Source: a virus
Lineage: Duplodnaviria; Heunggongvirae; Uroviricota; Caudoviricetes
Virus record (IMG/VR): IMGVR_UViG_3300011113_000787
Span: 47,269 to 111,268 of that record
Reading direction: 5' to 3' (one strand)
DNA length: 64,000 nucleotides
The translations under genes were made by a program, and so were the position numbers. The notes beneath the pieces were generated by a model. It was not told the DNA's origin, searched no databases, and was given only the letters and a program-made list of their open reading frames with translations. Of this stretch, positions 1 to 64,000 are shown piece by piece (positions within the stretch are counted from its first letter, which is position 1; each line of letters begins with the position of its first letter).

Positions 1-57
1 ATCTTATAAAGAAGCATTCCCTAAGTTTGTTGAGAAATTTGATTTAAAAGATTTAAT

Positions 58-630
58 TTAAACGTCTTTCAAAATTTTTTCAATTTCCTTCCACTTTCTT
101 GTAATTTCCTTCGGGGTTTTTCCTTCGGTTAATATTAATGTTACACCGTCGTTTTTCTTAAGAGGAACTTTACCTTTGAGTTTTTCGTAAATATTCCCTT
201 CGTCCACCATACCCAAAACACCTTTTGTTTGGTATTTTCTAAGCTTTTTTAAAAAGTCATCTTTTGTGTAGGGGAGTTTATAATTCTGATTTTTATAGAA
301 GAATCTTCTATCTGTCTCAGGATTAATTAACTCGATTCCATCCTTTCTAATTTTATTTTTTGTGTGGGCTAACGTTTTGAATATCTTTTCATAATGGTCG
401 TCATTTTTGATATGACCTGAGCAAGATGGGGTCGTTGGGATTTTTTTTGAATGGAGGCTAATAACAATATCTTTCAAATCTTCATCTAAAGTATTGTAGA
501 AATTTTTGTTGTTTGGTAACTTAAAATCTCTCGGTGATTCATAAAAGAAAAACCACGGGCACTTTTCTGTTTTCAACCAGAAGCCTTTGTGAAAATTTTC
601 ATGTAGTATAAAATCAGAATTTAAAATCAT
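58..630 (-). CDS. hypothetical protein (190 aa)
   Basis: Long ORF in minus-strand operon context; no motif I can name with confidence (SCSGH motif noted). Confidence 0.4.
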   Translation of the reverse strand: MILNSDFILHENFHKGFWLKTEKCPWFFFYESPRDFKLPNNKNFYNTLDEDLKDIVISLHSKKIPTTPSCSGHIKNDDHYEKIFKTLAHTKNKIRKDGIELINPETDRRFFYKNQNYKLPYTKDDFLKKLRKYQTKGVLGMVDEGNIYEKLKGKVPLKKNDGVTLILTEGKTPKEITRKWKEIEKILKDV

Positions 631-935
631 GTTAACTCTTCAATTTCGACAACTAATGTGCCCTTTCCTTTTATAACTCTATGCCAAACAAATTTTGGAA
701 TATAAAGTTGTCTCGCATCTTCTAATTTGCTTGGCAATGAATCTTCAATTTGAAATTCCCATCCACCACCTTCGATAACAGTTACTTTTCTGTCTTTCAA
801 GTCTTGATGCCACTTCAACTCCTCTGACTCAATATCGGGTGTAAAAACTCTTCTTAGTTTATTATCTATTATTTCTTGTTGGAAGGGGTAGTTCATAACT
901 CCATAACTTTTTTCATGTTGGGTGACTTGTTCCAA
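627..935 (-). CDS. hypothetical protein (102 aa)
   Basis: ORF with stop/start overlap to neighbours (translational coupling). Confidence 0.35.
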   Translation of the reverse strand: MEQVTQHEKSYGVMNYPFQQEIIDNKLRRVFTPDIESEELKWHQDLKDRKVTVIEGGGWEFQIEDSLPSKLEDARQLYIPKFVWHRVIKGKGTLVVEIEELT

Positions 936-1198
936 TGTATTTTTACTCTGAATTTTATTGAGAAAATTTGAAAGAAATTACTGATGTCTTTTTCAATACC
1001 ACCCAAAGACATTCTTGGGGTCCAATGTGGTTCCACGTTAATGAATACGTGAATGATTGGAGGTTGGTAACTACCCTTAATTATGTGTTTTACATCCAAT
1101 GTAATTGGTTCTTCTCTCTCAGCATTTGAAGTTGGTAACACTACAGTATCTAAGTAATCCTGAAGAAAGCCCTTTATTCTTTCGAAGTCCATTACCAA
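893..1198 (-). CDS. hypothetical protein (101 aa)
   Basis: ORF in the same operon; start uncertain. Confidence 0.3.
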   Translation of the reverse strand: MVMDFERIKGFLQDYLDTVVLPTSNAEREEPITLDVKHIIKGSYQPPIIHVFINVEPHWTPRMSLGGIEKDISNFFQIFSIKFRVKIHWNKSPNMKKVMEL

Positions 1199-1809
1199 GA
1201 GTTTGAAGACGATAATCCCAACTGCTTAGCATATCTACCTACATTACATGACCAATATCCTGCAGTTGTTCTGTCTTTCTTTTGGTCACATCTGTGTCTT
1301 GCTCTGAAAGATTTTGCCGCTCCTTTATTTCTATTTCTCACTTTTAATTTTGGGTCACCAAAAGTGACTTTTTTTACACCACCACCTTTCGATTTAACAT
1401 ATACTGCAAATTTCTTTGGTCCTCCTGGTGTTCTGAATGGTTTACCTAATTTCACATTTTTACCTCTGTGTTTTGCCTCTTCCAAAACCTCTTCATCATC
1501 CAATTCAAATGGTGCATCCAAGTAAACTATTTCCTCTCCAATTTTAACTCTTTTACCTAAGTCAGATTCAACCATTAAAGTATCCTCTTCATTCAATTTT
1601 ATCTTACCTTGTTCCCAAAGATTTCTTACCTCATTGACCAAGTCAAAATAACCCTTAGAGTACACTCTAAACACATTATCAGTCAATGATAACTCTTCAT
1701 CTATATGATATTTAAGTGCCTCTGAAATCTCCACTTTTTCTGTTAGAATTAAAGTTTTATTCAGCTGTTTTTCTAAAGCCTCTTTAATAATCTGTTTCAA
1801 ATTTCTCAT
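1192..1809 (-). CDS. hypothetical protein with basic C-terminal domain (GGGVKKVTFGDP...FRARHRCD...YWSC motif)
   Basis: 205-aa ORF; N-terminus IIKEALEKQL resembles the shared family helix; conserved-looking Cys/His/Trp basic C-terminal region. Confidence 0.45.
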   Translation of the reverse strand: MRNLKQIIKEALEKQLNKTLILTEKVEISEALKYHIDEELSLTDNVFRVYSKGYFDLVNEVRNLWEQGKIKLNEEDTLMVESDLGKRVKIGEEIVYLDAPFELDDEEVLEEAKHRGKNVKLGKPFRTPGGPKKFAVYVKSKGGGVKKVTFGDPKLKVRNRNKGAAKSFRARHRCDQKKDRTTAGYWSCNVGRYAKQLGLSSSNSW

Positions 1810-1812
1810 ATA

Positions 1813-2919
1813 TTATAAATTTGGTTTGAGTACTGTTAATACCTCAGGGTATTCTTTATCAAGAACGCCTTCATTTTTTCCTTCATAAGGAATATTCTGA
1901 AGTACGTATCTAATTGCATTTAAACCTGATACTCTTTTATCTTCTGCATCAATAATAACCCATGGGTGATTAAGTGTAGATGTTTTATCGAATAATTTTT
2001 CTTTAAACTCAGTGAATCTGTCCCACAAATCTTGCATTTTTGAATCATTGGGTGAATATTTCCAATATTTCAACGGAGATTGTTGTCTCATTTTGAATCT
2101 TCTCGCTTGTGTGTCTTTGTCTATTGAAAACCACAACTTAAAAAGATAATCACCTTCTTTTACTAAATCACTTTCGAAATCCTCTACATTTTCCATAAAG
2201 TCCTCATACTCTTCAGGTGAACCATACCCCATCACAGGTTCGATAAGACCTCTGTTATACCAACTTCTATCAAAAAGGTTAATCATTCCTGGTCTGATTT
2301 GTTTACGATATCTACCCCACCAATCTTTCCTATCTTCAGGTGTAGGTACTCCTAAGGCAATTACGTTATAATATCTTGGATTTAGATTATCAACAAATTT
2401 TTTAATCGTCGAACCCTTACCTGCAGAATCTCTTCCTTCGAAAACAATAATCACCGTCTTATTTGTTTTTTTCAACCACTCTTGGAGTTTGAGTAGTTCT
2501 ACTTGTAGTTCGTAAAGTTCTTTTCTAAAAACTTTCTTTGGCACAATTGATGGTTCCTCTATTTCGAATTCATAGTCTTCGCTTTCGGGTTCAGTACCAT
2601 AACCCGACCTTTCTCTATATTTTAAGGATGTAATTATTTTTCCCAAATATTCTTCAACGTTTTTTTTCTTATCACCTTTTTTGAGAAGTACTTTTCTGAG
2701 ACCTCTATTCATCATATCAAAATCGATAATTTGAGTTGTCGCAAAATGTGTGATGTCCATCAACATTTTTTCAATCTTTGGTGAGTACAGTTTGAGGAAT
2801 TCCAAAGCCTCTACAAATTTTTTCAAATTCGTATTCATACTTGGACCTTCAATCCCCTTTTCTTCTTTCAATATACCCATTACAGAACGGATACGACTTA
2901 ATTCATTGAGAACAGACAT
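1813..2919 (-). CDS. ppk2: polyphosphate kinase 2 (PPK2) family protein with ~130-aa N-terminal extension
   Basis: Motifs VIIVFEGRDSAGKGSTIKK (PPK2 Walker A), FDRSWYNRG, WFSIDKDTQARRF, PWVIIDAEDK match the PPK2 consensus along the whole C-terminal 240 aa. Confidence 0.8.
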   Translation of the reverse strand: MSVLNELSRIRSVMGILKEEKGIEGPSMNTNLKKFVEALEFLKLYSPKIEKMLMDITHFATTQIIDFDMMNRGLRKVLLKKGDKKKNVEEYLGKIITSLKYRERSGYGTEPESEDYEFEIEEPSIVPKKVFRKELYELQVELLKLQEWLKKTNKTVIIVFEGRDSAGKGSTIKKFVDNLNPRYYNVIALGVPTPEDRKDWWGRYRKQIRPGMINLFDRSWYNRGLIEPVMGYGSPEEYEDFMENVEDFESDLVKEGDYLFKLWFSIDKDTQARRFKMRQQSPLKYWKYSPNDSKMQDLWDRFTEFKEKLFDKTSTLNHPWVIIDAEDKRVSGLNAIRYVLQNIPYEGKNEGVLDKEYPEVLTVLKPNL

Positions 2920-3003
2920 GCTAACTTTTCTTTATAAATATTATTTTAATCGGTATTTCTATATTTATCTATACCAAGATACTAAATCAAAAAAATCAAT
3001 AAA

Positions 3004-3306
3004 ATGGCGACAAGAAAAACCGCATTAGACTCTGCTGTTTCGACAGTAAAACCACCAATCACATTTAAGGAATTCTCAAAAGACCCAGTTAAAGGTCTTC
3101 TATTTATTGTGTTAATCGCAATCGGATACCTTTATGTTGATATCAAACTATCAAACAAAGAAATCGTTAGTAAGCAAGATGCTAAAATCGAAGCTTTGGA
3201 AGGTAAGGTCACAGTACTTGTAGACCAACTTCGTAAATCAGATAGTACCTCCGCCTCATTGGCATCAAAAATTTCAGTTCTACAAGAACTGGGTAAAATA
3301 AAATAA
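3004..3306 (+). CDS. lysis-associated membrane protein (i-spanin-like or holin; 1 TM + coiled coil)
   Basis: Single TM (GLLFIVLIAIGYLYV) followed by a coiled-coil-like segment; immediately upstream of lipoprotein and endolysin. Confidence 0.4.
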   Translation: MATRKTALDSAVSTVKPPITFKEFSKDPVKGLLFIVLIAIGYLYVDIKLSNKEIVSKQDAKIEALEGKVTVLVDQLRKSDSTSASLASKISVLQELGKIK

Positions 3307-3307
3307 G

Positions 3308-3640
3308 ATGAAATACTCAATACTACTTCTATTAATAGTGTTGGGATGTACATCACCAACGGAAACTAAAATCGAAAATAATGAAACATATTCAGCAATT
3401 GATTCAATCATTGGTCAAAGTAAAAAAAACCTTGTTGGACTTGATTCAACAATTAAAAGAACTGATTCTACCATCACAGGAAAAGTAGAAAAAACAGTTA
3501 AACAAATCTCAACTTTAAAAGAAGAGAACACAAAATTAAAAAAAGAAAATGAAACTCTTAAAAGCAAGCTTGACGATGCTAATGATGTTGGTCAGCCTTT
3601 CAAGCTACTCCCAGTATCCAACGGTCAAGACAATAGGTAA
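3308..3640 (+). CDS. lipoprotein, o-spanin candidate
   Basis: Lipobox MKYSILLLLIVLGC-TSP; starts 2 nt after previous stop; coiled-coil KLKKENETLKSKL. Confidence 0.4.
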   Translation: MKYSILLLLIVLGCTSPTETKIENNETYSAIDSIIGQSKKNLVGLDSTIKRTDSTITGKVEKTVKQISTLKEENTKLKKENETLKSKLDDANDVGQPFKLLPVSNGQDNR

Positions 3641-3974
3641 AGATACTGTTGTTATTATGACTGTAAAACAAGGCGAAGACATTAACCAAAGATTTATTTT
3701 ACTTAATGATAGTATTAAAAAAGTTAATGTAAGCTTCGATAAATACATGTTAGAAAACGGGATGCGTTTACAAAAAGTCTATTCCGATTATAACATGGAA
3801 TTAAACAATCACAGACAAACTAGAGCGGAAGCGGATAGTATCAAAAATCTCTATCTTCTTAACAAAAAACTTTATATGAACGCCGAAGAAGACCATAGAA
3901 GGGAAGTTAGAAATTTATTTGGTTTCACACTAATATCGTTTTTTCTTACAATATTCGTTTCTTTTAGTAAATAA
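3549..3974 (+). CDS. membrane protein with C-terminal TM (holin candidate); start uncertain (could be Met at about 3658)
   Basis: C-terminal hydrophobic segment LFGFTLISFFLTIFVSF; overlaps previous ORF if long start is used. Confidence 0.3.
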   Translation: MKLLKASLTMLMMLVSLSSYSQYPTVKTIGKDTVVIMTVKQGEDINQRFILLNDSIKKVNVSFDKYMLENGMRLQKVYSDYNMELNNHRQTRAEADSIKNLYLLNKKLYMNAEEDHRREVRNLFGFTLISFFLTIFVSFSK

Positions 3975-4025
3975 ATGTTGTATGTCCTAATATTAAAATA
4001 AAAATATTTATTAAAAAAATTATTT

Positions 4026-4841
4026 ATGTTACTGAAAAAAGGTTCTAAAGGTGACGAGGTAAAACAACTTCAATCAAAGTTAGGTTTGAATGCTGATGGG
4101 GATTTTGGTCTAAAAACAGAAGATGCCGTAAAAGCATATCAATTAAAAAATGGATTAACTCCTGACGGTATTGTTGGTCCAAATACTTGGCAGAAAATAA
4201 TGGGTGAGGGGGTTATTGTTACTCCACAATCTGCCCCTCAAGTAGGTGGTTTGAACTTAGATAAACTCAAAGGTCATATTCCTGATTCAGTAATTTCACA
4301 AATACCCGAAACCGCCGCTAAATTCAAAATAGACACTCCTTTAAAATTGGCACATTTCTTGGCTCAGTGTGGTCACGAATCTGGTGGATTCAAAGTTGTA
4401 AACGAAAACTTGAATTACTCTGCAGACGGTTTGAAAAAGATATTCACAAAATATTTCAAAGATGTACTTGCCGAAGGTTACGCTAGAAATCCTGAGAAAA
4501 TTGCAAACAGGGTTTACGGTGGTAGAATGGGAAATGGTCCAGAATCAACAGGTGAAGGCTTCAAATTCAGAGGTAGAGGATACATCCAATTAACAGGTAA
4601 AGACAACTATACTGCCTTTGGTAAGGCTATCAACGAAGACATCATTGGAAATCCTGATTTAGTATCCACAAAGTATCCGTTGTTATCTGCTGCATGGTTT
4701 TTCAGTAAAAATTGCTTGAGTAAATGTGTGGATGCTAGTGATGCCTCAGTTACCTCAGTTACAAAATGTGTTAATGGTGGAACAATAGGTTTACCAGATA
4801 GACTAAAGCATTTCAAAGAATACTATAAATTGTTATCTTAA
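4026..4841 (+). CDS. endolysin: peptidoglycan-binding domain (PG_binding_1) + GH19 lysozyme/chitinase-like domain
   Basis: N-terminus GSKGDEVKQLQSKLGL...DGIVGPNTWQKI is the PG_binding_1 pattern; HFLAQCGHESGGF and GRGYIQLTGKDNY are GH19 catalytic-region signatures. Confidence 0.8.
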   Translation: MLLKKGSKGDEVKQLQSKLGLNADGDFGLKTEDAVKAYQLKNGLTPDGIVGPNTWQKIMGEGVIVTPQSAPQVGGLNLDKLKGHIPDSVISQIPETAAKFKIDTPLKLAHFLAQCGHESGGFKVVNENLNYSADGLKKIFTKYFKDVLAEGYARNPEKIANRVYGGRMGNGPESTGEGFKFRGRGYIQLTGKDNYTAFGKAINEDIIGNPDLVSTKYPLLSAAWFFSKNCLSKCVDASDASVTSVTKCVNGGTIGLPDRLKHFKEYYKLLS

Positions 4842-4890
4842 GTTTTGGTGATTTTACCTTTGTTTGGTATCTTTGACCAAAATATAAAAT

Positions 4891-5115
4891 ATGAAACTCA
4901 AAGTGAAAGAAACTAAGGTAAATACAGAACTCAATTGGGTTATAAAGATTGTTAACTCAGTAAAAACTAAAGACCAACTTGATGTTGCTCTCAAATGTTT
5001 TTTGCTTTGGGACATCAAGCATAGTTGTGAACCAAGGTGTAAAGAAAAATCTCAATTAAAAGGGGTTTTTTGGTCGATATATAAAAACAAAGAAGCTAAC
5101 TTTTTTTGTCCTTAG
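4891..5115 (+). CDS. hypothetical small protein (74 aa)
   Basis: ORF only; weak. Confidence 0.2.
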   Translation: MKLKVKETKVNTELNWVIKIVNSVKTKDQLDVALKCFLLWDIKHSCEPRCKEKSQLKGVFWSIYKNKEANFFCP

Positions 5116-5202
5116 ACGTATCAAATAAAGATTTTTTTTATTTTTTTGATATATTTATTTCTACATCACTCTACAGAGTGTTCTCATATATCCCTTTTCC
5201 AA

Positions 5203-5240
5203 AAGACCCGTCAAATAATTTTGTCGGGTCTTATTTTTTT
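5203..5240 (+). terminator. rho-independent terminator downstream of lysis cassette
   Basis: Stem AAGACCCG / CGGGTCTT (8 bp) with 14-nt loop followed by ATTTTTTT. Confidence 0.5.
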
Positions 5241-5373
5241 AATATATTTGCTTTATGGACAAGTTATCTCTTTATCAACAAATTGAAACTGCCATCATTA
5301 GATGGTCAAACGATGGAACTAAAACAGCAGGTTCTCTAACAAGAGAAATTATGGAACTCATAAAAGATTTGAA

Positions 5374-5976
5374 ATGAAAATTACATACGCAGACTCATTT
5401 TGGAAATCTTTAAAAAGATTATCAAGACACCAAACTTGGTGGTACAAAACTTACGAAGTCTTTCGTTACAAAATTCCTATGTTCTTTGAAAACCTTTGGT
5501 ATTTCAGAAAAGAACTTTGGAGATTCAGGTCATGGGACTATACTTTTAACCTTAGTCTTTTTGCTCGTTCATTAGAAAAAAGTGCTAACACACTTGAATT
5601 TCATGGTAATGAGGTAGAAATATCAAGGATGAAGAAAGTTCTTAAAATGAAAAGAGTAATCGAAATTATCAGAAATTTGGACGAATCGAATTACATTTCA
5701 TTGGCTGAAAAAGAATTGGGAAAATTGAAAAATTCTGATGGTTGGTTCGACAACAGAGAGGACACACCTGAAGAAAAAGAACATAACAGAAAGGTTTTCG
5801 ATTTATCTACTGAGCTCGAAAAAAGGGATTGGGATGAGTTATGGTCAATCCTAAAAGGGCAAGACCATGAAGAATTCAAAAAGATATACGATAAACTAAC
5901 CGACGAAGAAAAATGGGAACATTCTCATTGGGAAAATTGGTTTGATGGTTCAGGCATAAAAACTTGGTGGGATTAA
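5374..5976 (+). CDS. hypothetical protein (200 aa), Trp-rich
   Basis: Long ORF on plus strand; no recognised motif. Confidence 0.45.
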   Translation: MKITYADSFWKSLKRLSRHQTWWYKTYEVFRYKIPMFFENLWYFRKELWRFRSWDYTFNLSLFARSLEKSANTLEFHGNEVEISRMKKVLKMKRVIEIIRNLDESNYISLAEKELGKLKNSDGWFDNREDTPEEKEHNRKVFDLSTELEKRDWDELWSILKGQDHEEFKKIYDKLTDEEKWEHSHWENWFDGSGIKTWWD

Positions 5977-5988
5977 AAAAATAAAAAT

Positions 5989-6147
5989 ATGATTGCTGGT
6001 ATTATAATTTCGTTTATCTTAGCTTTAATTATTTCAATTTTTTGGGTCAGGGGTATTGATTACATGCACAAAAATCATCCTGATTACAAAGGAGAAGACT
6101 TTTTAAATTGGGACAAAGATGAAGACGATGAAAATAACGTTTATTAG
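5989..6147 (+). CDS. small membrane peptide (52 aa), unannotated in ORF track
   Basis: ATG at 5989, one hydrophobic helix IAGIIISFILALIISIFWV, stop TAG 6145-6147; overlaps MPP start by 20 nt. Confidence 0.25.
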   Translation: MIAGIIISFILALIISIFWVRGIDYMHKNHPDYKGEDFLNWDKDEDDENNVY

Positions 6148-6802
6148 TGATACTCACAACAAACACGAGTATTTGACCTCCAAAGCCTATGGTAATATCT
6201 TAGGAAGTGGCGATGTACTTGTACATGCGGGTGATATTAGTATGATGGGTAAAACAGGTGAAATCAAAAGTTTTTTGGATTGGTTCTCTAATGTTGATTA
6301 CACTCACAAAATCTTCATTGCTGGTAACCACGATTGGGGTTTTGAGTTGGTGAGTGATATTGCTCCTGAATATAAAGAAAAAGGGGTTCATTACCTTTTC
6401 GATAGTGGTATCGAAATTGATGGTGTAAACTTTTACGGTAGTCCTTGGCAACCTGAATTTTTCAATTGGGCATTCAATCTACCAAGAGGAGAAAAACTTG
6501 CAGAAAAGTGGGCGATGATTCCTGGTAACACTGATATTTTGATAACTCATGGACCAGCACATGGAATGTTGGATTGGGTTCCAAATGGTCAAAGAGTAGG
6601 TTGTGAGGATTTGTTTCAAAGAGTTATGGATATCCAACCCAAAATACACGTATGTGGTCACATACACTGTGCTCACGGTCAGAAAAGTTTTAATGGGGTA
6701 GAATTCATCAACGCATCAGTCTTAGGTGAGAGATACACACATGAAAACAAACCTATAACCATTTTATTTGATACCTATACAAAACAAATTGATTACCCAT
6801 GA
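6128..6802 (+). CDS. calcineurin-like metallophosphoesterase
   Basis: MKITFISDTHN, GDVLVHAGDIS, GNHDW, ITHGP, GHIH = MPP motifs; the track start at 6119 is probably too early and the real start is Met 6128. Confidence 0.7.
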   Translation: MKITFISDTHNKHEYLTSKAYGNILGSGDVLVHAGDISMMGKTGEIKSFLDWFSNVDYTHKIFIAGNHDWGFELVSDIAPEYKEKGVHYLFDSGIEIDGVNFYGSPWQPEFFNWAFNLPRGEKLAEKWAMIPGNTDILITHGPAHGMLDWVPNGQRVGCEDLFQRVMDIQPKIHVCGHIHCAHGQKSFNGVEFINASVLGERYTHENKPITILFDTYTKQIDYP

Positions 6803-7281
6803 AAAATGAATCTGTAATTTCAGAACTCAAAAAGTTGAATCCTGATGATTACGTAAAAGTCACCATTGACCTTTATAGAAAGTCGCTACTCGAAATTTGT
6901 TACCACAATGGTTCCAAATTCGATAAAAACTTTTCTTGTGATTCGGAAACTACTTGGAGAGGAGCTAATTTAGTTTGTGAACAATTCAACGTCTCCGAAC
7001 TAATTGAACTCTTAGAATCCAAAGACATAACTGAAATGCAAGACCTTGACTTCCCTGATTTGTCTATAGAGACCTCTACGGACGGCGATGTTGACGTAAC
7101 TAATGTTGAGTGGGACGAACCCTTGACTGAAGAAGAAGAGTCAGAATTCAGTCCTATGGACCTTTATTGGGATTCTGAAATTACAGATTCTGAATTAAAT
7201 TTTGGTACGGGTAGTATTCATACCATGATTATAGAACATAACGATTCAATAATTGCAAAAATTACTGAAAATGAAGATTAA
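6799..7281 (+). CDS. acidic hypothetical protein (160 aa)
   Basis: ATGA overlap with upstream gene; strongly acidic C-terminal half (DEPLTEEEESEF...). Confidence 0.45.
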   Translation: MKNESVISELKKLNPDDYVKVTIDLYRKSLLEICYHNGSKFDKNFSCDSETTWRGANLVCEQFNVSELIELLESKDITEMQDLDFPDLSIETSTDGDVDVTNVEWDEPLTEEEESEFSPMDLYWDSEITDSELNFGTGSIHTMIIEHNDSIIAKITENED

Positions 7282-7522
7282 TGATGGACATTATTTAGAA
7301 TTAATGGATAGATTACACGTACAAACATGTATGATTGAATCTCATTTGGTGGGTCATCCGTTAACCAAAAGAATTAAGAAAGTAAAAAAATTAATAAATT
7401 CAGCACAGTGGGCTCTACTTGAAGCCTATCAAGTTGTTGGAGAAAAAGATTATGAAAGAGAACAAAAAAATAATCCAATTGCCGAAGTTGTACTTGGACG
7501 ACGTAAGAAATCCAAAGACTAA
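7253..7522 (+). CDS. hypothetical protein (89 aa), overlaps both neighbours
   Basis: ORF only; basic C-terminus. Confidence 0.25.
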   Translation: MQKLLKMKINDGHYLELMDRLHVQTCMIESHLVGHPLTKRIKKVKKLINSAQWALLEAYQVVGEKDYEREQKNNPIAEVVLGRRKKSKD

Positions 7523-7778
7523 GGGTTGGACTATTGTAAGAAATTACGAGGAATTCGTTAAACACATTGAAGAAAATGGTCTTCCTGATGAAATATCATT
7601 TGACCATGATTTGGGTGAAGATATCAAAACGGGTTACGATTGTGCAAAATGGTTGTGTAACTACTGTTGGACAAATGGGATTCCAATTCCGACTTATAAT
7701 GTTCACTCAGCTAACCCTGTTGGAAGAGATAACATAATTGGAGTACTCAAATCCTTCGAGCAAAAACTGAATGATTAA
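7419..7778 (+). CDS. receiver (REC)-like domain protein
   Basis: KLYLDDVRNP (beta1 with DD), ISFDHDLG (Asp pocket), VHSANP (Thr/Ser position) in REC-like order; assignment tentative. Confidence 0.35.
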   Translation: MKPIKLLEKKIMKENKKIIQLPKLYLDDVRNPKTKGWTIVRNYEEFVKHIEENGLPDEISFDHDLGEDIKTGYDCAKWLCNYCWTNGIPIPTYNVHSANPVGRDNIIGVLKSFEQKLND

Positions 7779-7807
7779 AAAAGGTGAGTTAATTCTCACC
7801 TTTTTTT
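7775..7807. terminator. bidirectional rho-independent terminator
   Basis: AAAAAA GGTGAG ttaatt CTCACC TTTTTTT. Confidence 0.6.
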
Positions 7808-7819
7808 GTATTTATAAAC

Positions 7820-8437
7820 ATGAGCGTGCTATCTAATCAACCATTAAAAGTTTTACTTGTATTATCAAAACAACTCATTGAAGATGAATTCGAATATAGA
7901 AATCCTTGGGACTATGAACATGATAATATGAAAAAATTAAATACTAGCGGGGCTTGGATTGGGGAAAATTTCGATGAAGACGACATGGAATTTATTGCCG
8001 CATTCATTTTGGAAAATCTCAAGATAATACTTAGTTCAATACATAATGAACTAACAAGCTCGGAAGCAATAGAAGCACTTTCAATCCCAAAAAAGAAAAA
8101 ATATACACTTTACTATGAAATTTGGGGTTCAGCGACTTTGACCGAAAAATATAAAACCACTTGGGAATCTTATTATAAAAATTGGGTCAAAGATTCACTA
8201 AGATACAGTTACAACGAGGGTCATTTTGACTACTATAATGGAGATTATTTAGAGCATGAATCAGACAACTTTGAACCTGATAATTTTGATATAACTTACG
8301 TGAATGAATTGAACGAAAACAAAGTGCCAATTTTAGACAAATTAGTTGTTGAAAACACTGAGGATTTGTTGAACAACTTAGACAGAGATACTCTAGTGAA
8401 ACTCAGAAATTTGATTAATCAGAAACTTTCTTCTTAG
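7820..8437 (+). CDS. hypothetical protein (205 aa)
   Basis: Long ORF following terminator; no recognised motif. Confidence 0.45.
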   Translation: MSVLSNQPLKVLLVLSKQLIEDEFEYRNPWDYEHDNMKKLNTSGAWIGENFDEDDMEFIAAFILENLKIILSSIHNELTSSEAIEALSIPKKKKYTLYYEIWGSATLTEKYKTTWESYYKNWVKDSLRYSYNEGHFDYYNGDYLEHESDNFEPDNFDITYVNELNENKVPILDKLVVENTEDLLNNLDRDTLVKLRNLINQKLSS

Positions 8438-8633
8438 CTTCTTTAGCAAGTTCCCCTAAGGTTTTCTTTTTTGAACCAGGATGAACATACCCCCTCTTAT
8501 ATTTGTATTCTACCTCGACAGGACCGTTTGTCGTAATTTTGGAATTATATTTCCAAATTGAAATACACTCCTCGTCTTCAAACACGTATTCGTATTTTGT
8601 AGGTTTTGGCTCAGGTTTTTTCTCAAAAGGCAT
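8415..8633 (-). CDS. hypothetical small protein (72 aa)
   Basis: ORF convergent with 7820..8437. Confidence 0.3.
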   Translation of the reverse strand: MPFEKKPEPKPTKYEYVFEDEECISIWKYNSKITTNGPVEVEYKYKRGYVHPGSKKKTLGELAKEAKKKVSD

Positions 8634-8642
8634 AGTACAAAA

Positions 8643-9803
8643 TTACTCAGTTTCACAATTCAAACCAAGAAAATCTTCATCAAAAGATTTTGGTAAACCT
8701 TTCCCTGTATCGTAGACCCAATTTCCACAATCTCTTTTTTTCTCCGCAGGATAGACTAAAATCCCTCCGATATCATAGGATAATAATTTTGAGTATTTGG
8801 CTTGTGAGCTCTTTATTTGAATTGGTACCCATTTGTCTTCAAATTTGACCATTAAATCACATTGAAATGTTATGTCTACAAGATTCCCATATGAAGAAAA
8901 AATTCTAATATTTTCTCTTGGAATACCATTATACAATAAATCACTTAAGAAGTCCCTTTCAGCAGATTCACCTTTTTCTGTAGTCTTTTTGATTCTTTCC
9001 AACATTCTTCTATAATCGTAATCGGATTCTGAATCATCCGCACTTATTAGTAAAGAGAGAACATCTCTGTCGGCTAAACTCAATTCAGGAACTTTTAGTT
9101 TTATTAAATCCCTTTGTTGTGGGCCGTATCCAGATAAATCAACTATATTTTCAATAGGTTTTTCTTTGAAGTAGTTTTTTACCTTTTCTGTAACTGTTCT
9201 CCCCTCCAACTCCCCTTCTACGTCGCTCTTTGCTATTAACTTTATCCAATTTGTATAGTTGGTGTTAATTCTATTGAGTATTGACCAATCGTCTTTTTCT
9301 ATAAATCCAAAAAAATCTCTAGCACCTAATTGTCTAATCAACTTATTACATTCATTCGTGATTGTAGATTTATACTCTCTATCAGGGAAATCAAATTTTT
9401 TTCCTGTGTCCTCGATGTTATTTTTGAAGAACACCAAGTCTCTAACGTTTTGTAGAATCCAACTCCTTTCAGGTTGACCAACCTTGATATTTTTGTTGTT
9501 GTTCAGCATGATTTTTTTGTTACTCCTGATTAGGTCGTTATATGTTTTTGTACCTAATTCTTTAATCAAATCATGAATTTTTTGGTTGGTTCTTATAGAA
9601 TCCAGAATCGATGTGGCGTAGTATTCCTTTTTAAATTGTGATACCGCCTTATTATATTCCGCCTTTGTAATTTTTCCGAAAACTCTTAGTTTACGACCAA
9701 TGTCCTGCAAGGTTATATCAGGTCCCTGATAATTCCTTAGCATTTCATATGTGTCGTATTTTTCCTCTTGCTCCTGTAAAAATTTTCGAATAGAACTTTT
9801 CAT
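8643..9803 (-). CDS. hypothetical protein (386 aa); possible PD-(D/E)xK-like C-terminus
   Basis: Start reassigned to ATG 9803 (TATTTATTACAG upstream; track start 9881 runs through a terminator hairpin). C-terminus VDITF..CDLMVKFEDK is weakly nuclease-like. Confidence 0.5.
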   Translation of the reverse strand: MKSSIRKFLQEQEEKYDTYEMLRNYQGPDITLQDIGRKLRVFGKITKAEYNKAVSQFKKEYYATSILDSIRTNQKIHDLIKELGTKTYNDLIRSNKKIMLNNNKNIKVGQPERSWILQNVRDLVFFKNNIEDTGKKFDFPDREYKSTITNECNKLIRQLGARDFFGFIEKDDWSILNRINTNYTNWIKLIAKSDVEGELEGRTVTEKVKNYFKEKPIENIVDLSGYGPQQRDLIKLKVPELSLADRDVLSLLISADDSESDYDYRRMLERIKKTTEKGESAERDFLSDLLYNGIPRENIRIFSSYGNLVDITFQCDLMVKFEDKWVPIQIKSSQAKYSKLLSYDIGGILVYPAEKKRDCGNWVYDTGKGLPKSFDEDFLGLNCETE

Positions 9804-9821
9804 CTGTAATAAATACCAAAA

Positions 9822-9853
9822 TAAAATAAAAATCCCCTCACTGTGGAGGGGAT
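9822..9853 (-). terminator. rho-independent terminator (minus strand)
   Basis: A-run + ATCCCCTC actgt GGAGGGGAT on plus strand = hairpin + U-run on minus strand. Confidence 0.55.
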
Positions 9854-9861
9854 TCAAAATC

Positions 9862-10158
9862 TTACTCTTGTACGGGTTCATCTGAGGACCCTTTGGATTT
9901 GTTAATCCATTTGTCCACAGAACCTATTCCAAACGAACCTAACACCAACCAAAGGAAAGCATTAAAGATAAAATCGTTTATCACAAGGTCCTTTCCAAGT
10001 GAGCCAGTAACGATGTCTGCAATTGCAAATAAAACCATCATCACAAAAGCTAAAAATCCAACGACACTTTTTTCATTAATTGAGTTGTTGTCGTTAAACA
10101 ACTGTCCGAAAAATTTTTTCATAGTATTTGGTAATTTACTTACCAATAAATATTTCAA
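9862..10158 (-). CDS. small membrane protein (98 aa)
   Basis: Two hydrophobic helices. Confidence 0.4.
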   Translation of the reverse strand: MKYLLVSKLPNTMKKFFGQLFNDNNSINEKSVVGFLAFVMMVLFAIADIVTGSLGKDLVINDFIFNAFLWLVLGSFGIGSVDKWINKSKGSSDEPVQE

Positions 10159-10176
10159 AATTTCAACGAATCAGTT

Positions 10177-11157
10177 TTAATTAACGACCAAACTTACATA
10201 AACAGGGAATCCAATTGTATAGTTAGTTGTTGCAGATTGTATAAGAACGGCAGCGCCTGATGGGGTACCACTTGGAGGAAGTCCTATATTAGCACCAAAC
10301 ACAAATCCTGAACCCATTGGTGATTGAATCCATTGTTTAAATGAGTTCGTGTCTCCTGAATAAATTGCAGTATTACCAGTTTGTGAGAATGTTATTGTTA
10401 CACTTTGACCTGTAAATGTAGAGTAGTAGCTTGTTCTATCAATTCCATCAGTATCAAAAGAATTGAAATAGAATCCTCTTCCTCCTGTTGCCAAGACATT
10501 AATTTCAGTACTTCCTGTAATCAAACCACCTGTATTATTCATAATTGAATTACCTGATGATGGGAAGTTATATGGTGTAGCAACTAAGTTGAAGGAATAT
10601 CCCGTTACAGGTTGAGGGGATGTTGAAGGTGTTGGTGTATTTGTTGGAGTACCTGTATTTGTTGGTGTAGGAGTAACTAAGATTTCTGTTGCTGTAGGCG
10701 TTGGAGTCGGTGTTACGACAACTTCTGTTGCTGTTGGGGTCGGTAATGAATCATAAGAAGTCCAAAACCCGTTTGCATTTAACCAAATTTTAGCATCATT
10801 GGGGTTAGTAAAAACCTGTGGGGTTGAATATTTTCCTGAAAGGTACTCCGCAAGATTAATAAATGAGGTATCATCACCAGGTATCTTACTTCTCCAAAAT
10901 TGTACAAATCCTGTTCCCGACAAAGGTAAAGGTTGTGTACCTCCTGATTGAGGATAACCGATAACATATCCTAAATCTTCATCAGGTCCGTTTTTCCATG
11001 TAAGTCCACCATACCCTTCCGATACAGGTAATTCATTTGTTCCAATTGCTAAATCACCAACTTGTGTTGTTGCTGAAACGGTGGAACCCGTATTATATGC
11101 GAAAGGTCTTGATGTTGCCATGATTGTATGTTCTTGGTAATTTTGATTTACTCTCAA
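10177..11157 (-). CDS. tail fibre / receptor-binding-like protein (N-terminal anchor domain + PT-rich linker + C-terminal domain)
   Basis: N-terminal ~110 aa ~80% identical to 11181..12227; PTPTATE(V/I)(V/L)VTPTPT repeats; no signal peptide. Confidence 0.5.
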   Translation of the reverse strand: MRVNQNYQEHTIMATSRPFAYNTGSTVSATTQVGDLAIGTNELPVSEGYGGLTWKNGPDEDLGYVIGYPQSGGTQPLPLSGTGFVQFWRSKIPGDDTSFINLAEYLSGKYSTPQVFTNPNDAKIWLNANGFWTSYDSLPTPTATEVVVTPTPTPTATEILVTPTPTNTGTPTNTPTPSTSPQPVTGYSFNLVATPYNFPSSGNSIMNNTGGLITGSTEINVLATGGRGFYFNSFDTDGIDRTSYYSTFTGQSVTITFSQTGNTAIYSGDTNSFKQWIQSPMGSGFVFGANIGLPPSGTPSGAAVLIQSATTNYTIGFPVYVSLVVN

Positions 11158-11180
11158 TAAATACCCTCAGTAAATTAAAA

Positions 11181-12227
11181 TTATATACCGTACAAAGATT
11201 TTCTAGAATTAAAGAAATTAGTTACTTGAGTTTGACTAATTGCACCATTCCAAACTCTCCATTGTCCAATGTAACCTTTGAAATAACCGTTTGCGCCACC
11301 CAAATATGAATTTGCTGTATCAGGTCTTCCTAATGTTAAAGTTGTTGCTGAAGGATTGGCTTTAACTCCGTTTGTTGTCGAAATTAGTGAACCGTTTACA
11401 TACAACTTGAGATTTCCACTAATAGGGTCGTATGTTAGTACAATATAATACCATGTGTTAACTGAAAAATTTGGTCCTTGAATATATGGGTTAGGTGAGA
11501 AATTATCAGGGTAAACACCACCATTTATTTTTCCTCCAACAAATGCGAGTTGAGCATCATTCCATCCTGTTGGTGGGAATCCACTCCATTCTGCAATCAA
11601 AGTACCGTTCTGTGTTTTAGTTGGATAAGCCCATATCTCATATGTTAGTCCACATGTATCCATATCATTACCGAAACCAGATATTGGTATTACAAATGAA
11701 GTTGTTCCACTCAAGGCAACAACTTGATTTCCATTAAATGTTGCTAACGCATAATCGTTATATAATGTGGCGTTTCTTCCATTACCTGAGATATCCGCCC
11801 AAATGTTACTTGTGATTCCTGTTGTAGAATCTAACTCCATCAGTTTGGATGCCGCACCACAACCAATCCCAAATGAAGTCCAATAACCGTTTGACTCTAA
11901 CCATGTTTTAGCGTCATTTCCTGTGGCAAAAGTTTGAGAAAAATTTGCAATATATTCAGCTAAACTTATGAATGTACCTTCGGTCAAATCCTCAGACCTC
12001 CAAAATTGAACGAATCCTGTTCCTGAAACGGGTAATGGTTGTGTACCTGCAAAGTTCGGATAACCAATCACATAACCCAAGTCTTCATCTGCACCATTTT
12101 TCCAAATCACACCACCATATCCTTCAGATACAGGTAAGTCATTTGTTCCGATTGCTAAATCTCCTATTTGTGTTGTTGCGGATATTGTTGAGCCTGTGTT
12201 ATAGGCGAAAGGTCTTGTTGTTGCCAT
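11181..12227 (-). CDS. tail fibre / receptor-binding-like protein with LamG/concanavalin-like C-terminal domain
   Basis: Shares N-terminal domain MAT(S/T)RPFAYNTGST..FVQFWRS with 10177..11157; C-terminus LKLYVNGSLI...YFKGYIGQWRVWNGAISQTQV is LamG-like. Confidence 0.55.
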   Translation of the reverse strand: MATTRPFAYNTGSTISATTQIGDLAIGTNDLPVSEGYGGVIWKNGADEDLGYVIGYPNFAGTQPLPVSGTGFVQFWRSEDLTEGTFISLAEYIANFSQTFATGNDAKTWLESNGYWTSFGIGCGAASKLMELDSTTGITSNIWADISGNGRNATLYNDYALATFNGNQVVALSGTTSFVIPISGFGNDMDTCGLTYEIWAYPTKTQNGTLIAEWSGFPPTGWNDAQLAFVGGKINGGVYPDNFSPNPYIQGPNFSVNTWYYIVLTYDPISGNLKLYVNGSLISTTNGVKANPSATTLTLGRPDTANSYLGGANGYFKGYIGQWRVWNGAISQTQVTNFFNSRKSLYGI

Positions 12228-12256
12228 TTTTTTTTATTTATAAATATCAAGTTTTT

Positions 12257-12823
12257 TTATCCACACTGACCCCAATTTATCACAAGGGTTCCAGTAACTT
12301 GAATAAAGGTTGCTCCATCAGTAATTGTAAATTTTGCACCTACAGGGGGTATTGTGAAAAGTCTATCCCCATAGACATTATCACCTGGTCTCAGTAAATG
12401 AAATGGTTTTGGTGCGTATATTTTTACGTTACTTGGAGTTCCATAATCAATTGACTCACATACATCTTGATACCAATTACCTGTAACTAAATTTTCTATA
12501 AAAACAGGTGTTGGTGTTAATGTTGGAGTTGGTGTATAGGTTGGTGTGGGGGTTGGCGTATGTACTGTTGGGGTTGGTGTAAGTGTTGGGGTTACTGAAG
12601 GCGTTAATGTTGCAGTTGGCGTAGCTGAAGGACACGGTCCAATGATTTCTATTGTTAGAGGGGAACTATATTCTTCTTGTATTAAGTTTTCTGCACAAAC
12701 ATATGCTCTATCTAAAGGATTCAAAGGAGAAACACTTATGATTCCTCCTGTACATCCAGTCCATCTATAATACCCCTCTTCAACGCTGTTATAATTGGTA
12801 ATTTCGTAGTAGTTACACGCCAT
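12257..12823 (-). CDS. PT-linker protein, probable fibre-associated
   Basis: Start reassigned to ATG 12823 (track start 12877 lies inside a terminator hairpin); PTPT repeats; TATTTATAGTT box upstream. Confidence 0.45.
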   Translation of the reverse strand: MACNYYEITNYNSVEEGYYRWTGCTGGIISVSPLNPLDRAYVCAENLIQEEYSSPLTIEIIGPCPSATPTATLTPSVTPTLTPTPTVHTPTPTPTYTPTPTLTPTPVFIENLVTGNWYQDVCESIDYGTPSNVKIYAPKPFHLLRPGDNVYGDRLFTIPPVGAKFTITDGATFIQVTGTLVINWGQCG

Positions 12824-12846
12824 AACTATAAATAGAATGGGTATAT

Positions 12847-12875
12847 AAAAAAAAAGGGGAAGCCGTCGCTTCCCC
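12847..12875 (-). terminator. rho-independent terminator (minus strand)
   Basis: A9 + GGGGAAGC cgtc GCTTCCCC perfect 8-bp stem. Confidence 0.6.
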
Positions 12876-13228
12876 AAATCTCCGTCGAGATAATTTTGGT
12901 CTAATTTTTTTTGGACTGTGGGCGAAAGACCGATAAACCCGAGGAAGTGGACAACTTCTGTTTCAAATTTTACGCCCGAAACATCCAGAAAAGGCAGTGG
13001 TTGTTAGTTTCTTAAGGTAAACTAGAATTTCCTTTCGTCTAAACCTCCCGTGTTTTGATTGACCTTCTATATCTAATTTATAGAGCGGAGAAGAAAGAGG
13101 GTCGGGTGAGTATGGGGAACCACCACGATAACAAACATTCCGCTGTCCATTTGTTTTACAAAGATAAGAAAGATTTTAATGCCTTCCAAATCTTTTCAAA
13201 AAATTCAGATAAAAATCTGAAAATTTCG

Positions 13229-13316
13229 TGGTTGGGAGTGGAGTCGAACCACTGGCTCACGGTTTTCACCCGCTGCTCTACCATAAACCCCGAAGAGTCA
13301 CTGAGCTACCTCAACC
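13229..13316 (-). tRNA. tRNA-Phe(GAA)-like with 17-nt D-loop insertion and bulged acceptor stem (possibly a pseudo-tRNA)
   Basis: Reverse complement reads GGTTG(A)GG-TA-GCTC-AGT[GACTCTTCGGGGTTTAT]GGTA-GAGC-A-..CGG-GTGAAAA-CCG..-AGTGG-TTCGACT-CCACT-CCCAACC-A. T-arm, D-stem, U33-GAA-A37 anticodon loop all present; CCA not encoded. Confidence 0.5.
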
Positions 13317-13476
13317 AATTGTCTTACAAAGATAAGTTATCTGTGCCTGACTTCCAAATTTTGTAAGAACTTTTTTTTGTTCGAATACCGAGTATCTTTC
13401 ATCACCTGTGAGTTCCGAACAGAATACAAAGTTATATTATTCTACTTGAATCGTCAAACTTTTTATATTTATTTTT

Positions 13477-14112
13477 ATGAAAATTTTTCTAACTACCATA
13501 GTTTTATTCTTGAGCCTGAACACTTATTCTCAAGATACTATTCGTATCAAACACACCAACTACTCAACAGTGTTTTCAATCTCAAAAAAATATCCCGTTC
13601 TTGTTGAATGGTGGGTTACTAAGTCTATGGTAACTTGTCCTACTCCTCTCAAAAGAAAAGACAATTTCAAACCTGACCCTAAACTGATTGAACATACCGA
13701 CATTGCAAAGGATTACGTGGGAAGTGGGTTTGATAGGGGTCATATGATGCCTGCCGCAGATAACTTATGCCAAACACCTCAAGTTCAAGACGAGTGTTTT
13801 TATTTTTCAAATATGTCCGCGCAATATCACAGTCTGAATGCTGGTGATTGGAAATCTTTAGAAACCTATGTTAGAGAAGAGGTAAAAAAAACAGATTCAA
13901 TACGTGTATGGACAGGTAATGTAGGTGAGATTCAAAAAATCGGCAAAGTGTCCGTACCAAAATATTGTTGGAAAGTAATATACATTAAGAGTTCGAATGT
14001 TTGGAAGTCTTTTTTGTTTGAAAATAACAAAAACAAACCAGATGGTTTTCAAAACAACGAGGTGAAATTAAGTGAAATAGAAAAGTTGACGGGTTTTATG
14101 TTCAAGAATTGA
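13477..14112 (+). CDS. secreted DNA/RNA non-specific endonuclease (EndoG/Serratia nuclease family)
   Basis: Signal peptide MKIFLTTIVLFLSLNTYSQ; active-site motif GFDRGHMMPAADN (DRGH beta-beta-alpha-Me). Confidence 0.7.
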   Translation: MKIFLTTIVLFLSLNTYSQDTIRIKHTNYSTVFSISKKYPVLVEWWVTKSMVTCPTPLKRKDNFKPDPKLIEHTDIAKDYVGSGFDRGHMMPAADNLCQTPQVQDECFYFSNMSAQYHSLNAGDWKSLETYVREEVKKTDSIRVWTGNVGEIQKIGKVSVPKYCWKVIYIKSSNVWKSFLFENNKNKPDGFQNNEVKLSEIEKLTGFMFKN

Positions 14113-14404
14113 TAACCCCATCAAGATATTTTTTTATTGTCCTTCTGATTTTTTGTTCTCCTAATGCAACCCACTCATCTTCAATCATCTGAAAAATTTT
14201 CCCCACAAGATATTTTTTGTTACCCAAAAGTGGTCTAGTTTTATCATCTATTTGTATAAATTTTGCAGGAGTTTTCATCCAATCAAAATTTATTTCGTGT
14301 GTCGGAAAATGTCTTTTGAGATAAGTCAAAAGCTCATCTGAAGTATCATCATTATATTTTGATAAAATTTCTTTTCTTTCTTCTTCTGTGATACGCATAT
14401 TCAT
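14102..14404 (-). CDS. small protein with family N-terminal motif (MRITEEERKEIL)
   Basis: TATTTATGAAT box directly upstream of second ATG (14398). Confidence 0.4.
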   Translation of the reverse strand: MNMRITEEERKEILSKYNDDTSDELLTYLKRHFPTHEINFDWMKTPAKFIQIDDKTRPLLGNKKYLVGKIFQMIEDEWVALGEQKIRRTIKKYLDGVINS

Positions 14405-14436
14405 AAATATAAGTCTATTTATTTGAAAATCTAACT

Positions 14437-14568
14437 ATGGCAAAAGCAAAAGGCGGTGCAAGTGTATCAAGAAAAATTTCCTTCGGTAAAAGAAAAGGGG
14501 GAGTTGCTAAAAAATCTTATAACAAACACAATCCGAAACCAAAACCTTATAGAGGTCAAGGACGCTAA
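14437..14568 (+). CDS. small highly basic protein (43 aa), not in ORF track
   Basis: MAKAKGGASVSRKISFGKRKGGVAKKSYNKHNPKPKPYRGQGR; ATG 14437, TAA 14566-14568; preceded by TATTTATTTG box. Confidence 0.3.
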   Translation: MAKAKGGASVSRKISFGKRKGGVAKKSYNKHNPKPKPYRGQGR

Positions 14569-14604
14569 CTTTAGTTTTACGATAATTCAATTATAATTTT
14601 TATC

Positions 14605-14892
14605 ATGTTAGATAAGAAAAGAAGACTTTTCCGCCTAATAGAAACCTACATCAATGACTACCAAAAAGAAGCGGTGGAGGAAATGTATGGTGTGGGCACC
14701 AAAATCAAAATTCACAATATCGCAGAATCTCAAACACAAAATTCAATTTTGTTTGAGGCAATCATTGTTTTGGGGGATACTATAACCGAACAAGTTATGG
14801 ATAGAAAATTAGCAGACATTTTAATTCAAGACGCTGTTGTCTATTTTTTCCCTGACCAATCTATTAAAACTTATGTAAGATGGGATGTTTAG
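14605..14892 (+). CDS. hypothetical protein (95 aa)
   Basis: ORF on plus strand in a short plus-strand island. Confidence 0.35.
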   Translation: MLDKKRRLFRLIETYINDYQKEAVEEMYGVGTKIKIHNIAESQTQNSILFEAIIVLGDTITEQVMDRKLADILIQDAVVYFFPDQSIKTYVRWDV

Positions 14893-15197
14893 AGAGTTCT
14901 TTTTCTCATTTCCTCAAGTAATTCACTATTTTCTTTTTGGAGGAATTCTACTTTTACAGTCAGAGCCGAAACCTTTTCTGTAAGTGATAAAATTGTTGTT
15001 CTCATGTCGTCTTTTTCTTTTGAGCTCAACTGAAGAAGGGCTTCTAATTTAGCGATTCTGTCTCTGCAGTCATCACGAACAAAATCCTCGTCTCTTTCTT
15101 TTCTCATTGCTCTTTTTTCGTAAAATCTCCAAGCACTTGTTGAACCCAAAACTGTGACGATGGTTATTAACACCGTCCAAACTGAATCACTCGTCAT
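14889..15197 (-). CDS. membrane-anchored coiled-coil protein (102 aa)
   Basis: N-terminal TM WTVLITIVTVLG then charged coiled coil. Confidence 0.4.
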   Translation of the reverse strand: MTSDSVWTVLITIVTVLGSTSAWRFYEKRAMRKERDEDFVRDDCRDRIAKLEALLQLSSKEKDDMRTTILSLTEKVSALTVKVEFLQKENSELLEEMRKRTL

Positions 15198-15210
15198 ATT
15201 TTAATTTTCT

Positions 15211-15347
15211 TGTATTTTCATAAATACACAAAAGTCAAGAAAAGAATATTTTTTTTAATTAAAAATTTCTGAAGGGAGGGAAATAATTATTATTCTTATA
15301 GAATAATAATATAAATTAAAATATATAAAAAACTAGTAATACTAGTT
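15211..15347. promoter_or_regulatory. AT-rich control region with three perfect palindromes (operator candidates)
   Basis: TGTATTT tcat AAATACA (15211-15228); ATTATTATTC ttata GAATAATAAT (15286-15310); AACTAGTA a TACTAGTT (15331-15347). Confidence 0.35.
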
Positions 15348-15357
15348 CTAGGTGATT

Positions 15358-15627
15358 TTAAACAAAATCAACACAGCATTCCAAATTCAAAAGACTTTCC
15401 AAAAAATTTGTAACTTCGTTAATTGTAAAATTTGACTCCAAGTAAGGGGAACCCGATTTATTTTTGATGGATAAAAAAATGGTGTGGGAATCAGGTAACC
15501 ATTGGTCACTAACTTGGTCGTACTTTTGTGTTGGTAGTATCACCATCTCTCTGATTTGTAAACTATCACCATATGAAAGTTCAAAAGAGGATTCAACTAA
15601 TCTTTTTATGCGTTTAATTTTGTCCAC
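15358..15627 (-). CDS. hypothetical protein (89 aa)
   Basis: ORF in minus operon. Confidence 0.35.
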   Translation of the reverse strand: MDKIKRIKRLVESSFELSYGDSLQIREMVILPTQKYDQVSDQWLPDSHTIFLSIKNKSGSPYLESNFTINEVTNFLESLLNLECCVDFV

Positions 15628-15992
15628 GTCATATCAGAATTTAAAACGACCGAGTATAAGTATTTTTTATTCCATTCTTTGGGTCCAATTAAAGATAGTG
15701 TGCGTCCACCATCACTTTCCTCATATAAGTGATATATCTCCCCTATAATCGGTTCAAATTTGTATCTTGACTCGTAGACCTCTTGTTGTAAAAGGATTGA
15801 ATTTTGAAGGGTTTCTGCGTCTCTAATGAGTTCTTCATACCGTCTCTTGATAACCCTATCTACTTTATTTAGACCGTGACTTTTGAATGCGGTCAAATCG
15901 GTGGGCTCAATCTTTGGAGCACCAACATGTGTAGGGTATGGAATACTCTTTGGCTGTAGATTTACCTTATCGATATGAGATTGTGTCGACAT
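15606..15992 (-). CDS. hypothetical protein (128 aa)
   Basis: ORF in minus operon. Confidence 0.4.
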   Translation of the reverse strand: MSTQSHIDKVNLQPKSIPYPTHVGAPKIEPTDLTAFKSHGLNKVDRVIKRRYEELIRDAETLQNSILLQQEVYESRYKFEPIIGEIYHLYEESDGGRTLSLIGPKEWNKKYLYSVVLNSDMTWTKLNA

Positions 15993-15995
15993 TTT

Positions 15996-16625
15996 TTATA
16001 AAACTTCTAAAATTGTTTCGGAATGTGAAGGAGAAAATATAATCAAAGGATTTCCTCGACTATTCTCATACATACATGTTAATAACGGTAAAAGGAATAG
16101 ATAAAGTTTATCTCTAACTAATTTTTCAATATTTGGGTTCATAAGCTCACTGTGATGAGTTGGTGAGACCGTGATATGAATTTCTAATGGTCCGAAATAT
16201 ATTACTCCCTCAAGATTTGGGTCAATCCTTCCTTTTGGTTTAATTCTAACTTCAGTAACATCAATTATCCATGGAAATGTTTTCATGAGTAACCTTTTGA
16301 GAGGTTTTTCATCAAGCTTCAAAGGGTCTTTTTTTTCATAGGTTGATGATGCAACATAATTCAAGGTGGAACCACACCATTGAACAAAATATTCTACGGG
16401 CATAGAGGTTGGACTAGGTGTTTTTTCTTGATATGTGTTGGTTTTATTAGTTAAAATAGATGCAGTCATCGGGGTATCGTGTGCGAGTGGTAGATTTGTC
16501 GGCACAAAAAGTAATTGGTTCAAAACATGTGGGTCTTGTTGGTTGTTGAATCTCACTTGAGTTTCCTCAACTTCCCTGTTTTCTTCTTTAGTGAAAAATG
16601 AGATTAAAGTCTTAAGTACGGTCAT
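15996..16625 (-). CDS. hypothetical protein (209 aa) with FPWIIDV motif
   Basis: Shares KxFPWIIDV block with 39158..39661. Confidence 0.45.
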   Translation of the reverse strand: MTVLKTLISFFTKEENREVEETQVRFNNQQDPHVLNQLLFVPTNLPLAHDTPMTASILTNKTNTYQEKTPSPTSMPVEYFVQWCGSTLNYVASSTYEKKDPLKLDEKPLKRLLMKTFPWIIDVTEVRIKPKGRIDPNLEGVIYFGPLEIHITVSPTHHSELMNPNIEKLVRDKLYLFLLPLLTCMYENSRGNPLIIFSPSHSETILEVL

Positions 16626-16627
16626 AA

Positions 16628-16651
16628 ATAAAAAAGTCCCTTTATAGGGAC
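16628..16651 (-). terminator. rho-independent terminator (minus strand)
   Basis: A-run + GTCCCTTTATAGGGAC hairpin. Confidence 0.5.
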
Positions 16652-16681
16652 AATTTTAAAAAATATATTTCAAAAAAACAA

Positions 16682-17179
16682 TTACTGACCTTTAATCATT
16701 CCAATACCATGTTTCAAGAATTCCTTAGCTCTTGGTGAAATGTGTTGCATCGCATAAACTTTTTCGATGTCTTTAACAAGTTCCTCACCATGTTCGTTTT
16801 CCTTGTACAGTTCGATGATTTTGTCCATTGCCTTGGTACATTCTTTCTTAGTTTCATCAAAATAATTGTAAGGTTTAAAACCTTTTAGATGATTCATAAT
16901 CTCGTAAGCCAAGTGTTCCCCACCATCCGAAACCTTCGGGTGTAGTCTAAGGGTTTTAAGTAATTCAAGTTTATCAACTAAACCTCTAACCCCATTTTTT
17001 CTCATCTTAACCCCTTCGATATAATCATCATCTTCGTCATCACCCACAATTTCCTCTAATGATTTTGTATTTCCTGCGTGGCAAAATTTTCTATCTTCAG
17101 TTTTTTCCGATTCACTGACTTGATAGATTCCTCTAATTCTTTGTTTTTCTTCTTCAGTTAAAATAAATCTTTTACCCAT
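16682..17179 (-). CDS. hypothetical protein (165 aa) with family N-terminal motif (FILTEEEKQRIRGIY)
   Basis: TATTTATAGTC box 4 nt upstream of ATG. Confidence 0.45.
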   Translation of the reverse strand: MGKRFILTEEEKQRIRGIYQVSESEKTEDRKFCHAGNTKSLEEIVGDDEDDDYIEGVKMRKNGVRGLVDKLELLKTLRLHPKVSDGGEHLAYEIMNHLKGFKPYNYFDETKKECTKAMDKIIELYKENEHGEELVKDIEKVYAMQHISPRAKEFLKHGIGMIKGQ

Positions 17180-17212
17180 GACTATAAATACTGCACTTTC
17201 GTTAAAATTTAA

Positions 17213-17914
17213 TTACTCCAAATCCTGATGTAAAAATAAAATTCTATCGTTATCTGTAAGTTTTTCGGTTGTAAAAGAAAATGGTGAATAGTCAAACTTA
17301 TAAAAACAAGGTTTGAAAAATTCGTAAACTAAAACAGCAGACTTAAAATCATAAACATCCTGATAGGAAAAATGTCTTTCATTTATGAATCGATTATCTT
17401 CCAAAAGAGAACTTATTCTCGATATTTCATTTTCAGTTTTTGTAATAAAAGGGAGATTCAGTATGTCTTCTTCGAGATTTTCAAATCTTATATAAAAGTC
17501 GACATCAATAGTATCATAAGTCCATTTCTGAAAAAAATTGTTTTTATCATCATACCATGGACTTAGAAAAACGTGAGGACCATTGTGCCAAAAATTTTCA
17601 GAAACCCATTTGGTAAATTTTGATTTGTAATCTTTTGAGTTTCTATATATAGGTTTTTCCAGAATGAATTTCTGATAGCAGGCAAACACTCTATCATAAG
17701 GATTTCTAACATTGGCAACAATTTGGAAATCTAAAAAGTCCTCTTCAATATGATTTTCTTGTGAATGGGTATCATTACGAAAATTCACCAATTTGAATTT
17801 GTTTTTTTTCTTTTTGGTGAAAAAATGATAATTTTCTAAGATTTTTTTCGTGATTGAACTTGCGGTTCTTTCAGGTGCCAACCATATTACTTGGTTTTCA
17901 ATGGAAACATTCAT
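17213..17914 (-). CDS. sulfotransferase-like protein
   Basis: IWLAPERTASS (5'-PSB-like) and RNPYDRVFACY (3'-PB-like RNPxDR..S/C.Y) in correct order and spacing; tentative. Confidence 0.35.
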   Translation of the reverse strand: MNVSIENQVIWLAPERTASSITKKILENYHFFTKKKKNKFKLVNFRNDTHSQENHIEEDFLDFQIVANVRNPYDRVFACYQKFILEKPIYRNSKDYKSKFTKWVSENFWHNGPHVFLSPWYDDKNNFFQKWTYDTIDVDFYIRFENLEEDILNLPFITKTENEISRISSLLEDNRFINERHFSYQDVYDFKSAVLVYEFFKPCFYKFDYSPFSFTTEKLTDNDRILFLHQDLE

Positions 17915-18162
17915 ATTTTAATGAAATTATTAACATTTTGGATAGTGTAAACAGACTCTATCTTGTCTTCACAATAATCCCAAAGCGTTTTTAAATTCAT
18001 ATACGGGTGTTTTTGAGTTTTGGACCATTTTTTTGCATATTTGTAGTCTTCGACTGTCCATGTAAGTTTTCTGGTGGGTTTTTCTACGAAAAAACCACGA
18101 ATTTTCAATAAAATTGAAAAAAAGAATAATTTCAAACTATAAATAAAGTCTTGATGTTTCAT
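17911..18162 (-). CDS. hypothetical small protein (83 aa)
   Basis: ORF coupled to upstream gene (overlap ATGA). Confidence 0.3.
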   Translation of the reverse strand: MKHQDFIYSLKLFFFSILLKIRGFFVEKPTRKLTWTVEDYKYAKKWSKTQKHPYMNLKTLWDYCEDKIESVYTIQNVNNFIKI

Positions 18163-18331
18163 TGAAGATTTTTTTTGCGATGATTTCTAATCTATCAATT
18201 TCTTTTTGGTCGTTTTCTGAAATCTCAAAGTTTTTACCTTTTATTTCCCTAATTTGTTCCTGTATTCTTTGATATTGGAACAAATATTTGTTGTAAAGCT
18301 CGGCTTTTTGGTCGTTTGTTAGTCTTTGCAT
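18137..18331 (-). CDS. hypothetical small protein (64 aa)
   Basis: ORF; coiled-coil-like. Confidence 0.3.
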   Translation of the reverse strand: MQRLTNDQKAELYNKYLFQYQRIQEQIREIKGKNFEISENDQKEIDRLEIIAKKIFNETSRLYL

Positions 18332-18351
18332 TTTTCTGTTTTAATAAAAAT

Positions 18352-18384
18352 AAAAAAAGGGTACTAAATGTAAATCAAGTACCC
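18352..18384 (-). terminator. rho-independent terminator (minus strand)
   Basis: A7 + GGGTACT..AGTACCC hairpin. Confidence 0.45.
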
Positions 18385-18659
18385 TCTTTAGTTTTGTTAT
18401 ATATTGAATTTAGGTCATCGACCACCTTAAAAACATCGTTTTTGGTATTATGTTCAATTTTTTTTCCAACTTTGAATAAAGAATTCAATTCTTTAAGTTT
18501 TCCAATGATATCCTCAATAGAATCCTCTAAATTTTCATTACCTGTACTTGTATCGTATTCCACTGGTTGTACATAAATGTCCAAATCCATTGCAGCACTA
18601 TTTGAACCAGTCTCAACAAGTCTTTTGTATTGTTTTTCGGTTATAAGAATTGTCTTCAC
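18375..18659 (-). CDS. small protein with family N-terminal motif (MKTILITEKQYKRLVE)
   Basis: ORF; N-terminal helix motif. Confidence 0.4.
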   Translation of the reverse strand: MKTILITEKQYKRLVETGSNSAAMDLDIYVQPVEYDTSTGNENLEDSIEDIIGKLKELNSLFKVGKKIEHNTKNDVFKVVDDLNSIYNKTKEGT

Positions 18660-18667
18660 AAAAAGTA

Positions 18668-19030
18668 TTACTTAGATAAAGTAATGTTGATAATAGAAGA
18701 AGGAATAACGTTAGCCCAATCCGCTAATTTTATCTCACTATCTGCTAAAACCTCAATATTTCCATTGAAATTCAAGTCAGCTTGAATTTTAGTGCCAGGA
18801 ATATTAGCTAAGTTCAAATATACTCCGTCATTATCTCTGAAAATAACTTTCATGATACCCAAAAAAGTGGAACATGATTCTTCAGCATATACATTGAATA
18901 TTTTATCTGAGGACACATCCAATAATTGTACTGTAACATCCTCCGTTTCTCCTGATGGTTTATGAACAAAACTATCATTGAATAGTTTGATGAATCTATC
19001 TGATTCGTTTCTTACATTAAGTGTTGCCAT
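18668..19030 (-). CDS. hypothetical protein (120 aa)
   Basis: ORF in minus operon. Confidence 0.4.
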   Translation of the reverse strand: MATLNVRNESDRFIKLFNDSFVHKPSGETEDVTVQLLDVSSDKIFNVYAEESCSTFLGIMKVIFRDNDGVYLNLANIPGTKIQADLNFNGNIEVLADSEIKLADWANVIPSSIINITLSK

Positions 19031-19083
19031 GGTTTTATTTTCTATATAAATAGTCTTATTTTTGTTTAGAAATATTTATTGAT

Positions 19084-19899
19084 ATGAAAATAGCACTATA
19101 TCTACTCCTTTTTTTACCTATTTTAGGGTTTTCACAAACAAGTTCGTGGAGAACACAGCCTCCATCAAACACTCAATCCAAAACCACTACGAATACAACC
19201 CCCTCAACCCAATCCAACAACTCAATTAGTTCATGGAGAAATGAGAGTCCAAGAGAATTTAACAAACCGAGAACAAATCCAACTGTTTTAGTTAGAGACC
19301 CTTGGTTTGATATGGGTTGGAATAGATGGGGAATGTGGGGGGCACCTCGATTCGGATGGAATAGTTATCTTCCCACTTGGTATTACAATGATTGGGGTTA
19401 CAGACAACCTGCAAGAGTCTATTATTACAATGATGGGAAAGTAGATACTGTAAGAGGTAAAAGACCGATTTATAGTTTCGGTTTACATCATACTTCTAAC
19501 CGACAGATGGGTGCATTTTTCACAATTGGTAATAAAGGATATTTTATTTTTGATTTCAACACAACTTACGAAAGGGACCGTTCCACCTTTTTTCCATACG
19601 GAACGATAGACCAAGTAGATTTTCCCTTAATTTCAGATTTAGTTAAACAAAATAGTTTCTACTTAGGTGCGGGTAAGAGGATAAATAGATTTGGAGTTCA
19701 CGCAATGGTCGGTTTCGCAAACGAGAGAATCCTTTGGAGAGGTAAAGACGATGTGGGTGAAATAACATTTCCTAAATCCCAACAAAATTTTGTTACGTTC
19801 AAGTTTGGAGCAATGAAAGACTTCAAAAATTTTACATTTAAGATGGATTATGACCCTGTTGTAAGATACGGGCAGATAGGTGCGGGTCTTAACTTTTGA
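19084..19899 (+). CDS. secreted outer-membrane beta-barrel-like protein
   Basis: Signal peptide ...LGFSQ; Thr/Ser/Asn-rich linker; alternating beta-strand pattern; C-terminal ...GAGLNF (terminal Phe typical of OMPs). Confidence 0.45.
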   Translation: MKIALYLLLFLPILGFSQTSSWRTQPPSNTQSKTTTNTTPSTQSNNSISSWRNESPREFNKPRTNPTVLVRDPWFDMGWNRWGMWGAPRFGWNSYLPTWYYNDWGYRQPARVYYYNDGKVDTVRGKRPIYSFGLHHTSNRQMGAFFTIGNKGYFIFDFNTTYERDRSTFFPYGTIDQVDFPLISDLVKQNSFYLGAGKRINRFGVHAMVGFANERILWRGKDDVGEITFPKSQQNFVTFKFGAMKDFKNFTFKMDYDPVVRYGQIGAGLNF

Positions 19900-20092
19900 T
19901 TTTTTTCTTTTCCTCCTGCCATTCATACCAAAAAGCAAGAAGTACGACCAAATTAATTCCGAGAGACATCATAATTTCTTTAAAATCATCATATACACTC
20001 ATTGTTAGGTGAATATGTCCAACCACCCAAAACGGCACCGCTAACTTGGATGCAACATACCTTATAAAAAATTTGAAAAATTCCATTATCAA
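19889..20092 (-). CDS. small membrane protein (67 aa)
   Basis: Two hydrophobic helices. Confidence 0.3.
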   Translation of the reverse strand: MIMEFFKFFIRYVASKLAVPFWVVGHIHLTMSVYDDFKEIMMSLGINLVVLLAFWYEWQEEKKKIKS

Positions 20093-20097
20093 TAAGT

Positions 20098-21171
20098 ATG
20101 GTATTTATAGTTAGAGTTATGAAGAAAAATATTATAGAAGCTGTAGGTGTTCCTGCAAACATTCACGAAACATCTGAAAAGATATTCAAAAAGGTTTTCA
20201 GTTGGGTCAAAAATCTCCAAGAAGAAGATTTAGAACCAGGTGTCGGTGCCCAAAAAGACTTCAGAGGACAATTTCAAATTGCAGATTATCCTTTTTCAAC
20301 AGTAAGAGTAAAACTTGGTGTAGAGCCTCACAAAAAAGTCACTGAACCTGAGTTGATGTCGATGAGTGTACAAACACAATCCAAGAAAACTGAAGATTTC
20401 AAACTACAGACAATGAAAAGTAAGACAATCAATATTCTTATTCTGATTGTTGTACCGAAAGGTTGGGACTACAGTGAATTACCTTCATTTTTTGAAAAAA
20501 ACAAAAATGAAATATTAGAGAACTTTAGTCATGAGTTAAAACACGCATACGACCATCATAAGAAAGAGTATGATAGTATGGAAAATAGAGCGATTTATCA
20601 AGGTGCTGTTGGCTCAGGTATTGGAATTGACGCTGTTGATAGATTTATTCATGATATCTACTTCACTTCTGCAAATGAAAATTTAGTCAGACCGAGTGAG
20701 ATGTTAAGTGCAATCAAAGCCAACAAAATTTCACAAAAAGATTTTTTAAATTTCTTAACAAATCACGCAACATATCAAAATTTTAAAAGAATACAGAATT
20801 TCAATTATGAACAGTTTGTTCAGGAAATTCTTTCCAAACCAAAACAAGTAGACAAATTCTTAAGAAAACTCGGTTTGGACCCAACTACCATGATGGATAA
20901 AACCAAAGTTAGAAGAGTGTTGGAAGCGACCTATAACTACATTGTAAACACAACAATTTCGAATTACAGTGATATGTTAAAACAATCAATTTTAGACGAA
21001 CTCATCGGTTTCCAAGGTGAACAACAAGTTATGTTTACTAATTTCATAAAGAAAGTAACTAGATTCAAAAAACCTGAAGATTTTTACAAATATTATGAAA
21101 AACAGTTCAAATATGTGGCAGATGAAATGATTAGGAAAATTTCTAAAGTATATTCTTTAGTTGATAAGTAG
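20098..21171 (+). CDS. hypothetical protein (357 aa)
   Basis: Long plus-strand ORF; no recognised motif. Confidence 0.5.
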   Translation: MVFIVRVMKKNIIEAVGVPANIHETSEKIFKKVFSWVKNLQEEDLEPGVGAQKDFRGQFQIADYPFSTVRVKLGVEPHKKVTEPELMSMSVQTQSKKTEDFKLQTMKSKTINILILIVVPKGWDYSELPSFFEKNKNEILENFSHELKHAYDHHKKEYDSMENRAIYQGAVGSGIGIDAVDRFIHDIYFTSANENLVRPSEMLSAIKANKISQKDFLNFLTNHATYQNFKRIQNFNYEQFVQEILSKPKQVDKFLRKLGLDPTTMMDKTKVRRVLEATYNYIVNTTISNYSDMLKQSILDELIGFQGEQQVMFTNFIKKVTRFKKPEDFYKYYEKQFKYVADEMIRKISKVYSLVDK

Positions 21172-21690
21172 GTAATCCTCAACAAAAACTTTACCCTTCC
21201 CTTGTTTCAAAGTAAGATATTTCTTGGTGAATCCGTAAGTGAATCCGTATCTGTTATTATATTCTAAAAGTCCTTTTTTCTTTTTCAAAAAGTCTGAAAT
21301 ATAATACTCCTGTGAACCTCCCCTCCTATGAACTGTTCTCAGAGGTAAATCAAAGTTTTTTTCGAACCATTCACGAATTAAATTGGATAATTCTTTTGAC
21401 TCTAATGAAAATAAACTTTTATAAGGTTTAAAAAATGCCTGATTATAGAAGAGTTCTCCATTGGAAGTAGCTTTTAAAAACCATTCACGAGTATCTTCTT
21501 CGATTATCCAAAAATCACTTTCGTTTGTAAAAATTCCTTTGTCTGCAATGTCTTCTACAAGCTTATTAAAAACAAACTTTTTAAGATTTGGGTGAATTTC
21601 AGACATACTTTTAGTTATCAACAGTTTTAACTGGTTCGTCAAAATTGTGAATGAACCATTTTCTGAATGGTTCTTTCCACATATCACCAA
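21157..21690 (-). CDS. hypothetical protein (177 aa) carrying the family C-terminal WFEKNFDLPLRTV block internally
   Basis: Shares REWFxxNFDxPxxTV with 21611..21982 C-terminus. Confidence 0.4.
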   Translation of the reverse strand: MVICGKNHSENGSFTILTNQLKLLITKSMSEIHPNLKKFVFNKLVEDIADKGIFTNESDFWIIEEDTREWFLKATSNGELFYNQAFFKPYKSLFSLESKELSNLIREWFEKNFDLPLRTVHRRGGSQEYYISDFLKKKKGLLEYNNRYGFTYGFTKKYLTLKQGKGKVFVEDYLLIN

Positions 21691-21982
21691 AATATCCGTT
21701 CAAAATGTTTTCATATTTATACTCTACGGTTACCGTAGGACAAATATCTCTTACATAACTACCAGGACTGAAATATTCACAATCATACCATCTGAAACAA
21801 GTATCATCGTTTTCATAATCCCCAATGTAAAACTCCATCCTCGTTAAATCATCACCCTCTTCCCCTGTCTCGTCATTATATTCATAAGGTACAGTGTAGT
21901 GAATATTATCCACATCGAAAAGTAGGTCCAAATAATTTGTTATTGTCTTTTCTAACTTAGACTCAGAGATTATATATTTCAT
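21611..21982 (-). CDS. MKYIISE-family small protein (group A)
   Basis: N-terminus MKYIISESKLEKTITNYL; C-terminus FRKWFIHNFDEPVKTV. Confidence 0.5.
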   Translation of the reverse strand: MKYIISESKLEKTITNYLDLLFDVDNIHYTVPYEYNDETGEEGDDLTRMEFYIGDYENDDTCFRWYDCEYFSPGSYVRDICPTVTVEYKYENILNGYFGDMWKEPFRKWFIHNFDEPVKTVDN

Positions 21983-22683
21983 TATGCTAAATTGGAATCT
22001 TGTTTTTTGATGGAAGCGAATATAGGTTGACTCATATTTTTGACTTGGTTAGCAATCTGAGATACAGGACCTTCGTATTTTGAAGTTGCATACCTTAATC
22101 CATTCTTATTTACAAAATTATTTAAAAGGTCTGAGGCTGTTTTATCTCCAACCAAATAGTCTCTCGCTATCAAGTCATAATATCTTTGAATACCGCTCTG
22201 AACACTTGAATGAAATTCATTTTTTCCACTATCGGTATTACCTACATTGTAAGGGTTTTTTGTTCTAATAGGTCTTGAATTTGGGTCCTTAGAGAATCCT
22301 CCCTCCGCAGCAAGTTGTGCTAAAGAAAGTTCCACAGGAACATATTTCCCATATTTGTTTTGGGTCTTTTTTGCTGCATCCGCTAACATGGAACCTGTAA
22401 TCCCTAAAAGATTGGAAGACCTTGATGAAATAAAATTGTTTGCAACTTTTTCATATGCTTGGAAGTCTTCAGGCTTATTTAAATCCAACTGTTGAAATTC
22501 CCCAGCAGTATTTGACGAACTTTTAGTCGTTCCGTCACTTGAATCTTCTGTCGATTTTTTATCCCCTTTCAAGTCTTTAAGAATATCACCGATAACATCT
22601 TTTCCTTTCCCACCGAAGACATTTCTAACCAACAAGTCAGTAAAATCTTGTTCTGAAATTATTACTTTAAATTTTTTTCCCAT
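21982..22683 (-). CDS. GH73-type N-acetylglucosaminidase (FlgJ-like) with family N-terminal helix motif
   Basis: AQLAAEGGF, NPYNVG, RYATSKYE resemble GH73 blocks; N-terminus KFKVIISEQDFTDLL then Ser/Thr/Gly linker. Confidence 0.5.
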   Translation of the reverse strand: MGKKFKVIISEQDFTDLLVRNVFGGKGKDVIGDILKDLKGDKKSTEDSSDGTTKSSSNTAGEFQQLDLNKPEDFQAYEKVANNFISSRSSNLLGITGSMLADAAKKTQNKYGKYVPVELSLAQLAAEGGFSKDPNSRPIRTKNPYNVGNTDSGKNEFHSSVQSGIQRYYDLIARDYLVGDKTASDLLNNFVNKNGLRYATSKYEGPVSQIANQVKNMSQPIFASIKKQDSNLA

Positions 22684-22697
22684 ACAAATAAATACAA

Positions 22698-22720
22698 CAA
22701 AAAACCCTCTTTTCAGAGGG
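22698..22720 (-). terminator. rho-independent terminator (bidirectional-capable)
   Basis: AAAAAA CCCTC ttttca GAGGG TTTTATTT. Confidence 0.55.
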
Positions 22721-22726
22721 TTTTAT

Positions 22727-23137
22727 TTAATCGATTACTTCAGTTAGAAAATATCTCAAATTGTACCCTTCTGAAACATTAATGATTGAAATAACAGCAG
22801 TTTTGGACTCTTTATGTGATAAGACATCAATTTTAACCATTTGGTCTTCTCTTAAATCTTTCGCAGTATATCTATACCCTGAAAGACTTTTAGTATTCAT
22901 TTCCTCTTTGCTATTCTCATAAACCTTAAACATAGAAGGTTTTTTAGCTTGGAAACTAATAAACTGAGGTTCAACAACTACAGTGATACTAACATCAGAA
23001 TTTTTTGTATATAACTCCCATGATTTGTTAACGTTGTCGTAAGTGTACATCTCAGTTAGAGTTGCTTTGTAATAAGTTTGTGCGGTTAGCATTAATGTCG
23101 ATACAACCAAAATGAGAGTTAAAAAAAGTTTTTTCAT
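22727..23137 (-). CDS. secreted hypothetical protein (136 aa)
   Basis: Signal peptide MKKLFLTLILVVSTLMLTAQ. Confidence 0.45.
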   Translation of the reverse strand: MKKLFLTLILVVSTLMLTAQTYYKATLTEMYTYDNVNKSWELYTKNSDVSITVVVEPQFISFQAKKPSMFKVYENSKEEMNTKSLSGYRYTAKDLREDQMVKIDVLSHKESKTAVISIINVSEGYNLRYFLTEVID

Positions 23138-23139
23138 TA

Positions 23140-23571
23140 TTAAAGTATTGTAATTGAATTGATTTTGTCTCCTGCTTGGATTCTGTCTACGATATCAACA
23201 CCTTCGGTTACCTTACCAAAACAAGTATGGTTTCTATCCAAGTGTTGGGTATTTTGTCTATTGTGGCAAATGAAGAATTGAGAACCACCTGTGTTTCTAC
23301 CAGCATGTGCCATAGATAAAACACCTCTATCGTGAAATTGATTAGGTCTGTCCACCTCACAAGGGATTTGATAACCAGGACCACCCGTTCCCGTACCAAG
23401 AGGACATCCACCCTGAATCATAAACCCAGGTATTACTCTGTGAAAGTTTAATCCATCATAGAATTTTTTTTCAATCAACTCTATAAAGTTTTTTACTGTT
23501 ACTGGTGTTGCGTCATCATATAAGTCCGCAATCATATCACCTTTGTCTGTTGAAATTTTTACTTTAGTCAT
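23140..23571 (-). CDS. cyclophilin-type peptidyl-prolyl cis-trans isomerase
   Basis: FHRVIPGFMIQGGCP, LSMAHAGRNTGGSQFFI, cyclophilin signature blocks. Confidence 0.8.
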   Translation of the reverse strand: MTKVKISTDKGDMIADLYDDATPVTVKNFIELIEKKFYDGLNFHRVIPGFMIQGGCPLGTGTGGPGYQIPCEVDRPNQFHDRGVLSMAHAGRNTGGSQFFICHNRQNTQHLDRNHTCFGKVTEGVDIVDRIQAGDKINSITIL

Positions 23572-23574
23572 AAT

Positions 23575-23910
23575 TTAAAAAATATATGCTCTTTTTTTCA
23601 AAACGTCAACATCTGGTTTTGGATTTGGGGCACTCTCCCATTCAACTATAAAAAGTTGATTCATAAAATAATCAAATTTGACTTTGTCTATGGATAGATA
23701 TTGGAGTGCAGAATATAACTCCTCAGTTATAGTGTTATTAAATTCTCTTATGACTACTCCAGTCATCTTTTTTTCTAAAAAGAAATCCTTTTTAGTGGAA
23801 TAGATTTGTATGGAACCTAAAATGTTACCATCAACGTGAAACGGAGATATGATTGTGGGTCCAATTTTTATGCCCCCAACAGAGAAAAATTTTTCAAATA
23901 ATGGATTCAT
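23575..23910 (-). CDS. hypothetical protein (111 aa)
   Basis: ORF 3 nt from cyclophilin gene. Confidence 0.4.
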   Translation of the reverse strand: MNPLFEKFFSVGGIKIGPTIISPFHVDGNILGSIQIYSTKKDFFLEKKMTGVVIREFNNTITEELYSALQYLSIDKVKFDYFMNQLFIVEWESAPNPKPDVDVLKKRAYIF

Positions 23911-23936
23911 ATAAAATCCAATTTAAAAATAAAGTT

Positions 23937-24953
23937 TTATTTTCTCAAGTGATTGAATTTAAATTCAATTACCGACTTCTCGGGTAATGGTTCATGGTAT
24001 CTGTATCTCGGTCCGATAAATTCTCTAAAATCACCTTTTAGTTTTTTTGTTATAGACTTTTCAACTCTTTCTTTAGTTACGCCTTCCATTTCTCCTTTCA
24101 AATAATTTTCGGGTGTTTTCACTCCTTTGTTGGTCATGGTGTCTAGCTTAAGAACGTCTACAACATCAACATTTATAATAACTTTGTCTCCTGTATCATC
24201 TATGGAGTTAATTCTGTATTTCGCCTTAAATCCTTGTTGATTATCTTGTGGCTCTCCCCAAGTGTATCTGTTTTGAGTAAGGGTTGCAAGTCTTTTGTTT
24301 TGTAATTCTTGTTCTTTTGATTTAAGAGATTTTCTTTTGTGTTTGATAATGTCTTCGTGAGTTGCACCCATTTCTAACATTTCCATCTCTTTTCTTGTTA
24401 CAATATAAACTCTATCGTCCAACACATCACTCCACTCAACGGGGTTTGTATTTCTCATCTGACGACCTGTTGAAGATGAGTAGTGTTCAAATATCTCATA
24501 CCATCTATCGTTTTTGAAAATGTATATTGGATACCATCCGTATGATTTAACAACATAATAAGGTACTCCTTTTGCATCTTTGGACCAATATCCATGCAAG
24601 TTTGAACCTTTAAATGGTAGTTGAGCAACTGTATATAAATCGGCTTGAGTATTAGGAGTTGTTTTCCCTTTCATTTCTCTTGGGTCCACAAAGTTTTCCT
24701 TTGTTATTGAACTATAATCTCCGTCTTTTCTATAATTTAATAGGTATAATTCAAGGAGATAAAGCTCATGTCCTTTTGGTAAGTTCATATAGTCTGTTAA
24801 ACTCTTGATTACGTCCAAAAGTTGTGCTCTCGTTTTTTTGGTTTTTTTCTCTTCATTAAGGAAACGGAATAACTTTACAATACGAGGTTCTATAACTTTC
24901 TCGTCTTGTTCAAAAATGAACTTATATTTCTCTAATAAATCGACTAATCCCAT
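23937..24953 (-). CDS. hypothetical protein (338 aa)
   Basis: Long ORF; no recognised motif. Confidence 0.5.
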   Translation of the reverse strand: MGLVDLLEKYKFIFEQDEKVIEPRIVKLFRFLNEEKKTKKTRAQLLDVIKSLTDYMNLPKGHELYLLELYLLNYRKDGDYSSITKENFVDPREMKGKTTPNTQADLYTVAQLPFKGSNLHGYWSKDAKGVPYYVVKSYGWYPIYIFKNDRWYEIFEHYSSSTGRQMRNTNPVEWSDVLDDRVYIVTRKEMEMLEMGATHEDIIKHKRKSLKSKEQELQNKRLATLTQNRYTWGEPQDNQQGFKAKYRINSIDDTGDKVIINVDVVDVLKLDTMTNKGVKTPENYLKGEMEGVTKERVEKSITKKLKGDFREFIGPRYRYHEPLPEKSVIEFKFNHLRK

Positions 24954-24962
24954 TCTAAACTA

Positions 24963-25382
24963 TTATTGTGTTTTACATTTTTCAGTCGCCATGTCCGACA
25001 AAACCTTTGAATAATATTTTACATTTCCTTTTGAAAAAGCACCATCAGTTGGTAAAGTGCTACAGTTAGCAGTTAAGTTGAAATTGACGGTTCCCTTCAA
25101 ACTAACATCAAGTTTACCTCCATTGTTAGTCATAGATTCAAATTGATAGGTTGCATACTTATTTCTCAATTCTTTATCAGTAAACAAATCTATATTTTGT
25201 CCTGCACCTACGTTAGCTGCAACTGTTTGTGCTTCAGGTGTTGAACTTCTTGTGATATCTCCATATGCTGCAAATCCTGATGAAGGTGTTGTTGAGGTAG
25301 CTGTTGTTGCACCCTCTTCGCCCTGCTCGGAGATAAGTTTAATTAGTTTTTGGTACTGTGTTTCTTTGATAATGTATCTCAT
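24963..25382 (-). CDS. MRYIIKE-family protein (139 aa)
   Basis: N-terminus MRYIIKETQYQKLIKLISEQ. Confidence 0.45.
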   Translation of the reverse strand: MRYIIKETQYQKLIKLISEQGEEGATTATSTTPSSGFAAYGDITRSSTPEAQTVAANVGAGQNIDLFTDKELRNKYATYQFESMTNNGGKLDVSLKGTVNFNLTANCSTLPTDGAFSKGNVKYYSKVLSDMATEKCKTQ

Positions 25383-25490
25383 GATTGGTATTTTTTTAAA
25401 ACGAGATGATTTTCGGCAATTCTCTTTGCCGTTTTTATTCCCGATTTCTTACTTCTCATCGGTTTTGGTTTTTTTGATTTCTTAGCCATC

Positions 25491-26357
25491 TTAAATATCT
25501 ATTCTTATTTTATTATCAGGGAATCCCAGTTTTGAAAAATATGACTTAACTTTATCTTTAAGAGCACTTCTACTCTGATACGATGGGTAACCCTTAAAAA
25601 TGAATTTCATATTAGCACCTGTTGTGTTCGGTTCAAACCTTATACTTTTTAAATCTCTTGCTTCAGGGAAAGTACGAATTTCTTTTTTTATAACTTTATT
25701 CAAAACGTCTTTGACCCACGGCTCTAAACCGACAAGTTTTGGCTCTTCTACTTGTATATTTAATTCTCCATGAGCAGGATTACCTAATTCCAATCCCAAA
25801 TAATTTTTCACAAAATCTTCAATCTTTCTTGAAATGGTATATGTGCTTATTGATTTGGTGCTTGGAGAAAGTAACATAGTGGCAAATGGAACGTCAACGA
25901 ATACTTTAACGAATTTTGGGTCATCCTCCACAAATCGTATACTTGCATATTCAGGTAATTCCAATTGCTCAATTATCTCGGGTAATATTTTATTATATTT
26001 TTCTGTGAATTTTTCCTCAGAATACAAACTAGGTAATTGATATCCTCCCCTTTTAACAACTGACTTAACGATTTTTTCAATATCCCACTTACTAATTTCA
26101 TAATCATTGTAATCGTCCATATTACGATAATCGGTACCAGTCATATCTATCAAAAATTGTTTGGAATATTTTTTTACTAAAAATCCAAAAGGATATGACC
26201 AAAATTTTTCAGGGGTGTTTTTTCTAATCCAATCCATGAATATATGGACGAATGCTGCCATGTAATCAAGCTCATCGTATTCAAGGTTAACTTGTTCTAC
26301 GATGTTCTTGATTACTGAAATTAGTTCTGATTCTTTTAAAAATATCTTGGACGCCAT
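25491..26357 (-). CDS. hypothetical protein (288 aa) with family N-terminal helix (KIFLKESELISVIKNIVEQ)
   Basis: Long ORF; N-terminal motif. Confidence 0.5.
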   Translation of the reverse strand: MASKIFLKESELISVIKNIVEQVNLEYDELDYMAAFVHIFMDWIRKNTPEKFWSYPFGFLVKKYSKQFLIDMTGTDYRNMDDYNDYEISKWDIEKIVKSVVKRGGYQLPSLYSEEKFTEKYNKILPEIIEQLELPEYASIRFVEDDPKFVKVFVDVPFATMLLSPSTKSISTYTISRKIEDFVKNYLGLELGNPAHGELNIQVEEPKLVGLEPWVKDVLNKVIKKEIRTFPEARDLKSIRFEPNTTGANMKFIFKGYPSYQSRSALKDKVKSYFSKLGFPDNKIRIDI

Positions 26358-26378
26358 ATAGAATAAATATGAAGAAAT

Positions 26379-26672
26379 TTAATCTTCTTCTTCACAGGTG
26401 TCCCTATAAAGTTCCAATAGTTCAAACCCAAATGTTTCTTTGATGTAATCGTATACTAAACTATAAATTTCGTCGTAATCTTCACCTAATGAAAGATTTT
26501 CTTCTACAGTTAGAAAGTCGTCACAAGCCCATGAAATTATATTATCGGCATATTCAAATTCATCACTAAAATCAGAACAAGGTGTGGGCTGTTGTTGAAT
26601 TGATTGGTCAACAAATGTTTTGAGATTATTTTCTCCAATTCTTCTTTTTAACCATAAAGGAATATTGTTCAT
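26379..26672 (-). CDS. acidic small protein (97 aa)
   Basis: Very acidic (DEFEYADN...EEED C-terminus). Confidence 0.4.
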   Translation of the reverse strand: MNNIPLWLKRRIGENNLKTFVDQSIQQQPTPCSDFSDEFEYADNIISWACDDFLTVEENLSLGEDYDEIYSLVYDYIKETFGFELLELYRDTCEEED

Positions 26673-26953
26673 AGTATCATATATTTAATACTTCTTGAAA
26701 ATAATTCGGGGAATCCAAAAACTGAAATAATCTGTCTGATAGTTTCTGTGTGTTTATCCAAAATTAAGTCAGTATCAAAGTCATATTTTCTTTTGATTTT
26801 TGCAGGTATTGCCAACATGATTGTAACCAAAGGTCTTCTCCCACTCAAATGGTCAATTATGAAATCAAAGTCAACTATTTCCCCTTTAGTTGCATCACTA
26901 ATTGCTTTTGAAATTTTCTCTCTATTCTTCAGTAAATCGTCAAAAGTATTCAT
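26669..26953 (-). CDS. hypothetical protein (94 aa)
   Basis: ATGA overlap coupling. Confidence 0.4.
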   Translation of the reverse strand: MNTFDDLLKNREKISKAISDATKGEIVDFDFIIDHLSGRRPLVTIMLAIPAKIKRKYDFDTDLILDKHTETIRQIISVFGFPELFSRSIKYMIL

Positions 26954-26955
26954 GG

Positions 26956-27363
26956 TTAATCATTTGTCTTAGCGTCAATTGTCCCTCCAGCATCAAATGT
27001 ACTGAACTTAAGTCCAGCATATTGTGATAACTCAACCATTTTTACTCTTAAATCATGAAAATAGAGTTCACCATAACATTTATCCACCATTTCTTTATTA
27101 ATCGGACCACCATCCCACCCATTTTCAATCAAAGGAGTTTTATCTATAATAACATCACAATCATAATCAATAAAGTTCTCACTCATAGTGTATGGTCCCA
27201 TTTTTCTTTTTACTAAAACTTCAACAGATTTGTTTGTTTTAAATTCGAGAACATAGGGATATGATAGAGGCATAAGATTATCCCAAACCTTACTAAGAGT
27301 TTTAGTGTAGTCTTTGACTATATCCTTTTCCTCATATTCAGAAGTCCATCCCATACTATGCAC
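26956..27363 (-). CDS. hypothetical protein (135 aa)
   Basis: ORF coupled to upstream gene. Confidence 0.4.
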   Translation of the reverse strand: MHSMGWTSEYEEKDIVKDYTKTLSKVWDNLMPLSYPYVLEFKTNKSVEVLVKRKMGPYTMSENFIDYDCDVIIDKTPLIENGWDGGPINKEMVDKCYGELYFHDLRVKMVELSQYAGLKFSTFDAGGTIDAKTND

Positions 27364-28783
27364 CTACTTTCTTTACAACACCTGAGGTCCCTTGCTGCAC
27401 ATCTCTTGCCTTGGCACCTTGATAATCAAATTCACCTCTGGCGGTGTTAGCTCCTACATCCGCTACTTTCAGATACTTACCCTCATTATTATATTTGAAT
27501 AGTTTTTTTCCACCTAAGTACGCCAAATATAAATCACCATACGCTGTACCAAAATTCGAATCTACCCATCTCAAAAATTCTTCAGTAGGTCGTTCTTTAA
27601 ACCTACTGTTAGACTCTTTCTCAATATACTTTAATGTTGTTTTTTCTAATTCTTTTCCGACATATTCTCCAATTTCTTGTTCAGTCAATGCTGCAACTTT
27701 AGAAAAAACAGCAGGTTCAAATTTAGTTGCAAGAATTGTTGAAGTTCTGAGTAGTGTTGGTGATAATATTGAAGAAATTAATGAACCTACTTTTTGAGCA
27801 CTACCTTGTAAGTTTTTTGAAAACCACGCAACTATTTGAGTATAATAAGGTTCAATTTTAGAAATTAAGTTTGATACCCAATTAATCCCCATCCTGTCTT
27901 TCATAAATTTAGCAGCTTGTCCAAACCAGTACATGAGAGTTTTAAAACCTCCAATAATAATTTGAATAAATGGTTTTACTGAAGTTCCCGCATTACTTTT
28001 CATTAATGCAGCTAAGAAACCTTCAACAGAAGTGAAAACCTTGCCAGCAAAGGCGGATAAAGGTTTTCCTAAATAACCTGAACTTACACAACAAATAATA
28101 TCAATTAATAAATTACCTAAATAACCTGTGTTACCATTAACAACAACTTGATATAAATCATAAAGGCCCATTATACCCCAAACAATCGTAACCGCAACAG
28201 CACCCGCACCTGTAAAAGACAAAGCAATTTGTATTGCAGTTCCAACACCACTGAAAAGTGCCTGTCTGATGTTTTCCATCACATAAGTAAGACCTTTTTC
28301 TTTGATGTAGTTAATTGCATCCATTAAACCTGAGGTTGCTTGTTGATTATAAGTCTTCATAGCATTTCTTTCACTTTGAGACATAAACCTCGATTCAGGT
28401 TGTTCAACAAGGGTAACTTTCAAGGATTCTAATATGAAGTTATGGAGTCTTTCCAATTCTTTCGAAAAATCGTCTATGGATTCGTTAAGTACATTTAAAA
28501 ATTTGTTGTTAAAATTTTCTAAAATATTTGAGTTATTTCCAAACAACCCTAAAGCATAATCATTTTGAACATTTCTGAGGTAAATGTTCTTATCAACGCC
28601 AACAAGCATAGAGATTCTATGTAAGTGTACTCCCTTTTGAAACTCAAATTCTTCTTGTATGAATGAAAATTGTTCTGATAATTTTGTGGGACAGGCTTTT
28701 TTATATCTTTTTGGAACGAATTTATCGTGTAATCCTAAAATTCTATCTTTTTCGGACTCAGATATGATAAGTGAATTATTCAT
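27356..28783 (-). CDS. large membrane protein (475 aa) with Gly-zipper TM region and family N-terminal helix
   Basis: MNNSLIISESEKDRILGLH N-terminus; central GVGTAIQIALSFTGAGAVAVTIVWGIMG hydrophobic region; adjacent to the M23 peptidase gene. Confidence 0.5.
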   Translation of the reverse strand: MNNSLIISESEKDRILGLHDKFVPKRYKKACPTKLSEQFSFIQEEFEFQKGVHLHRISMLVGVDKNIYLRNVQNDYALGLFGNNSNILENFNNKFLNVLNESIDDFSKELERLHNFILESLKVTLVEQPESRFMSQSERNAMKTYNQQATSGLMDAINYIKEKGLTYVMENIRQALFSGVGTAIQIALSFTGAGAVAVTIVWGIMGLYDLYQVVVNGNTGYLGNLLIDIICCVSSGYLGKPLSAFAGKVFTSVEGFLAALMKSNAGTSVKPFIQIIIGGFKTLMYWFGQAAKFMKDRMGINWVSNLISKIEPYYTQIVAWFSKNLQGSAQKVGSLISSILSPTLLRTSTILATKFEPAVFSKVAALTEQEIGEYVGKELEKTTLKYIEKESNSRFKERPTEEFLRWVDSNFGTAYGDLYLAYLGGKKLFKYNNEGKYLKVADVGANTARGEFDYQGAKARDVQQGTSGVVKKVGA

Positions 28784-28801
28784 TGAATATAAATACCTCT
28801 A

Positions 28802-29419
28802 TTAAAATTTAAAATTGAATATAGACCCGAAGCCTGTGTCTTTGGTTAAATCTTCCTCATCATTGTCTACATCATCCGACGGTTGTGCTGTGCCTATGTT
28901 TACTTTATTGAGATTTATATTACCTCCGCATTTGATAGTACCATCATCGTTAATAAGTTCTCTGATGTTATGGCCCGACTCAATCCCAATATGTAAGTGG
29001 TCGTATGAACTTCCTGGGAAATCCATAACATAACCTAAGAGTTGACCACACTCAATCTTGTCTCCTTTGTTTACCTGTGGGTCTTTCAAGTGTGTATAAT
29101 AAACATCAGGTAAACCCTCATCACTTTTCACTGTGAATCCTGCACCAAATAATTTCTTTCCGTTTGTTTTGATTACCTTAGGACCATAGTCTTTGAATGT
29201 TACTACAGTTCCTGGTGCAACTGCATAAACAGGGTCCCCTATATCTGCTTTAATATCCCAAGCATTGTTACTTTGCCATCCTGATTGTCCTGCGTGAGCT
29301 CCATCTCTTGGTATTTTGATGTCGTTATCTCCCATTATTTTATCTGAGGCGTTTGGGGCTTCATTAATTCCTGACTTAATCAACCTTAATAGTTGTGACT
29401 CTGTTAAAATGTACTTCAT
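28802..29419 (-). CDS. M23 (LytM-type) metallopeptidase with family N-terminal helix motif
   Basis: MKYILTESQLLRLIKSGINE N-terminus; HAGQSGWQ..D..IGDPVYAVAPGTV...YYTHL...GQLLGYV...HLHIGIE = M23 HxxxD / HxH blocks. Confidence 0.65.
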   Translation of the reverse strand: MKYILTESQLLRLIKSGINEAPNASDKIMGDNDIKIPRDGAHAGQSGWQSNNAWDIKADIGDPVYAVAPGTVVTFKDYGPKVIKTNGKKLFGAGFTVKSDEGLPDVYYTHLKDPQVNKGDKIECGQLLGYVMDFPGSSYDHLHIGIESGHNIRELINDDGTIKCGGNINLNKVNIGTAQPSDDVDNDEEDLTKDTGFGSIFNFKF

Positions 29420-29421
29420 AA

Positions 29422-29751
29422 TTAAAATGATTTTTCAAAAAATTTCTTTGCTTCATATCTTGCGAGACTCTCTAAATAATTCTCTACGTCTCTATTATTA
29501 CCAAGGTAAGCCAAAATTCCCTCTTCAACACCCATTTCTTTATTACCCTCAGAATAAGCAATCTTATCATTTCTTAATTCATAGCAATGATATGAGATAT
29601 ATTCTTTTCTATCTTTATAGTGGACAATTACTTTAACACAAACACTTTTTCTGCCGTTGTGATTCCTGTAAGACCTAGCGATATCAACGGATACTCTCAT
29701 ACCCATCTGATTCATAAATTTTATGATTGATATTACAAAATCTCTGTCCAT
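29422..29751 (-). CDS. hypothetical protein (109 aa)
   Basis: ORF 3 nt upstream of M23 gene. Confidence 0.4.
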   Translation of the reverse strand: MDRDFVISIIKFMNQMGMRVSVDIARSYRNHNGRKSVCVKVIVHYKDRKEYISYHCYELRNDKIAYSEGNKEMGVEEGILAYLGNNRDVENYLESLARYEAKKFFEKSF

Positions 29752-29792
29752 ATCATATAAATACTCAAATAAAATTATGTTTTCTATAAAAT

Positions 29793-29816
29793 AAAAAAAG
29801 GGTCTTGTAAGACCCT
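29793..29816 (-). terminator. rho-independent terminator (minus strand)
   Basis: A7 + GGGTCTTGTAAGACCC. Confidence 0.55.
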
Positions 29817-29838
29817 TTCTTAATAATATTCTTTTGAA

Positions 29839-30246
29839 TTACAATCCCCAAGCTGGGTTAGCAATTATCAATTTTCCGTCTTCTACTCTTGGTAAATCAC
29901 CTAAGTCTTGATAACCTGCATATTCAATCTCATGAGGGAAGAATTTTTGACCATTAAACATGATATAATTGTCCCCTTCTTCTTCTTTTCCAATATGACT
30001 ATATCCGTGTTTTTTTAAATGTGTTTTTGCCGCGTCATCTACAGTTGGTCTACCAAAGTTCAAATCCCAAAAACTTTCTTTAGTTTCTTTTTTCTCAACT
30101 TTTTGTTCTACTAATGTTTTAACGTCACCGAGTCTTGATTTCACAAGTTTATTGAACTTCTCATTTGAAAGTTTCATTCCACCTGTATGCTGTTCGCGGA
30201 TTGCATTTTTCTCTTGCTCCGACAAATTATTTAAAAGATGCTTCAT
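29839..30246 (-). CDS. hypothetical protein (135 aa)
   Basis: N-terminus LSEQEKNAIREQH weakly family-like. Confidence 0.4.
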   Translation of the reverse strand: MKHLLNNLSEQEKNAIREQHTGGMKLSNEKFNKLVKSRLGDVKTLVEQKVEKKETKESFWDLNFGRPTVDDAAKTHLKKHGYSHIGKEEEGDNYIMFNGQKFFPHEIEYAGYQDLGDLPRVEDGKLIIANPAWGL

Positions 30247-30294
30247 AAAAATGTTTTTTTATATAAATAGTCAAATATCTTACAATATTTCGTT

Positions 30295-30669
30295 TTAATT
30301 CATCCACTTACTAATAACCTGACCATCAGGTCTTACTACCGCAAAACCAGTTTTTTTGTTTGGTTCGATACCGATATAAGGTAAAAACTTTTTGAAGTGA
30401 TAATCAACCAAGTAATGGGGGTCTAGCTCCTTATCATACATATTTTCTTCATCCATCTCGGGGTCATTCACATAAATTCTCAAAATAAAATAATTAATAT
30501 CCTCGAGTTCATAAACATCAATATGGTCTACCATAGGGTAGATATCTTTGATACTACTTTGGTTGACGTATTTTGTTAATGGTTTATTGATGTATTTGGC
30601 AACTTCATCCAATTTAGAATTTGCTATCTGATAATGTTTAACTGTAGGATATGTTATAGTTTCCTTCAC
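30295..30669 (-). CDS. hypothetical protein (124 aa)
   Basis: ORF in minus operon. Confidence 0.4.
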   Translation of the reverse strand: MKETITYPTVKHYQIANSKLDEVAKYINKPLTKYVNQSSIKDIYPMVDHIDVYELEDINYFILRIYVNDPEMDEENMYDKELDPHYLVDYHFKKFLPYIGIEPNKKTGFAVVRPDGQVISKWMN

Positions 30670-30672
30670 GTT

Positions 30673-31194
30673 TTATTTTGTTTCAGTTTTTTTCAGTTTG
30701 ATTTGGTTTCCCAAAATAGCCAATATTACACCTAAAACAATTGAAATCTGATTGTCCAAAAACCCACCTGCAATTTGAGGATATAATGTATCAATTAAAT
30801 AAGATATCGGTGCACCAAAAAGGGCAAGGTTTAAAAAACCAATTGATGCAAGAGTTCCGAATACGCCATTTTTGATTTTATCTTTAACACTAAGCTTTTC
30901 ATCATCTTCGGTCATTTCTAAAGAATTTTCCGAAGAAGTTGAATCAACTAAGTCATCAGCAATTGCTATTGCAGTCAATGGGTTAGTATTTGAACTTATT
31001 CCAATTGAACTTAGTCTATTTTGGACATTCGATAGTTCTTTAGGTGTTAACATGTCCAAGGCTTTATCTACCATTCTATTCAATTTTGGGGAATTAACGA
31101 TTTCAGATGCAAGTTCGAGTTGTTCTTGTTCTTTGATGACTCTTTTTACAAGTCTTGTTAAATCTGATTCAGTAAGTCTTATTATTCTACTCAT
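30673..31194 (-). CDS. family-B protein (RLTESDLTRLVKRVIKE) with C-terminal TM segments
   Basis: N-terminal motif; C-terminal hydrophobic helices. Confidence 0.45.
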   Translation of the reverse strand: MSRIIRLTESDLTRLVKRVIKEQEQLELASEIVNSPKLNRMVDKALDMLTPKELSNVQNRLSSIGISSNTNPLTAIAIADDLVDSTSSENSLEMTEDDEKLSVKDKIKNGVFGTLASIGFLNLALFGAPISYLIDTLYPQIAGGFLDNQISIVLGVILAILGNQIKLKKTETK

Positions 31195-31204
31195 AAAATA
31201 TTGA

Positions 31205-31492
31205 TTACATTCTATGTTTTATATACAAAATAACATCTCCGAGTCTATTCCAATCCTCGTCTTGAATAATATCTTTTAACCATGAAATAAGATAATCCTT
31301 TTTCTTCATCACTTCACCTCTCAGGTCACCAGAATAATCAGTAAGTCTTACATCTTCATCACCAGCTAAATCTTTTTGCAAATTACGTATTTGCTGAGTA
31401 CCATAACCGATTCTACGTTCGTCATCCTCTTTTATAATTCTCTTAACCAATTTTTGTAGGTCAGACTCGTTTAATTTCACAATTTTTGGCAT
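31205..31492 (-). CDS. family-B small protein (KLNESDLQKLVKRIIKE)
   Basis: N-terminal motif nearly identical to 30673 and 38698 proteins. Confidence 0.45.
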   Translation of the reverse strand: MPKIVKLNESDLQKLVKRIIKEDDERRIGYGTQQIRNLQKDLAGDEDVRLTDYSGDLRGEVMKKKDYLISWLKDIIQDEDWNRLGDVILYIKHRM

Positions 31493-31525
31493 AATAGTTC
31501 TTTTGTAATAAATACAACATATAAC

Positions 31526-31548
31526 AAAAAACCCTCCGAGTGGAGGGT
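31526..31548 (-). terminator. rho-independent terminator (minus strand)
   Basis: A6 + ACCCTCC gagt GGAGGGT. Confidence 0.55.
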
Positions 31549-31552
31549 TTAA

Positions 31553-31906
31553 TTAGTTTTGATAGGATTTGGGTGAAGGTAGGTCTGAATATTCACACCA
31601 TAACTCCTCACGTTTCTTTCTAAGGTCTTCTTTCACATCATCAGGAAAATATACTCCGTCAGATTCCATGTCTGCAATGGTCTTACTAACGGCCTTATAA
31701 AGGGTACGTTTTTCTTTTACTGGAATCTTCTCATCTTCAAATAACTTAGCCATCAAGTTGAAAAGGTAAACACGCGGCCCACCTTCCCTATGAATTTTGT
31801 AAGAGTTTTCATCAACACTACTAAGTTCTCTGTATACGACAACTCCGAACACAATGAACAAAGTGCTAATGATAGATGTAAGGATGAATATTTCTAAATT
31901 CTCCAT
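31553..31906 (-). CDS. membrane-anchored protein (117 aa)
   Basis: N-terminal TM IFILTSIISTLFIVFGVVVY. Confidence 0.4.
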   Translation of the reverse strand: MENLEIFILTSIISTLFIVFGVVVYRELSSVDENSYKIHREGGPRVYLFNLMAKLFEDEKIPVKEKRTLYKAVSKTIADMESDGVYFPDDVKEDLRKKREELWCEYSDLPSPKSYQN

Positions 31907-31909
31907 TTT

Positions 31910-32083
31910 TTATTTTCTTTTTGAATTGATAAAGTTGAGAAGTCCGAGGATTGTTGGTGGCCATAGACCAATAAAAATTGCTTTAAGTGGGTCACCATGA
32001 GATAGATAGATATATTCTGAGACGAAGATACATACCACACACAAAATTAAGATTCCGAGTTCGGAAATTGAGAATTTTTTCAT
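31910..32083 (-). CDS. small membrane protein (57 aa), not in ORF track
   Basis: ATG at 32083; two hydrophobic helices; stop TAA at 31910-31912. Confidence 0.3.
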   Translation of the reverse strand: MKKFSISELGILILCVVCIFVSEYIYLSHGDPLKAIFIGLWPPTILGLLNFINSKRK

Positions 32084-32190
32084 TTTTTTTAGTTTTTTAA
32101 TGAGTTGTTTACGTTTTCAATTGTGACCAAACCCAAATAGATAACAATCAAAATCACGAAAAGTTTTGTAAGACCGATACCTATCATATA

Positions 32191-32364
32191 TTATTTTTTT
32201 TCTTGTAGAGCCTCAACTAATACCCAACCAAAAAACATAATTCCTATTGGGAGATTCAAAGATACTGCAAAAGAAACAGATAATCCAATTCCGATTATAG
32301 TTTTTATATAACGGAGTCCATCACTAATAATTCGTTTTGCCCAAAAGTTATAAAAGTTATTCAT
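32191..32364 (-). CDS. small membrane protein (57 aa), not in ORF track
   Basis: ATG at 32364; two hydrophobic helices; ends ...EALQEKK. Confidence 0.3.
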   Translation of the reverse strand: MNNFYNFWAKRIISDGLRYIKTIIGIGLSVSFAVSLNLPIGIMFFGWVLVEALQEKK

Positions 32365-32374
32365 AATTGCACAC

Positions 32375-33319
32375 TTATTTCAAATTAAGTAATACGTTTC
32401 CATTTGAACCTAGCACGGTGGTTGGAACATCTCCTTTCCACTTTTGAACTTTGAGATAGTCAATGTAAAGTGGTGTAAGATATTGTTGTTCTTTCCTAAC
32501 AGCTTCCGCTCTACCTGAGGCAGCGATTACAGCTTGTGCCGAATCACCCTTAGCTCTGGCAATCTTTTCAAATGCCTCAGCTTCCGCAACTGCTTTACGT
32601 TGCATTGCCGCTTGGGCTTCTTGTACGGCTTTAGTTTTTTCTTCAATAGCTTTGGTAATCGCTGGTGGAGGGGCAATGTTTGTTCTCAATTGAGACACAG
32701 TGAACCACTTACCAACACGCTTATTACATTCAACAATGATGGCAGATTCAAATTCAGCTCTATGATTAAAAATTGAATCAACTGTGAATAAGTTTGCAAC
32801 ATCATTAACTGATGAAACAATTGCATTTCTTAACCAACCTTGTTCAACCGTTTTAATATCAACACGCAAGTTTTGAAACATTTGGTCTACTGCGGTTGGG
32901 TTTAATGAATAGTTGAAACTTGGTTTAATAGTTACTTGGAATCCACCCTTAGTGATTATGGTATTCTCTTCATAATCAATGTGTTGTTGGTAAACAGGGA
33001 ATTCATAGTACTGCTGAGTAAATGAGTTATATAAAACCCATCCACGTTTGTATTCAACCTTTGCCATACCACGGCTGTCTCCAATATTATCAACAAGAAT
33101 TGCAACTTTACCTGAGTCTACTCTTTCAACTTCATAAGGGTTTAAAATTGCAATGGTGAAGGCCGCAACCAAAGTGAGAACCGATTTGATTACTTGAGAG
33201 GTGTTTGTTTTTCTGTCTCCCCATTTATCTACTTCACCCAAGTAGTTTTTCATGTTAAATACTCCGAGGAATAGTCCCATTATTCCGAATACCAAAAGGA
33301 ACGTGATTAGTCCAATCAT
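32375..33319 (-). CDS. SPFH / band-7 (stomatin-prohibitin-HflK/C-like) membrane protein
   Basis: N-terminal TM, central SPFH-like region, Ala/Glu-rich coiled coil (AQAAMQRKAVAEAEAFEKIARAKG) typical of the family. Confidence 0.55.
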   Translation of the reverse strand: MIGLITFLLVFGIMGLFLGVFNMKNYLGEVDKWGDRKTNTSQVIKSVLTLVAAFTIAILNPYEVERVDSGKVAILVDNIGDSRGMAKVEYKRGWVLYNSFTQQYYEFPVYQQHIDYEENTIITKGGFQVTIKPSFNYSLNPTAVDQMFQNLRVDIKTVEQGWLRNAIVSSVNDVANLFTVDSIFNHRAEFESAIIVECNKRVGKWFTVSQLRTNIAPPPAITKAIEEKTKAVQEAQAAMQRKAVAEAEAFEKIARAKGDSAQAVIAASGRAEAVRKEQQYLTPLYIDYLKVQKWKGDVPTTVLGSNGNVLLNLK

Positions 33320-33573
33320 AATTTTTCTTTTTTATTGTTTTTTGATTTGTTTTCCAAAGTTGAGAAAATTTCTTGATAAAGTCCAATTGATATGACCATT
33401 ACCAAAGCACTTATGAGTAAAACTCCAATGAATTGAGCGTTCCTCAAGAATCCATATACACCGACTGCTGCAACAATCCATATGAAAATCGTGATAAGAA
33501 CGGCTTTGAATTTGTTTTCCATTTGATTTTTTTTATTTAACCAAAGAATAAAAAAAAAATTCTGAACAAACAA
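33316..33573 (-). CDS. small 2-TM membrane protein, NfeD-like partner candidate
   Basis: Stop overlaps SPFH start (ATGA); two hydrophobic helices; SPFH genes are typically paired with a small membrane partner. Confidence 0.35.
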   Translation of the reverse strand: MFVQNFFFILWLNKKNQMENKFKAVLITIFIWIVAAVGVYGFLRNAQFIGVLLISALVMVISIGLYQEIFSTLENKSKNNKKEKL

Positions 33574-33590
33574 AATTAGACGACCACTTT

Positions 33591-33770
33591 TTATTCCACA
33601 TCATTTATTTTATGAATTCCTATATTTCCCCCATGTTCATCCCTTTCAAGTTTAATATTATAGTCCATCATTCGTTTCAAAAAATCATCAAGTTTTTCTG
33701 GTTTAATTCCATACATCTTGGCAAGTTCCACATGATACTCAACATTAAAATTATCACCAAACTCTTTCAT
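33591..33770 (-). CDS. hypothetical small protein (59 aa), not in ORF track
   Basis: ATG 33770 to TAA 33591; fills gap between flanking genes. Confidence 0.3.
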   Translation of the reverse strand: MKEFGDNFNVEYHVELAKMYGIKPEKLDDFLKRMMDYNIKLERDEHGGNIGIHKINDVE

Positions 33771-33771
33771 A

Positions 33772-33957
33772 TTAATTTGTTAAATGTATCCCTTTAGCTC
33801 CACCCATTGCGGAACGAATCAGATGGATACGATATATTTCTTTGTAGTTCTCCATCGCGATTTCTTCTTCTTTAGTTAAAGGTGGACCTGTAGGAATCTT
33901 CCGAGTTTCAATTCGGATTAATTCAACAGGATATGAATTATTTTCATTCATATCCAA
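33772..33957 (-). CDS. hypothetical small protein (61 aa)
   Basis: ORF. Confidence 0.3.
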   Translation of the reverse strand: MDMNENNSYPVELIRIETRKIPTGPPLTKEEEIAMENYKEIYRIHLIRSAMGGAKGIHLTN

Positions 33958-33983
33958 AAAATAATGAAAAGAAATTAAAAAAC

Positions 33984-34010
33984 AAAAAAGGGTCTCACGG
34001 GACCCTTTTT
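33984..34010. terminator. bidirectional rho-independent terminator
   Basis: AAAAAA GGGTC tcacg GGACCC TTTTT. Confidence 0.55.
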
Positions 34011-34013
34011 CAT

Positions 34014-34826
34014 TTATATCTTATTTCCACAAGATGGACAGAACTTATAATTCTTTTTGACTTTAACACCACATTCCGTGCAGTATTGTCTTATTTCTTC
34101 AACGGTGGTATTTTTTGTTGAAATTGGTAAAATTTTATACTCAATAACATTTGTGGTATAGTATTCAAAGTTCTGATATGAATTTGTAAAAGTTTGGTTG
34201 GACTTTTCACCCTTTTCAACTCTACCTGTATCAATAGAATTTTTTGATTTCAGGTTTCTTGGTTTCCCGCTCAATAAAGTGTTGGATGTATCAAATTTAC
34301 TTCTAATATTTGGACCTGTAGGAGTGGTGTTGGAATAAAAACTTGTAGAGGTGTTAGACGCACCCATACTTGTTGTTACAAACATATTTCCTCCCATATA
34401 AGGTGTTCCCGTGTTTATTGTGCTCCAACCAGTGTTCCAACTACCGTTTGTAAGATGGATAGGATTAAATGATGGTGTTTGTTCATCATAAAACTCAATT
34501 CTCACATCTCCGTTCAAATCAATTGCACGTTTGTTTTCTGCAGTGTTTGCAACTTGATATACCGAAAACTTAAATTTATTTTGGGTATCCAAAAATCTTT
34601 CCAAAAATATTCTCTGACCTGGTTTTATTACAATACCACTTTGTGATATATAAAAACCATCAAGTTTGATTTTAACAAGAACCGATTTTTGTTTTGGATT
34701 GTAGAGTTCTAACTCAAAATTATCACCGTCGTTTAAGAAAACATTATGTCCCTTATAGATTTTTAGACGGGACTTCTTTTTGGTGATGTGCGCTGTGGGA
34801 TTACCCACTTGTGTTGTGTAATTCAT
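34014..34826 (-). CDS. hypothetical protein (270 aa) with C-terminal zinc ribbon
   Basis: C-terminus CTECGVKVKKNYKFCPSCGNKI (CxxC..CxxC). Confidence 0.5.
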   Translation of the reverse strand: MNYTTQVGNPTAHITKKKSRLKIYKGHNVFLNDGDNFELELYNPKQKSVLVKIKLDGFYISQSGIVIKPGQRIFLERFLDTQNKFKFSVYQVANTAENKRAIDLNGDVRIEFYDEQTPSFNPIHLTNGSWNTGWSTINTGTPYMGGNMFVTTSMGASNTSTSFYSNTTPTGPNIRSKFDTSNTLLSGKPRNLKSKNSIDTGRVEKGEKSNQTFTNSYQNFEYYTTNVIEYKILPISTKNTTVEEIRQYCTECGVKVKKNYKFCPSCGNKI

Positions 34827-34965
34827 TTTTTTTAATTTTACAATAGTTTAATTGACTATGTTACCAATCCCTTTGCATCCGTGAATACTCTACAGTCATT
34901 TAGACTGGGGACTAATAAACTAAAATCTACCAATAAATATCATGAATTATTTTTCAAAGACAATA

Positions 34966-35090
34966 GAAGACGACCCCTTTTTCTGAGATGGTTTCTACGA
35001 CGGGGGATATTCGGTCCGACGAAGTCGGTCGGGGACGGCGGTCGGAGGATTTCGGGGGAAAATACCGACGGAGTCGGTTTCGGTTTGCGA
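34966..35090. other. GC-rich intergenic island with two copies of hairpin CCGAC-NNA-GTCGG (possible structured RNA or protein-binding site)
   Basis: CCGACgaaGTCGG at 35016-35028 and CCGACggaGTCGG at 35065-35077 within a ~120-bp >60% GC patch in a ~33% GC genome. Confidence 0.35.
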
Positions 35091-35119
35091 ATACAGACCA
35101 AAAAGAAGAATAAAAGATA

Positions 35120-35452
35120 CTAATCCATATCCCAATTATAAATTATTTTTTTAACAGGAAGTCCCGAATTATCTTCAAACCATTTTACAAATACAGGTCT
35201 CCATCTATCACCAAATAAAGTATCAAGTTTGTTTTCAACCCATGTTCTAATTAATAGTTCCCCTCTTCCTTGTCCACGGTAAGCATATGCTCTTCTATCA
35301 TTAATTGCAAAATCATAAAACCCAAACTTTGCAATATCCTTTTTATAAAAGTCATGAAGCTCAGGTCCCCAATTATAATCGGGGTGATAATTTGTTGTTA
35401 GATATTCATAAATGAAATCATTAAGACGAGACTCGGATATAAGATATTTCAT
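35120..35452 (-). CDS. MKYLISE-family small protein (group A)
   Basis: MKYLISESRLNDFIYEYL N-terminus; C-terminus KWFEDNSGLPVKKI family block; TATTTATAATTA box upstream. Confidence 0.5.
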   Translation of the reverse strand: MKYLISESRLNDFIYEYLTTNYHPDYNWGPELHDFYKKDIAKFGFYDFAINDRRAYAYRGQGRGELLIRTWVENKLDTLFGDRWRPVFVKWFEDNSGLPVKKIIYNWDMD

Positions 35453-35478
35453 TAATTATAAATACCCTGACCCCCACT

Positions 35479-35646
35479 TCTAAAATTTGTGGGCATAAGA
35501 ATTAGTTATTAGTTTTTCGGCTCTATACTTTATACTATCGTGTTTTTTATACTCACGGTCCATGACCTCCTCAATCTCATCTTTCGGAACATTTGCAGCT
35601 TCAAGAAGTCTTCTTATAATTTCAATATCAATATGTTGCGTGGACA
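35479..35646 (-). CDS. small protein (55 aa), paralog of 35803..36000; not in ORF track
   Basis: MSTQHIDIEIIRRLLEAANVPKDEIEEV vs IDIEILTEVLRTANVSEEEIQV in neighbour. Confidence 0.35.
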
Positions 35647-35876
35647 TTTTTATTTGTTAAGTCATTTAATTCTCTATGTAATATATCAACTTGCTCCCTA
35701 CCCACTCTGATGTACATATACTTCATAAGGTCAGACATATCTGAGAGTTTTTTTATAGCATCTTCATACTTTTCCATAAACCCCTCGGGGAGACAATATG
35801 TATTATTTTTCGGTTCCATGTATTTGTTTTGTTCCTCCCATAAACTGTCTTTCAAATTCAGTGTCCTGTGAATCAA
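35628..35876 (-). CDS. hypothetical small protein (82 aa)
   Basis: ORF. Confidence 0.35.
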   Translation of the reverse strand: MIHRTLNLKDSLWEEQNKYMEPKNNTYCLPEGFMEKYEDAIKKLSDMSDLMKYMYIRVGREQVDILHRELNDLTNKNVHATY

Positions 35877-36000
35877 TTAGTTTTTCAATATTAACTTGAA
35901 TCTCTTCTTCTGAGACATTTGCAGTTCTTAATACTTCAGTTAATATCTCAATATCAATTTCGTTGGAGAGTTTTTTTGCGAGTAATTCTTCTACGGTCAT
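35803..36000 (-). CDS. small protein (65 aa), paralog of 35479..35646
   Basis: Shared IDIEI..L..ANV..EEI motif. Confidence 0.35.
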   Translation of the reverse strand: MTVEELLAKKLSNEIDIEILTEVLRTANVSEEEIQVNIEKLIDSQDTEFERQFMGGTKQIHGTEK

Positions 36001-36338
36001 TTAATTATTAATTTCAAAAGGTCACTTAAAACTTTAATATTATTCCTCTCACCAAACCAATCTCTAATATATTTCCATGATTCGTTGGGGTCGATAGAAA
36101 AATACCCTTCAATCTTATCACATAACTCCTCTGACCTATAAACTTTGACCATATCTTGTCTGATAGAAAACCATATAATTAAGGTTCCATTGGATGACCT
36201 AACGTCATAGTTTTCTGACCATGTTCTAAAAAGTCCTGAAGGTCTTGGTTCACATAAAGTGCCATCACCAACATACTCATCCAAAAAATTATAAATCTTG
36301 TCTTTCATATACCAAATGTATTTTTTCAATTCCTCCAA
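35997..36338 (-). CDS. hypothetical protein (113 aa)
   Basis: ORF with ATGA coupling. Confidence 0.4.
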   Translation of the reverse strand: MEELKKYIWYMKDKIYNFLDEYVGDGTLCEPRPSGLFRTWSENYDVRSSNGTLIIWFSIRQDMVKVYRSEELCDKIEGYFSIDPNESWKYIRDWFGERNNIKVLSDLLKLIIK

Positions 36339-36525
36339 TCTTATACCTCTCCTTCCACGTATCCATTACATCACTATACTCATTATCAACCTGATTTTGA
36401 TGTCCCTTCAAATATTGCCTACCCTCAGGTGTGTAATCCCTTCCCAATCTTTGAAACTCAAACATGTGAGGGAATTTATTTTTAGGATAATCCATATCTT
36501 TTGTGTATTTGTGCGTTGGAACCAA
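36289..36525 (-). CDS. small protein, tandem paralog 1 of 3 (FPHMFEFQRLGRDY)
   Basis: Shares (K/R)FP(H/Y)xxxLxxxxxxY(T/C/K) N-terminal block and IHK/IHL C-terminal block with next two ORFs. Confidence 0.4.
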   Translation of the reverse strand: MVPTHKYTKDMDYPKNKFPHMFEFQRLGRDYTPEGRQYLKGHQNQVDNEYSDVMDTWKERYKIGGIEKIHLVYERQDL

Positions 36526-36691
36526 ATTTTATTCTTTCCGATATTGCTTCCATTATTTCTGTATACTCACATTGAAGTTCCTCCTCATGGTCCTCATAAT
36601 ACTCCTCCCCTTTCGCACAATATCTTCCACCAAGAATTTTTAATTTATAAACATGGGGAAACCTCTCTTTATTGTGTATTGTTAACTGCAT
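36482..36691 (-). CDS. small protein, tandem paralog 2 of 3 (RFPHVYKLKILGGRY)
   Basis: See paralog 1. Confidence 0.4.
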   Translation of the reverse strand: MQLTIHNKERFPHVYKLKILGGRYCAKGEEYYEDHEEELQCEYTEIMEAISERIKFGSNAQIHKRYGLS

Positions 36692-36884
36692 CCAATTTAT
36701 GAATTTTATTATTACCCCCCAAAATTAAAACTCTATGTTCAATAAGGTCAAGTCTATCTCGATACTCCTTCCATAGTTCATGCTTATAATCCCTTCGAAA
36801 CAACCAACTATCTTGCCTTGGAATTTCAAATTCCATTCTCTCAAGTTCATAAAGATAAGGAAACATTTTCTTTGGAAATTTCAT
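36669..36884 (-). CDS. small protein, tandem paralog 3 of 3 (MFPYLYELERMEFEI)
   Basis: See paralog 1. Confidence 0.4.
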   Translation of the reverse strand: MKFPKKMFPYLYELERMEFEIPRQDSWLFRRDYKHELWKEYRDRLDLIEHRVLILGGNNKIHKLDAVNNTQ

Positions 36885-37104
36885 TACTCCTCATCTTTTT
36901 TATCAAACAAATACTCATGTAAAATTGTACCCCCAAATATCAGAAGAGTTACACCAAAGAAAATTATAATTGAATAGTCCATGTCTTACCTTTTCATGCA
37001 AACTTAGGTCTTTTAGAAAAATTTTCCAAAAATTTTTTTTTGAGTATAAAGGGGTATTTTGAAATGGGGGGTCTTGTCTATGGAACGTAGTGGAATACTT
37101 GTTT

Positions 37105-37179
37105 TGGAAATATATTTCCATTTGTGTGAATATGGGTGGACTTTTACCCCACCATTATTTGAAATAAGAAATATATTTC
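37105..37179. promoter_or_regulatory. pair of perfect palindromes TGGAAATATATTTCCA / GAAATATATTTC, 63 bp apart (operator candidates)
   Basis: 16-bp perfect palindrome at 37105-37120 and 12-bp copy at 37168-37179, upstream of the 36289-36884 paralog array. Confidence 0.35.
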
Positions 37180-37192
37180 CAATTCCCACAAA

Positions 37193-37220
37193 TAAAAAAC
37201 CCCTCTTGTTGGGGAGGGGG
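37193..37220 (-). terminator. rho-independent terminator (minus strand)
   Basis: A-run + CCCCTC ttgttggg GAGGGG. Confidence 0.5.
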
Positions 37221-37224
37221 TGAA

Positions 37225-37542
37225 TTAATAATATATTGAACAATATGCGTGGAGGATAAGCTCATCGGGAAACCTATATTCAAACCATTTCCTAAATAGG
37301 ATTCCAGTTTCAGCCTGATTCAGGTTTAAATAATTCATAATGGTTAAGAATAGTTGTTGTTTAATTCCCAAGCTATGGTCCACAAATTCAAAGACAAGGT
37401 CTTCATTTTCATCAATCATTTCAAAGTCCCCTTCTTTAGCATTCACATTGGTTGAATCAACAACCTGAAGTTCCCCCACCGTATCAGTGATATACTTATC
37501 AATTATTTTTACAAGTCTACTTTCTGCAATGATATAATCCAT
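37225..37542 (-). CDS. MDYIIAE-family small protein (group A)
   Basis: MDYIIAESRLVKIIDKYI N-terminus; C-terminus FRKWFEYRFPDEL. Confidence 0.5.
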   Translation of the reverse strand: MDYIIAESRLVKIIDKYITDTVGELQVVDSTNVNAKEGDFEMIDENEDLVFEFVDHSLGIKQQLFLTIMNYLNLNQAETGILFRKWFEYRFPDELILHAYCSIYY

Positions 37543-37544
37543 AA

Positions 37545-37790
37545 TTAAAAATTGTGAACCAACTTATAAGTCCATCTAGGATTGGATGGTTTATATATCT
37601 TTCCGTGAAAATTGAACAGGGTTTCTATTGTCTCAGCCAATTCCCTAACTTGCTCAGAAGAAGGAACAGGATATTTTAAATAAATAATCACCTCCCCATC
37701 CTCTATTTGAGCATCATCAACAAAACGTTTTTGTTCCAAAAAACTCAAAACAAGTTTCTCCAATCTGCTCTCACTTATAATATATTTCAT
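37545..37790 (-). CDS. MKYIISE-family small protein (group A); start reassigned to ATG 37790
   Basis: MKYIISESRLEKLVLSFL; GGTATTTATTTTT box immediately upstream of this ATG (track start 37817 lies upstream of the box). Confidence 0.5.
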   Translation of the reverse strand: MKYIISESRLEKLVLSFLEQKRFVDDAQIEDGEVIIYLKYPVPSSEQVRELAETIETLFNFHGKIYKPSNPRWTYKLVHNF

Positions 37791-37869
37791 AAAAATAAAT
37801 ACCCAAAAAAGGGACAATTTTTTCCCAAAAATTTTTAAATGAAAAAACCCCCTTCTTTTCAGAAGAGGG
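37791..37869. repeat. intergenic terminator-promoter cassette, copy 1 (~75 bp)
   Basis: AAATAAATACC...AAAAGGGACAATTTTTTCCCAAAAATTTTTAAATGAAAAAACCCCCTTCTTTTCAGAAGAGGGTC. Confidence 0.6.
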
Positions 37870-37875
37870 TCGTGT

Positions 37876-38172
37876 TTAAACTTCTTTATTCAATTTCATT
37901 TCTTCCCATTCCTCCCTACTGAAAGGGTTATTATAAACCCCACAAATTTCAACGTCCATATATTTTGCAAGATTTCTAACAAATTCATTAACATCCTCAT
38001 AGTTTACGTTTTCCAAATTTTCATCTAAGATACCAAGAAATACTTCATAACATTTGTTACGAGGAGTATAGACATACCCTATACCTGAATCTTCCTTAAC
38101 TCTGAAATCCAAATACATTGGGAATTTATCGAAAAACATTTGTCTTAAAAAGTTCTCAAAACCTTTTTTCAT
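37876..38172 (-). CDS. hypothetical small protein; start reassigned to ATG 38172 (MKKGFENF...)
   Basis: GGTATTTATTTTAT box directly upstream of 38172. Confidence 0.45.
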   Translation of the reverse strand: MKKGFENFLRQMFFDKFPMYLDFRVKEDSGIGYVYTPRNKCYEVFLGILDENLENVNYEDVNEFVRNLAKYMDVEICGVYNNPFSREEWEEMKLNKEV

Positions 38173-38252
38173 ATAAAATAAATACCACCCCGAAAGGACA
38201 ATTTTTTCCAAAAATTTTTAAATGAAAAAACCCCCTTCTTTTCAGAAGAGGG
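38166..38252. repeat. intergenic terminator-promoter cassette, copy 2
   Basis: Near-identical to copy 1 including hairpin CCCCCTTCTTTTCAGAAGAGGG. Confidence 0.6.
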
Positions 38253-38266
38253 TCTTGTTTTAGAAA

Positions 38267-38605
38267 TTACATTTTTGGACTTGTGTCTTGGAGTTGTTCA
38301 AAGGTTGGAAGAGTTACCCCCGTTATTTTCTTTGCTGTTAAATCATCTTGAACAAGCTTGACCACTTGAGGATATAACTGAGCTGCGTCTTTTCCTTCTG
38401 CACCTTTACTTGTGATAATTTGACTTGTTGTCTTATCAATAACTTTTATATCAACTCTACATGAACCATAGAAACAAAACTTTGTTCCCGCAGCCATGTA
38501 CTGTGTATTAGGAGCAGGTTGTTGCGGTTGAGTCTGCTCAGAAAGATTATGCATCCCCAAGATACTTCTTCTTTCTTCTTCTGTAATTATTACTAAGTTT
38601 TTCAT
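38267..38605 (-). CDS. family-B small protein (MKNLVIITEEERRSILGMH); start ATG 38605
   Basis: TATTTATTGAAT box directly upstream. Confidence 0.45.
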   Translation of the reverse strand: MKNLVIITEEERRSILGMHNLSEQTQPQQPAPNTQYMAAGTKFCFYGSCRVDIKVIDKTTSQIITSKGAEGKDAAQLYPQVVKLVQDDLTAKKITGVTLPTFEQLQDTSPKM

Positions 38606-38610
38606 ATTCA

Positions 38611-38672
38611 ATAAATACCAAAATTTTCCAAAAATTTTTAAATGAAAAAACCCCCTTCATTTCTGAAGAGGG
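38611..38672. repeat. intergenic terminator-promoter cassette, copy 3
   Basis: ATAAATACCAAAATTTTCCAAAAATTTTTAAATGAAAAAACCCCCTTCATTTCTGAAGAGGGTC. Confidence 0.6.
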
Positions 38673-38697
38673 TCTTATTTCTAAAATATTTTTTAAT

Positions 38698-38931
38698 TTA
38701 TTTTACAGGTGAACCTTGTGAAGGTGCTGAACAATCCAATCCTATTTTTTGACCGTTAATGATGAAAACCAAATCATCACCCTCAACAACTACTTGAGCT
38801 GTTTTGTTAGGTAATGTATTTAATTTAGCAACTAAATCAGCAGGATTCAAATCCATTCTAAAACCTTCTTTTAAAATTTTTTTGGTTAATCTAACCAAAT
38901 CAGATTCTCTCAATTTTATAGTCTTTGCCAT
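38698..38931 (-). CDS. family-B small protein (KLRESDLVRLTKKILKEG)
   Basis: N-terminal motif; preceded by partial copy 4 of cassette (38945-38992). Confidence 0.45.
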   Translation of the reverse strand: MAKTIKLRESDLVRLTKKILKEGFRMDLNPADLVAKLNTLPNKTAQVVVEGDDLVFIINGQKIGLDCSAPSQGSPVK

Positions 38932-39157
38932 GTTTAAATGTTTTCAATAAATACCTCAAAAAAGGACAATTTTTTCCCAAAAATTTTTTTTGCGTTACTC
39001 AAGGTATTATCCCCCCCAAACTGACGTTTTGTCCTATAGTAAGGGGGGATACGGGGGGAGGGGCCCCCACCTAGGGGGTATACCCCCATGCCGAAGGGGG
39101 GTTATGTGGATAAATAGTTATCCCCACCTCCCCTGTGGATAAATAAATTTGGTTTTG

Positions 39158-39661
39158 TTAAAATGTCGTTTTGTCTTTTCTTGCAAACACGGCGTCTTCA
39201 GGGACCTCCATCTTAGGAGCGAGCCATGACCCCACCACGAACTGTCTATCTTTGCCGAGCTTAAGGTCTTCGGGAATGGCGGGGGACTTAGCAATTTGTT
39301 TCATTGTCTTTTCTATATCCTCTTGTATGTAGTTACTATCTTCACGGGGTACATCATACATGGTTGTGAGATATGCTGTCGAGTAGGCGTATGGGTCGTG
39401 GGTGTGAAGGAATGTATTCTCGGTCCCGAAATAGAATTTCATGTATGAGTTAAGTGGCCACCCCGTCTCACGTTGTAACATGTATGGGTCAATTAGCACA
39501 TTAACAAATATTAAGGCGTATTGGTTTATCTCCTCATCTGAGGGGAGAAGGACATCTATAATCCATGGGAACTCACGTTTAAGAATTTTCTTAATTAGCT
39601 TAAACTCATAGGAGTTTTCCACCTCTTCTTTTGTGACGAATCTTTGGGGGTCATTAAACAT
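39158..39661 (-). CDS. hypothetical protein (167 aa) with FPWIIDV motif; higher GC than surroundings
   Basis: KREFPWIIDVLLP block shared with 15996..16625. Confidence 0.45.
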   Translation of the reverse strand: MFNDPQRFVTKEEVENSYEFKLIKKILKREFPWIIDVLLPSDEEINQYALIFVNVLIDPYMLQRETGWPLNSYMKFYFGTENTFLHTHDPYAYSTAYLTTMYDVPREDSNYIQEDIEKTMKQIAKSPAIPEDLKLGKDRQFVVGSWLAPKMEVPEDAVFARKDKTTF

Positions 39662-39724
39662 GAAAAATAAATTTGTTTAATTGATAAATAGTTTGGACCT
39701 TTGATAATCTAAATCTTAACTAAT

Positions 39725-39859
39725 ATGAAGAAGTTTATTAAAGCTGTGATTATCGGGTACGTTGTATTGTGGGGGGTTCAGTGGATGAAAGACCTTTTCC
39801 GTGATGAGAACATTAACACTTTGGATGACGTGAAGCGTCTGTTGAAGGAGAAGTTATAA
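39725..39859 (+). CDS. small membrane peptide (44 aa), not in ORF track
   Basis: MKKFIKAVIIGYVVLWGVQWM...; ATG 39725 to TAA 39857-39859. Confidence 0.3.
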   Translation: MKKFIKAVIIGYVVLWGVQWMKDLFRDENINTLDDVKRLLKEKL

Positions 39860-40279
39860 CCCCGACATTAGTATTCTGTTTCTACACTCACTTATAATCT
39901 GAGCTGGGGTGATGGACTCGTCTTTTGTATAGAGTCCTTCCACCTTGGCATCTACGCATGCCCATGAGTTAAGACCTATGGGTTTTCTCACATAACCTCT
40001 TTTTGCTTTCTCGAAGTATAGTATACCGAGACTCTCTGTGAGCTCCCCCACCTTGAAGAGTACCTCCACAGATATTCGCTCAGGCGTGATTAGTGTTATA
40101 TCATACGACAGTTTGGCGGATGTATCGACGTTAGTTGATTCCATATACGGTAAAACATAGTTATGGAACATATAAAAATAAAGGGTCCCACTCACACGAT
40201 ATCCACCTGACGATATGTCTGTGTGGATAAAAAAGTTTTCCACACGAGGTTTGGGGATAACTTTTTTTGGAAAAGACAA
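39854..40279 (-). CDS. hypothetical protein (141 aa); N-terminal part overlaps DnaA-box cluster so true start may be internal Met
   Basis: ORF; first ~35 codons coincide with DnaA boxes at 40198-40245. Confidence 0.35.
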   Translation of the reverse strand: MSFPKKVIPKPRVENFFIHTDISSGGYRVSGTLYFYMFHNYVLPYMESTNVDTSAKLSYDITLITPERISVEVLFKVGELTESLGILYFEKAKRGYVRKPIGLNSWACVDAKVEGLYTKDESITPAQIISECRNRILMSGL

Positions 40280-40587
40280 AAAGTCAGGGGAGCTTTAGAT
40301 GGGGGATAATCCCCTCGACCCATTTTCCCCCACTTTTCCCCACCACTCATTCCCACTTTCTCCCACCCATTATGGTCATGGCATACCCTAAAACCCCACT
40401 TTTTCCCTTCTGACGGTATCAGGAGGACCAGTTTTTTACTATGTATATTTCTTAGCAAAAAAAGGAAGATTAAGTATAATGAGCGGGGAGTGAGTGTAAC
40501 GAACCTTTAATATGATTAAATTACCTTCAACGAGATGGACATGTAGTGTCCCATAGTATGGACAATTCATATATGGTGGGTAAATGT

Positions 40588-40740
40588 GGGAGTTAATTAT
40601 ACGATATTTCATTTAATCGTGTGAATACACGATACTCTATTTTATCGTTTCATTTGACGATACTATGGTCATGTCGAAAATATCGTTTCGTTTCATCACG
40701 AAGTGTTGTCTAATGACGATATGATATACATGACCATTAT
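40588..40740. repeat. iteron-like direct repeats (ACGATAyT / TTTCATTT) and inverted TATGGTCATG copies
   Basis: ACGATA at 40591, 40618, 40648, 40705; TTTCATTT at 40597, 40638, 40681; TATGGTCATG at 40371 and 40654, inverted copy at 40719-40729. Confidence 0.45.
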
Positions 40741-40810
40741 ATCACCATCTCACGAGTCCCCTCACTTATGCGGGGGGATAATTAGGGTGGGGTAAGTTTT
40801 ACATTATAAT

Positions 40811-41203
40811 GTGTTTTATGGTGGACATTTTACTACATCTTTATCCTTTTTACGACACATTTGGAAGAATATAGAGTTGTTATATTTCTCCAAAACCCCT
40901 AAAAAAAGTGAGATTTGGAGAAATATAAATGATATATTTATGAGTATGGAAGAAGCTTTCGAAAAGATATTAAATAGTATAGTTGTACCTATGAACCACA
41001 GACTATCAGGTGTGAGGGTAAATAAACATAATCGACTTAAGGGTACTTATGATGTAACTTATTTCTTTAATGATAGAGTTGATTTTCATGATGGTCAGAA
41101 AATACAGATAGAAACAGATAACATGTTTAGATTATTAGGACTTAAGGGAAAGGAAACTTTCATTATTTCATTTGAAAAAGCAGACGATTTCGTAAACATA
41201 TAA
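40811..41203 (+). CDS. hypothetical protein (130 aa), first gene of plus-strand module
   Basis: ORF downstream of origin-like region; start uncertain. Confidence 0.4.
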   Translation: MFYGGHFTTSLSFLRHIWKNIELLYFSKTPKKSEIWRNINDIFMSMEEAFEKILNSIVVPMNHRLSGVRVNKHNRLKGTYDVTYFFNDRVDFHDGQKIQIETDNMFRLLGLKGKETFIISFEKADDFVNI

Positions 41204-41442
41204 TGGTACAGTTAGAAAGAATATTAGAACAGATTATTATCCCCCGATATAAAGAACTTGTGGGTGTTAACGTAACCACTATGGGATTGGATAGTACATG
41301 GTTTAAAGTTGTATATTATTTCAGACCCCCTTTAGATAGAAGTGATGCTATTGAGATTATGGAAGAGACCACATCACTCTATAAGATGCTTGGAGTCAGA
41401 GGTGGAGATATTGTCGTATCATTTGAACCATATATAGGGTAG
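41203..41442 (+). CDS. hypothetical small protein (79 aa)
   Basis: TAATG overlap with upstream ORF. Confidence 0.4.
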   Translation: MVQLERILEQIIIPRYKELVGVNVTTMGLDSTWFKVVYYFRPPLDRSDAIEIMEETTSLYKMLGVRGGDIVVSFEPYIG

Positions 41443-41557
41443 ATTATACAATTAAAGAGAGAAGTGAGGGACATCCACGGAACGTAGTGTAGTGGATTGT
41501 ATTTGTCCCGAACTGAACGAATTAATTGGATAATCTAATAGAATTATATTTATTTAC

Positions 41558-41938
41558 ATGAGATACATTATAACACAGACGCAGCTTCATACACTTATAT
41601 ACAAGTATTTGGATGAGATGTTCTCTTCACAAGACTTTAGAAAAGAAATTAATCCATACGTTAAAGACGGTAATACTTGGAGGATTAATATGTTTGATAA
41701 TGAAGGTAATGAACTCATGAACTATTTTTGGTTTGGACCAGGTAATTCTTGGGACGACGATGAAGACACTCCTCCACACAATGGTGTTGGTAATCTTCAT
41801 ATCCACCACAAAGTTGTTGATACGTTAAAGAAGACATTCTCCATTAGGGAGAGCAAAGTTCTTGATATTGTTGCTGATTGGGTTAGTGAGACTTTGGGTG
41901 CAGATATTGATGATATTGATATCTACCCTGAAAAATAA
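41558..41938 (+). CDS. MRYIITQ-family small protein (group A, plus strand)
   Basis: MRYIITQTQLHTLIYKYLDEMF. Confidence 0.45.
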   Translation: MRYIITQTQLHTLIYKYLDEMFSSQDFRKEINPYVKDGNTWRINMFDNEGNELMNYFWFGPGNSWDDDEDTPPHNGVGNLHIHHKVVDTLKKTFSIRESKVLDIVADWVSETLGADIDDIDIYPEK

Positions 41939-41996
41939 AACCCCCACCATTTCTGATGAGGGTCTCCCTTCGGTAGCGTTCCGTTAGGAAAGAATG

Positions 41997-42371
41997 TTAT
42001 TGTTTGTCGAAGGTTAGTGAAATATCTCCACCATTTTCGAATAGATTCCACGCTAATAGTGTTGCCCCACCGTTTGCGGTTTGTACCCACTGTATACCAT
42101 TTGCAACTGCGGTCATCTTAATTGTTTGGTCATTATCTGCCATCCATCCACGGTCCACATATACTCCTGCTTCAGGACCAAAAGATAGATTACCTTGCAT
42201 GTACCATACGTTTGGTGTTACCCAAAATAGTAATGACTTTGTATTATGTACTTCTTCAGAGGACCACTGCGTCTGAGAGTTTGGTCCTATGGTTGTGTTG
42301 CCAGGACCTACACCGTCAACTGTTAAGTTGTATTCAGTGTTGTTTTGAATTGTGATGTTTGCTTGCCACAT
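41997..42371 (-). CDS. hypothetical beta-rich protein (124 aa)
   Basis: ORF; Gly/Asn/Thr/Trp-rich, lectin-like composition. Confidence 0.4.
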   Translation of the reverse strand: MWQANITIQNNTEYNLTVDGVGPGNTTIGPNSQTQWSSEEVHNTKSLLFWVTPNVWYMQGNLSFGPEAGVYVDRGWMADNDQTIKMTAVANGIQWVQTANGGATLLAWNLFENGGDISLTFDKQ

Positions 42372-42435
42372 ATTTTTTTTATCTATAAATATAAGTTGGT
42401 TGTCCTACTTAAATTTTATTTATATCTTTGATAAC

Positions 42436-42747
42436 ATGGAAAGAATTTATTCTGCGGCAATTTGGTATAAAGATATGCCAACACCAAAATATAAACCAAC
42501 AAATGTTGAAGTGGGTCTCGTTGTTGAAGGACATAGACATGCCGATATTATTAGAACTATGGTTAATCTTCTCGGCAAACGCACTTGCACAAATGGTGAA
42601 GACTGCACTGGTGAATCTGTACAGGGTTTTGTGACCAATAAGAATCGATTTGTTGATAGAGTTGAAGCACTCAAAATCGCTCGTGAAGCAAATCAATTAA
42701 TTTCAGAAACATCATTCTCTGAGCTTTACTCTGAAGACCTATATTAA
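42436..42747 (+). CDS. hypothetical protein (103 aa); start reassigned to ATG 42436
   Basis: MERIYSAAIWYKDM...GLVVEGHRHADII; possible small hydrolase, not assigned. Confidence 0.35.
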   Translation: MERIYSAAIWYKDMPTPKYKPTNVEVGLVVEGHRHADIIRTMVNLLGKRTCTNGEDCTGESVQGFVTNKNRFVDRVEALKIAREANQLISETSFSELYSEDLY

Positions 42748-42773
42748 TTGAGAAAATTAATGTATTTATCGTT

Positions 42774-43025
42774 ATGAAGTACATCATAACAGAACAACAA
42801 GCCTCAGAGATTTTTGCTCTCTATAGAAAACTAATTCAGGATGTCTTGGAACAAAAAGATATCTATGTGAAAGATGTTGAAATCACTCCTATATATTTCC
42901 CGAGAGGGTTGAAAGTGATTGTTAAATTGGAAAAAGGTCAAGATAAGGAGCTCGCAAGGAAACTTATTAAAGGTATAGTTGGAAGTCTTTCAGGTTTTGG
43001 TCAAAGAGAAGTTAGTCTCCCTTAA
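42774..43025 (+). CDS. MKYIITE-family small protein (plus strand)
   Basis: MKYIITEQQASEIFALYRKLIQ. Confidence 0.45.
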   Translation: MKYIITEQQASEIFALYRKLIQDVLEQKDIYVKDVEITPIYFPRGLKVIVKLEKGQDKELARKLIKGIVGSLSGFGQREVSLP

Positions 43026-43309
43026 TTTTTATTGAAATCTAAAACGGTTGATATTTCTCCTGTCCGTCCATCAGCTAAGTAACCGTTCTGTAAGTTTTTA
43101 ATTGCGTATATTGCTTCTGATTCTGATTTAAATACTATAGCTGTTTTATAACAGTCTCCGATTCCACATACCATTTCTTTTATTGTATACCACCTCTCCC
43201 AAAAGAATAAGAATTTCTTTTTAACTTGTATTGTATACTGTTCTGTTTTGATATCACACCTTTCGAAGTAAGTGTGTTTGATTACTCTAAATAATGGAAG
43301 TTTTTTCAT
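43022..43309 (-). CDS. hypothetical small protein (95 aa)
   Basis: ORF convergent with 42774..43025. Confidence 0.35.
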   Translation of the reverse strand: MKKLPLFRVIKHTYFERCDIKTEQYTIQVKKKFLFFWERWYTIKEMVCGIGDCYKTAIVFKSESEAIYAIKNLQNGYLADGRTGEISTVLDFNKN

Positions 43310-43375
43310 AATACGATATGTAATTTTTTTGATATATCAAAAAGTTATTTTACTTTTGAAACAAATTCAAATTAT

Positions 43376-44104
43376 ATGAAAAAAATAACCTTGATTATTC
43401 TTTTGTCCACCCTATTTGTGGCATGTCGAAAGAAAAACTACGTGCAACCCATCTCGAGTTTGTATAACGGTTTGGTTGCCTATTATCCTATGGATGGTAA
43501 TACCAATGACCTTACTCGTTACTCAAATCACGGTGTATCTACAGCTTCATTCACCACTGACCGAAATGGAATACCAAACAAAGCATCTGATTTTATCAGT
43601 GACGAATTTCAATCAACCAATATTCCCATCAATCTTAAATCACAATATACTTTTTCATTTTGGGTTAAAATGAATGCTTATGACGATGGTATGGCAGTGA
43701 TGGAGTTAACCAAAAATAAATCTTGTGAACTTAATCCTCAGATTTGGCAATGGCAAGACACCATCTTTCTATCCACATCATCTAATGTTAACGGTAGAAT
43801 GCCAATAATGTCTATGCAAAGAATCAAAGGTGGAGCTACACCAACTTGGAGTCATGTTCTGTGGACGGTAAAAAATGAAATAACCAAACTCTATGTGAAT
43901 GGTATTTTGATAAATCAAAAAGTTATTAATTGGCCTGACCTCACTAATGTCGATTTGACCTTGGGTAACTCAGGTAATCAGTGTACAGGAGACTTAGGTG
44001 CATCAAATTATCATAATCAACCGTCCAAGGTTTCAATTGATGAGGTCAGAGTATATAATCGTGTGTTATCTGATAGTGAGATATTGAACCTATCAAGAAA
44101 ATAG
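43376..44104 (+). CDS. lipoprotein with LamG / concanavalin-A-like lectin domain
   Basis: Lipobox LSTLFVAC; KLYVNGILINQKVI...SIDEVRVYNRVLSDSEILNL is the LamG_3 pattern. Confidence 0.55.
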   Translation: MKKITLIILLSTLFVACRKKNYVQPISSLYNGLVAYYPMDGNTNDLTRYSNHGVSTASFTTDRNGIPNKASDFISDEFQSTNIPINLKSQYTFSFWVKMNAYDDGMAVMELTKNKSCELNPQIWQWQDTIFLSTSSNVNGRMPIMSMQRIKGGATPTWSHVLWTVKNEITKLYVNGILINQKVINWPDLTNVDLTLGNSGNQCTGDLGASNYHNQPSKVSIDEVRVYNRVLSDSEILNLSRK

Positions 44105-44111
44105 AATTGAA

Positions 44112-44148
44112 GGGTTATTTGGAAATTGAATCTAAATAACCCTTTTTT
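44112..44148. terminator. bidirectional rho-independent terminator
   Basis: GGGTTATTT (13-nt loop) AAATAACCC + TTTTTTATTT. Confidence 0.55.
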
Positions 44149-44162
44149 ATTTCATATTAAAT

Positions 44163-44837
44163 TCATTTTTTCTTTTTCACACAGTTCGGATATCTTTTAC
44201 CAAACATAGTTTTCATGCCCTTTTGAGTGTATCCTTTCCAGCATCTCTCTTTGAGTTCACCCTCGGTCTGTTCCATCTTTTTCTCACCTCCAGGTCTGAT
44301 AACAATTATCTGACCAACATATAGGTTTTGTGGCGTTATTGGAGTTTCATAAAAATCAAACCAACATCTTCTGAAGTCGTACTTACTCACAACTCTCATC
44401 TCTTCTAAGTAAGGGTCTAAGATAAATAAGTTTTCATCATTATACCCTATGACTACTGATGAATGTCCCTCGGGTGGGTCACCACAGAACCAATCGACAA
44501 TCACAGGAACGTTGGCATCAATCAAACGAACAACTTCTTCGATTGTTGAGTTGTTTTTCATATAAACTTTGAAACCTAAAGACTCAGCTGCACAAGCCAT
44601 GTCTTCACTCTTACATCCTAATTCATATGTGTGGTCACAAATTTCAGCAATATCTTTCTCACTCAACATTGTACCATAGTATCCGAAAACCATTCTTAGT
44701 GAAGCAGGTCCGCAAGTTGAATCATCTGATTGTAGAAAATGAGGAACATCCAAAATCTTTGTTGGAGTTTGGTTAGTTTCCTCAATTATCAGAGAAACCA
44801 ATTCGATAAGTTGTGTTTCAGTTAATCTACGTATCAT
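44163..44837 (-). CDS. C39-like papain-fold cysteine peptidase with family N-terminal helix
   Basis: MIRRLTETQLIELVSLIIEE N-terminus; FLQSDDSTCGPASLRMVFGYYG (Q..CG.ASL.M) and GHSSVVIGY...DP blocks as in peptidase C39. Confidence 0.55.
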   Translation of the reverse strand: MIRRLTETQLIELVSLIIEETNQTPTKILDVPHFLQSDDSTCGPASLRMVFGYYGTMLSEKDIAEICDHTYELGCKSEDMACAAESLGFKVYMKNNSTIEEVVRLIDANVPVIVDWFCGDPPEGHSSVVIGYNDENLFILDPYLEEMRVVSKYDFRRCWFDFYETPITPQNLYVGQIIVIRPGGEKKMEQTEGELKERCWKGYTQKGMKTMFGKRYPNCVKKKK

Positions 44838-45400
44838 GCTCTTGAAAATATAAATTCAATGTCTCTTGGGAAACCATCTTTTTGATGAGGACTATCTATA
44901 CCACCCATTCTTATAAAATCTTTGAAGTTTGACCTAAAGACTTCTAAATCGTCGTGAAACTTTTGGTTTTTAACCCAATTGAACCAATCATCAGTCACAG
45001 GTGTTAGTACAACAATCCATTTATCAGATTGAGGCGTTACTTTATTAACTTTGAGTCCTTTGAGACGCTCGAAGTTGTTCATTTTCCTGGTTTTTCTGAA
45101 AACAAAGTCTACAAGTTTTTGGAACTCTTCCTCATACGGTTCCCACTGAGGGTCCTTAATATATTTTGGTTCCCCATCAATCTTATTTTTCAGATAATAT
45201 AATGGGTCGAAATATTCTTTTAAGTCCTCATGAGTTCCACAGTGAGGACATATTGGCTTAGATTTCTTTCCTTTATGTATAGTTTGGGTGTACTTCTTTT
45301 TACAATTTCTACATTTGATAAATTTTGCAGTCTCATCTTTTTCTTCCATGAGTTTTTTCATCAAATCAAGATGTTGTTTTTCAGAAATTAAAATGTTCAT
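44834..45400 (-). CDS. zinc-ribbon protein (188 aa) with family N-terminal helix (MNILISEKQHLDLMKKLMEE)
   Basis: CRNCKKK...CPHCG zinc ribbon. Confidence 0.45.
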   Translation of the reverse strand: MNILISEKQHLDLMKKLMEEKDETAKFIKCRNCKKKYTQTIHKGKKSKPICPHCGTHEDLKEYFDPLYYLKNKIDGEPKYIKDPQWEPYEEEFQKLVDFVFRKTRKMNNFERLKGLKVNKVTPQSDKWIVVLTPVTDDWFNWVKNQKFHDDLEVFRSNFKDFIRMGGIDSPHQKDGFPRDIEFIFSRA

Positions 45401-45449
45401 ATTGATAAATATTCTGAATTACGTAACTTGCATCAAAGTATTTATTGTT

Positions 45450-45722
45450 ATGATATCGAACACAGTTTCATTATTAGAGAAGTTTTTAGAAGAGTATGAA
45501 GTACCAGGTATTTGTGGGTATTGGGTTGATGACGAACCCGATGACCACGATAAGTTTTGGGTGTATATAATCTTGGACTTGGATATGTTAGAGGACCATC
45601 CGACTAAACCTGGCTTTGTTGCGGATAGATATAGGAGAGGAATACAGCAGGAAATAAAAAAATTCTTAGGGATTGATGTTATGGTTGGTAGTACATCAAG
45701 AAGGTGTTCGGAACTTAACTAA
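45450..45722 (+). CDS. hypothetical small protein (90 aa); start reassigned to ATG 45450
   Basis: TATTTATTGTT box immediately upstream; the track's 5' extension has low-complexity hydrophobic codons. Confidence 0.35.
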   Translation: MISNTVSLLEKFLEEYEVPGICGYWVDDEPDDHDKFWVYIILDLDMLEDHPTKPGFVADRYRRGIQQEIKKFLGIDVMVGSTSRRCSELN

Positions 45723-45904
45723 TCCTTTTTTTCTTTAGGTATCAACCTAAATGTACAAGCTCTCTTTCCATTTATTGTTGGCATTCCGTACTCATCAACA
45801 CCAATTGTTTTAACTGTAGTCTTCTTGTTTTTGAATCTACCTGTGTAGATTATGTCCCCCACTTTTAGAGGGACATAAATTCCACTGAATTTCTTTTCAC
45901 TCAT
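45719..45904 (-). CDS. hypothetical small protein (61 aa)
   Basis: Overlaps umuC start (ATGA coupling). Confidence 0.35.
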   Translation of the reverse strand: MSEKKFSGIYVPLKVGDIIYTGRFKNKKTTVKTIGVDEYGMPTINGKRACTFRLIPKEKKD

Positions 45905-47109
45905 ACAAATACTTTTGGTATTTCATCCCACGAAGTTGTATACTTTTGAGACATGAAATCTTGTTTCATTTCCCACTCCTTGGTTTTATTTACAGGCGCC
46001 TGAACAAGTTGTATTGAACTTGAAAATAGTGTTGGTTGTTCGATGTTCTCAGGCATAAGGTCGTTAAAGATTATACCACACTTTTTATAGTTTTTCTTTG
46101 AGTTATACATCTTTCTAAGGTGTGGATATACTTGTGACCATATTTGGTCTATATCACGGGTTTGTGATTCAAATTTAATCTGTTTTGAACTATAATGTTT
46201 CTCACCTTTGTGTACATTACCACTCAGAAAGATTGTTGCCCTGTTTGGTGATATCTCATTATCAATAAGTTTCTTTACACCGTTTTTGATGTATGTGTAC
46301 ATCGCTTCAGCAAGTTGGTCAAAGTCATTCACATCTTTACCAAATGAACGAGTTGATGCCACGTTTTTCTTTAACTTCGGGATTGGTTTTACAGGGTGGC
46401 AGTACATTCCGAGTAGTTCGCATTTGGTTCTCAAACCATTCACATTCATCATTCCTCTAACAATAGAATCAGACATCATAACAAACTGTCCAATACTTTC
46501 TACCCCTTGAAGTTTTAACTTCTTTGTCCACTTTCTTCCTACACCCCAAACTTCATCGACAGGTATTGTATAAAGTGAATCTCTGAAATTTTGTAAACCC
46601 CAATACGAACAAACACCATCATAAGATGGTTGTTGTTTTGCCATGTATGACGTAAGTTTGGCGAGTGTCTTGTTTGGACCAACACCAATTGATACAGGAA
46701 TACCAGTAAGTCTTTTGACTTCGTTTCTGATTAGATGTAATCTGTCTTGAAGTTCTTCGTCAGGTATGTTAGAGAAGTCAACGAAACATTCATCGATTGA
46801 ATACACCTCCACTTCGTTCGCATACTTTTTGATTGTGGTCATAACCCTGTCGGACATATCACCATAAAGATTATAGTTGGAAGAGTATACACAGAATCTA
46901 TGTTCGTCCATGAATTCCTTTTTCATAAAGAATGGTTCCCCCATCTTTATTCCGAGGTCTTTGGCTTCTTGTGAGCGAGCAATAACACAACCGTCGTTAT
47001 TTGATAACACGACAGTTGGCCTTCCTATGGAAATAGGATTAAACACTCTCTCACAACTTACATAGAAATTGTTACAGTCAACAATACCAATCTTCTTATT
47101 GGACTTCAT
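45901..47109 (-). CDS. umuC: Y-family DNA polymerase (UmuC/DinB-like)
   Basis: IGIVDCNNFYVSCERVF (D.D.FY.S.E), SIDECFVD, IPVSIGVGPNKTLAKL blocks of the IMS/UmuC family. Confidence 0.75.
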   Translation of the reverse strand: MKSNKKIGIVDCNNFYVSCERVFNPISIGRPTVVLSNNDGCVIARSQEAKDLGIKMGEPFFMKKEFMDEHRFCVYSSNYNLYGDMSDRVMTTIKKYANEVEVYSIDECFVDFSNIPDEELQDRLHLIRNEVKRLTGIPVSIGVGPNKTLAKLTSYMAKQQPSYDGVCSYWGLQNFRDSLYTIPVDEVWGVGRKWTKKLKLQGVESIGQFVMMSDSIVRGMMNVNGLRTKCELLGMYCHPVKPIPKLKKNVASTRSFGKDVNDFDQLAEAMYTYIKNGVKKLIDNEISPNRATIFLSGNVHKGEKHYSSKQIKFESQTRDIDQIWSQVYPHLRKMYNSKKNYKKCGIIFNDLMPENIEQPTLFSSSIQLVQAPVNKTKEWEMKQDFMSQKYTTSWDEIPKVFV

Positions 47110-47476
47110 CTTTATCTAATTTAGGTTTTCCGTGTGGTTTTGGTTTTCCGTTTTCATCAAGTAATACAAACACAATCTTGTCTATTCTAACAATAGATTG
47201 TTTTGTAATTTTATTCCTAACGTCACACGCTATCGTAATTGAACTCGTACCCACTTTAACCATATCCATCCCGAACTCTATGATATCACCAAGAACTGCG
47301 GTTGATACAAAGTTAATCTCAGACATCGCTTTTGTTACAATGTTCGGACTACCGAGTTGGCAGATTGCAAATATCGCAGCCTCTTCATCAATCCATTTTA
47401 GGACCTGTCCTCCAAACAAAGTTCTTCTTGGATTTAGGTCACCTGGCTTTACCAATTTTCTTGTTCTATATTTCAT
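47096..47476 (-). CDS. hotdog-fold acyl-CoA thioesterase-like protein
   Basis: LVKPGDLNPRRTLFGGQVLKWIDEEAAIFA resembles the 4HBT/YciA thioesterase N-terminal block; inserted between umuD-like and umuC. Confidence 0.45.
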   Translation of the reverse strand: MKYRTRKLVKPGDLNPRRTLFGGQVLKWIDEEAAIFAICQLGSPNIVTKAMSEINFVSTAVLGDIIEFGMDMVKVGTSSITIACDVRNKITKQSIVRIDKIVFVLLDENGKPKPHGKPKLDKDEVQ

Positions 47477-47790
47477 ACCTTATTCAATATCCACGAAACT
47501 CTCCCCCATAAATTGGTTTGACCTTCGTACTTTCTTATTTTAAAATGATTAGTTTCGGTTAACACTACAAGGTCACCTTCGACAGGGTCAATAGAACGGT
47601 CTATAACGAGGATATTTCCCGTCTTGACTCCAAGAGTACTTGGACCCATATAACGGAAATAAAACGTCGTATAAGTGTTCTGAATGATTAATTCGTTGAG
47701 GTCTAACCTCTTGTCCACGTACGATTCGGCAGGAGATGCGAATCCTGTGGTTCTTGATTTAATATTTAATTCCTTTGTAGTAGTTTCCAC
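47473..47790 (-). CDS. umuD: UmuD-like (LexA/S24 peptidase family) protein
   Basis: GFASPAESYVDKRLDLNELIIQ closely parallels UmuD GFPSPAADYVEQRIDLNQLLIQ; Ser and Lys of the dyad present (GPST ... FKIRKY). Confidence 0.6.
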   Translation of the reverse strand: METTTKELNIKSRTTGFASPAESYVDKRLDLNELIIQNTYTTFYFRYMGPSTLGVKTGNILVIDRSIDPVEGDLVVLTETNHFKIRKYEGQTNLWGRVSWILNKV

Positions 47791-47831
47791 ACTACAAAAA
47801 TAAGAAAATATTTCCTATCTTCAAATGTATT

Positions 47832-48446
47832 TTAGATTTCCCCGATTAAAACTTTGGGTTTCATTCCCATTGCACTTGCAGTACAGAGTCTCGTGTTACC
47901 AGCAACAAGGTGATACCTATCACCAAATTTGAGAATTAGTGGTCTTTTGTAATCACCACTTTCTAAGGCTTTTTTCAACACTAATGGGTTTTCTTTGTTG
48001 TATTTCTTGGCAATTGCAATGACCTTTTTCATTTCCCCTTTCTTAACTTTATTTGCTTCAGTGTTTTCTAATTTTTCCAACACTTTGGTTGGTAGTGTAA
48101 CTTCGCTAGCATCATCAAATGCATTATAAACATCCTCTACAGAAACATCTATTCCTTCTTCTCTGTTAAGATATTGAACAACTCTTTCAATCTCTTCCAT
48201 CTCGGCTTTGAGATATCTTTTTCTCCTGTTTATAAAAAACTCAACTTCATTTTTTATTTGTTGGAACTCGGAATAATCTGCATCTAAAAGGTATTCTTTG
48301 AGACTTTTCATGGAACCAAAATTCAGATGTGCAAGTACTTCGGGGTAGTGCGTCACAAGGTCATATAACTCTTGAAATCCGCTTGAATCGGGGGACAACT
48401 CGTTAATTAATTTTTTAATTCTTGTTATTTGTTCGTTAATTCTCAT
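47832..48446 (-). CDS. ParB/Srx-like nuclease-domain protein (204 aa)
   Basis: C-terminus PLILKFGDRYHLVAGNTRLCTA resembles ParB N-terminal domain core; tentative. Confidence 0.35.
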   Translation of the reverse strand: MRINEQITRIKKLINELSPDSSGFQELYDLVTHYPEVLAHLNFGSMKSLKEYLLDADYSEFQQIKNEVEFFINRRKRYLKAEMEEIERVVQYLNREEGIDVSVEDVYNAFDDASEVTLPTKVLEKLENTEANKVKKGEMKKVIAIAKKYNKENPLVLKKALESGDYKRPLILKFGDRYHLVAGNTRLCTASAMGMKPKVLIGEI

Positions 48447-48844
48447 TCGCCAAATAGTTTTTTTTCAAATTGAGGATATTTTTTCTGAAACTTTTTCAAG
48501 AATATCGATGATAAAACACTTGCCATGTTCTCCTCAGGTCCCCCGATATCTTGAATTGGTTCCTCATCTGAAACCCCCATCTTTTGAACTTGGTATTCGT
48601 GTACCCATTCATGAGACAGAGTCCTCAATACGTCTATCAACATTCTATCACCTGATAGTATGAAAATTTCATGATGAGGCATTCTAACACCCGTAGTCAT
48701 TGGTCTGTTTCTTTCTGATACAAAATTGATGTGAACGTCATCAGACAATTTCAATTCGTTTTGTAACATTTCACAGAATTTTTTGATTACAGAAATGTTA
48801 TCTTGTAAATTATTTTTTTGAATGTTTTTTAAACAAACTCTCAT
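48443..48844 (-). CDS. hypothetical protein (133 aa)
   Basis: TATTTATTAAC box upstream of ATG; HEWVHEY motif. Confidence 0.4.
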   Translation of the reverse strand: MRVCLKNIQKNNLQDNISVIKKFCEMLQNELKLSDDVHINFVSERNRPMTTGVRMPHHEIFILSGDRMLIDVLRTLSHEWVHEYQVQKMGVSDEEPIQDIGGPEENMASVLSSIFLKKFQKKYPQFEKKLFGE

Positions 48845-49041
48845 GTTAATAAATATACATGAAAGAGGAAGGTCAGAGAAAAGTCAGAAAATAATAAACT
48901 AAATGAGTTTTGATAAAAAGAATTTCTGAAGTTTGAAACAGTTGAGTTTTGAATTTTGAAATTCATATCATTATCTGCAGAAGCATTTTCTAGGTGCTAA
49001 TATTGTTTGTCTATTAATTCCTTCTTAACCCGACCCTCCAA

Positions 49042-49479
49042 TTAGATATGAGTTGTAGCGTTGTGAACGTCTAACTCATCTTGAATTTTTTCTACAAGTT
49101 CCTCTAACTTACTAATCATCGCATCTTTCTCAACCACAGAAATTACTGAAGTTTTTTCAACTGATGCGCTTTCAGAGAAACGATATTTGTCTTTAGTTTT
49201 ACCCTCAGAACAATCTAACTCTTTCAACTTTGAAATCTGAGATTTCAATTCCGACATCTCAAAAATCTTACTGTAAACAGCTGCGTTAGCAGTGTGTATT
49301 TTTGTTTTCAAATCTACTAATTCACGGGTGAGTTTGAAGTACTCATCCAATAAATCTTCAACATTATATGGTCTAACTTGACCTTCTTCAACAGAATTAT
49401 ATAACGCAACTTTGGCGTAGGCTTCGTTGATTTTCTTTGTTAACTTGTTTTTGTACTTAAGTGCTTGCTTGATAGTCAT
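49042..49479 (-). CDS. coiled-coil hypothetical protein (145 aa)
   Basis: ORF, heptad-like pattern. Confidence 0.4.
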   Translation of the reverse strand: MTIKQALKYKNKLTKKINEAYAKVALYNSVEEGQVRPYNVEDLLDEYFKLTRELVDLKTKIHTANAAVYSKIFEMSELKSQISKLKELDCSEGKTKDKYRFSESASVEKTSVISVVEKDAMISKLEELVEKIQDELDVHNATTHI

Positions 49480-49510
49480 AAAATAAAAATTGTTTTGAAA
49501 GTGTAATAAA

Positions 49511-50626
49511 TTAATTCTCTAAGTCAAGTTGCTTAACCAAATTAAGTGCTTGAGCAATAATTTGATGCATATCATAATAAACATATGTTGCAAGTCTTCC
49601 ACCAAAATAATAGTTTGGTAAACTCTCGGTCATTTTTTTGTATTGTTCGTACACCTCAGTATTTTTATCATCTCTGATTGGATAGTAAGGTTCGTTATTT
49701 CCGTTGTAATCAACAGGATATTCGTGACTTATGATTGTACCTTTTTGGCCTTGATGGTCGAACCATTTGTGTTCTAAAATTCTTGTGAACTTAGTTTCAC
49801 GGTCTGTGTAATTTACTACTGGTACTCCTTGGAAGTTGTCGATGGGTAAAACTTGAGTTTCCCAATCCAAACTTCTGTATTCTAATTGACCGTGTTCGTA
49901 GTTAAAAAATTTATCAATTGGTCCCGTGTAAATTACTTTGTTAGCCAAACCATCGAAATACTTTTTATTATCGAAGTAATCCACACCAAGTTCCACATCA
50001 GAACTCTCTAACATTTTTTCGAATATTTGAGTATAACCTCCAATCGGCATACCTGTGTACTTGTCGTTGAAATAATTACTATCCCAAGTAAACCTCACAG
50101 GTAGTCTTTTAATTATTGATGGTGGAAGTTCTTCACAGGTTTTGTTCCATTGTTTTTCAGTATAACCCTTAATCAACCTTTCATAAATCTCTTCTCCGAC
50201 CATAGACTTAGCTTGCTCTTCGAGATTAGAGATTTTTCCTTTATACTTAACCTTTTCAAGTTTTTCTTTTGCTTGTTCAGGTTCATTAACATCCCATAGT
50301 TGATTGAAGGTCCACATGTTGAAGGGTAAGGTATACATATCTCCCTTATAATTTGCAATAACATTGTGTGTATATTGCTTAAATTCAGCGAACTGATTCA
50401 CATAATCCCATATGTTCTTGTCGTTGGTATGAAAAATGTGAGCACCATATCTATGTACGTGTATACCGTTAACATTTTCTGTATAACAATTACCACCAAT
50501 CACTTTTCTTTTATCTATTACAAGACATTTAAATCCTTTCTTGGTTAACTCGTAAGCACAAACCGAACCGAAAGGACCTGCCCCTACAATAAGATAATCA
50601 TACTTTGGTTTTTCTAATAATATCAT
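49511..50626 (-). CDS. glf: UDP-galactopyranose mutase
   Basis: YDYLIVGAGPFGSV FAD-binding Rossmann motif; HRYGAHIFHT and overall length match Glf. Confidence 0.8.
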   Translation of the reverse strand: MILLEKPKYDYLIVGAGPFGSVCAYELTKKGFKCLVIDKRKVIGGNCYTENVNGIHVHRYGAHIFHTNDKNIWDYVNQFAEFKQYTHNVIANYKGDMYTLPFNMWTFNQLWDVNEPEQAKEKLEKVKYKGKISNLEEQAKSMVGEEIYERLIKGYTEKQWNKTCEELPPSIIKRLPVRFTWDSNYFNDKYTGMPIGGYTQIFEKMLESSDVELGVDYFDNKKYFDGLANKVIYTGPIDKFFNYEHGQLEYRSLDWETQVLPIDNFQGVPVVNYTDRETKFTRILEHKWFDHQGQKGTIISHEYPVDYNGNNEPYYPIRDDKNTEVYEQYKKMTESLPNYYFGGRLATYVYYDMHQIIAQALNLVKQLDLEN

Positions 50627-51777
50627 TTGAAATCAAATGTAAAACTTTCACTATCGATGAAGTGTTCCCCCATCTTATTGGTTATCTTTTCTCTAAATTC
50701 GTTTAAGAAATTGCTCGTGTTGAGATAACATCTATCTTCAATTAAGAAAGCTAAATCAGGGAAAGGATTTGTTCTCTCAGGTTTAGCCATCAAATCGATA
50801 GTTTCCAAAACCTTATCAAACATTCCAAGACGTTCATAATAAAAAGCCAAATACATAAAATGTTCATTTCTTCTTAATGAGAACTGTCCTGCTAACATGT
50901 AAGTTTCCTCAGCCTTTTGATGGTCACCAATAAACTCATAAGCCCATCCCATTACAATCAGTCCGAAATAAGCCATTTCGTCGCTATACTTAGCAGTCTT
51001 GGACTCATTCCACTTATGTGTAAGTTCTAAGAATCTTTCGTAATACCAAATAGACCTTCTTGCATATTCTTCTGAGTGTTTTCTACCAAAAGGTAATTCA
51101 CTTGAATTACCGTAGCAGTCCGCATAACTTTTAGCAATATACCAAAGGTGGTAATAATCTTCATTAACTTTGTCTCCAACGACTTTATCAATTTCAAGTT
51201 CCAAAGCATCTCTAAGAAACTTTCTTGGTGCTAACCATGTGTTACCATCTTGAGAAACCAAATGTCTAAACCCATAAGGCATTGAAAGTCTCTGAAACTC
51301 TTCTCCAACTTCAGGAAGATGGATTGTTTCGTGTCTTTTATCGTGAGCGAAATAGAATGGTAATTTAGCATTCCAAAACCAACATCTGAAATATCTCATC
51401 CCACCTGTGTCTGCAGTAATGTTATAACTCTGAACTGATGTGTCGTTTAAAATTGACCAATCAAAGTCTTCATCTACCTGAAGTCTTTCATCGGCATCCA
51501 TTCTGAGTATCCAATCACAACCATGGTCCGCCTGTAAACACTTTTGGAGTGTGTGGTCACGGTTCCAACCTGGGAAATTCCACTCAACCTGATAGGTGAA
51601 TCCAGGTATGTTCTTTTCCTTAAAGAAGTTATCAATCTTTTGTTGAGTATCGTCATTTCCGTTACATTGAATAACATAGTAGTCAACATAAGGTGCAACA
51701 GATTCTAACATTCTTGTAATGGTGGCAGATTCGTTACCGACCATTGAGTTTACACAAATTTTTGTAGTTTTATTCAT
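50623..51777 (-). CDS. glycosyltransferase (GT2-like N-terminal domain) with TPR-like C-terminal region
   Basis: ICVNSMVGNESATITRMLESV...RMDADERL (DxD) ; overlaps glf start by 4 nt. Confidence 0.5.
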   Translation of the reverse strand: MNKTTKICVNSMVGNESATITRMLESVAPYVDYYVIQCNGNDDTQQKIDNFFKEKNIPGFTYQVEWNFPGWNRDHTLQKCLQADHGCDWILRMDADERLQVDEDFDWSILNDTSVQSYNITADTGGMRYFRCWFWNAKLPFYFAHDKRHETIHLPEVGEEFQRLSMPYGFRHLVSQDGNTWLAPRKFLRDALELEIDKVVGDKVNEDYYHLWYIAKSYADCYGNSSELPFGRKHSEEYARRSIWYYERFLELTHKWNESKTAKYSDEMAYFGLIVMGWAYEFIGDHQKAEETYMLAGQFSLRRNEHFMYLAFYYERLGMFDKVLETIDLMAKPERTNPFPDLAFLIEDRCYLNTSNFLNEFREKITNKMGEHFIDSESFTFDFK

Positions 51778-53017
51778 AAATGTAATTCATTACTCCCTCT
51801 TCTTCGAAGAATTTCTTTACGGGAGTGTGTTTTTGAAATTTATGGGAATGTCCCAACTCTTCGTCCCAATACCAATCATCATATCCGAGTTCTTTAATTC
51901 TTTCATGGATTCTTGTATCGTAATGGTCTCTTATTAATCTAGCTCTTCTGTTGATATCAATTGCGTTGTTATCAACTGTACTATTTCTGTTGTTGTATTG
52001 TAAGTATAACATTTTTTTCACATGAATAAATCTTGTATGAAGAAATGACCTTACAATAATTTCAAAATCATCAGCCACAGGAGTGGACTTATTATGACCA
52101 CCGATATCGTGGTAGAAGTTTCTTTCCCACATCCTTATGTGATTTGGCATTGATATGTTAAATCTGATGGTAAGAGGGTTGATATCAGGGTACCAATGTG
52201 CTAAGTACCTTTTACCATCCGCAACCACCCAACTATGTCCAGCATAACCAAAATCAAAGTAGTTATCGGGTCTTGCATACCAATTACCACTCCAATCGTG
52301 GTCGTAAGATTTCATTTCACCATCTTCATAAACCTCACAACTGTCGGTATATAAAAACTTACCATCAGGGTATTTCTGAATCGCACTCAAACATGTTTCC
52401 AAACAGTTTGAAATCAAAGCGTCGTCATGGTCTAATTCACAAACCCAATCTCCATCACAAAGCATTGCTGCTCTATGTTTAGACAAACCCACATTACCAC
52501 CAGTAAGAGGGTAAATTTTATGTATTTTTACTCTAAAGTCTTGGTTTGAAATTAGTTGGAGTTTTTTCCAAGTATCATCATCAGGGGAGTCATCAACAAC
52601 TACCCATTCCCAATCTCTAAAGGTCTGATTTTTGAGACTTTCATACGTTCTGAATATTCTATCACCCGTTTTATATGTTGGAGTGAATATGGAGAACTTA
52701 GGACGACGGTATTTACAATTTCTAAAAACCGATTGGCATACAATTATGTTAGCCAAAACGTTATCCCCCAAAACCTCGTCAAGGTGAACGTGAATATCGT
52801 GTAATTTTGAATCATTAATTTCTATAGGTTCAACGATAGAAACAATTAAATCGGGTTCATATTTCGAATAGTCTGAGAATACATCGTCAGTATAGGGTAA
52901 TGATATAAGTTGAACCTCATCTTCCAAACCTTCCTCAAAATAAACATCCGACTGTAAAATGTGGTGACCTTGAAAATGCCATCCATAAACTATTGCACTA
53001 GGTTTCTTTGTCTTCAT
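51770..53017 (-). CDS. family 2 glycosyltransferase
   Basis: FSIFTPTYKTGDRIFRTYESLKNQTFRDWEWVVVDDSPDD and ELDHDD (DxD). Confidence 0.55.
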   Translation of the reverse strand: MKTKKPSAIVYGWHFQGHHILQSDVYFEEGLEDEVQLISLPYTDDVFSDYSKYEPDLIVSIVEPIEINDSKLHDIHVHLDEVLGDNVLANIIVCQSVFRNCKYRRPKFSIFTPTYKTGDRIFRTYESLKNQTFRDWEWVVVDDSPDDDTWKKLQLISNQDFRVKIHKIYPLTGGNVGLSKHRAAMLCDGDWVCELDHDDALISNCLETCLSAIQKYPDGKFLYTDSCEVYEDGEMKSYDHDWSGNWYARPDNYFDFGYAGHSWVVADGKRYLAHWYPDINPLTIRFNISMPNHIRMWERNFYHDIGGHNKSTPVADDFEIIVRSFLHTRFIHVKKMLYLQYNNRNSTVDNNAIDINRRARLIRDHYDTRIHERIKELGYDDWYWDEELGHSHKFQKHTPVKKFFEEEGVMNYIYE

Positions 53018-53318
53018 CGGTTAAGTGAACTTTTTTATTTGATGGTCTATGTTTTTTATTTTTTAGTTTTTTGAAATTATGTTCCAAGGTTTTTGCTTGT
53101 GACTCTTCCAACTCCGCATCTATTTTATAGATTCTTCCATCACTCCCGTCTAAATCTAATCTTACTCCATTAGTTGTAAAGATGGAAACAGATTGATATC
53201 TACATAAATTCTTGGTATCCCACACAGTTGTATAATGAAGTTCTGAAACTTCACCTTTATTTACACCACTGTGTTTTGTGAATTGAATAAACTTGTCTCC
53301 TTTTTTAAACATCTCCAT
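52998..53318 (-). CDS. hypothetical protein (106 aa)
   Basis: ORF coupled to GT genes. Confidence 0.35.
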   Translation of the reverse strand: MEMFKKGDKFIQFTKHSGVNKGEVSELHYTTVWDTKNLCRYQSVSIFTTNGVRLDLDGSDGRIYKIDAELEESQAKTLEHNFKKLKNKKHRPSNKKVHLTDEDKET

Positions 53319-53637
53319 CTGAATCCCATTCTGTTAATACAAATTCTAATCTTAATCCTTCAATATGTCCATACCTGTTAATCCAAGCATTACCTTTGAG
53401 ACCACCACTTGAACTGAAGTAGGTCGCCTTTGAACACTTTTGTTCTTTAGCGAGTTCAATCGCAGCTTTAAGTCTACTCCTTGCAGCATCTTTCAATCTT
53501 TCAATTGAAGGTGTTTGTTCTTGGAATCCCCAGGTCCATCCGAGTGCAATCATGGTGAGTTCACATTTTCCGAAATCAAAATTTTCAATGATTTCTTCAA
53601 TCATTTTGTTTTCTTGTTCTAATACTCTATTTGCCAT
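53305..53637 (-). CDS. hypothetical protein (110 aa)
   Basis: N-terminus MANRVLEQENKMIEEII family-like. Confidence 0.4.
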   Translation of the reverse strand: MANRVLEQENKMIEEIIENFDFGKCELTMIALGWTWGFQEQTPSIERLKDAARSRLKAAIELAKEQKCSKATYFSSSGGLKGNAWINRYGHIEGLRLEFVLTEWDSDGDV

Positions 53638-53646
53638 ATGTTAAAG

Positions 53647-53672
53647 ATAAAAAAAATCCCACAAAGTGGGAT
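53647..53672 (-). terminator. rho-independent terminator (minus strand)
   Basis: A8 + ATCCCAC aaa GTGGGAT. Confidence 0.55.
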
Positions 53673-53678
53673 TTAAGA

Positions 53679-53894
53679 TTAACCATTCATTTCAGATAAG
53701 AACTCATGAATCACTTCTTGAGCTTCATCTTCAGAACCCCCTTCATCATCCCACATTATCTCGGATGCGTCAGCGGCCCAGTCATACCATTCGTCCCATA
53801 TAGCAACGATGGTGAATTTTCTTCCGTCTGAGGTTTCGCCAGGAAACCATACGGTTTTGGAGGTTGTTTTTGGTGATTCGTAGTCGATGAACAT
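53679..53894 (-). CDS. acidic small protein (71 aa)
   Basis: ORF; acidic C-terminus. Confidence 0.35.
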   Translation of the reverse strand: MFIDYESPKTTSKTVWFPGETSDGRKFTIVAIWDEWYDWAADASEIMWDDEGGSEDEAQEVIHEFLSEMNG

Positions 53895-53898
53895 AGAA

Positions 53899-54237
53899 TT
53901 AGATTGTTCTCAAAATATAAGAAACAATAGCTAAAATTCCAACAATCACAGGCATATATGTTTTTGAACCATTCATCAAAGACAAATGAAGCACTGCCGC
54001 CGCACTCATAAATGATGTAATAAGAACCATACCATAAAGAGAAGTCATTGGGATTGCCAAAAGCACAACTCCGAGAATTTCTCCTACACCTGTTGGGACT
54101 CTGTATTTTTCCAATTTCATGTAGGCAAAATTTCCTACCATTTCTTGAGTTCCGATGATTTTTTCAATCGCACCTTTACCCAAAAAGATTGCAACAATAC
54201 CTGTAAACAACCAACCGATTAGTGATAATGTAATCAT
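53899..54237 (-). CDS. polytopic small membrane protein (112 aa)
   Basis: 3-4 hydrophobic helices. Confidence 0.4.
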   Translation of the reverse strand: MITLSLIGWLFTGIVAIFLGKGAIEKIIGTQEMVGNFAYMKLEKYRVPTGVGEILGVVLLAIPMTSLYGMVLITSFMSAAAVLHLSLMNGSKTYMPVIVGILAIVSYILRTI

Positions 54238-54286
54238 AATTTATAGATTTTTTTTATAATGATAACACTTAAATCTATAATATCAA

Positions 54287-54311
54287 TAAAAAACCCCTCA
54301 CGTTGGAGGGG
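54287..54311 (-). terminator. rho-independent terminator (minus strand)
   Basis: A7 + CCCCTC acgttg GAGGGG. Confidence 0.55.
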
Positions 54312-54319
54312 TAAGATTG

Positions 54320-54631
54320 TTACGACCTTTTTCTGTGGGGTTTACCGTGGTGTCTTTTACATTTGGAACATGTAAGTTGAGGTCTGTGATTGGCCAGTCT
54401 ATATATTTGAGCCGCTCTCATTTGTTTCATTCTGTTGAATTGTTCCTCGGACATTGTGATTATCACCTTACCGTCTTTTTTTTCAATGTGAGGTCTTTGT
54501 CTTTCAAGGGCTTGTTGATGGTCCAAAAAGTCCCTAAATTGATTTGGCAAAGGTCTTTGACCTCTTGGTTGTTGTGCAACGAGCGAAAGTGTAGCAAATA
54601 GGCTCATTACGATTAGCATCATTTTTTTCAT
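54320..54631 (-). CDS. secreted basic small protein (103 aa)
   Basis: Signal peptide ...LSLVAQQ; His/Arg-rich C-terminus. Confidence 0.4.
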   Translation of the reverse strand: MKKMMLIVMSLFATLSLVAQQPRGQRPLPNQFRDFLDHQQALERQRPHIEKKDGKVIITMSEEQFNRMKQMRAAQIYRLANHRPQLTCSKCKRHHGKPHRKRS

Positions 54632-54632
54632 A

Positions 54633-56276
54633 TTATTCTATTGTAAATTTATCTGTATTAAAATAATTATTTTCCCAATAAGGAGGTTCAATTTTTTTAG
54701 CACTTATTTTCTTCAAAAACTGACCATCCTTATCATAGACCTTTACTTTATCCGATGGCATACCTCCAATGAAATCCGCTTCAAAAATATATCTATTCCC
54801 ATCCTTTGATTTAACAACATCCGTCCAAGTACCATTTCTATAACCTTTTAGAAAACTACCTTCGGAACGAATACTACCATCAGGGAAATAATAAGTCCAT
54901 TTACCCAAATAGTTTCTTGAAGCACCGATTTTACCAATGGCCTCAACTTTCCCTGTTCTTCCGTAGAAAATAGTTTTACCAAATGGGTAAGAATCCGATT
55001 GGTTTTTTATCTGAGAAACATACCTTATCCTACCTGTACTAGTATAACCAGTTTGAGTCATATCTGAAAAATTCATTTTCTTATAAACTCCGTCATAATC
55101 ACCCAAAGTCCAAAGTCCTTCAGGTTTTCCACTTTTATCGTAAGTGCCTTTTTTATAGGTTCTTCCGTTTTTGAAATTCTCTTCAAATTCACCTATTAAT
55201 TCGTCATATTTTGTACGAATTCCTTTTTTTTCAATCTTTCCATCTGAATAATATTGAACAAAAGGTCCTTCAAGTTTACCCTTATTATATGTCTGAATTC
55301 CAGCAAGTTGACCTCCCCCGTAAAAATACTTCCAAAGACCCTCTTTTTTGCCTTTGTCGTCTTCAAAACCTTTATCTTTAACAGGAATTTCAAATTGACT
55401 TGGGAAATTTTCAGCCTCAATACTGTATTTAGGTACCCTATCACCAACAAATTTGAAAAAATCAATTTGTTTTATATTATGAAGTTCACGGTCATTTTTG
55501 TCCATAAATTGACCTGATTCATGATGTAGTTGATAAGGAGACCTTGTATCATCCAAATTGAAAAGTAAAAAATAACTTGAACCCTTTGGGTCGGTAAGGT
55601 AATTTTTGAAGAAACTATATTGACCTATGGTACATATATCAATTTTGGCACCTTTGTCCCTTCCCTTACATCTTCCGAGTATGTCTCTATATAACTTCCA
55701 AACGTCCTTGTTAACACCAAAAACTTCGAATACCTGATACTTGTAGTCACCGTTATCGTATATCCCCAAGTATTTTATACCACCCGATGATTCGAGCTTC
55801 TCGATATCATTTTGTGAAACAAAGTTGTCTTTACCCTGAATTTCATCATAGACAATATTTCCCTCTCTGAGTTTAATAACCTCTTGTAAAAACTTTTTAA
55901 CGTCCTCAGCTGTTTTGTATAGGTGAATGTCTCTATGTTCGAACTTTTTCTTGTTCTTCTCGTAAAGGTCAAAGTATTCTTTGTATTTGTAGATGTCTTC
56001 GGCTTTGATAATACCAGTCCCAACCTTTTTTGTAAGCCAACTCAGTAAGTAAAATTTGTCTCCTGTAACCTCAGCCAATTTGTTGAAGTCTTCTTCAGAA
56101 ATAGGCTTACCTTCACCAACATATTTGTTTTTCAAATTGATGGTGTTTTGGTCTACTTGTTCTCTAAGAAGTTTCAAAATGAGTGAGCGTAATTCCATAC
56201 CCATAAATACTTTAGAGGAACAGTTTGTGAACGCTGTCCTGTTGGAACTTAAGACATAGGTAGGAACCACCGTCAT
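54633..56276 (-). CDS. large protein (547 aa) with C-terminal MORN-like repeats
   Basis: Repeated G..(E/D)G.w..yY.nGk motifs (e.g. EGLWKYFYGGGQL, EGPFVQYYSDGKI, GKWTYYFPDGSI) in C-terminal half. Confidence 0.45.
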   Translation of the reverse strand: MTVVPTYVLSSNRTAFTNCSSKVFMGMELRSLILKLLREQVDQNTINLKNKYVGEGKPISEEDFNKLAEVTGDKFYLLSWLTKKVGTGIIKAEDIYKYKEYFDLYEKNKKKFEHRDIHLYKTAEDVKKFLQEVIKLREGNIVYDEIQGKDNFVSQNDIEKLESSGGIKYLGIYDNGDYKYQVFEVFGVNKDVWKLYRDILGRCKGRDKGAKIDICTIGQYSFFKNYLTDPKGSSYFLLFNLDDTRSPYQLHHESGQFMDKNDRELHNIKQIDFFKFVGDRVPKYSIEAENFPSQFEIPVKDKGFEDDKGKKEGLWKYFYGGGQLAGIQTYNKGKLEGPFVQYYSDGKIEKKGIRTKYDELIGEFEENFKNGRTYKKGTYDKSGKPEGLWTLGDYDGVYKKMNFSDMTQTGYTSTGRIRYVSQIKNQSDSYPFGKTIFYGRTGKVEAIGKIGASRNYLGKWTYYFPDGSIRSEGSFLKGYRNGTWTDVVKSKDGNRYIFEADFIGGMPSDKVKVYDKDGQFLKKISAKKIEPPYWENNYFNTDKFTIE

Positions 56277-56925
56277 CTTTGTTTATGAGTTTTGTTATAC
56301 CGTTGTTAAGGTGAACTCTTACTCTTAGACCTAAGTCAAGTTTATTTCCATCAGGGGAAACACATAATACTTTCCAAGAGGTTTTACCTTTTGTGTTGTC
56401 TGATAGGACTAACTTGTAACCTTCAGTTATAAGTCTGAAGATTTTGGGATTTAATAGGTGGAGAGTCTTTGTACTTTCTTCCAAAAGAATAAGTTTCAAT
56501 GACTGACCTTTGTATTTTTCAATCACTTTGGACTTGAAGAGTTCCGTAAGAGTTTCAGGTGTTGTTTTAGATAACTCCTCATGAATCTTGGATTTGATGG
56601 ACTCAGCCCCAATTCGGTTACCCGATTTTCTGAACGTATCAATTAGGTGAATACTATCTTTGAATAGGTGTTTGTCGAAGTTTGCTGTGTTTACATAATC
56701 GAAAGACCCAGTCTTAATTTGTTTTTTTCTTTTGAGTGAGAAAACCGATAACGTGTCGTCCTCAAATAATATTTGGAAGTCTATGGTTGTTTTAGTCCCA
56801 CCAAGGTGAGTTATTTGTTTAACCGACTTACCAAATTTATCCTCGAACCAAGGAGTATACTCGTGGATGTTCTTTTCAGAATCAACCGCCGCCCAATGAT
56901 TTCTACCGTCTGAAGGAAATGCCAT
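56212..56925 (-). CDS. hypothetical protein (237 aa)
   Basis: ORF; overlaps upstream gene 5' end. Confidence 0.4.
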   Translation of the reverse strand: MAFPSDGRNHWAAVDSEKNIHEYTPWFEDKFGKSVKQITHLGGTKTTIDFQILFEDDTLSVFSLKRKKQIKTGSFDYVNTANFDKHLFKDSIHLIDTFRKSGNRIGAESIKSKIHEELSKTTPETLTELFKSKVIEKYKGQSLKLILLEESTKTLHLLNPKIFRLITEGYKLVLSDNTKGKTSWKVLCVSPDGNKLDLGLRVRVHLNNGITKLINKDDGGSYLCLKFQQDSVHKLFL

Positions 56926-56951
56926 AAGGCAAAGATAAGGGAAATATGTTA

Positions 56952-56979
56952 AAAATAAAAACCCCCGATTTCTCGGGGG
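56952..56979 (-). terminator. rho-independent terminator (minus strand)
   Basis: A-run + CCCCCGA tttc TCGGGGG. Confidence 0.55.
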
Positions 56980-57123
56980 CTTTACTTATTTCTTTATTTT
57001 AGAAACAAGCTTTAGAATATGTGGTCCCACCACAAATCCGACAACTACACCCAATAAAAAGTGCCAGTGCCATAAAAATTCTAATTGTTCCATAGTTTTT
57101 AAAAAGGTTTAATTTTGTTTAGA

Positions 57124-57576
57124 CTATAAATGATAGTTTAGACCCAAACCTACAAGGTTAGAGTGCTTACCATCTTTTACAGTTCTTAGAATTGATTGTT
57201 CTAAGCACCATTTCTTGTTTATCTTGTATCCAATGGTTGGGACATAAGTAAATTGTCCTTTTTGACCATTGAACAAAGTAACACCCCCATCAAGACCAAC
57301 ATATAGGTTCTTTTTAAGGTGCTTACGGTACCCAACTAACACAGGCATTCTTACAAAAGACGCCTTGTCTTGCATGAACTGAAAAGATACATTCAAATTC
57401 TTTTTATGAAAGTTAACTTTCTGACCCCATGCTTTTGAGTCCCAACCAACATTTCCTGCTAACGGTGCGTTCACAGTTGCCCCCACAGAGATGTCCCATC
57501 CCTTTTTGTCGTGTTTTTGTGCAAATGTTACTAGCGAACATGTGATAGCAAGAAATAACAAAAATTGTTTCTTCAT
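57124..57576 (-). CDS. small outer-membrane beta-barrel protein (OmpA/OmpW-like 8-strand type)
   Basis: Signal peptide ...LVTFAQ; alternating hydrophobic beta pattern; aromatic-rich C-terminal strand. Confidence 0.45.
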   Translation of the reverse strand: MKKQFLLFLAITCSLVTFAQKHDKKGWDISVGATVNAPLAGNVGWDSKAWGQKVNFHKKNLNVSFQFMQDKASFVRMPVLVGYRKHLKKNLYVGLDGGVTLFNGQKGQFTYVPTIGYKINKKWCLEQSILRTVKDGKHSNLVGLGLNYHL

Positions 57577-57602
57577 TTTCGTTTTATTTAACGGTTTATA
57601 AA

Positions 57603-57641
57603 TAAAAATCCCATCTTCACCTGCAACGTAGTTGAGATGGG
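57603..57641 (-). terminator. rho-independent terminator (minus strand), long hairpin
   Basis: CCCATCT...AGATGGG with nested CAAC gta GTTG. Confidence 0.4.
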
Positions 57642-57690
57642 ATGGGACTTATATTCTCTTATAAATATCTTTGAGTTTCTAAAAATCGAC

Positions 57691-58014
57691 TTACATGAAC
57701 CTTTTGACTCTCATTCCCTTAGATGCAAAGTAATCTTTAAACACCTTTTTTGTAGATTCTGCATTCAAATTAAACATATCTTGTATCTTATGATAAAGTT
57801 CATCTAAAACAAATAAAAGTTGTTCCCCTTTGTCGTAAGCTATTTGATTTCGCTTTCCTCTACCGTAAACAATAAGGTTATCATTTTCCTCAGGAGTATA
57901 GTCTTTTAGATATGAATCCAAAAATAAAAAAATAATTTTATCAACTTTGGATTCACTGATGTAATTCACTTTCAAAAAGTCTTTAATCCTATTTTCAGTT
58001 ATAATGTATCTCAT
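57691..58014 (-). CDS. MRYIITE-family small protein (array member 1)
   Basis: MRYIITENRIKDFLKVNYI. Confidence 0.5.
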   Translation of the reverse strand: MRYIITENRIKDFLKVNYISESKVDKIIFLFLDSYLKDYTPEENDNLIVYGRGKRNQIAYDKGEQLLFVLDELYHKIQDMFNLNAESTKKVFKDYFASKGMRVKRFM

Positions 58015-58319
58015 GGCTCTACGAATTCTATTTTAACATTGAATTTATTTTCAAACCATAACTTGATTAAAACTTTCATTCTTCCTTGACTCAAAGCAAA
58101 CATGTCGGTCAACATTTTTTGGAAATTACGGTTAACCCATAATCTTCCATCTGAGTGGTCAAACTCCATAATATCCTCCCAATCATCCTCATCATCCCCA
58201 ACTTTTTGAGATACAACAATGTAAGGATGGAGTCTGTTAACAACCTTTCTTCCAACCAAATCCTCAAGGTAATCGAGTATAAACTGATTTAATCTATTTT
58301 CTGATATTACGTACTTCAT
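58011..58319 (-). CDS. MKYVISE-family small protein (array member 2)
   Basis: MKYVISENRLNQFILDYL; C-terminus LWFENKFNVK. Confidence 0.5.
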   Translation of the reverse strand: MKYVISENRLNQFILDYLEDLVGRKVVNRLHPYIVVSQKVGDDEDDWEDIMEFDHSDGRLWVNRNFQKMLTDMFALSQGRMKVLIKLWFENKFNVKIEFVEP

Positions 58320-58605
58320 GGTTAATATTTCTTATTGTTGCGGTGGCTGAATGAACGGGAACTCCAACCATATCCTCAACGAACTGTGCAAGTTCGTGTT
58401 TAAACAAATGAAAATCAGGACCCATAGTTCTTTCGGTAACATAAAATATTGGATGAAGAATATAATAGGTTCCACCCATCATTGCTTTACCTTCTTCAAT
58501 CGCAACCTCAGTTTTCATAACAGAGTTGTTTGTGAAAGTCTCAGCAACCTGTTTGATAATTTCTTTTATCCTATCGTTTTGTTCCTCAGTTATAATGTAT
58601 CTCAT
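58294..58605 (-). CDS. MRYIITE-family small protein (array member 3)
   Basis: MRYIITEEQNDRIKEIIKQ. Confidence 0.5.
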   Translation of the reverse strand: MRYIITEEQNDRIKEIIKQVAETFTNNSVMKTEVAIEEGKAMMGGTYYILHPIFYVTERTMGPDFHLFKHELAQFVEDMVGVPVHSATATIRNINHEVRNIRK

Positions 58606-59012
58606 AAGTTTCCTTGGTTACCCCAGCCAAAGTTATCAACTTTTTTTACTTTCAAACCCGTATTATTTTGGAACCATTCAATAAAGATAGGTTTCCAACC
58701 TTCACCAAAATATGCAGACAGAGAGTTTACAATACCATCAGGTAACAAAACTAATGGACAATCTTCTTTTTTCAAACTCACATTGGGATTGGTATAAACT
58801 GAATACCACATATGACTTCCATCATCGGGTGTATCAACATCATCGATGAAGATGAAAACCTCACCGTCATTTTCCTTTAACTCACTTTTGTACTTTTTGG
58901 GAGATTGCCAACCATCAAATGGCGTTAGATTTTTGTCGAAATACTCGATAATTTGGTCTACCAACCTTCTGTTTTGTTCCTCTGTTATAATATAAATCAT
59001 ACTTTTGTCCAA
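58602..59012 (-). CDS. MIYIITE-family small protein (array member 4)
   Basis: MIYIITEEQNRRLVDQII; C-terminus IEWFQNNTGLKVKKV. Confidence 0.5.
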   Translation of the reverse strand: MDKSMIYIITEEQNRRLVDQIIEYFDKNLTPFDGWQSPKKYKSELKENDGEVFIFIDDVDTPDDGSHMWYSVYTNPNVSLKKEDCPLVLLPDGIVNSLSAYFGEGWKPIFIEWFQNNTGLKVKKVDNFGWGNQGNL

Positions 59013-59452
59013 TTTAATGAATAGACATCCACATCAAGAGGTGTCCCATAATATGTTACATCAATATTGAAAAAGGATTTTAGGTCTTTGAATATTTCCC
59101 TTTTGGTTACAGCAGCCCAATTTCTATCATTTTCCATATTATTGAAATCAAAATAAAACTTCAGATTTGGTTTCTGAATTGAAAAGTTTTCATGTCCATA
59201 GTGAGAGGGTTTCTCCTTAATCTCAATCTTTACCAATAAGTCACCGTACTTAGATTCGAAGTAATCAACTATCCTTGGAATAATACTTTCAATATGACTT
59301 TTATATTCTTTAATGAACTCAATTCTGCCTTCCGTCGGTAGGTTGTGAAACTTCACCACCCAATCTGGTGTATTAGGTTCAACTTTGAGTGCTTCCTTTA
59401 AAACCTTTCTAATGAGTTCTTTCATCGTCCCCTTTCTGTTTTTTTGTTCCAA
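58997..59452 (-). CDS. hypothetical protein (151 aa), family-like N-terminus (MKELIRKVLKEALK)
   Basis: ORF, array member 5. Confidence 0.45.
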   Translation of the reverse strand: MEQKNRKGTMKELIRKVLKEALKVEPNTPDWVVKFHNLPTEGRIEFIKEYKSHIESIIPRIVDYFESKYGDLLVKIEIKEKPSHYGHENFSIQKPNLKFYFDFNNMENDRNWAAVTKREIFKDLKSFFNIDVTYYGTPLDVDVYSLNWTKV

Positions 59453-59723
59453 AATAATATGAGAATATCATCAGAGTCAATGTTTTTATAAGGTCAAAAA
59501 GTTCAGCATTTTGTTCTTCATCAACAAGTTTTATCTTAAATGCAATTACCTTATCAACAATAAAGAGTGCCACAAGAGCGGTAAAAACCATCAGAATAAA
59601 CCTTACCAATACCTCTTGAGTGGAATCTTTGAATAACTTACTTACATACCATATCGACCCCATGATGAAACCAAGGGCTAATAGTATACCAAAAATCATT
59701 ACAATTCCACCTTCGCTAAACAT
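59409..59723 (-). CDS. small membrane protein (104 aa)
   Basis: Two hydrophobic helices; TATTTATTGTT box upstream. Confidence 0.4.
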   Translation of the reverse strand: MFSEGGIVMIFGILLALGFIMGSIWYVSKLFKDSTQEVLVRFILMVFTALVALFIVDKVIAFKIKLVDEEQNAELFDLIKTLTLMIFSYYFGTKKQKGDDERTH

Positions 59724-59745
59724 AACAATAAATACAAAAGAAAAT

Positions 59746-59771
59746 AAAAAACCCCTCCGTTTCTGAAGGGG
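59746..59771 (-). terminator. rho-independent terminator (minus strand)
   Basis: A-run + CCCCT..AGGGG hairpin. Confidence 0.5.
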
Positions 59772-59777
59772 TTTAAA

Positions 59778-60980
59778 TTAGTTTCCTTTTGTTGGGAATC
59801 TTGTCCAACCGTTGGTCCAAGTTGGTTTGGATAACAAATCCATTTCCCCTTTGGTGTATTGTTTTTCTGAATTACCTTCGGATAGTGCCTTGGTTTTCAT
59901 GTCTGTTGCTGTAAACACTGTAGAGGTAGATTTAAAATTGAGAAGTGGGTCAAATGCCTGAATCTCATTATTCAAAAATTTAGAGACCCTGTCCTTGTAA
60001 GACTGAGCAGTTTCATTACTTTCAATTGAAAATGAACCCTTTTGATATCCAAGTATTTTTGAGTTTGTTATTGTGAATTGAGTTGCTCTTCTCCATCTCA
60101 AACCTAGATTATGGTTTGATAAAGAAGTGTTGCTAAATGGTCCAATCAAAATCATTTGGTTTAACTTTGGATGTGTAAATGGTTGTGCAGATGAACCTGT
60201 TCCATCATTATCACATTCAACACCATTTCCTGCATCTCCGTTATCAACAAATAAAGGGTCTCTTTTGGAAACACCGTAATTAAGTTCACCTGTGTAACCA
60301 AAGTCAAAGTCATAATCATCATCTGCTGTTGCGAATGCATAAAGATATCTTGGTGATACAGTTCCACCGAAGAATTCAAATGCGTCGTCGTTAGCATAAA
60401 TTGTTTGGACATATTGGATAATTGTTCCTCTGCCAACTGCACCTAACGTCAAAGCATTTATCTCAGAATTTGGAAGTGCTGCAATTCCAGCGTACTCAAT
60501 TCTAACATACTTGATTATACCACTGTTGTCTTCATCATTTGTTCCACCATAAGGTCTCCCGATTCCACCTTCAATTGTTGGTTCAGAACTTCTGTTTGTT
60601 TTTGCTCTACCAAGGATTACAATCCCACCCCAATCACCAGGACTTCTTTGTCCTTCAGGTTGACCTGATGTGAAAACAATTGGTCTATCAGGTGTGCCTT
60701 CAGCAATTATCTTTGCACCCCTCTCAATACATAGTGCACCTTTTTCTGCAACATCTGATTTGATTACAGTTCCTGGTTGGATTATTAATGAAGCCCCATC
60801 TGTAACATACACATAGCCCTTCAATGTCCATACTTTGTCTGAAGTCAAAGTTGTTGTTGCGTTAATGTTACCTGATAGAGTAGTTGATGATGGTACGTTT
60901 ATTGGTCCCTCATCACCTCCAAGGTCTTTAGTACAACTGATAAATGATAATAAAGTCAGAGACAATAATAATTTTTTCAT
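59778..60980 (-). CDS. surface lipoprotein (400 aa), partner of the TonB-dependent receptor
   Basis: Lipobox LLSFISC; overlaps upstream TBDR stop (ATGA). Confidence 0.5.
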   Translation of the reverse strand: MKKLLLSLTLLSFISCTKDLGGDEGPINVPSSTTLSGNINATTTLTSDKVWTLKGYVYVTDGASLIIQPGTVIKSDVAEKGALCIERGAKIIAEGTPDRPIVFTSGQPEGQRSPGDWGGIVILGRAKTNRSSEPTIEGGIGRPYGGTNDEDNSGIIKYVRIEYAGIAALPNSEINALTLGAVGRGTIIQYVQTIYANDDAFEFFGGTVSPRYLYAFATADDDYDFDFGYTGELNYGVSKRDPLFVDNGDAGNGVECDNDGTGSSAQPFTHPKLNQMILIGPFSNTSLSNHNLGLRWRRATQFTITNSKILGYQKGSFSIESNETAQSYKDRVSKFLNNEIQAFDPLLNFKSTSTVFTATDMKTKALSEGNSEKQYTKGEMDLLSKPTWTNGWTRFPTKGN

Positions 60981-63508
60981 AGATTTAAATTAATTGATAG
61001 AGAGATTGATTGTTCGTTGTTTGTTTTAATCAAATCCCTATTGTTTATTTTTTGATAAAATCTTGTTGGTTGTGCTAGCAAATCCCCAACAGATAATTTT
61101 ATTTCTCCTTTTTTTAATTTTCTTAATATAACCATGTCTACAACATCTCTTGAGTTTTCGAAGATATCAGGATATCCTTGAAATCCAACTGCAGATATTC
61201 TTTCTCCGATTCTATTATATGTTATTGAAACAGAGTTGTTGTTCTTGTGGAAATTCAATCCACCATTGATAATATAATTTGATTGTCCTTGTAATTGTCT
61301 TTTGATTTGACCGACATTCACATTTGAATTGATAAGTGCTGAGTTTGTGTAAACATCAAGCCAGTCGCTCATCTTTTTTCTAAATTCAAATTCAATTCCA
61401 ATTACAGATGCTTGATTTGGATTTGTATATGTTAGAAGAAGATTTGATGGTACTGAACCGTCAGCAACTATTTGTTCAATTGGTCTGATAAAGTTTTTTG
61501 AGAAAACTCCAATTGAAAAGTTTTCACCAAGTTTTGGATAATGTTCCCACTTCAAATCGAAGTTGTAGATATCAGTTTTCTCAAGGTTTGGATTACCTAA
61601 AAGTTGTGCGTTTCTAACGAAGTCATAGTATGCAAAGTTTGCTACTTCTCTGAACTCAGGTCTTGCAAGTGTCTTAGACATCGAGAATCTAAACTTATCT
61701 TTCTCCAAGTTATATGATAGGTTAACTGATGGTAAGAAGTCCAAGTATTCTCTGTTAACTCTCACTCTTGTACCACTGAAATCTGATGTGTTAACTTGAA
61801 ATACATTGTACTCTGTTCTAAGACCACCATTAAATTTCCATTTGTTCCATGTCTTATCGTATTGGACATAACCATTCGAAAGGTCGAAGTCTGCGGAATA
61901 TCTATCAGCGTTGTTTGTGATTTCGTTCAACAGGTCTGCCGCATCATATCTGAATATTCTTGCTTGAAAGTTTCTGAACTTTTTTAGGTGTCCTACACCT
62001 ACTTTAAAGTCACCAAAGTCTTTGTCTACCGAACCATTAAATTGGTTTTCATCCATCACAGACCAGAATCTATAAGTGTCTCTCCAAGCAACTGAGAAGT
62101 TATCATTTGTTCCCAATGACTTTGTTATTGGATTAACTCTATAATCAGGTTGGTCTCTTAACATCAAGTTATAACCCAAGATGAAATCCCATGTCTTTAT
62201 CTTACCTTCGAATTGAGAGTTGAAGATTGTTTTAACCACCGTGTTTGATGAATTACTTTTAACATATTGAACGTTATCATAATTCTCACCGTTTCTTTGT
62301 AGATAAGAACGTTCAACCTGATGATTCAAAATTGACTTCCAAGAGAATTTATTATCACCAATATAAGTTAGGTTGAATAATCCACTCACAGAACTGTTAT
62401 CAGTAAACAAAGTGTCTCTGTATTTGTAAGCAAGCTCTGTTGAACTTTGATAGTCCAATCTATCTGTGTAGTTAAGACCAAATGATTTTCTTGCGTTTGA
62501 GCTAAACAAATAATTCCACTTGGAATTTTTCAAACCAAATGAAAGACCTCCATTAAAGTTTGGCGTGGATAGGAAGTTACGTTCATTTCCATCAACCATT
62601 AGTTTTGTGTATGCCCTTCTGTCTCCGATTGTTCCAACTCTGAATTTGTATGTTGACGGAAACTTGGTGGGGAAGGTTATATTTTCCACCAATCTGAAAT
62701 CTCTTAAACTCGAAACCGTTCCATAACTTGTTCCGAGTGATAAGGACAAAAAATTGTCGTTTACCTCCTTTGTTGTAACTTGAACAACTCCACCAGCGAA
62801 GTCACCAGGAAGTGATGGAGAAGCCGATTTCAATACCATCACGTTATCTATAAGACCCGCTGGTATGATATCAAAAGAAAATGACCTTCTATCTGGTTCT
62901 GTCGAAGGTAAAATTGTTTTATTTAAAAATGAAAGGTTATATCTATCAGAAAGTCCTCTTACCAAAACAAACTTATCGTTTTGGATTGTAACCCCATTAA
63001 CCCTTTTCAATACGTCACCAACTGTTCTATCAGGAGTCTTCTCAATGTATTCAATCGATACTCCATCAGATACAACATTATTGTTTCTTATTGTTCTGAT
63101 AACAGAAACTTCAGTAACTTTCTGTGGGACACTCCTTACTACAACCTCATTTAATTGAGTTGTATTGTCTTCAAATACGATATCATAATTCATATCACCC
63201 TGAACCAATAAGTCCTGTAGATACTCCTTATATCCAACGTAGGTTGCTTTAATCTGGTACTTACCCTCGGCTAAAGTGATTGAGTAAATTCCGTCCTTGT
63301 CTGATAATGTGGTGAAGACCTCACCTTTTTCGTTCTTAAAAGTAATGTGCGAAAAATAGATTGTCTCAGTCTTTGATTTTGTTACCCCTTTGATGTTCAC
63401 TTGAGAGAACAAAAAGTTTGGTAAAATTAGAAATAAAAATAAAAGTTGTTTCATGTCCACAATAATTATGAACTCAACTTTACATGCCCATAGTTTTTGT
63501 ATTAACAA
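60977..63508 (-). CDS. TonB-dependent outer-membrane receptor (CarboxypepD_reg-like N-domain + plug + barrel)
   Basis: Signal peptide ...FLFSQ; VNIKGVTKSK...YQIKATYVGYKEY carboxypeptidase-regulatory-like domain; plug block DNVMVLKSASPSLPGDFAGGVVQVTTK. Confidence 0.65.
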   Translation of the reverse strand: MLIQKLWACKVEFIIIVDMKQLLFLFLILPNFLFSQVNIKGVTKSKTETIYFSHITFKNEKGEVFTTLSDKDGIYSITLAEGKYQIKATYVGYKEYLQDLLVQGDMNYDIVFEDNTTQLNEVVVRSVPQKVTEVSVIRTIRNNNVVSDGVSIEYIEKTPDRTVGDVLKRVNGVTIQNDKFVLVRGLSDRYNLSFLNKTILPSTEPDRRSFSFDIIPAGLIDNVMVLKSASPSLPGDFAGGVVQVTTKEVNDNFLSLSLGTSYGTVSSLRDFRLVENITFPTKFPSTYKFRVGTIGDRRAYTKLMVDGNERNFLSTPNFNGGLSFGLKNSKWNYLFSSNARKSFGLNYTDRLDYQSSTELAYKYRDTLFTDNSSVSGLFNLTYIGDNKFSWKSILNHQVERSYLQRNGENYDNVQYVKSNSSNTVVKTIFNSQFEGKIKTWDFILGYNLMLRDQPDYRVNPITKSLGTNDNFSVAWRDTYRFWSVMDENQFNGSVDKDFGDFKVGVGHLKKFRNFQARIFRYDAADLLNEITNNADRYSADFDLSNGYVQYDKTWNKWKFNGGLRTEYNVFQVNTSDFSGTRVRVNREYLDFLPSVNLSYNLEKDKFRFSMSKTLARPEFREVANFAYYDFVRNAQLLGNPNLEKTDIYNFDLKWEHYPKLGENFSIGVFSKNFIRPIEQIVADGSVPSNLLLTYTNPNQASVIGIEFEFRKKMSDWLDVYTNSALINSNVNVGQIKRQLQGQSNYIINGGLNFHKNNNSVSITYNRIGERISAVGFQGYPDIFENSRDVVDMVILRKLKKGEIKLSVGDLLAQPTRFYQKINNRDLIKTNNEQSISLSINLNL

Positions 63509-63529
63509 ATGGTTAAGATATCAATAAGT

Positions 63530-63556
63530 AAAAAACCCCTCCGTTTCGGGAGGGGT
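63530..63556 (-). terminator. rho-independent terminator (minus strand)
   Basis: A6 + CCCCTCC gtttcg GGAGGGG. Confidence 0.6.
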
Positions 63557-63562
63557 TGGCTC

Positions 63563-64000
63563 TTAGATTGTTTCAACAATCGAAGCGGTTACGCCATCCC
63601 ACTTCTTAATCTGAGTCTTGGGAACCCAAAACTCCATTTCACCAATTTCATCCACACGCTTCAGATATTCCTCACGGAAACGCTGAGTCTGTGATTTGTC
63701 GGTGATGTACTCCACACCCACATGTTTAGCACAAATCTTACCAAACCCAGTCAACATTGAAAACTCATCAGTCAAAGTCTTCAAACAACAAGTACAAACA
63801 TCACCACGCTTGATAGTCAACTTACCAGTGAAAAGAACCGCCTTTGGAGACACAGCTTTAAGAGCTGTGATGTCGATAAGGATTGGGTTGAACTTCAGAC
63901 CGTATTTCTCATTAAGTTCGATACCCTTCTTACGACCAAGTTTGATGGTCTCTCCGATTGTCGGCCAGTTCATACGAACTGTCTTTTCTTTGTCCTCCTC
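63563..64000 (-). CDS. C-terminal part of a larger protein running off the window; distinctly higher GC and codon bias (likely highly expressed)
   Basis: Reading frame stays open upstream of the listed Met to the window edge (..EEDKEKTVR-MNWPT..); GC ~42% versus ~33% average. Confidence 0.45.
   Translation of the reverse strand, partial: EEDKEKTVRMNWPTIGETIKLGRKKGIELNEKYGLKFNPILIDITALKAVSPKAVLFTGKLTIKRGDVCTCCLKTLTDEFSMLTGFGKICAKHVGVEYITDKSQTQRFREEYLKRVDEIGEMEFWVPKTQIKKWDGVTASIVETI

Follow-up and report, generated by a model that had tools for sequence, protein, structure and literature searches.

A miniature UmuD' homologue and a UmuC-type polymerase flank an acyl-CoA thioesterase gene in a variable region of a large phage genome

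Pol V of Escherichia coli has the composition UmuD'2C, and the protease dyad is dispensable for the function of UmuD' once the protein has been cleaved. UmuC proteins typically carry DUF4113 as their C-terminal domain. The clamp motif of E. coli UmuC is located at 357-QLNLF-361 (PMC3716654). Among phage-encoded UmuD homologues, HumD of phage P1 is annotated in the P1 record as functionally complementing E. coli UmuD' (the title of McLenigan 1999 is cited in PMC4713147). A search of the published literature revealed no paper on umuDC of jumbo phages or on the thioesterase of Xanthomonas phage XacN1.

The DNA analyzed here (the window) is a stretch of 64,000 nucleotides from the IMG/VR virus record IMGVR_UViG_3300011113_000787 (positions 47,269 to 111,268). 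Analysis of the locus revealed a umuD-like gene (47473-47790, 105 amino acids [aa], GTG start; here called mini-umuD' or umuD'), a gene for a hotdog-fold acyl-CoA thioesterase (47096-47476, 381 bp, 126 aa), and umuC, encoding a UmuC-type Y-family polymerase (45901-47109, 402 aa). All three are positioned on the minus strand, exactly where a preliminary description of this DNA had placed them; both peptides singled out there, GFASPAESYVDKRLDLNELIIQ and DCNNFYVSCE, are present, and the three gene identities it proposed were confirmed by Pfam, PHROGs, PDB, and AlphaFold/Foldseek matches. The overlaps of 4 to 14 nt that it reported were also read from the sequence: the stop of umuD' and the start of the thioesterase gene share 4 nt (ATGA), and the 3' end of the thioesterase gene overlaps the start of umuC by 14 nt. 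Such overlaps are commonplace in this genome: of the 85 same-strand junctions in the window, 26 show one (12 of them by 4 nt), so that an overlap is poor evidence of partnership. The slot occupied by these genes is bounded upstream by a backbone gene of 204 aa (47832-48446, minus strand). A fourth small gene, absent from the preliminary list, follows umuC: a backbone open reading frame (ORF) of 61 aa (45719-45904, minus strand), the start of which shares 4 nt (ATGA) with the umuC stop. Family searches with this ORF (Pfam, PHROGs, NCBIfam, and PADLOC models) gave no match.

At least eight metagenome contigs from this phage species share the gene arrangement. The genes reside in the genome of a large phage of lytic type and not in a plasmid- or ICE-like mobile element. 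A blastn comparison of the locus with 50,697 phage records yielded no match and no close sequenced relative there, PADLOC defence models gave no match to six proteins, and a PHROGs search with ten large ORFs of the window returned nothing but one weak match to a virion protein. A search for tRNAs found none.

The 105-aa protein is a UmuD' homologue. It matched phrog_811 (E = 1e-21) and UmuD' in the PDB (1UMU, E = 7e-12), and its Pfam Peptidase_S24 score of 23.1 bits is slightly below the cut-off of 23.3. The AlphaFold (AF2) model has a core pLDDT of about 90, and its top Foldseek matches were the UmuD' structures 1AY9 and 1UMU (TM 0.65), so that an S24 beta-barrel fold accompanies the sequence homology to UmuD. 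The N-terminal 28 residues were predicted to be disordered. Compared to the 139-aa UmuD of E. coli, the protein carries a deletion of about 29 residues, and the conserved Gly is preceded by 15 residues (24 in UmuD and 1 in HumD). Its score against NF051876, the NCBIfam equivalog model for HumD, was 55.3 bits, below the cut-off of 120. The family is stable in length: among 120 representatives of 339 matches, 88 are exactly 105 aa long, and 28 columns are invariant. The alignment also revealed conservation of the RLDLNELI helix region and of the C-terminal strand, which form the UmuD' dimer interface in the 1UMU structure.

Comparison of the catalytic residues revealed S51 and Arg86 (R86) at the columns of E. 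coli Ser60 and Lys97. Across the 120 family members, the Ser60 column contains D57/N39/E12/S8/A2/T1/K1 (108 members with Asp, Asn, or Glu), and the Lys97 column contains R115/K4/C1. The preliminary description had made its reading of this ORF depend on a Ser/Lys dyad; the dyad is absent, with R86 in place of the Lys and a Ser column that is mostly Asp/Asn. The cleavage site reads Thr15-Gly16 instead of Ala-Gly or Cys-Gly; the Cys24 column is T113/S7 in the family, and the next Gly is invariant. Because the dyad and the canonical cleavage site are both lost, mini-UmuD' is predicted not to be a self-cleaving UmuD. On sequence grounds, it should not be classed as a Ser/Lys peptidase, RecA*-stimulated autocleavage is predicted to be absent, and the protein is probably made already in the "activated" form. 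As to the origin of the phage UmuD'/UmuC, the bit scores for the Chitinophagales "Thr/Ala/Arg" UmuD lineage and the Bacteroidales "Ala/Ser/Lys" lineage were indistinguishable.

The UmuC protein contains all three expected domains, IMS (PF00817, 1e-34), IMS_C (PF11799, 7.5e-12), and DUF4113 (PF13438, 1.3e-9). Its score against the NCBIfam UmuC subfamily model NF002955 (288.9 bits) is below the cut-off of 431, and this model is still by far the top one. The catalytic residues D11, D106, and E107 correspond to D6, D101, and E102 of E. coli UmuC and do not vary among 19 phage sequences (the window and 18 relatives). An internal beta-clamp-binding motif, QPTLF (residues 358 to 362), aligned with E. 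coli QLNLF, and its Q, L, and F are invariant.

The hotdog fold proposed for the middle ORF in the preliminary description was borne out. The 126-aa protein scored 47.2 bits against Pfam 4HBT (cut-off, 20.6) and matched the phage-specific family phrog_18230 (4e-38) and PDB entry 1VPM (1e-13). In agreement with this, the AF2 model (pLDDT 88.9) had hexameric acyl-CoA thioesterases as top Foldseek matches, namely, 1VPM (E = 3.5e-9, TM 0.76), 5EGK, and 3BJK. The catalytic Asn/Asp/Thr set is present: N15, D30, and T48 are invariant in the family and align with Asn28/Asp43/Thr60 of the Staphylococcus aureus enzyme and with Asp44 of YciA. The score against the YciA equivalog NF007970 was 32.2 bits, below the 162-bit cut-off, and does not place the protein among YciA orthologues. 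Conservation of these residues suggests a catalytically intact and presumably active acyl-CoA hydrolase. The family comprises 2086 database matches. As to fused forms, the 210- to 218-aa members bear an unrelated extension of about 85 aa, corresponding to a different small ORF, rather than UmuD or UmuC.

Searching for relatives of the thioesterase (57 to 86% identity) revealed 66 IMG/VR loci, 60 of which lack umuDC; the 6 loci with umuD'/umuC nearby all belong to one phage of about 321 kb. A second scan gave the same picture in 115 of 120 further loci, among the matches listed. In both cases, co-occurrence was counted in the local context, within loci of a few kb. XacN1, RAS14, and Xoo-sp13, which are cultured jumbo phages, likewise have the thioesterase gene without umuDC, beside unrelated genes, and the commonest neighbours of the gene elsewhere encode a HAD phosphatase and an Fe-S assembly protein. 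The statement in the preliminary description that umuD and umuC normally adjoin each other in such cassettes proved correct: among 32 phage loci with UmuC relatives of 59 to 84% identity, 25 have umuD' immediately upstream of umuC (gap of <130 bp), and in Bacteroidota genomes umuD is directly upstream of umuC in 73 of 80 loci. A thioesterase gene near umuC was found in none of these 80 Bacteroidota loci. The window departs from the contiguous mucAB/rumAB type by the 381-bp thioesterase gene in between, and one phage locus (L092) has umuC and no detectable umuD'.

The edges of the slot are shared with related phages, the loci of which are designated by L numbers. The 204-aa gene is syntenic in L004, L010, L101, L120, and L210, and homologues of the 61-aa ORF occur in L004, L010, L101, and L210; in sibling phages without umuC, this homologue is the next gene after the thioesterase. 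The sibling phage L210, with the same backbone, carries the thioesterase gene with the same 14-nt junction and neither umu gene; there the 204-aa gene stops 3 nt from the thioesterase start, and the 14-nt junction joins the thioesterase gene to an unrelated 62-aa gene. L004 is the nearest relative with the interleaved order. It retains umuD', thioesterase, and umuC in this order together with the 14-nt junction, and it has a second unrelated gene (Flavodoxin_2, a flavodoxin-like oxidoreductase) between umuD' and umuC. The window and L004 lineages are about 20% divergent in nucleotide sequence, and the interleaved order is stable across many samples. Since the order is kept in two lineages and many samples, co-expression may confer some selective benefit.

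Pairwise comparisons located the breakpoints at gene borders. Relative to L101, the window has a single segment of its own, 47123-47478, corresponding to the thioesterase gene; relative to L010 and L210, umuD' and umuC appear as separate clean indels. Divergence from L120 differs between the genes, with dS values of 0.42 for the thioesterase gene, 0.39 for the 204-aa backbone gene, 0.09 for umuD', and 0.20 for umuC, all of these being short genes. The dN/dS ratios of all three genes are 0.00 to 0.08 (umuD', 0.08 versus L004; umuC, 0.02) and indicate purifying selection. These data point to a locus that records the exchange of gene-sized cassettes in a fixed slot among close jumbo phages, with re-use of the overlapping start/stop junction.

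A Bacteroidetes-type promoter-like element, TTTG-N19-TATTTTTG, is positioned at 47795-47825 on the minus strand, leaving 4 nt between its end and the GTG start codon of umuD'. It is one of 11 matches to TTTG-N18-20-TAnnTTTG in the window (2.5 expected; none of 100 shuffles reached 11). The full motif occurs at the same position before umuD' in L070, L101, L080, and L078, and in L010 a near-identical sequence directly precedes the thioesterase gene. The element presumably functions as a promoter, and translation from the GTG codon is possibly leaderless. A scan for sigma-70 promoters showed no enrichment (20 versus 22 expected). The preliminary description had suggested looking for a LexA/SOS-box-like operator upstream of 47790; in 47791-47900, neither the E. 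coli type (CTGT-N8-ACAG, ≤1 mismatch) nor the Bacteroidetes SOS motifs CTAA-N5-TTAG and GGA-N5-TCC (PMC8565304) were found. The host of the phage is probably a member of the Bacteroidota, because the closest cellular UmuC homologues are nearly all from this phylum, one mini-UmuD' family member is binned in a Flavobacteriaceae metagenome-assembled genome (MAG), and the promoter motif is enriched.

The explanation that we consider likely combines gene shuffling in a variable region with a phage Pol V pair that is independent of cleavage, the thioesterase being an independent backbone gene. The window would derive from the genome of a large (jumbo-type) phage from freshwater that encodes its own Pol V-like translesion polymerase, in which an intact UmuC is combined with a miniaturised UmuD' lacking the dyad and the canonical cleavage site. 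Translation would yield mini-UmuD' already in its active, UmuD'-like form, with no need for RecA-stimulated self-cleavage and with SOS-box control absent. The hotdog gene would be an independently distributed acyl-CoA thioesterase gene of the phage backbone. Recombination among related phages would swap gene-sized cassettes in a hypervariable slot between the 204-aa and 61-aa genes, and umuD' and umuC would flank the thioesterase gene because of this hypervariability. The four genes are probably co-transcribed from the 47795-47825 element and translationally coupled, and this coupling would reflect the compact packing of phage genes rather than a functional complex. We infer both the activity of the polymerase without cleavage and the recombination mechanism.

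The preliminary description had gone further and regarded the thioesterase as a possible polymerase accessory, a suggestion that does not agree with a family standing without umuDC in 60/66 and 115/120 loci or with L210, which has the thioesterase and no umu genes. On such a view, the phage Pol V of this lineage would have recruited the thioesterase as an additional (third) subunit or as a regulator, which might, for example, couple polymerase activity to acyl-CoA status or stabilise mini-UmuD'; the translational coupling to both neighbouring genes would thereby be accounted for. The overlaps of 4 nt and 14 nt on its two sides, the interleaved order and 14-nt junction common to the window and L004 lineages, and the purifying selection on all three genes would fit such a role. 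Overlaps are generic in the genome, however, and the same 14-nt junction in L210, which lacks umuC, leads into the unrelated 62-aa gene. The thioesterase is alone in 60/66 loci and in 115/120 among the matches listed, umuD' and umuC are contiguous in 25/32 phage loci, and 0/80 Bacteroidota loci include a thioesterase. Furthermore, a second unrelated gene sits in the L004 gap, and the fused thioesterases carry another small ORF and not UmuD or UmuC. Recruitment as a subunit or regulator is highly improbable in view of these data. We give just as little credence to a reading in which this lineage has turned its resident thioesterase into a functional partner of a cleavage-independent Pol V, with the interleaved, translationally coupled gene order setting the stoichiometry of a complex of three proteins or tying translesion synthesis to the acyl-CoA state of the infected cell.

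Decay of the umu genes was considered as well. The UmuD-like protein would then be a remnant and both genes would be passengers encoding no working polymerase, as might be read from the missing Ser/Lys dyad and Ala/Cys-Gly site, the internal deletion, the S24 score just under the Pfam cut-off, and the UmuC score of 289 versus 431. This is very unlikely: the 105-aa family is large and length-stable (88/120) with its 28 invariant columns, it is always paired with umuC in the 32 related loci, its core is confidently predicted to fold as UmuD', and the dyad is generally known from E. coli Pol V to be dispensable for UmuD' after cleavage. The catalytic acids and clamp motif of UmuC are invariant, and dN/dS is 0.08 for umuD' and 0.02 for umuC. 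It is also unlikely, though somewhat less so, that the two proteins act separately, for example with UmuC working on its own as a Y-family polymerase and mini-UmuD' modulating RecA filaments or the host SOS response (as an anti-SOS decoy); their split would then be harmless. Phages tolerate one or two genes between umuD' and umuC, L092 has umuC and no detectable umuD', P1 and N15 have stand-alone UmuD'-like genes, and UmuD binds RecA filaments (PDB 8GMT is among the fold matches). Against separate action, the two genes are near-obligately adjacent (25/32 phage loci), UmuC keeps DUF4113, and mini-UmuD' conserves the RLDLNELI helix region and the C-terminal strand, which form the dimer interface of UmuD'.

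These results indicate that large environmental phages, probably infecting Bacteroidota, carry a complete Pol V-like pair. A UmuD without dyad, cleavage site, and hairpin offers a natural test of which UmuD' elements polymerase function requires, and the phage likely bypasses host RecA/LexA control over mutagenic synthesis. Mini-UmuD' is the more unusual part of the locus; the headline of a polymerase accessory matters little, and the thioesterase belongs to a family abundant in large phages.

Comparison with known enzymes placed the thioesterase near Haemophilus influenzae YciA (HI0827, 1YLI/3BJK), Bacillus halodurans BH1999 (1VPM), the S. aureus hydrolase (5EGK), and the ACOT7 domains, with which it shares the hotdog fold (TM 0.73 to 0.83). 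Identity to these hexameric enzymes is 26 to 34%, and the phage protein retains the Asn/Asp/Thr positions that carry mutations in the solved S. aureus and YciA structures. It is shorter (126 aa) and belongs to the phage-specific phrog_18230. The 'acyl-CoA thioesterase' ORF409 of the Xanthomonas jumbo phage XacN1 and its counterparts in RAS14, CM1, and Xoo-sp13 (genomes of 309 to 385 kb) are members of the same family with 56 to 65% identity; unlike in the window, neither umuD nor umuC is found near their genes, which are surrounded by those for a PARP-like protein, an ATPase, and GMP reductase.

P1 HumD, N15 gp26, and phiKO2 gp23 are UmuD'-like phage proteins that lack the cleavable N-terminus from the outset. 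Mini-UmuD' resembles them as a phage-encoded UmuD homologue that probably corresponds to the processed form, for which RecA-mediated cleavage is presumably unneeded, judging from the sequences. HumD differs from the window protein in that it starts at the cleavage-site Gly, is 129 aa long, and keeps the C-terminal hairpin region and the Lys of the Lys97 column; it is under LexA control and lacks a phage-encoded umuC partner. The pair as a whole resembles E. coli Pol V (UmuD'2C), MucAB (pKM101), and RumAB (R391) in a UmuC with IMS, IMS_C, DUF4113, and catalytic Asp/Asp/Glu. Identity between the phage protein and UmuC of enterobacteria is only about 35%. As in E. coli Pol V, a clamp motif is found at the alignment position of 357-QLNLF-361, and an S24-fold UmuD homologue is encoded upstream in the same orientation. 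In contrast to the E. coli system, this homologue has 105 instead of 139 aa, about 29 residues being deleted, with Thr-Gly for Cys/Ala-Gly, Arg at the catalytic Lys, and an unconserved Ser column. Compared to Pol V, MucAB, and RumAB alike, the phage genes have no SOS box, are split by an unrelated gene, and are encoded by a large phage.

Analysis of the minus strand of the window revealed four ORFs in a head-to-tail array: a UmuD-like ORF of 105 aa with a GTG start (umuD'; 47473-47790), a 126-aa ORF for a 4HBT hotdog thioesterase (47096-47476), a 402-aa ORF for a UmuC-type Y-family polymerase (umuC; 45901-47109), and a 61-aa ORF (orf61; 45719-45904). In that order, they are joined by an ATGA overlap of 4 nt, a 14-nt overlap, and another 4-nt ATGA overlap. 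The coordinates, peptides, and overlaps given in the preliminary description proved correct when the minus strand was checked, and family searches bore out its three gene identities. The 105-aa product matched phrog_811 (1e-21) and UmuD' in the PDB (7e-12), with Pfam Peptidase_S24 scoring 23.1 bits, slightly below the cut-off of 23.3; the 126-aa product matched 4HBT (47 bits) and phrog_18230 (4e-38); and the 402-aa product carries the domains IMS, IMS_C, and DUF4113. The window is 33 to 37% G+C and about 90% coding. Known phage families gave hardly any matches to it, and the related sequences are viral contigs in IMG/VR that reach about 321 kb; the window thus belongs to a large, uncultured phage genome.

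Just upstream of the locus lies a run of sugar-modifying genes (49511-53017, minus strand), including those for a UDP-galactopyranose mutase-like GLF/amino-oxidase protein and a family-2 glycosyltransferase, which is common to all sibling contigs. The 204-aa backbone protein (47832-48446, minus strand) has the C terminus GDRYHLVAGNTRLCTA, which resembles ParB/sulfiredoxin-type nuclease motifs; Pfam gave only a weak, sub-threshold DUF4460 match at residues 29 to 94, leaving this C terminus uncovered. A C39-peptidase-like ORF (44163-44837, minus strand) ends in a tail of about 40 residues, ELKERCWKGYTQKGMKTMFGKRYPNCVKKKK, that recurs with 70 to 87% identity on otherwise unrelated proteins of related phages (L010 7015-7818, L076 3380-3514, and L089 7199-7291 among the loci compared) and matches several function-unassigned PHROGs. 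The tail looks like a portable C-terminal module.

Judged from sequence and structural models, UmuC and the thioesterase both look functional. In UmuC, D11 and D106-E107 (the SIDE motif) are present and invariant among the phage relatives, and the dN/dS ratio of umuC is 0.02. The hotdog prediction for the middle ORF held in the structural model (pLDDT 89) as it did in the 4HBT search. Its structural matches are hexameric acyl-CoA thioesterases, namely, 1VPM, 5EGK/5EGL from S. aureus, YciA (3BJK), and the C-terminal domain of ACOT7. The invariant residues N15, D30, and T48 correspond to Asn28, Asp43, and Thr60 of the S. aureus enzyme, positions mutated in the solved structures, and to Asp44 in YciA. 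By NCBIfam, the protein is not a YciA ortholog (32 versus 162 bits).

The position of the thioesterase gene had led to the proposal that its product might be a polymerase accessory. The overlaps are by themselves no evidence for such a partnership, since 26 of the 85 same-strand junctions in the window are start/stop overlaps, 12 of them of the 4-nt type. Close thioesterase homologs (57 to 86% identity) were found in 66 IMG/VR loci, only 6 of which have umuD' and umuC nearby, all from a single ~321-kb phage. A pattern-based second scan yielded, among the matches listed, 115 of 120 thioesterase-containing stretches without either umu gene. The cultured jumbo phages XacN1, RAS14, and Xoo-sp13 carry the same thioesterase (56 to 65% identity) among unrelated neighbors, and in metagenomic loci its commonest neighbors are a HAD phosphatase and an Fe-S assembly protein. 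Conversely, umuD' lies directly upstream (gap below 130 bp), with the thioesterase absent, in 25 of 32 loci with a UmuC relative (35 to 84% identical in those 25). The 80 closest cellular loci come almost entirely from Bacteroidota; umuD is just upstream in 73 of them, and in none does a thioesterase gene lie within 4 kb. This distribution leaves the accessory role unsupported, and we regard it as very improbable. Some phages encode a fused form of the thioesterase, with a C-terminal extension of about 85 residues (MKGKL...WETFYPLSF...; P0056, P0057, and P0068, 210 to 218 aa), which is unrelated to both UmuD and UmuC.

Comparison of related phages showed that the slot flanked by the 204-aa gene and orf61 varies, holding different cargo from phage to phage. 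The order is umuD'-umuC-orf61 in L101; a reverse FeoA-like gene, thioesterase, an Smr-like gene, a reverse 215-aa gene, and orf61 in L010; and umuD', a flavodoxin-like oxidoreductase gene, thioesterase, umuC, two sulfotransferase-like genes, and orf61 in L004. In this last contig, from a sister lineage, the inserted gene (3435-4004) is Flavodoxin_2/NAD(P)H-oxidoreductase-like, and the two genes after umuC (5573-6157 and 6160-6777) are paralogs of about 200 aa, with weak sulfotransferase domain matches for the second only. The sibling L210 matches the window gene for gene at 85 to 88% nucleotide identity; there (3383-4556), as in L209, the 204-aa gene is followed directly by the thioesterase gene and a 62-aa counterpart of orf61 (orf62), with both umuD' and umuC absent from the slot. 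Even very close relatives therefore differ in whether they carry the Pol V genes. DNA alignments gave gene-sized breakpoints: against L101, the sole window-specific piece is the thioesterase gene (47123-47478), and against L010 and L210, umuD' (plus the 41-nt spacer upstream of it) and umuC form separate clean indels. In L210, the orf62 ATG lies inside the thioesterase 3' end, producing the identical 14-nt overlap, so this overlap belongs to the thioesterase 3' end, whichever gene comes next; the window's umuC and orf62 share homology over their first ~6 codons. Between the window and L120, a contig of the same phage species and arrangement, synonymous divergence is 0.42 for the thioesterase gene and 0.39 for the 204-aa gene but 0.09 for umuD' and 0.20 for umuC. 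This contrast, only indicative for such short genes, suggests that the umu genes are the mobile part, shared more recently, and hints at their recent transfer between phage lineages. The description that fits the locus best is a Pol V-like pair of phage genes that cassette shuffling in a hypervariable slot has interleaved with the phage's resident thioesterase gene.

The region upstream of 47790, where the preliminary description had suggested looking for a LexA/SOS-box-like operator, contains none of the E. coli type or of the Bacteroidetes types CTAA-N5-TTAG and GGA-N5-TCC (PMC8565304). A Bacteroidetes-type promoter pattern, TTTG-N19-TATTTTTG, ends 4 nt ahead of the umuD' GTG; this proximity suggests that the leader would be very short or absent. 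The window contains 11 matches to the pattern (2.5 expected). It is kept at the same position upstream of umuD' in several relatives, and L010 has a near-identical promoter-like sequence ahead of its thioesterase gene. Its enrichment, the Bacteroidota source of the closest cellular UmuC homologs, and one mini-UmuD' family member binned in a Flavobacteriaceae MAG point to a probable Bacteroidota host.

The unusual component of the locus is the 105-aa mini-UmuD'. It was aligned with E. coli UmuD, P1 HumD, and phage relatives, using C24/G25, S60, and K97 to check UmuD numbering. The alignment revealed Thr15-Gly16 at the cleavage site, Ser51 in the Ser60 column, Arg86 in the Lys97 column, and a deletion of about 29 residues, approximately UmuD residues 101 to 130. 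Columns were counted in 120 representatives of 339 database matches (88 of exactly 105 aa). The Ser60 column is mostly acidic or Asn (D57, N39, E12, S8, A2, T1, K1), so that Ser51 is incidental; the Lys97 column is R115, K4, C1, the Cys24 column T113, S7, and Gly25 is invariant. The Ser/Lys dyad sought in the preliminary description is thus absent from the window's protein and missing from the family. Nevertheless, 28 columns are invariant in 48 sequences, and the dN/dS ratio is 0.08. The model has a core pLDDT of about 90 and a disordered N terminus of 28 residues; structurally, it comes closest to UmuD' (1AY9 and 1UMU, TM 0.65) and next to LexA C-terminal domains. Also kept are the segments that align with the UmuD helix (RLDLNELI) and C-terminal strand, which form the UmuD' dimer interface in the 1UMU structure.

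Among bacterial UmuD homologs, 23 from Chitinophagaceae, Ginsengibacter, Hanamia, Segetibacter, and Sphingobacteriales, encoded directly upstream of umuC (at ~4001), are mostly full length (~144 aa); their cleavage site reads Thr-Gly, Arg replaces the catalytic Lys, and the catalytic Ser position holds Ala, with Ser or Val in rare cases (L141, L143, L145, L153, L157, L158, L161-L163, L165, L169, L174, L176, L181, L182, L185, L186, L194, L195, L197, L199, L201, and L202). Ala-Gly/Ser/Lys is retained by 50 Bacteroidales homologs. The Thr-Gly/Ala/Arg proteins look like a naturally occurring lineage of cellular UmuD that is apparently not cleavable, and a Bacteroidetes SOS paper (PMC8565304) makes no mention of it.

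The most economical reading of the phage alignment is that mini-UmuD' would be a UmuD' analog made ready, with cleavage neither possible nor needed; the UmuD' component of the pair is best described as a putatively degenerate, cleavage-independent mini-UmuD'. The closest precedent for such a ready-made analog is P1 HumD, which has no phage umuC, is LexA-controlled, begins at the Gly, and retains the Lys and the hairpin.
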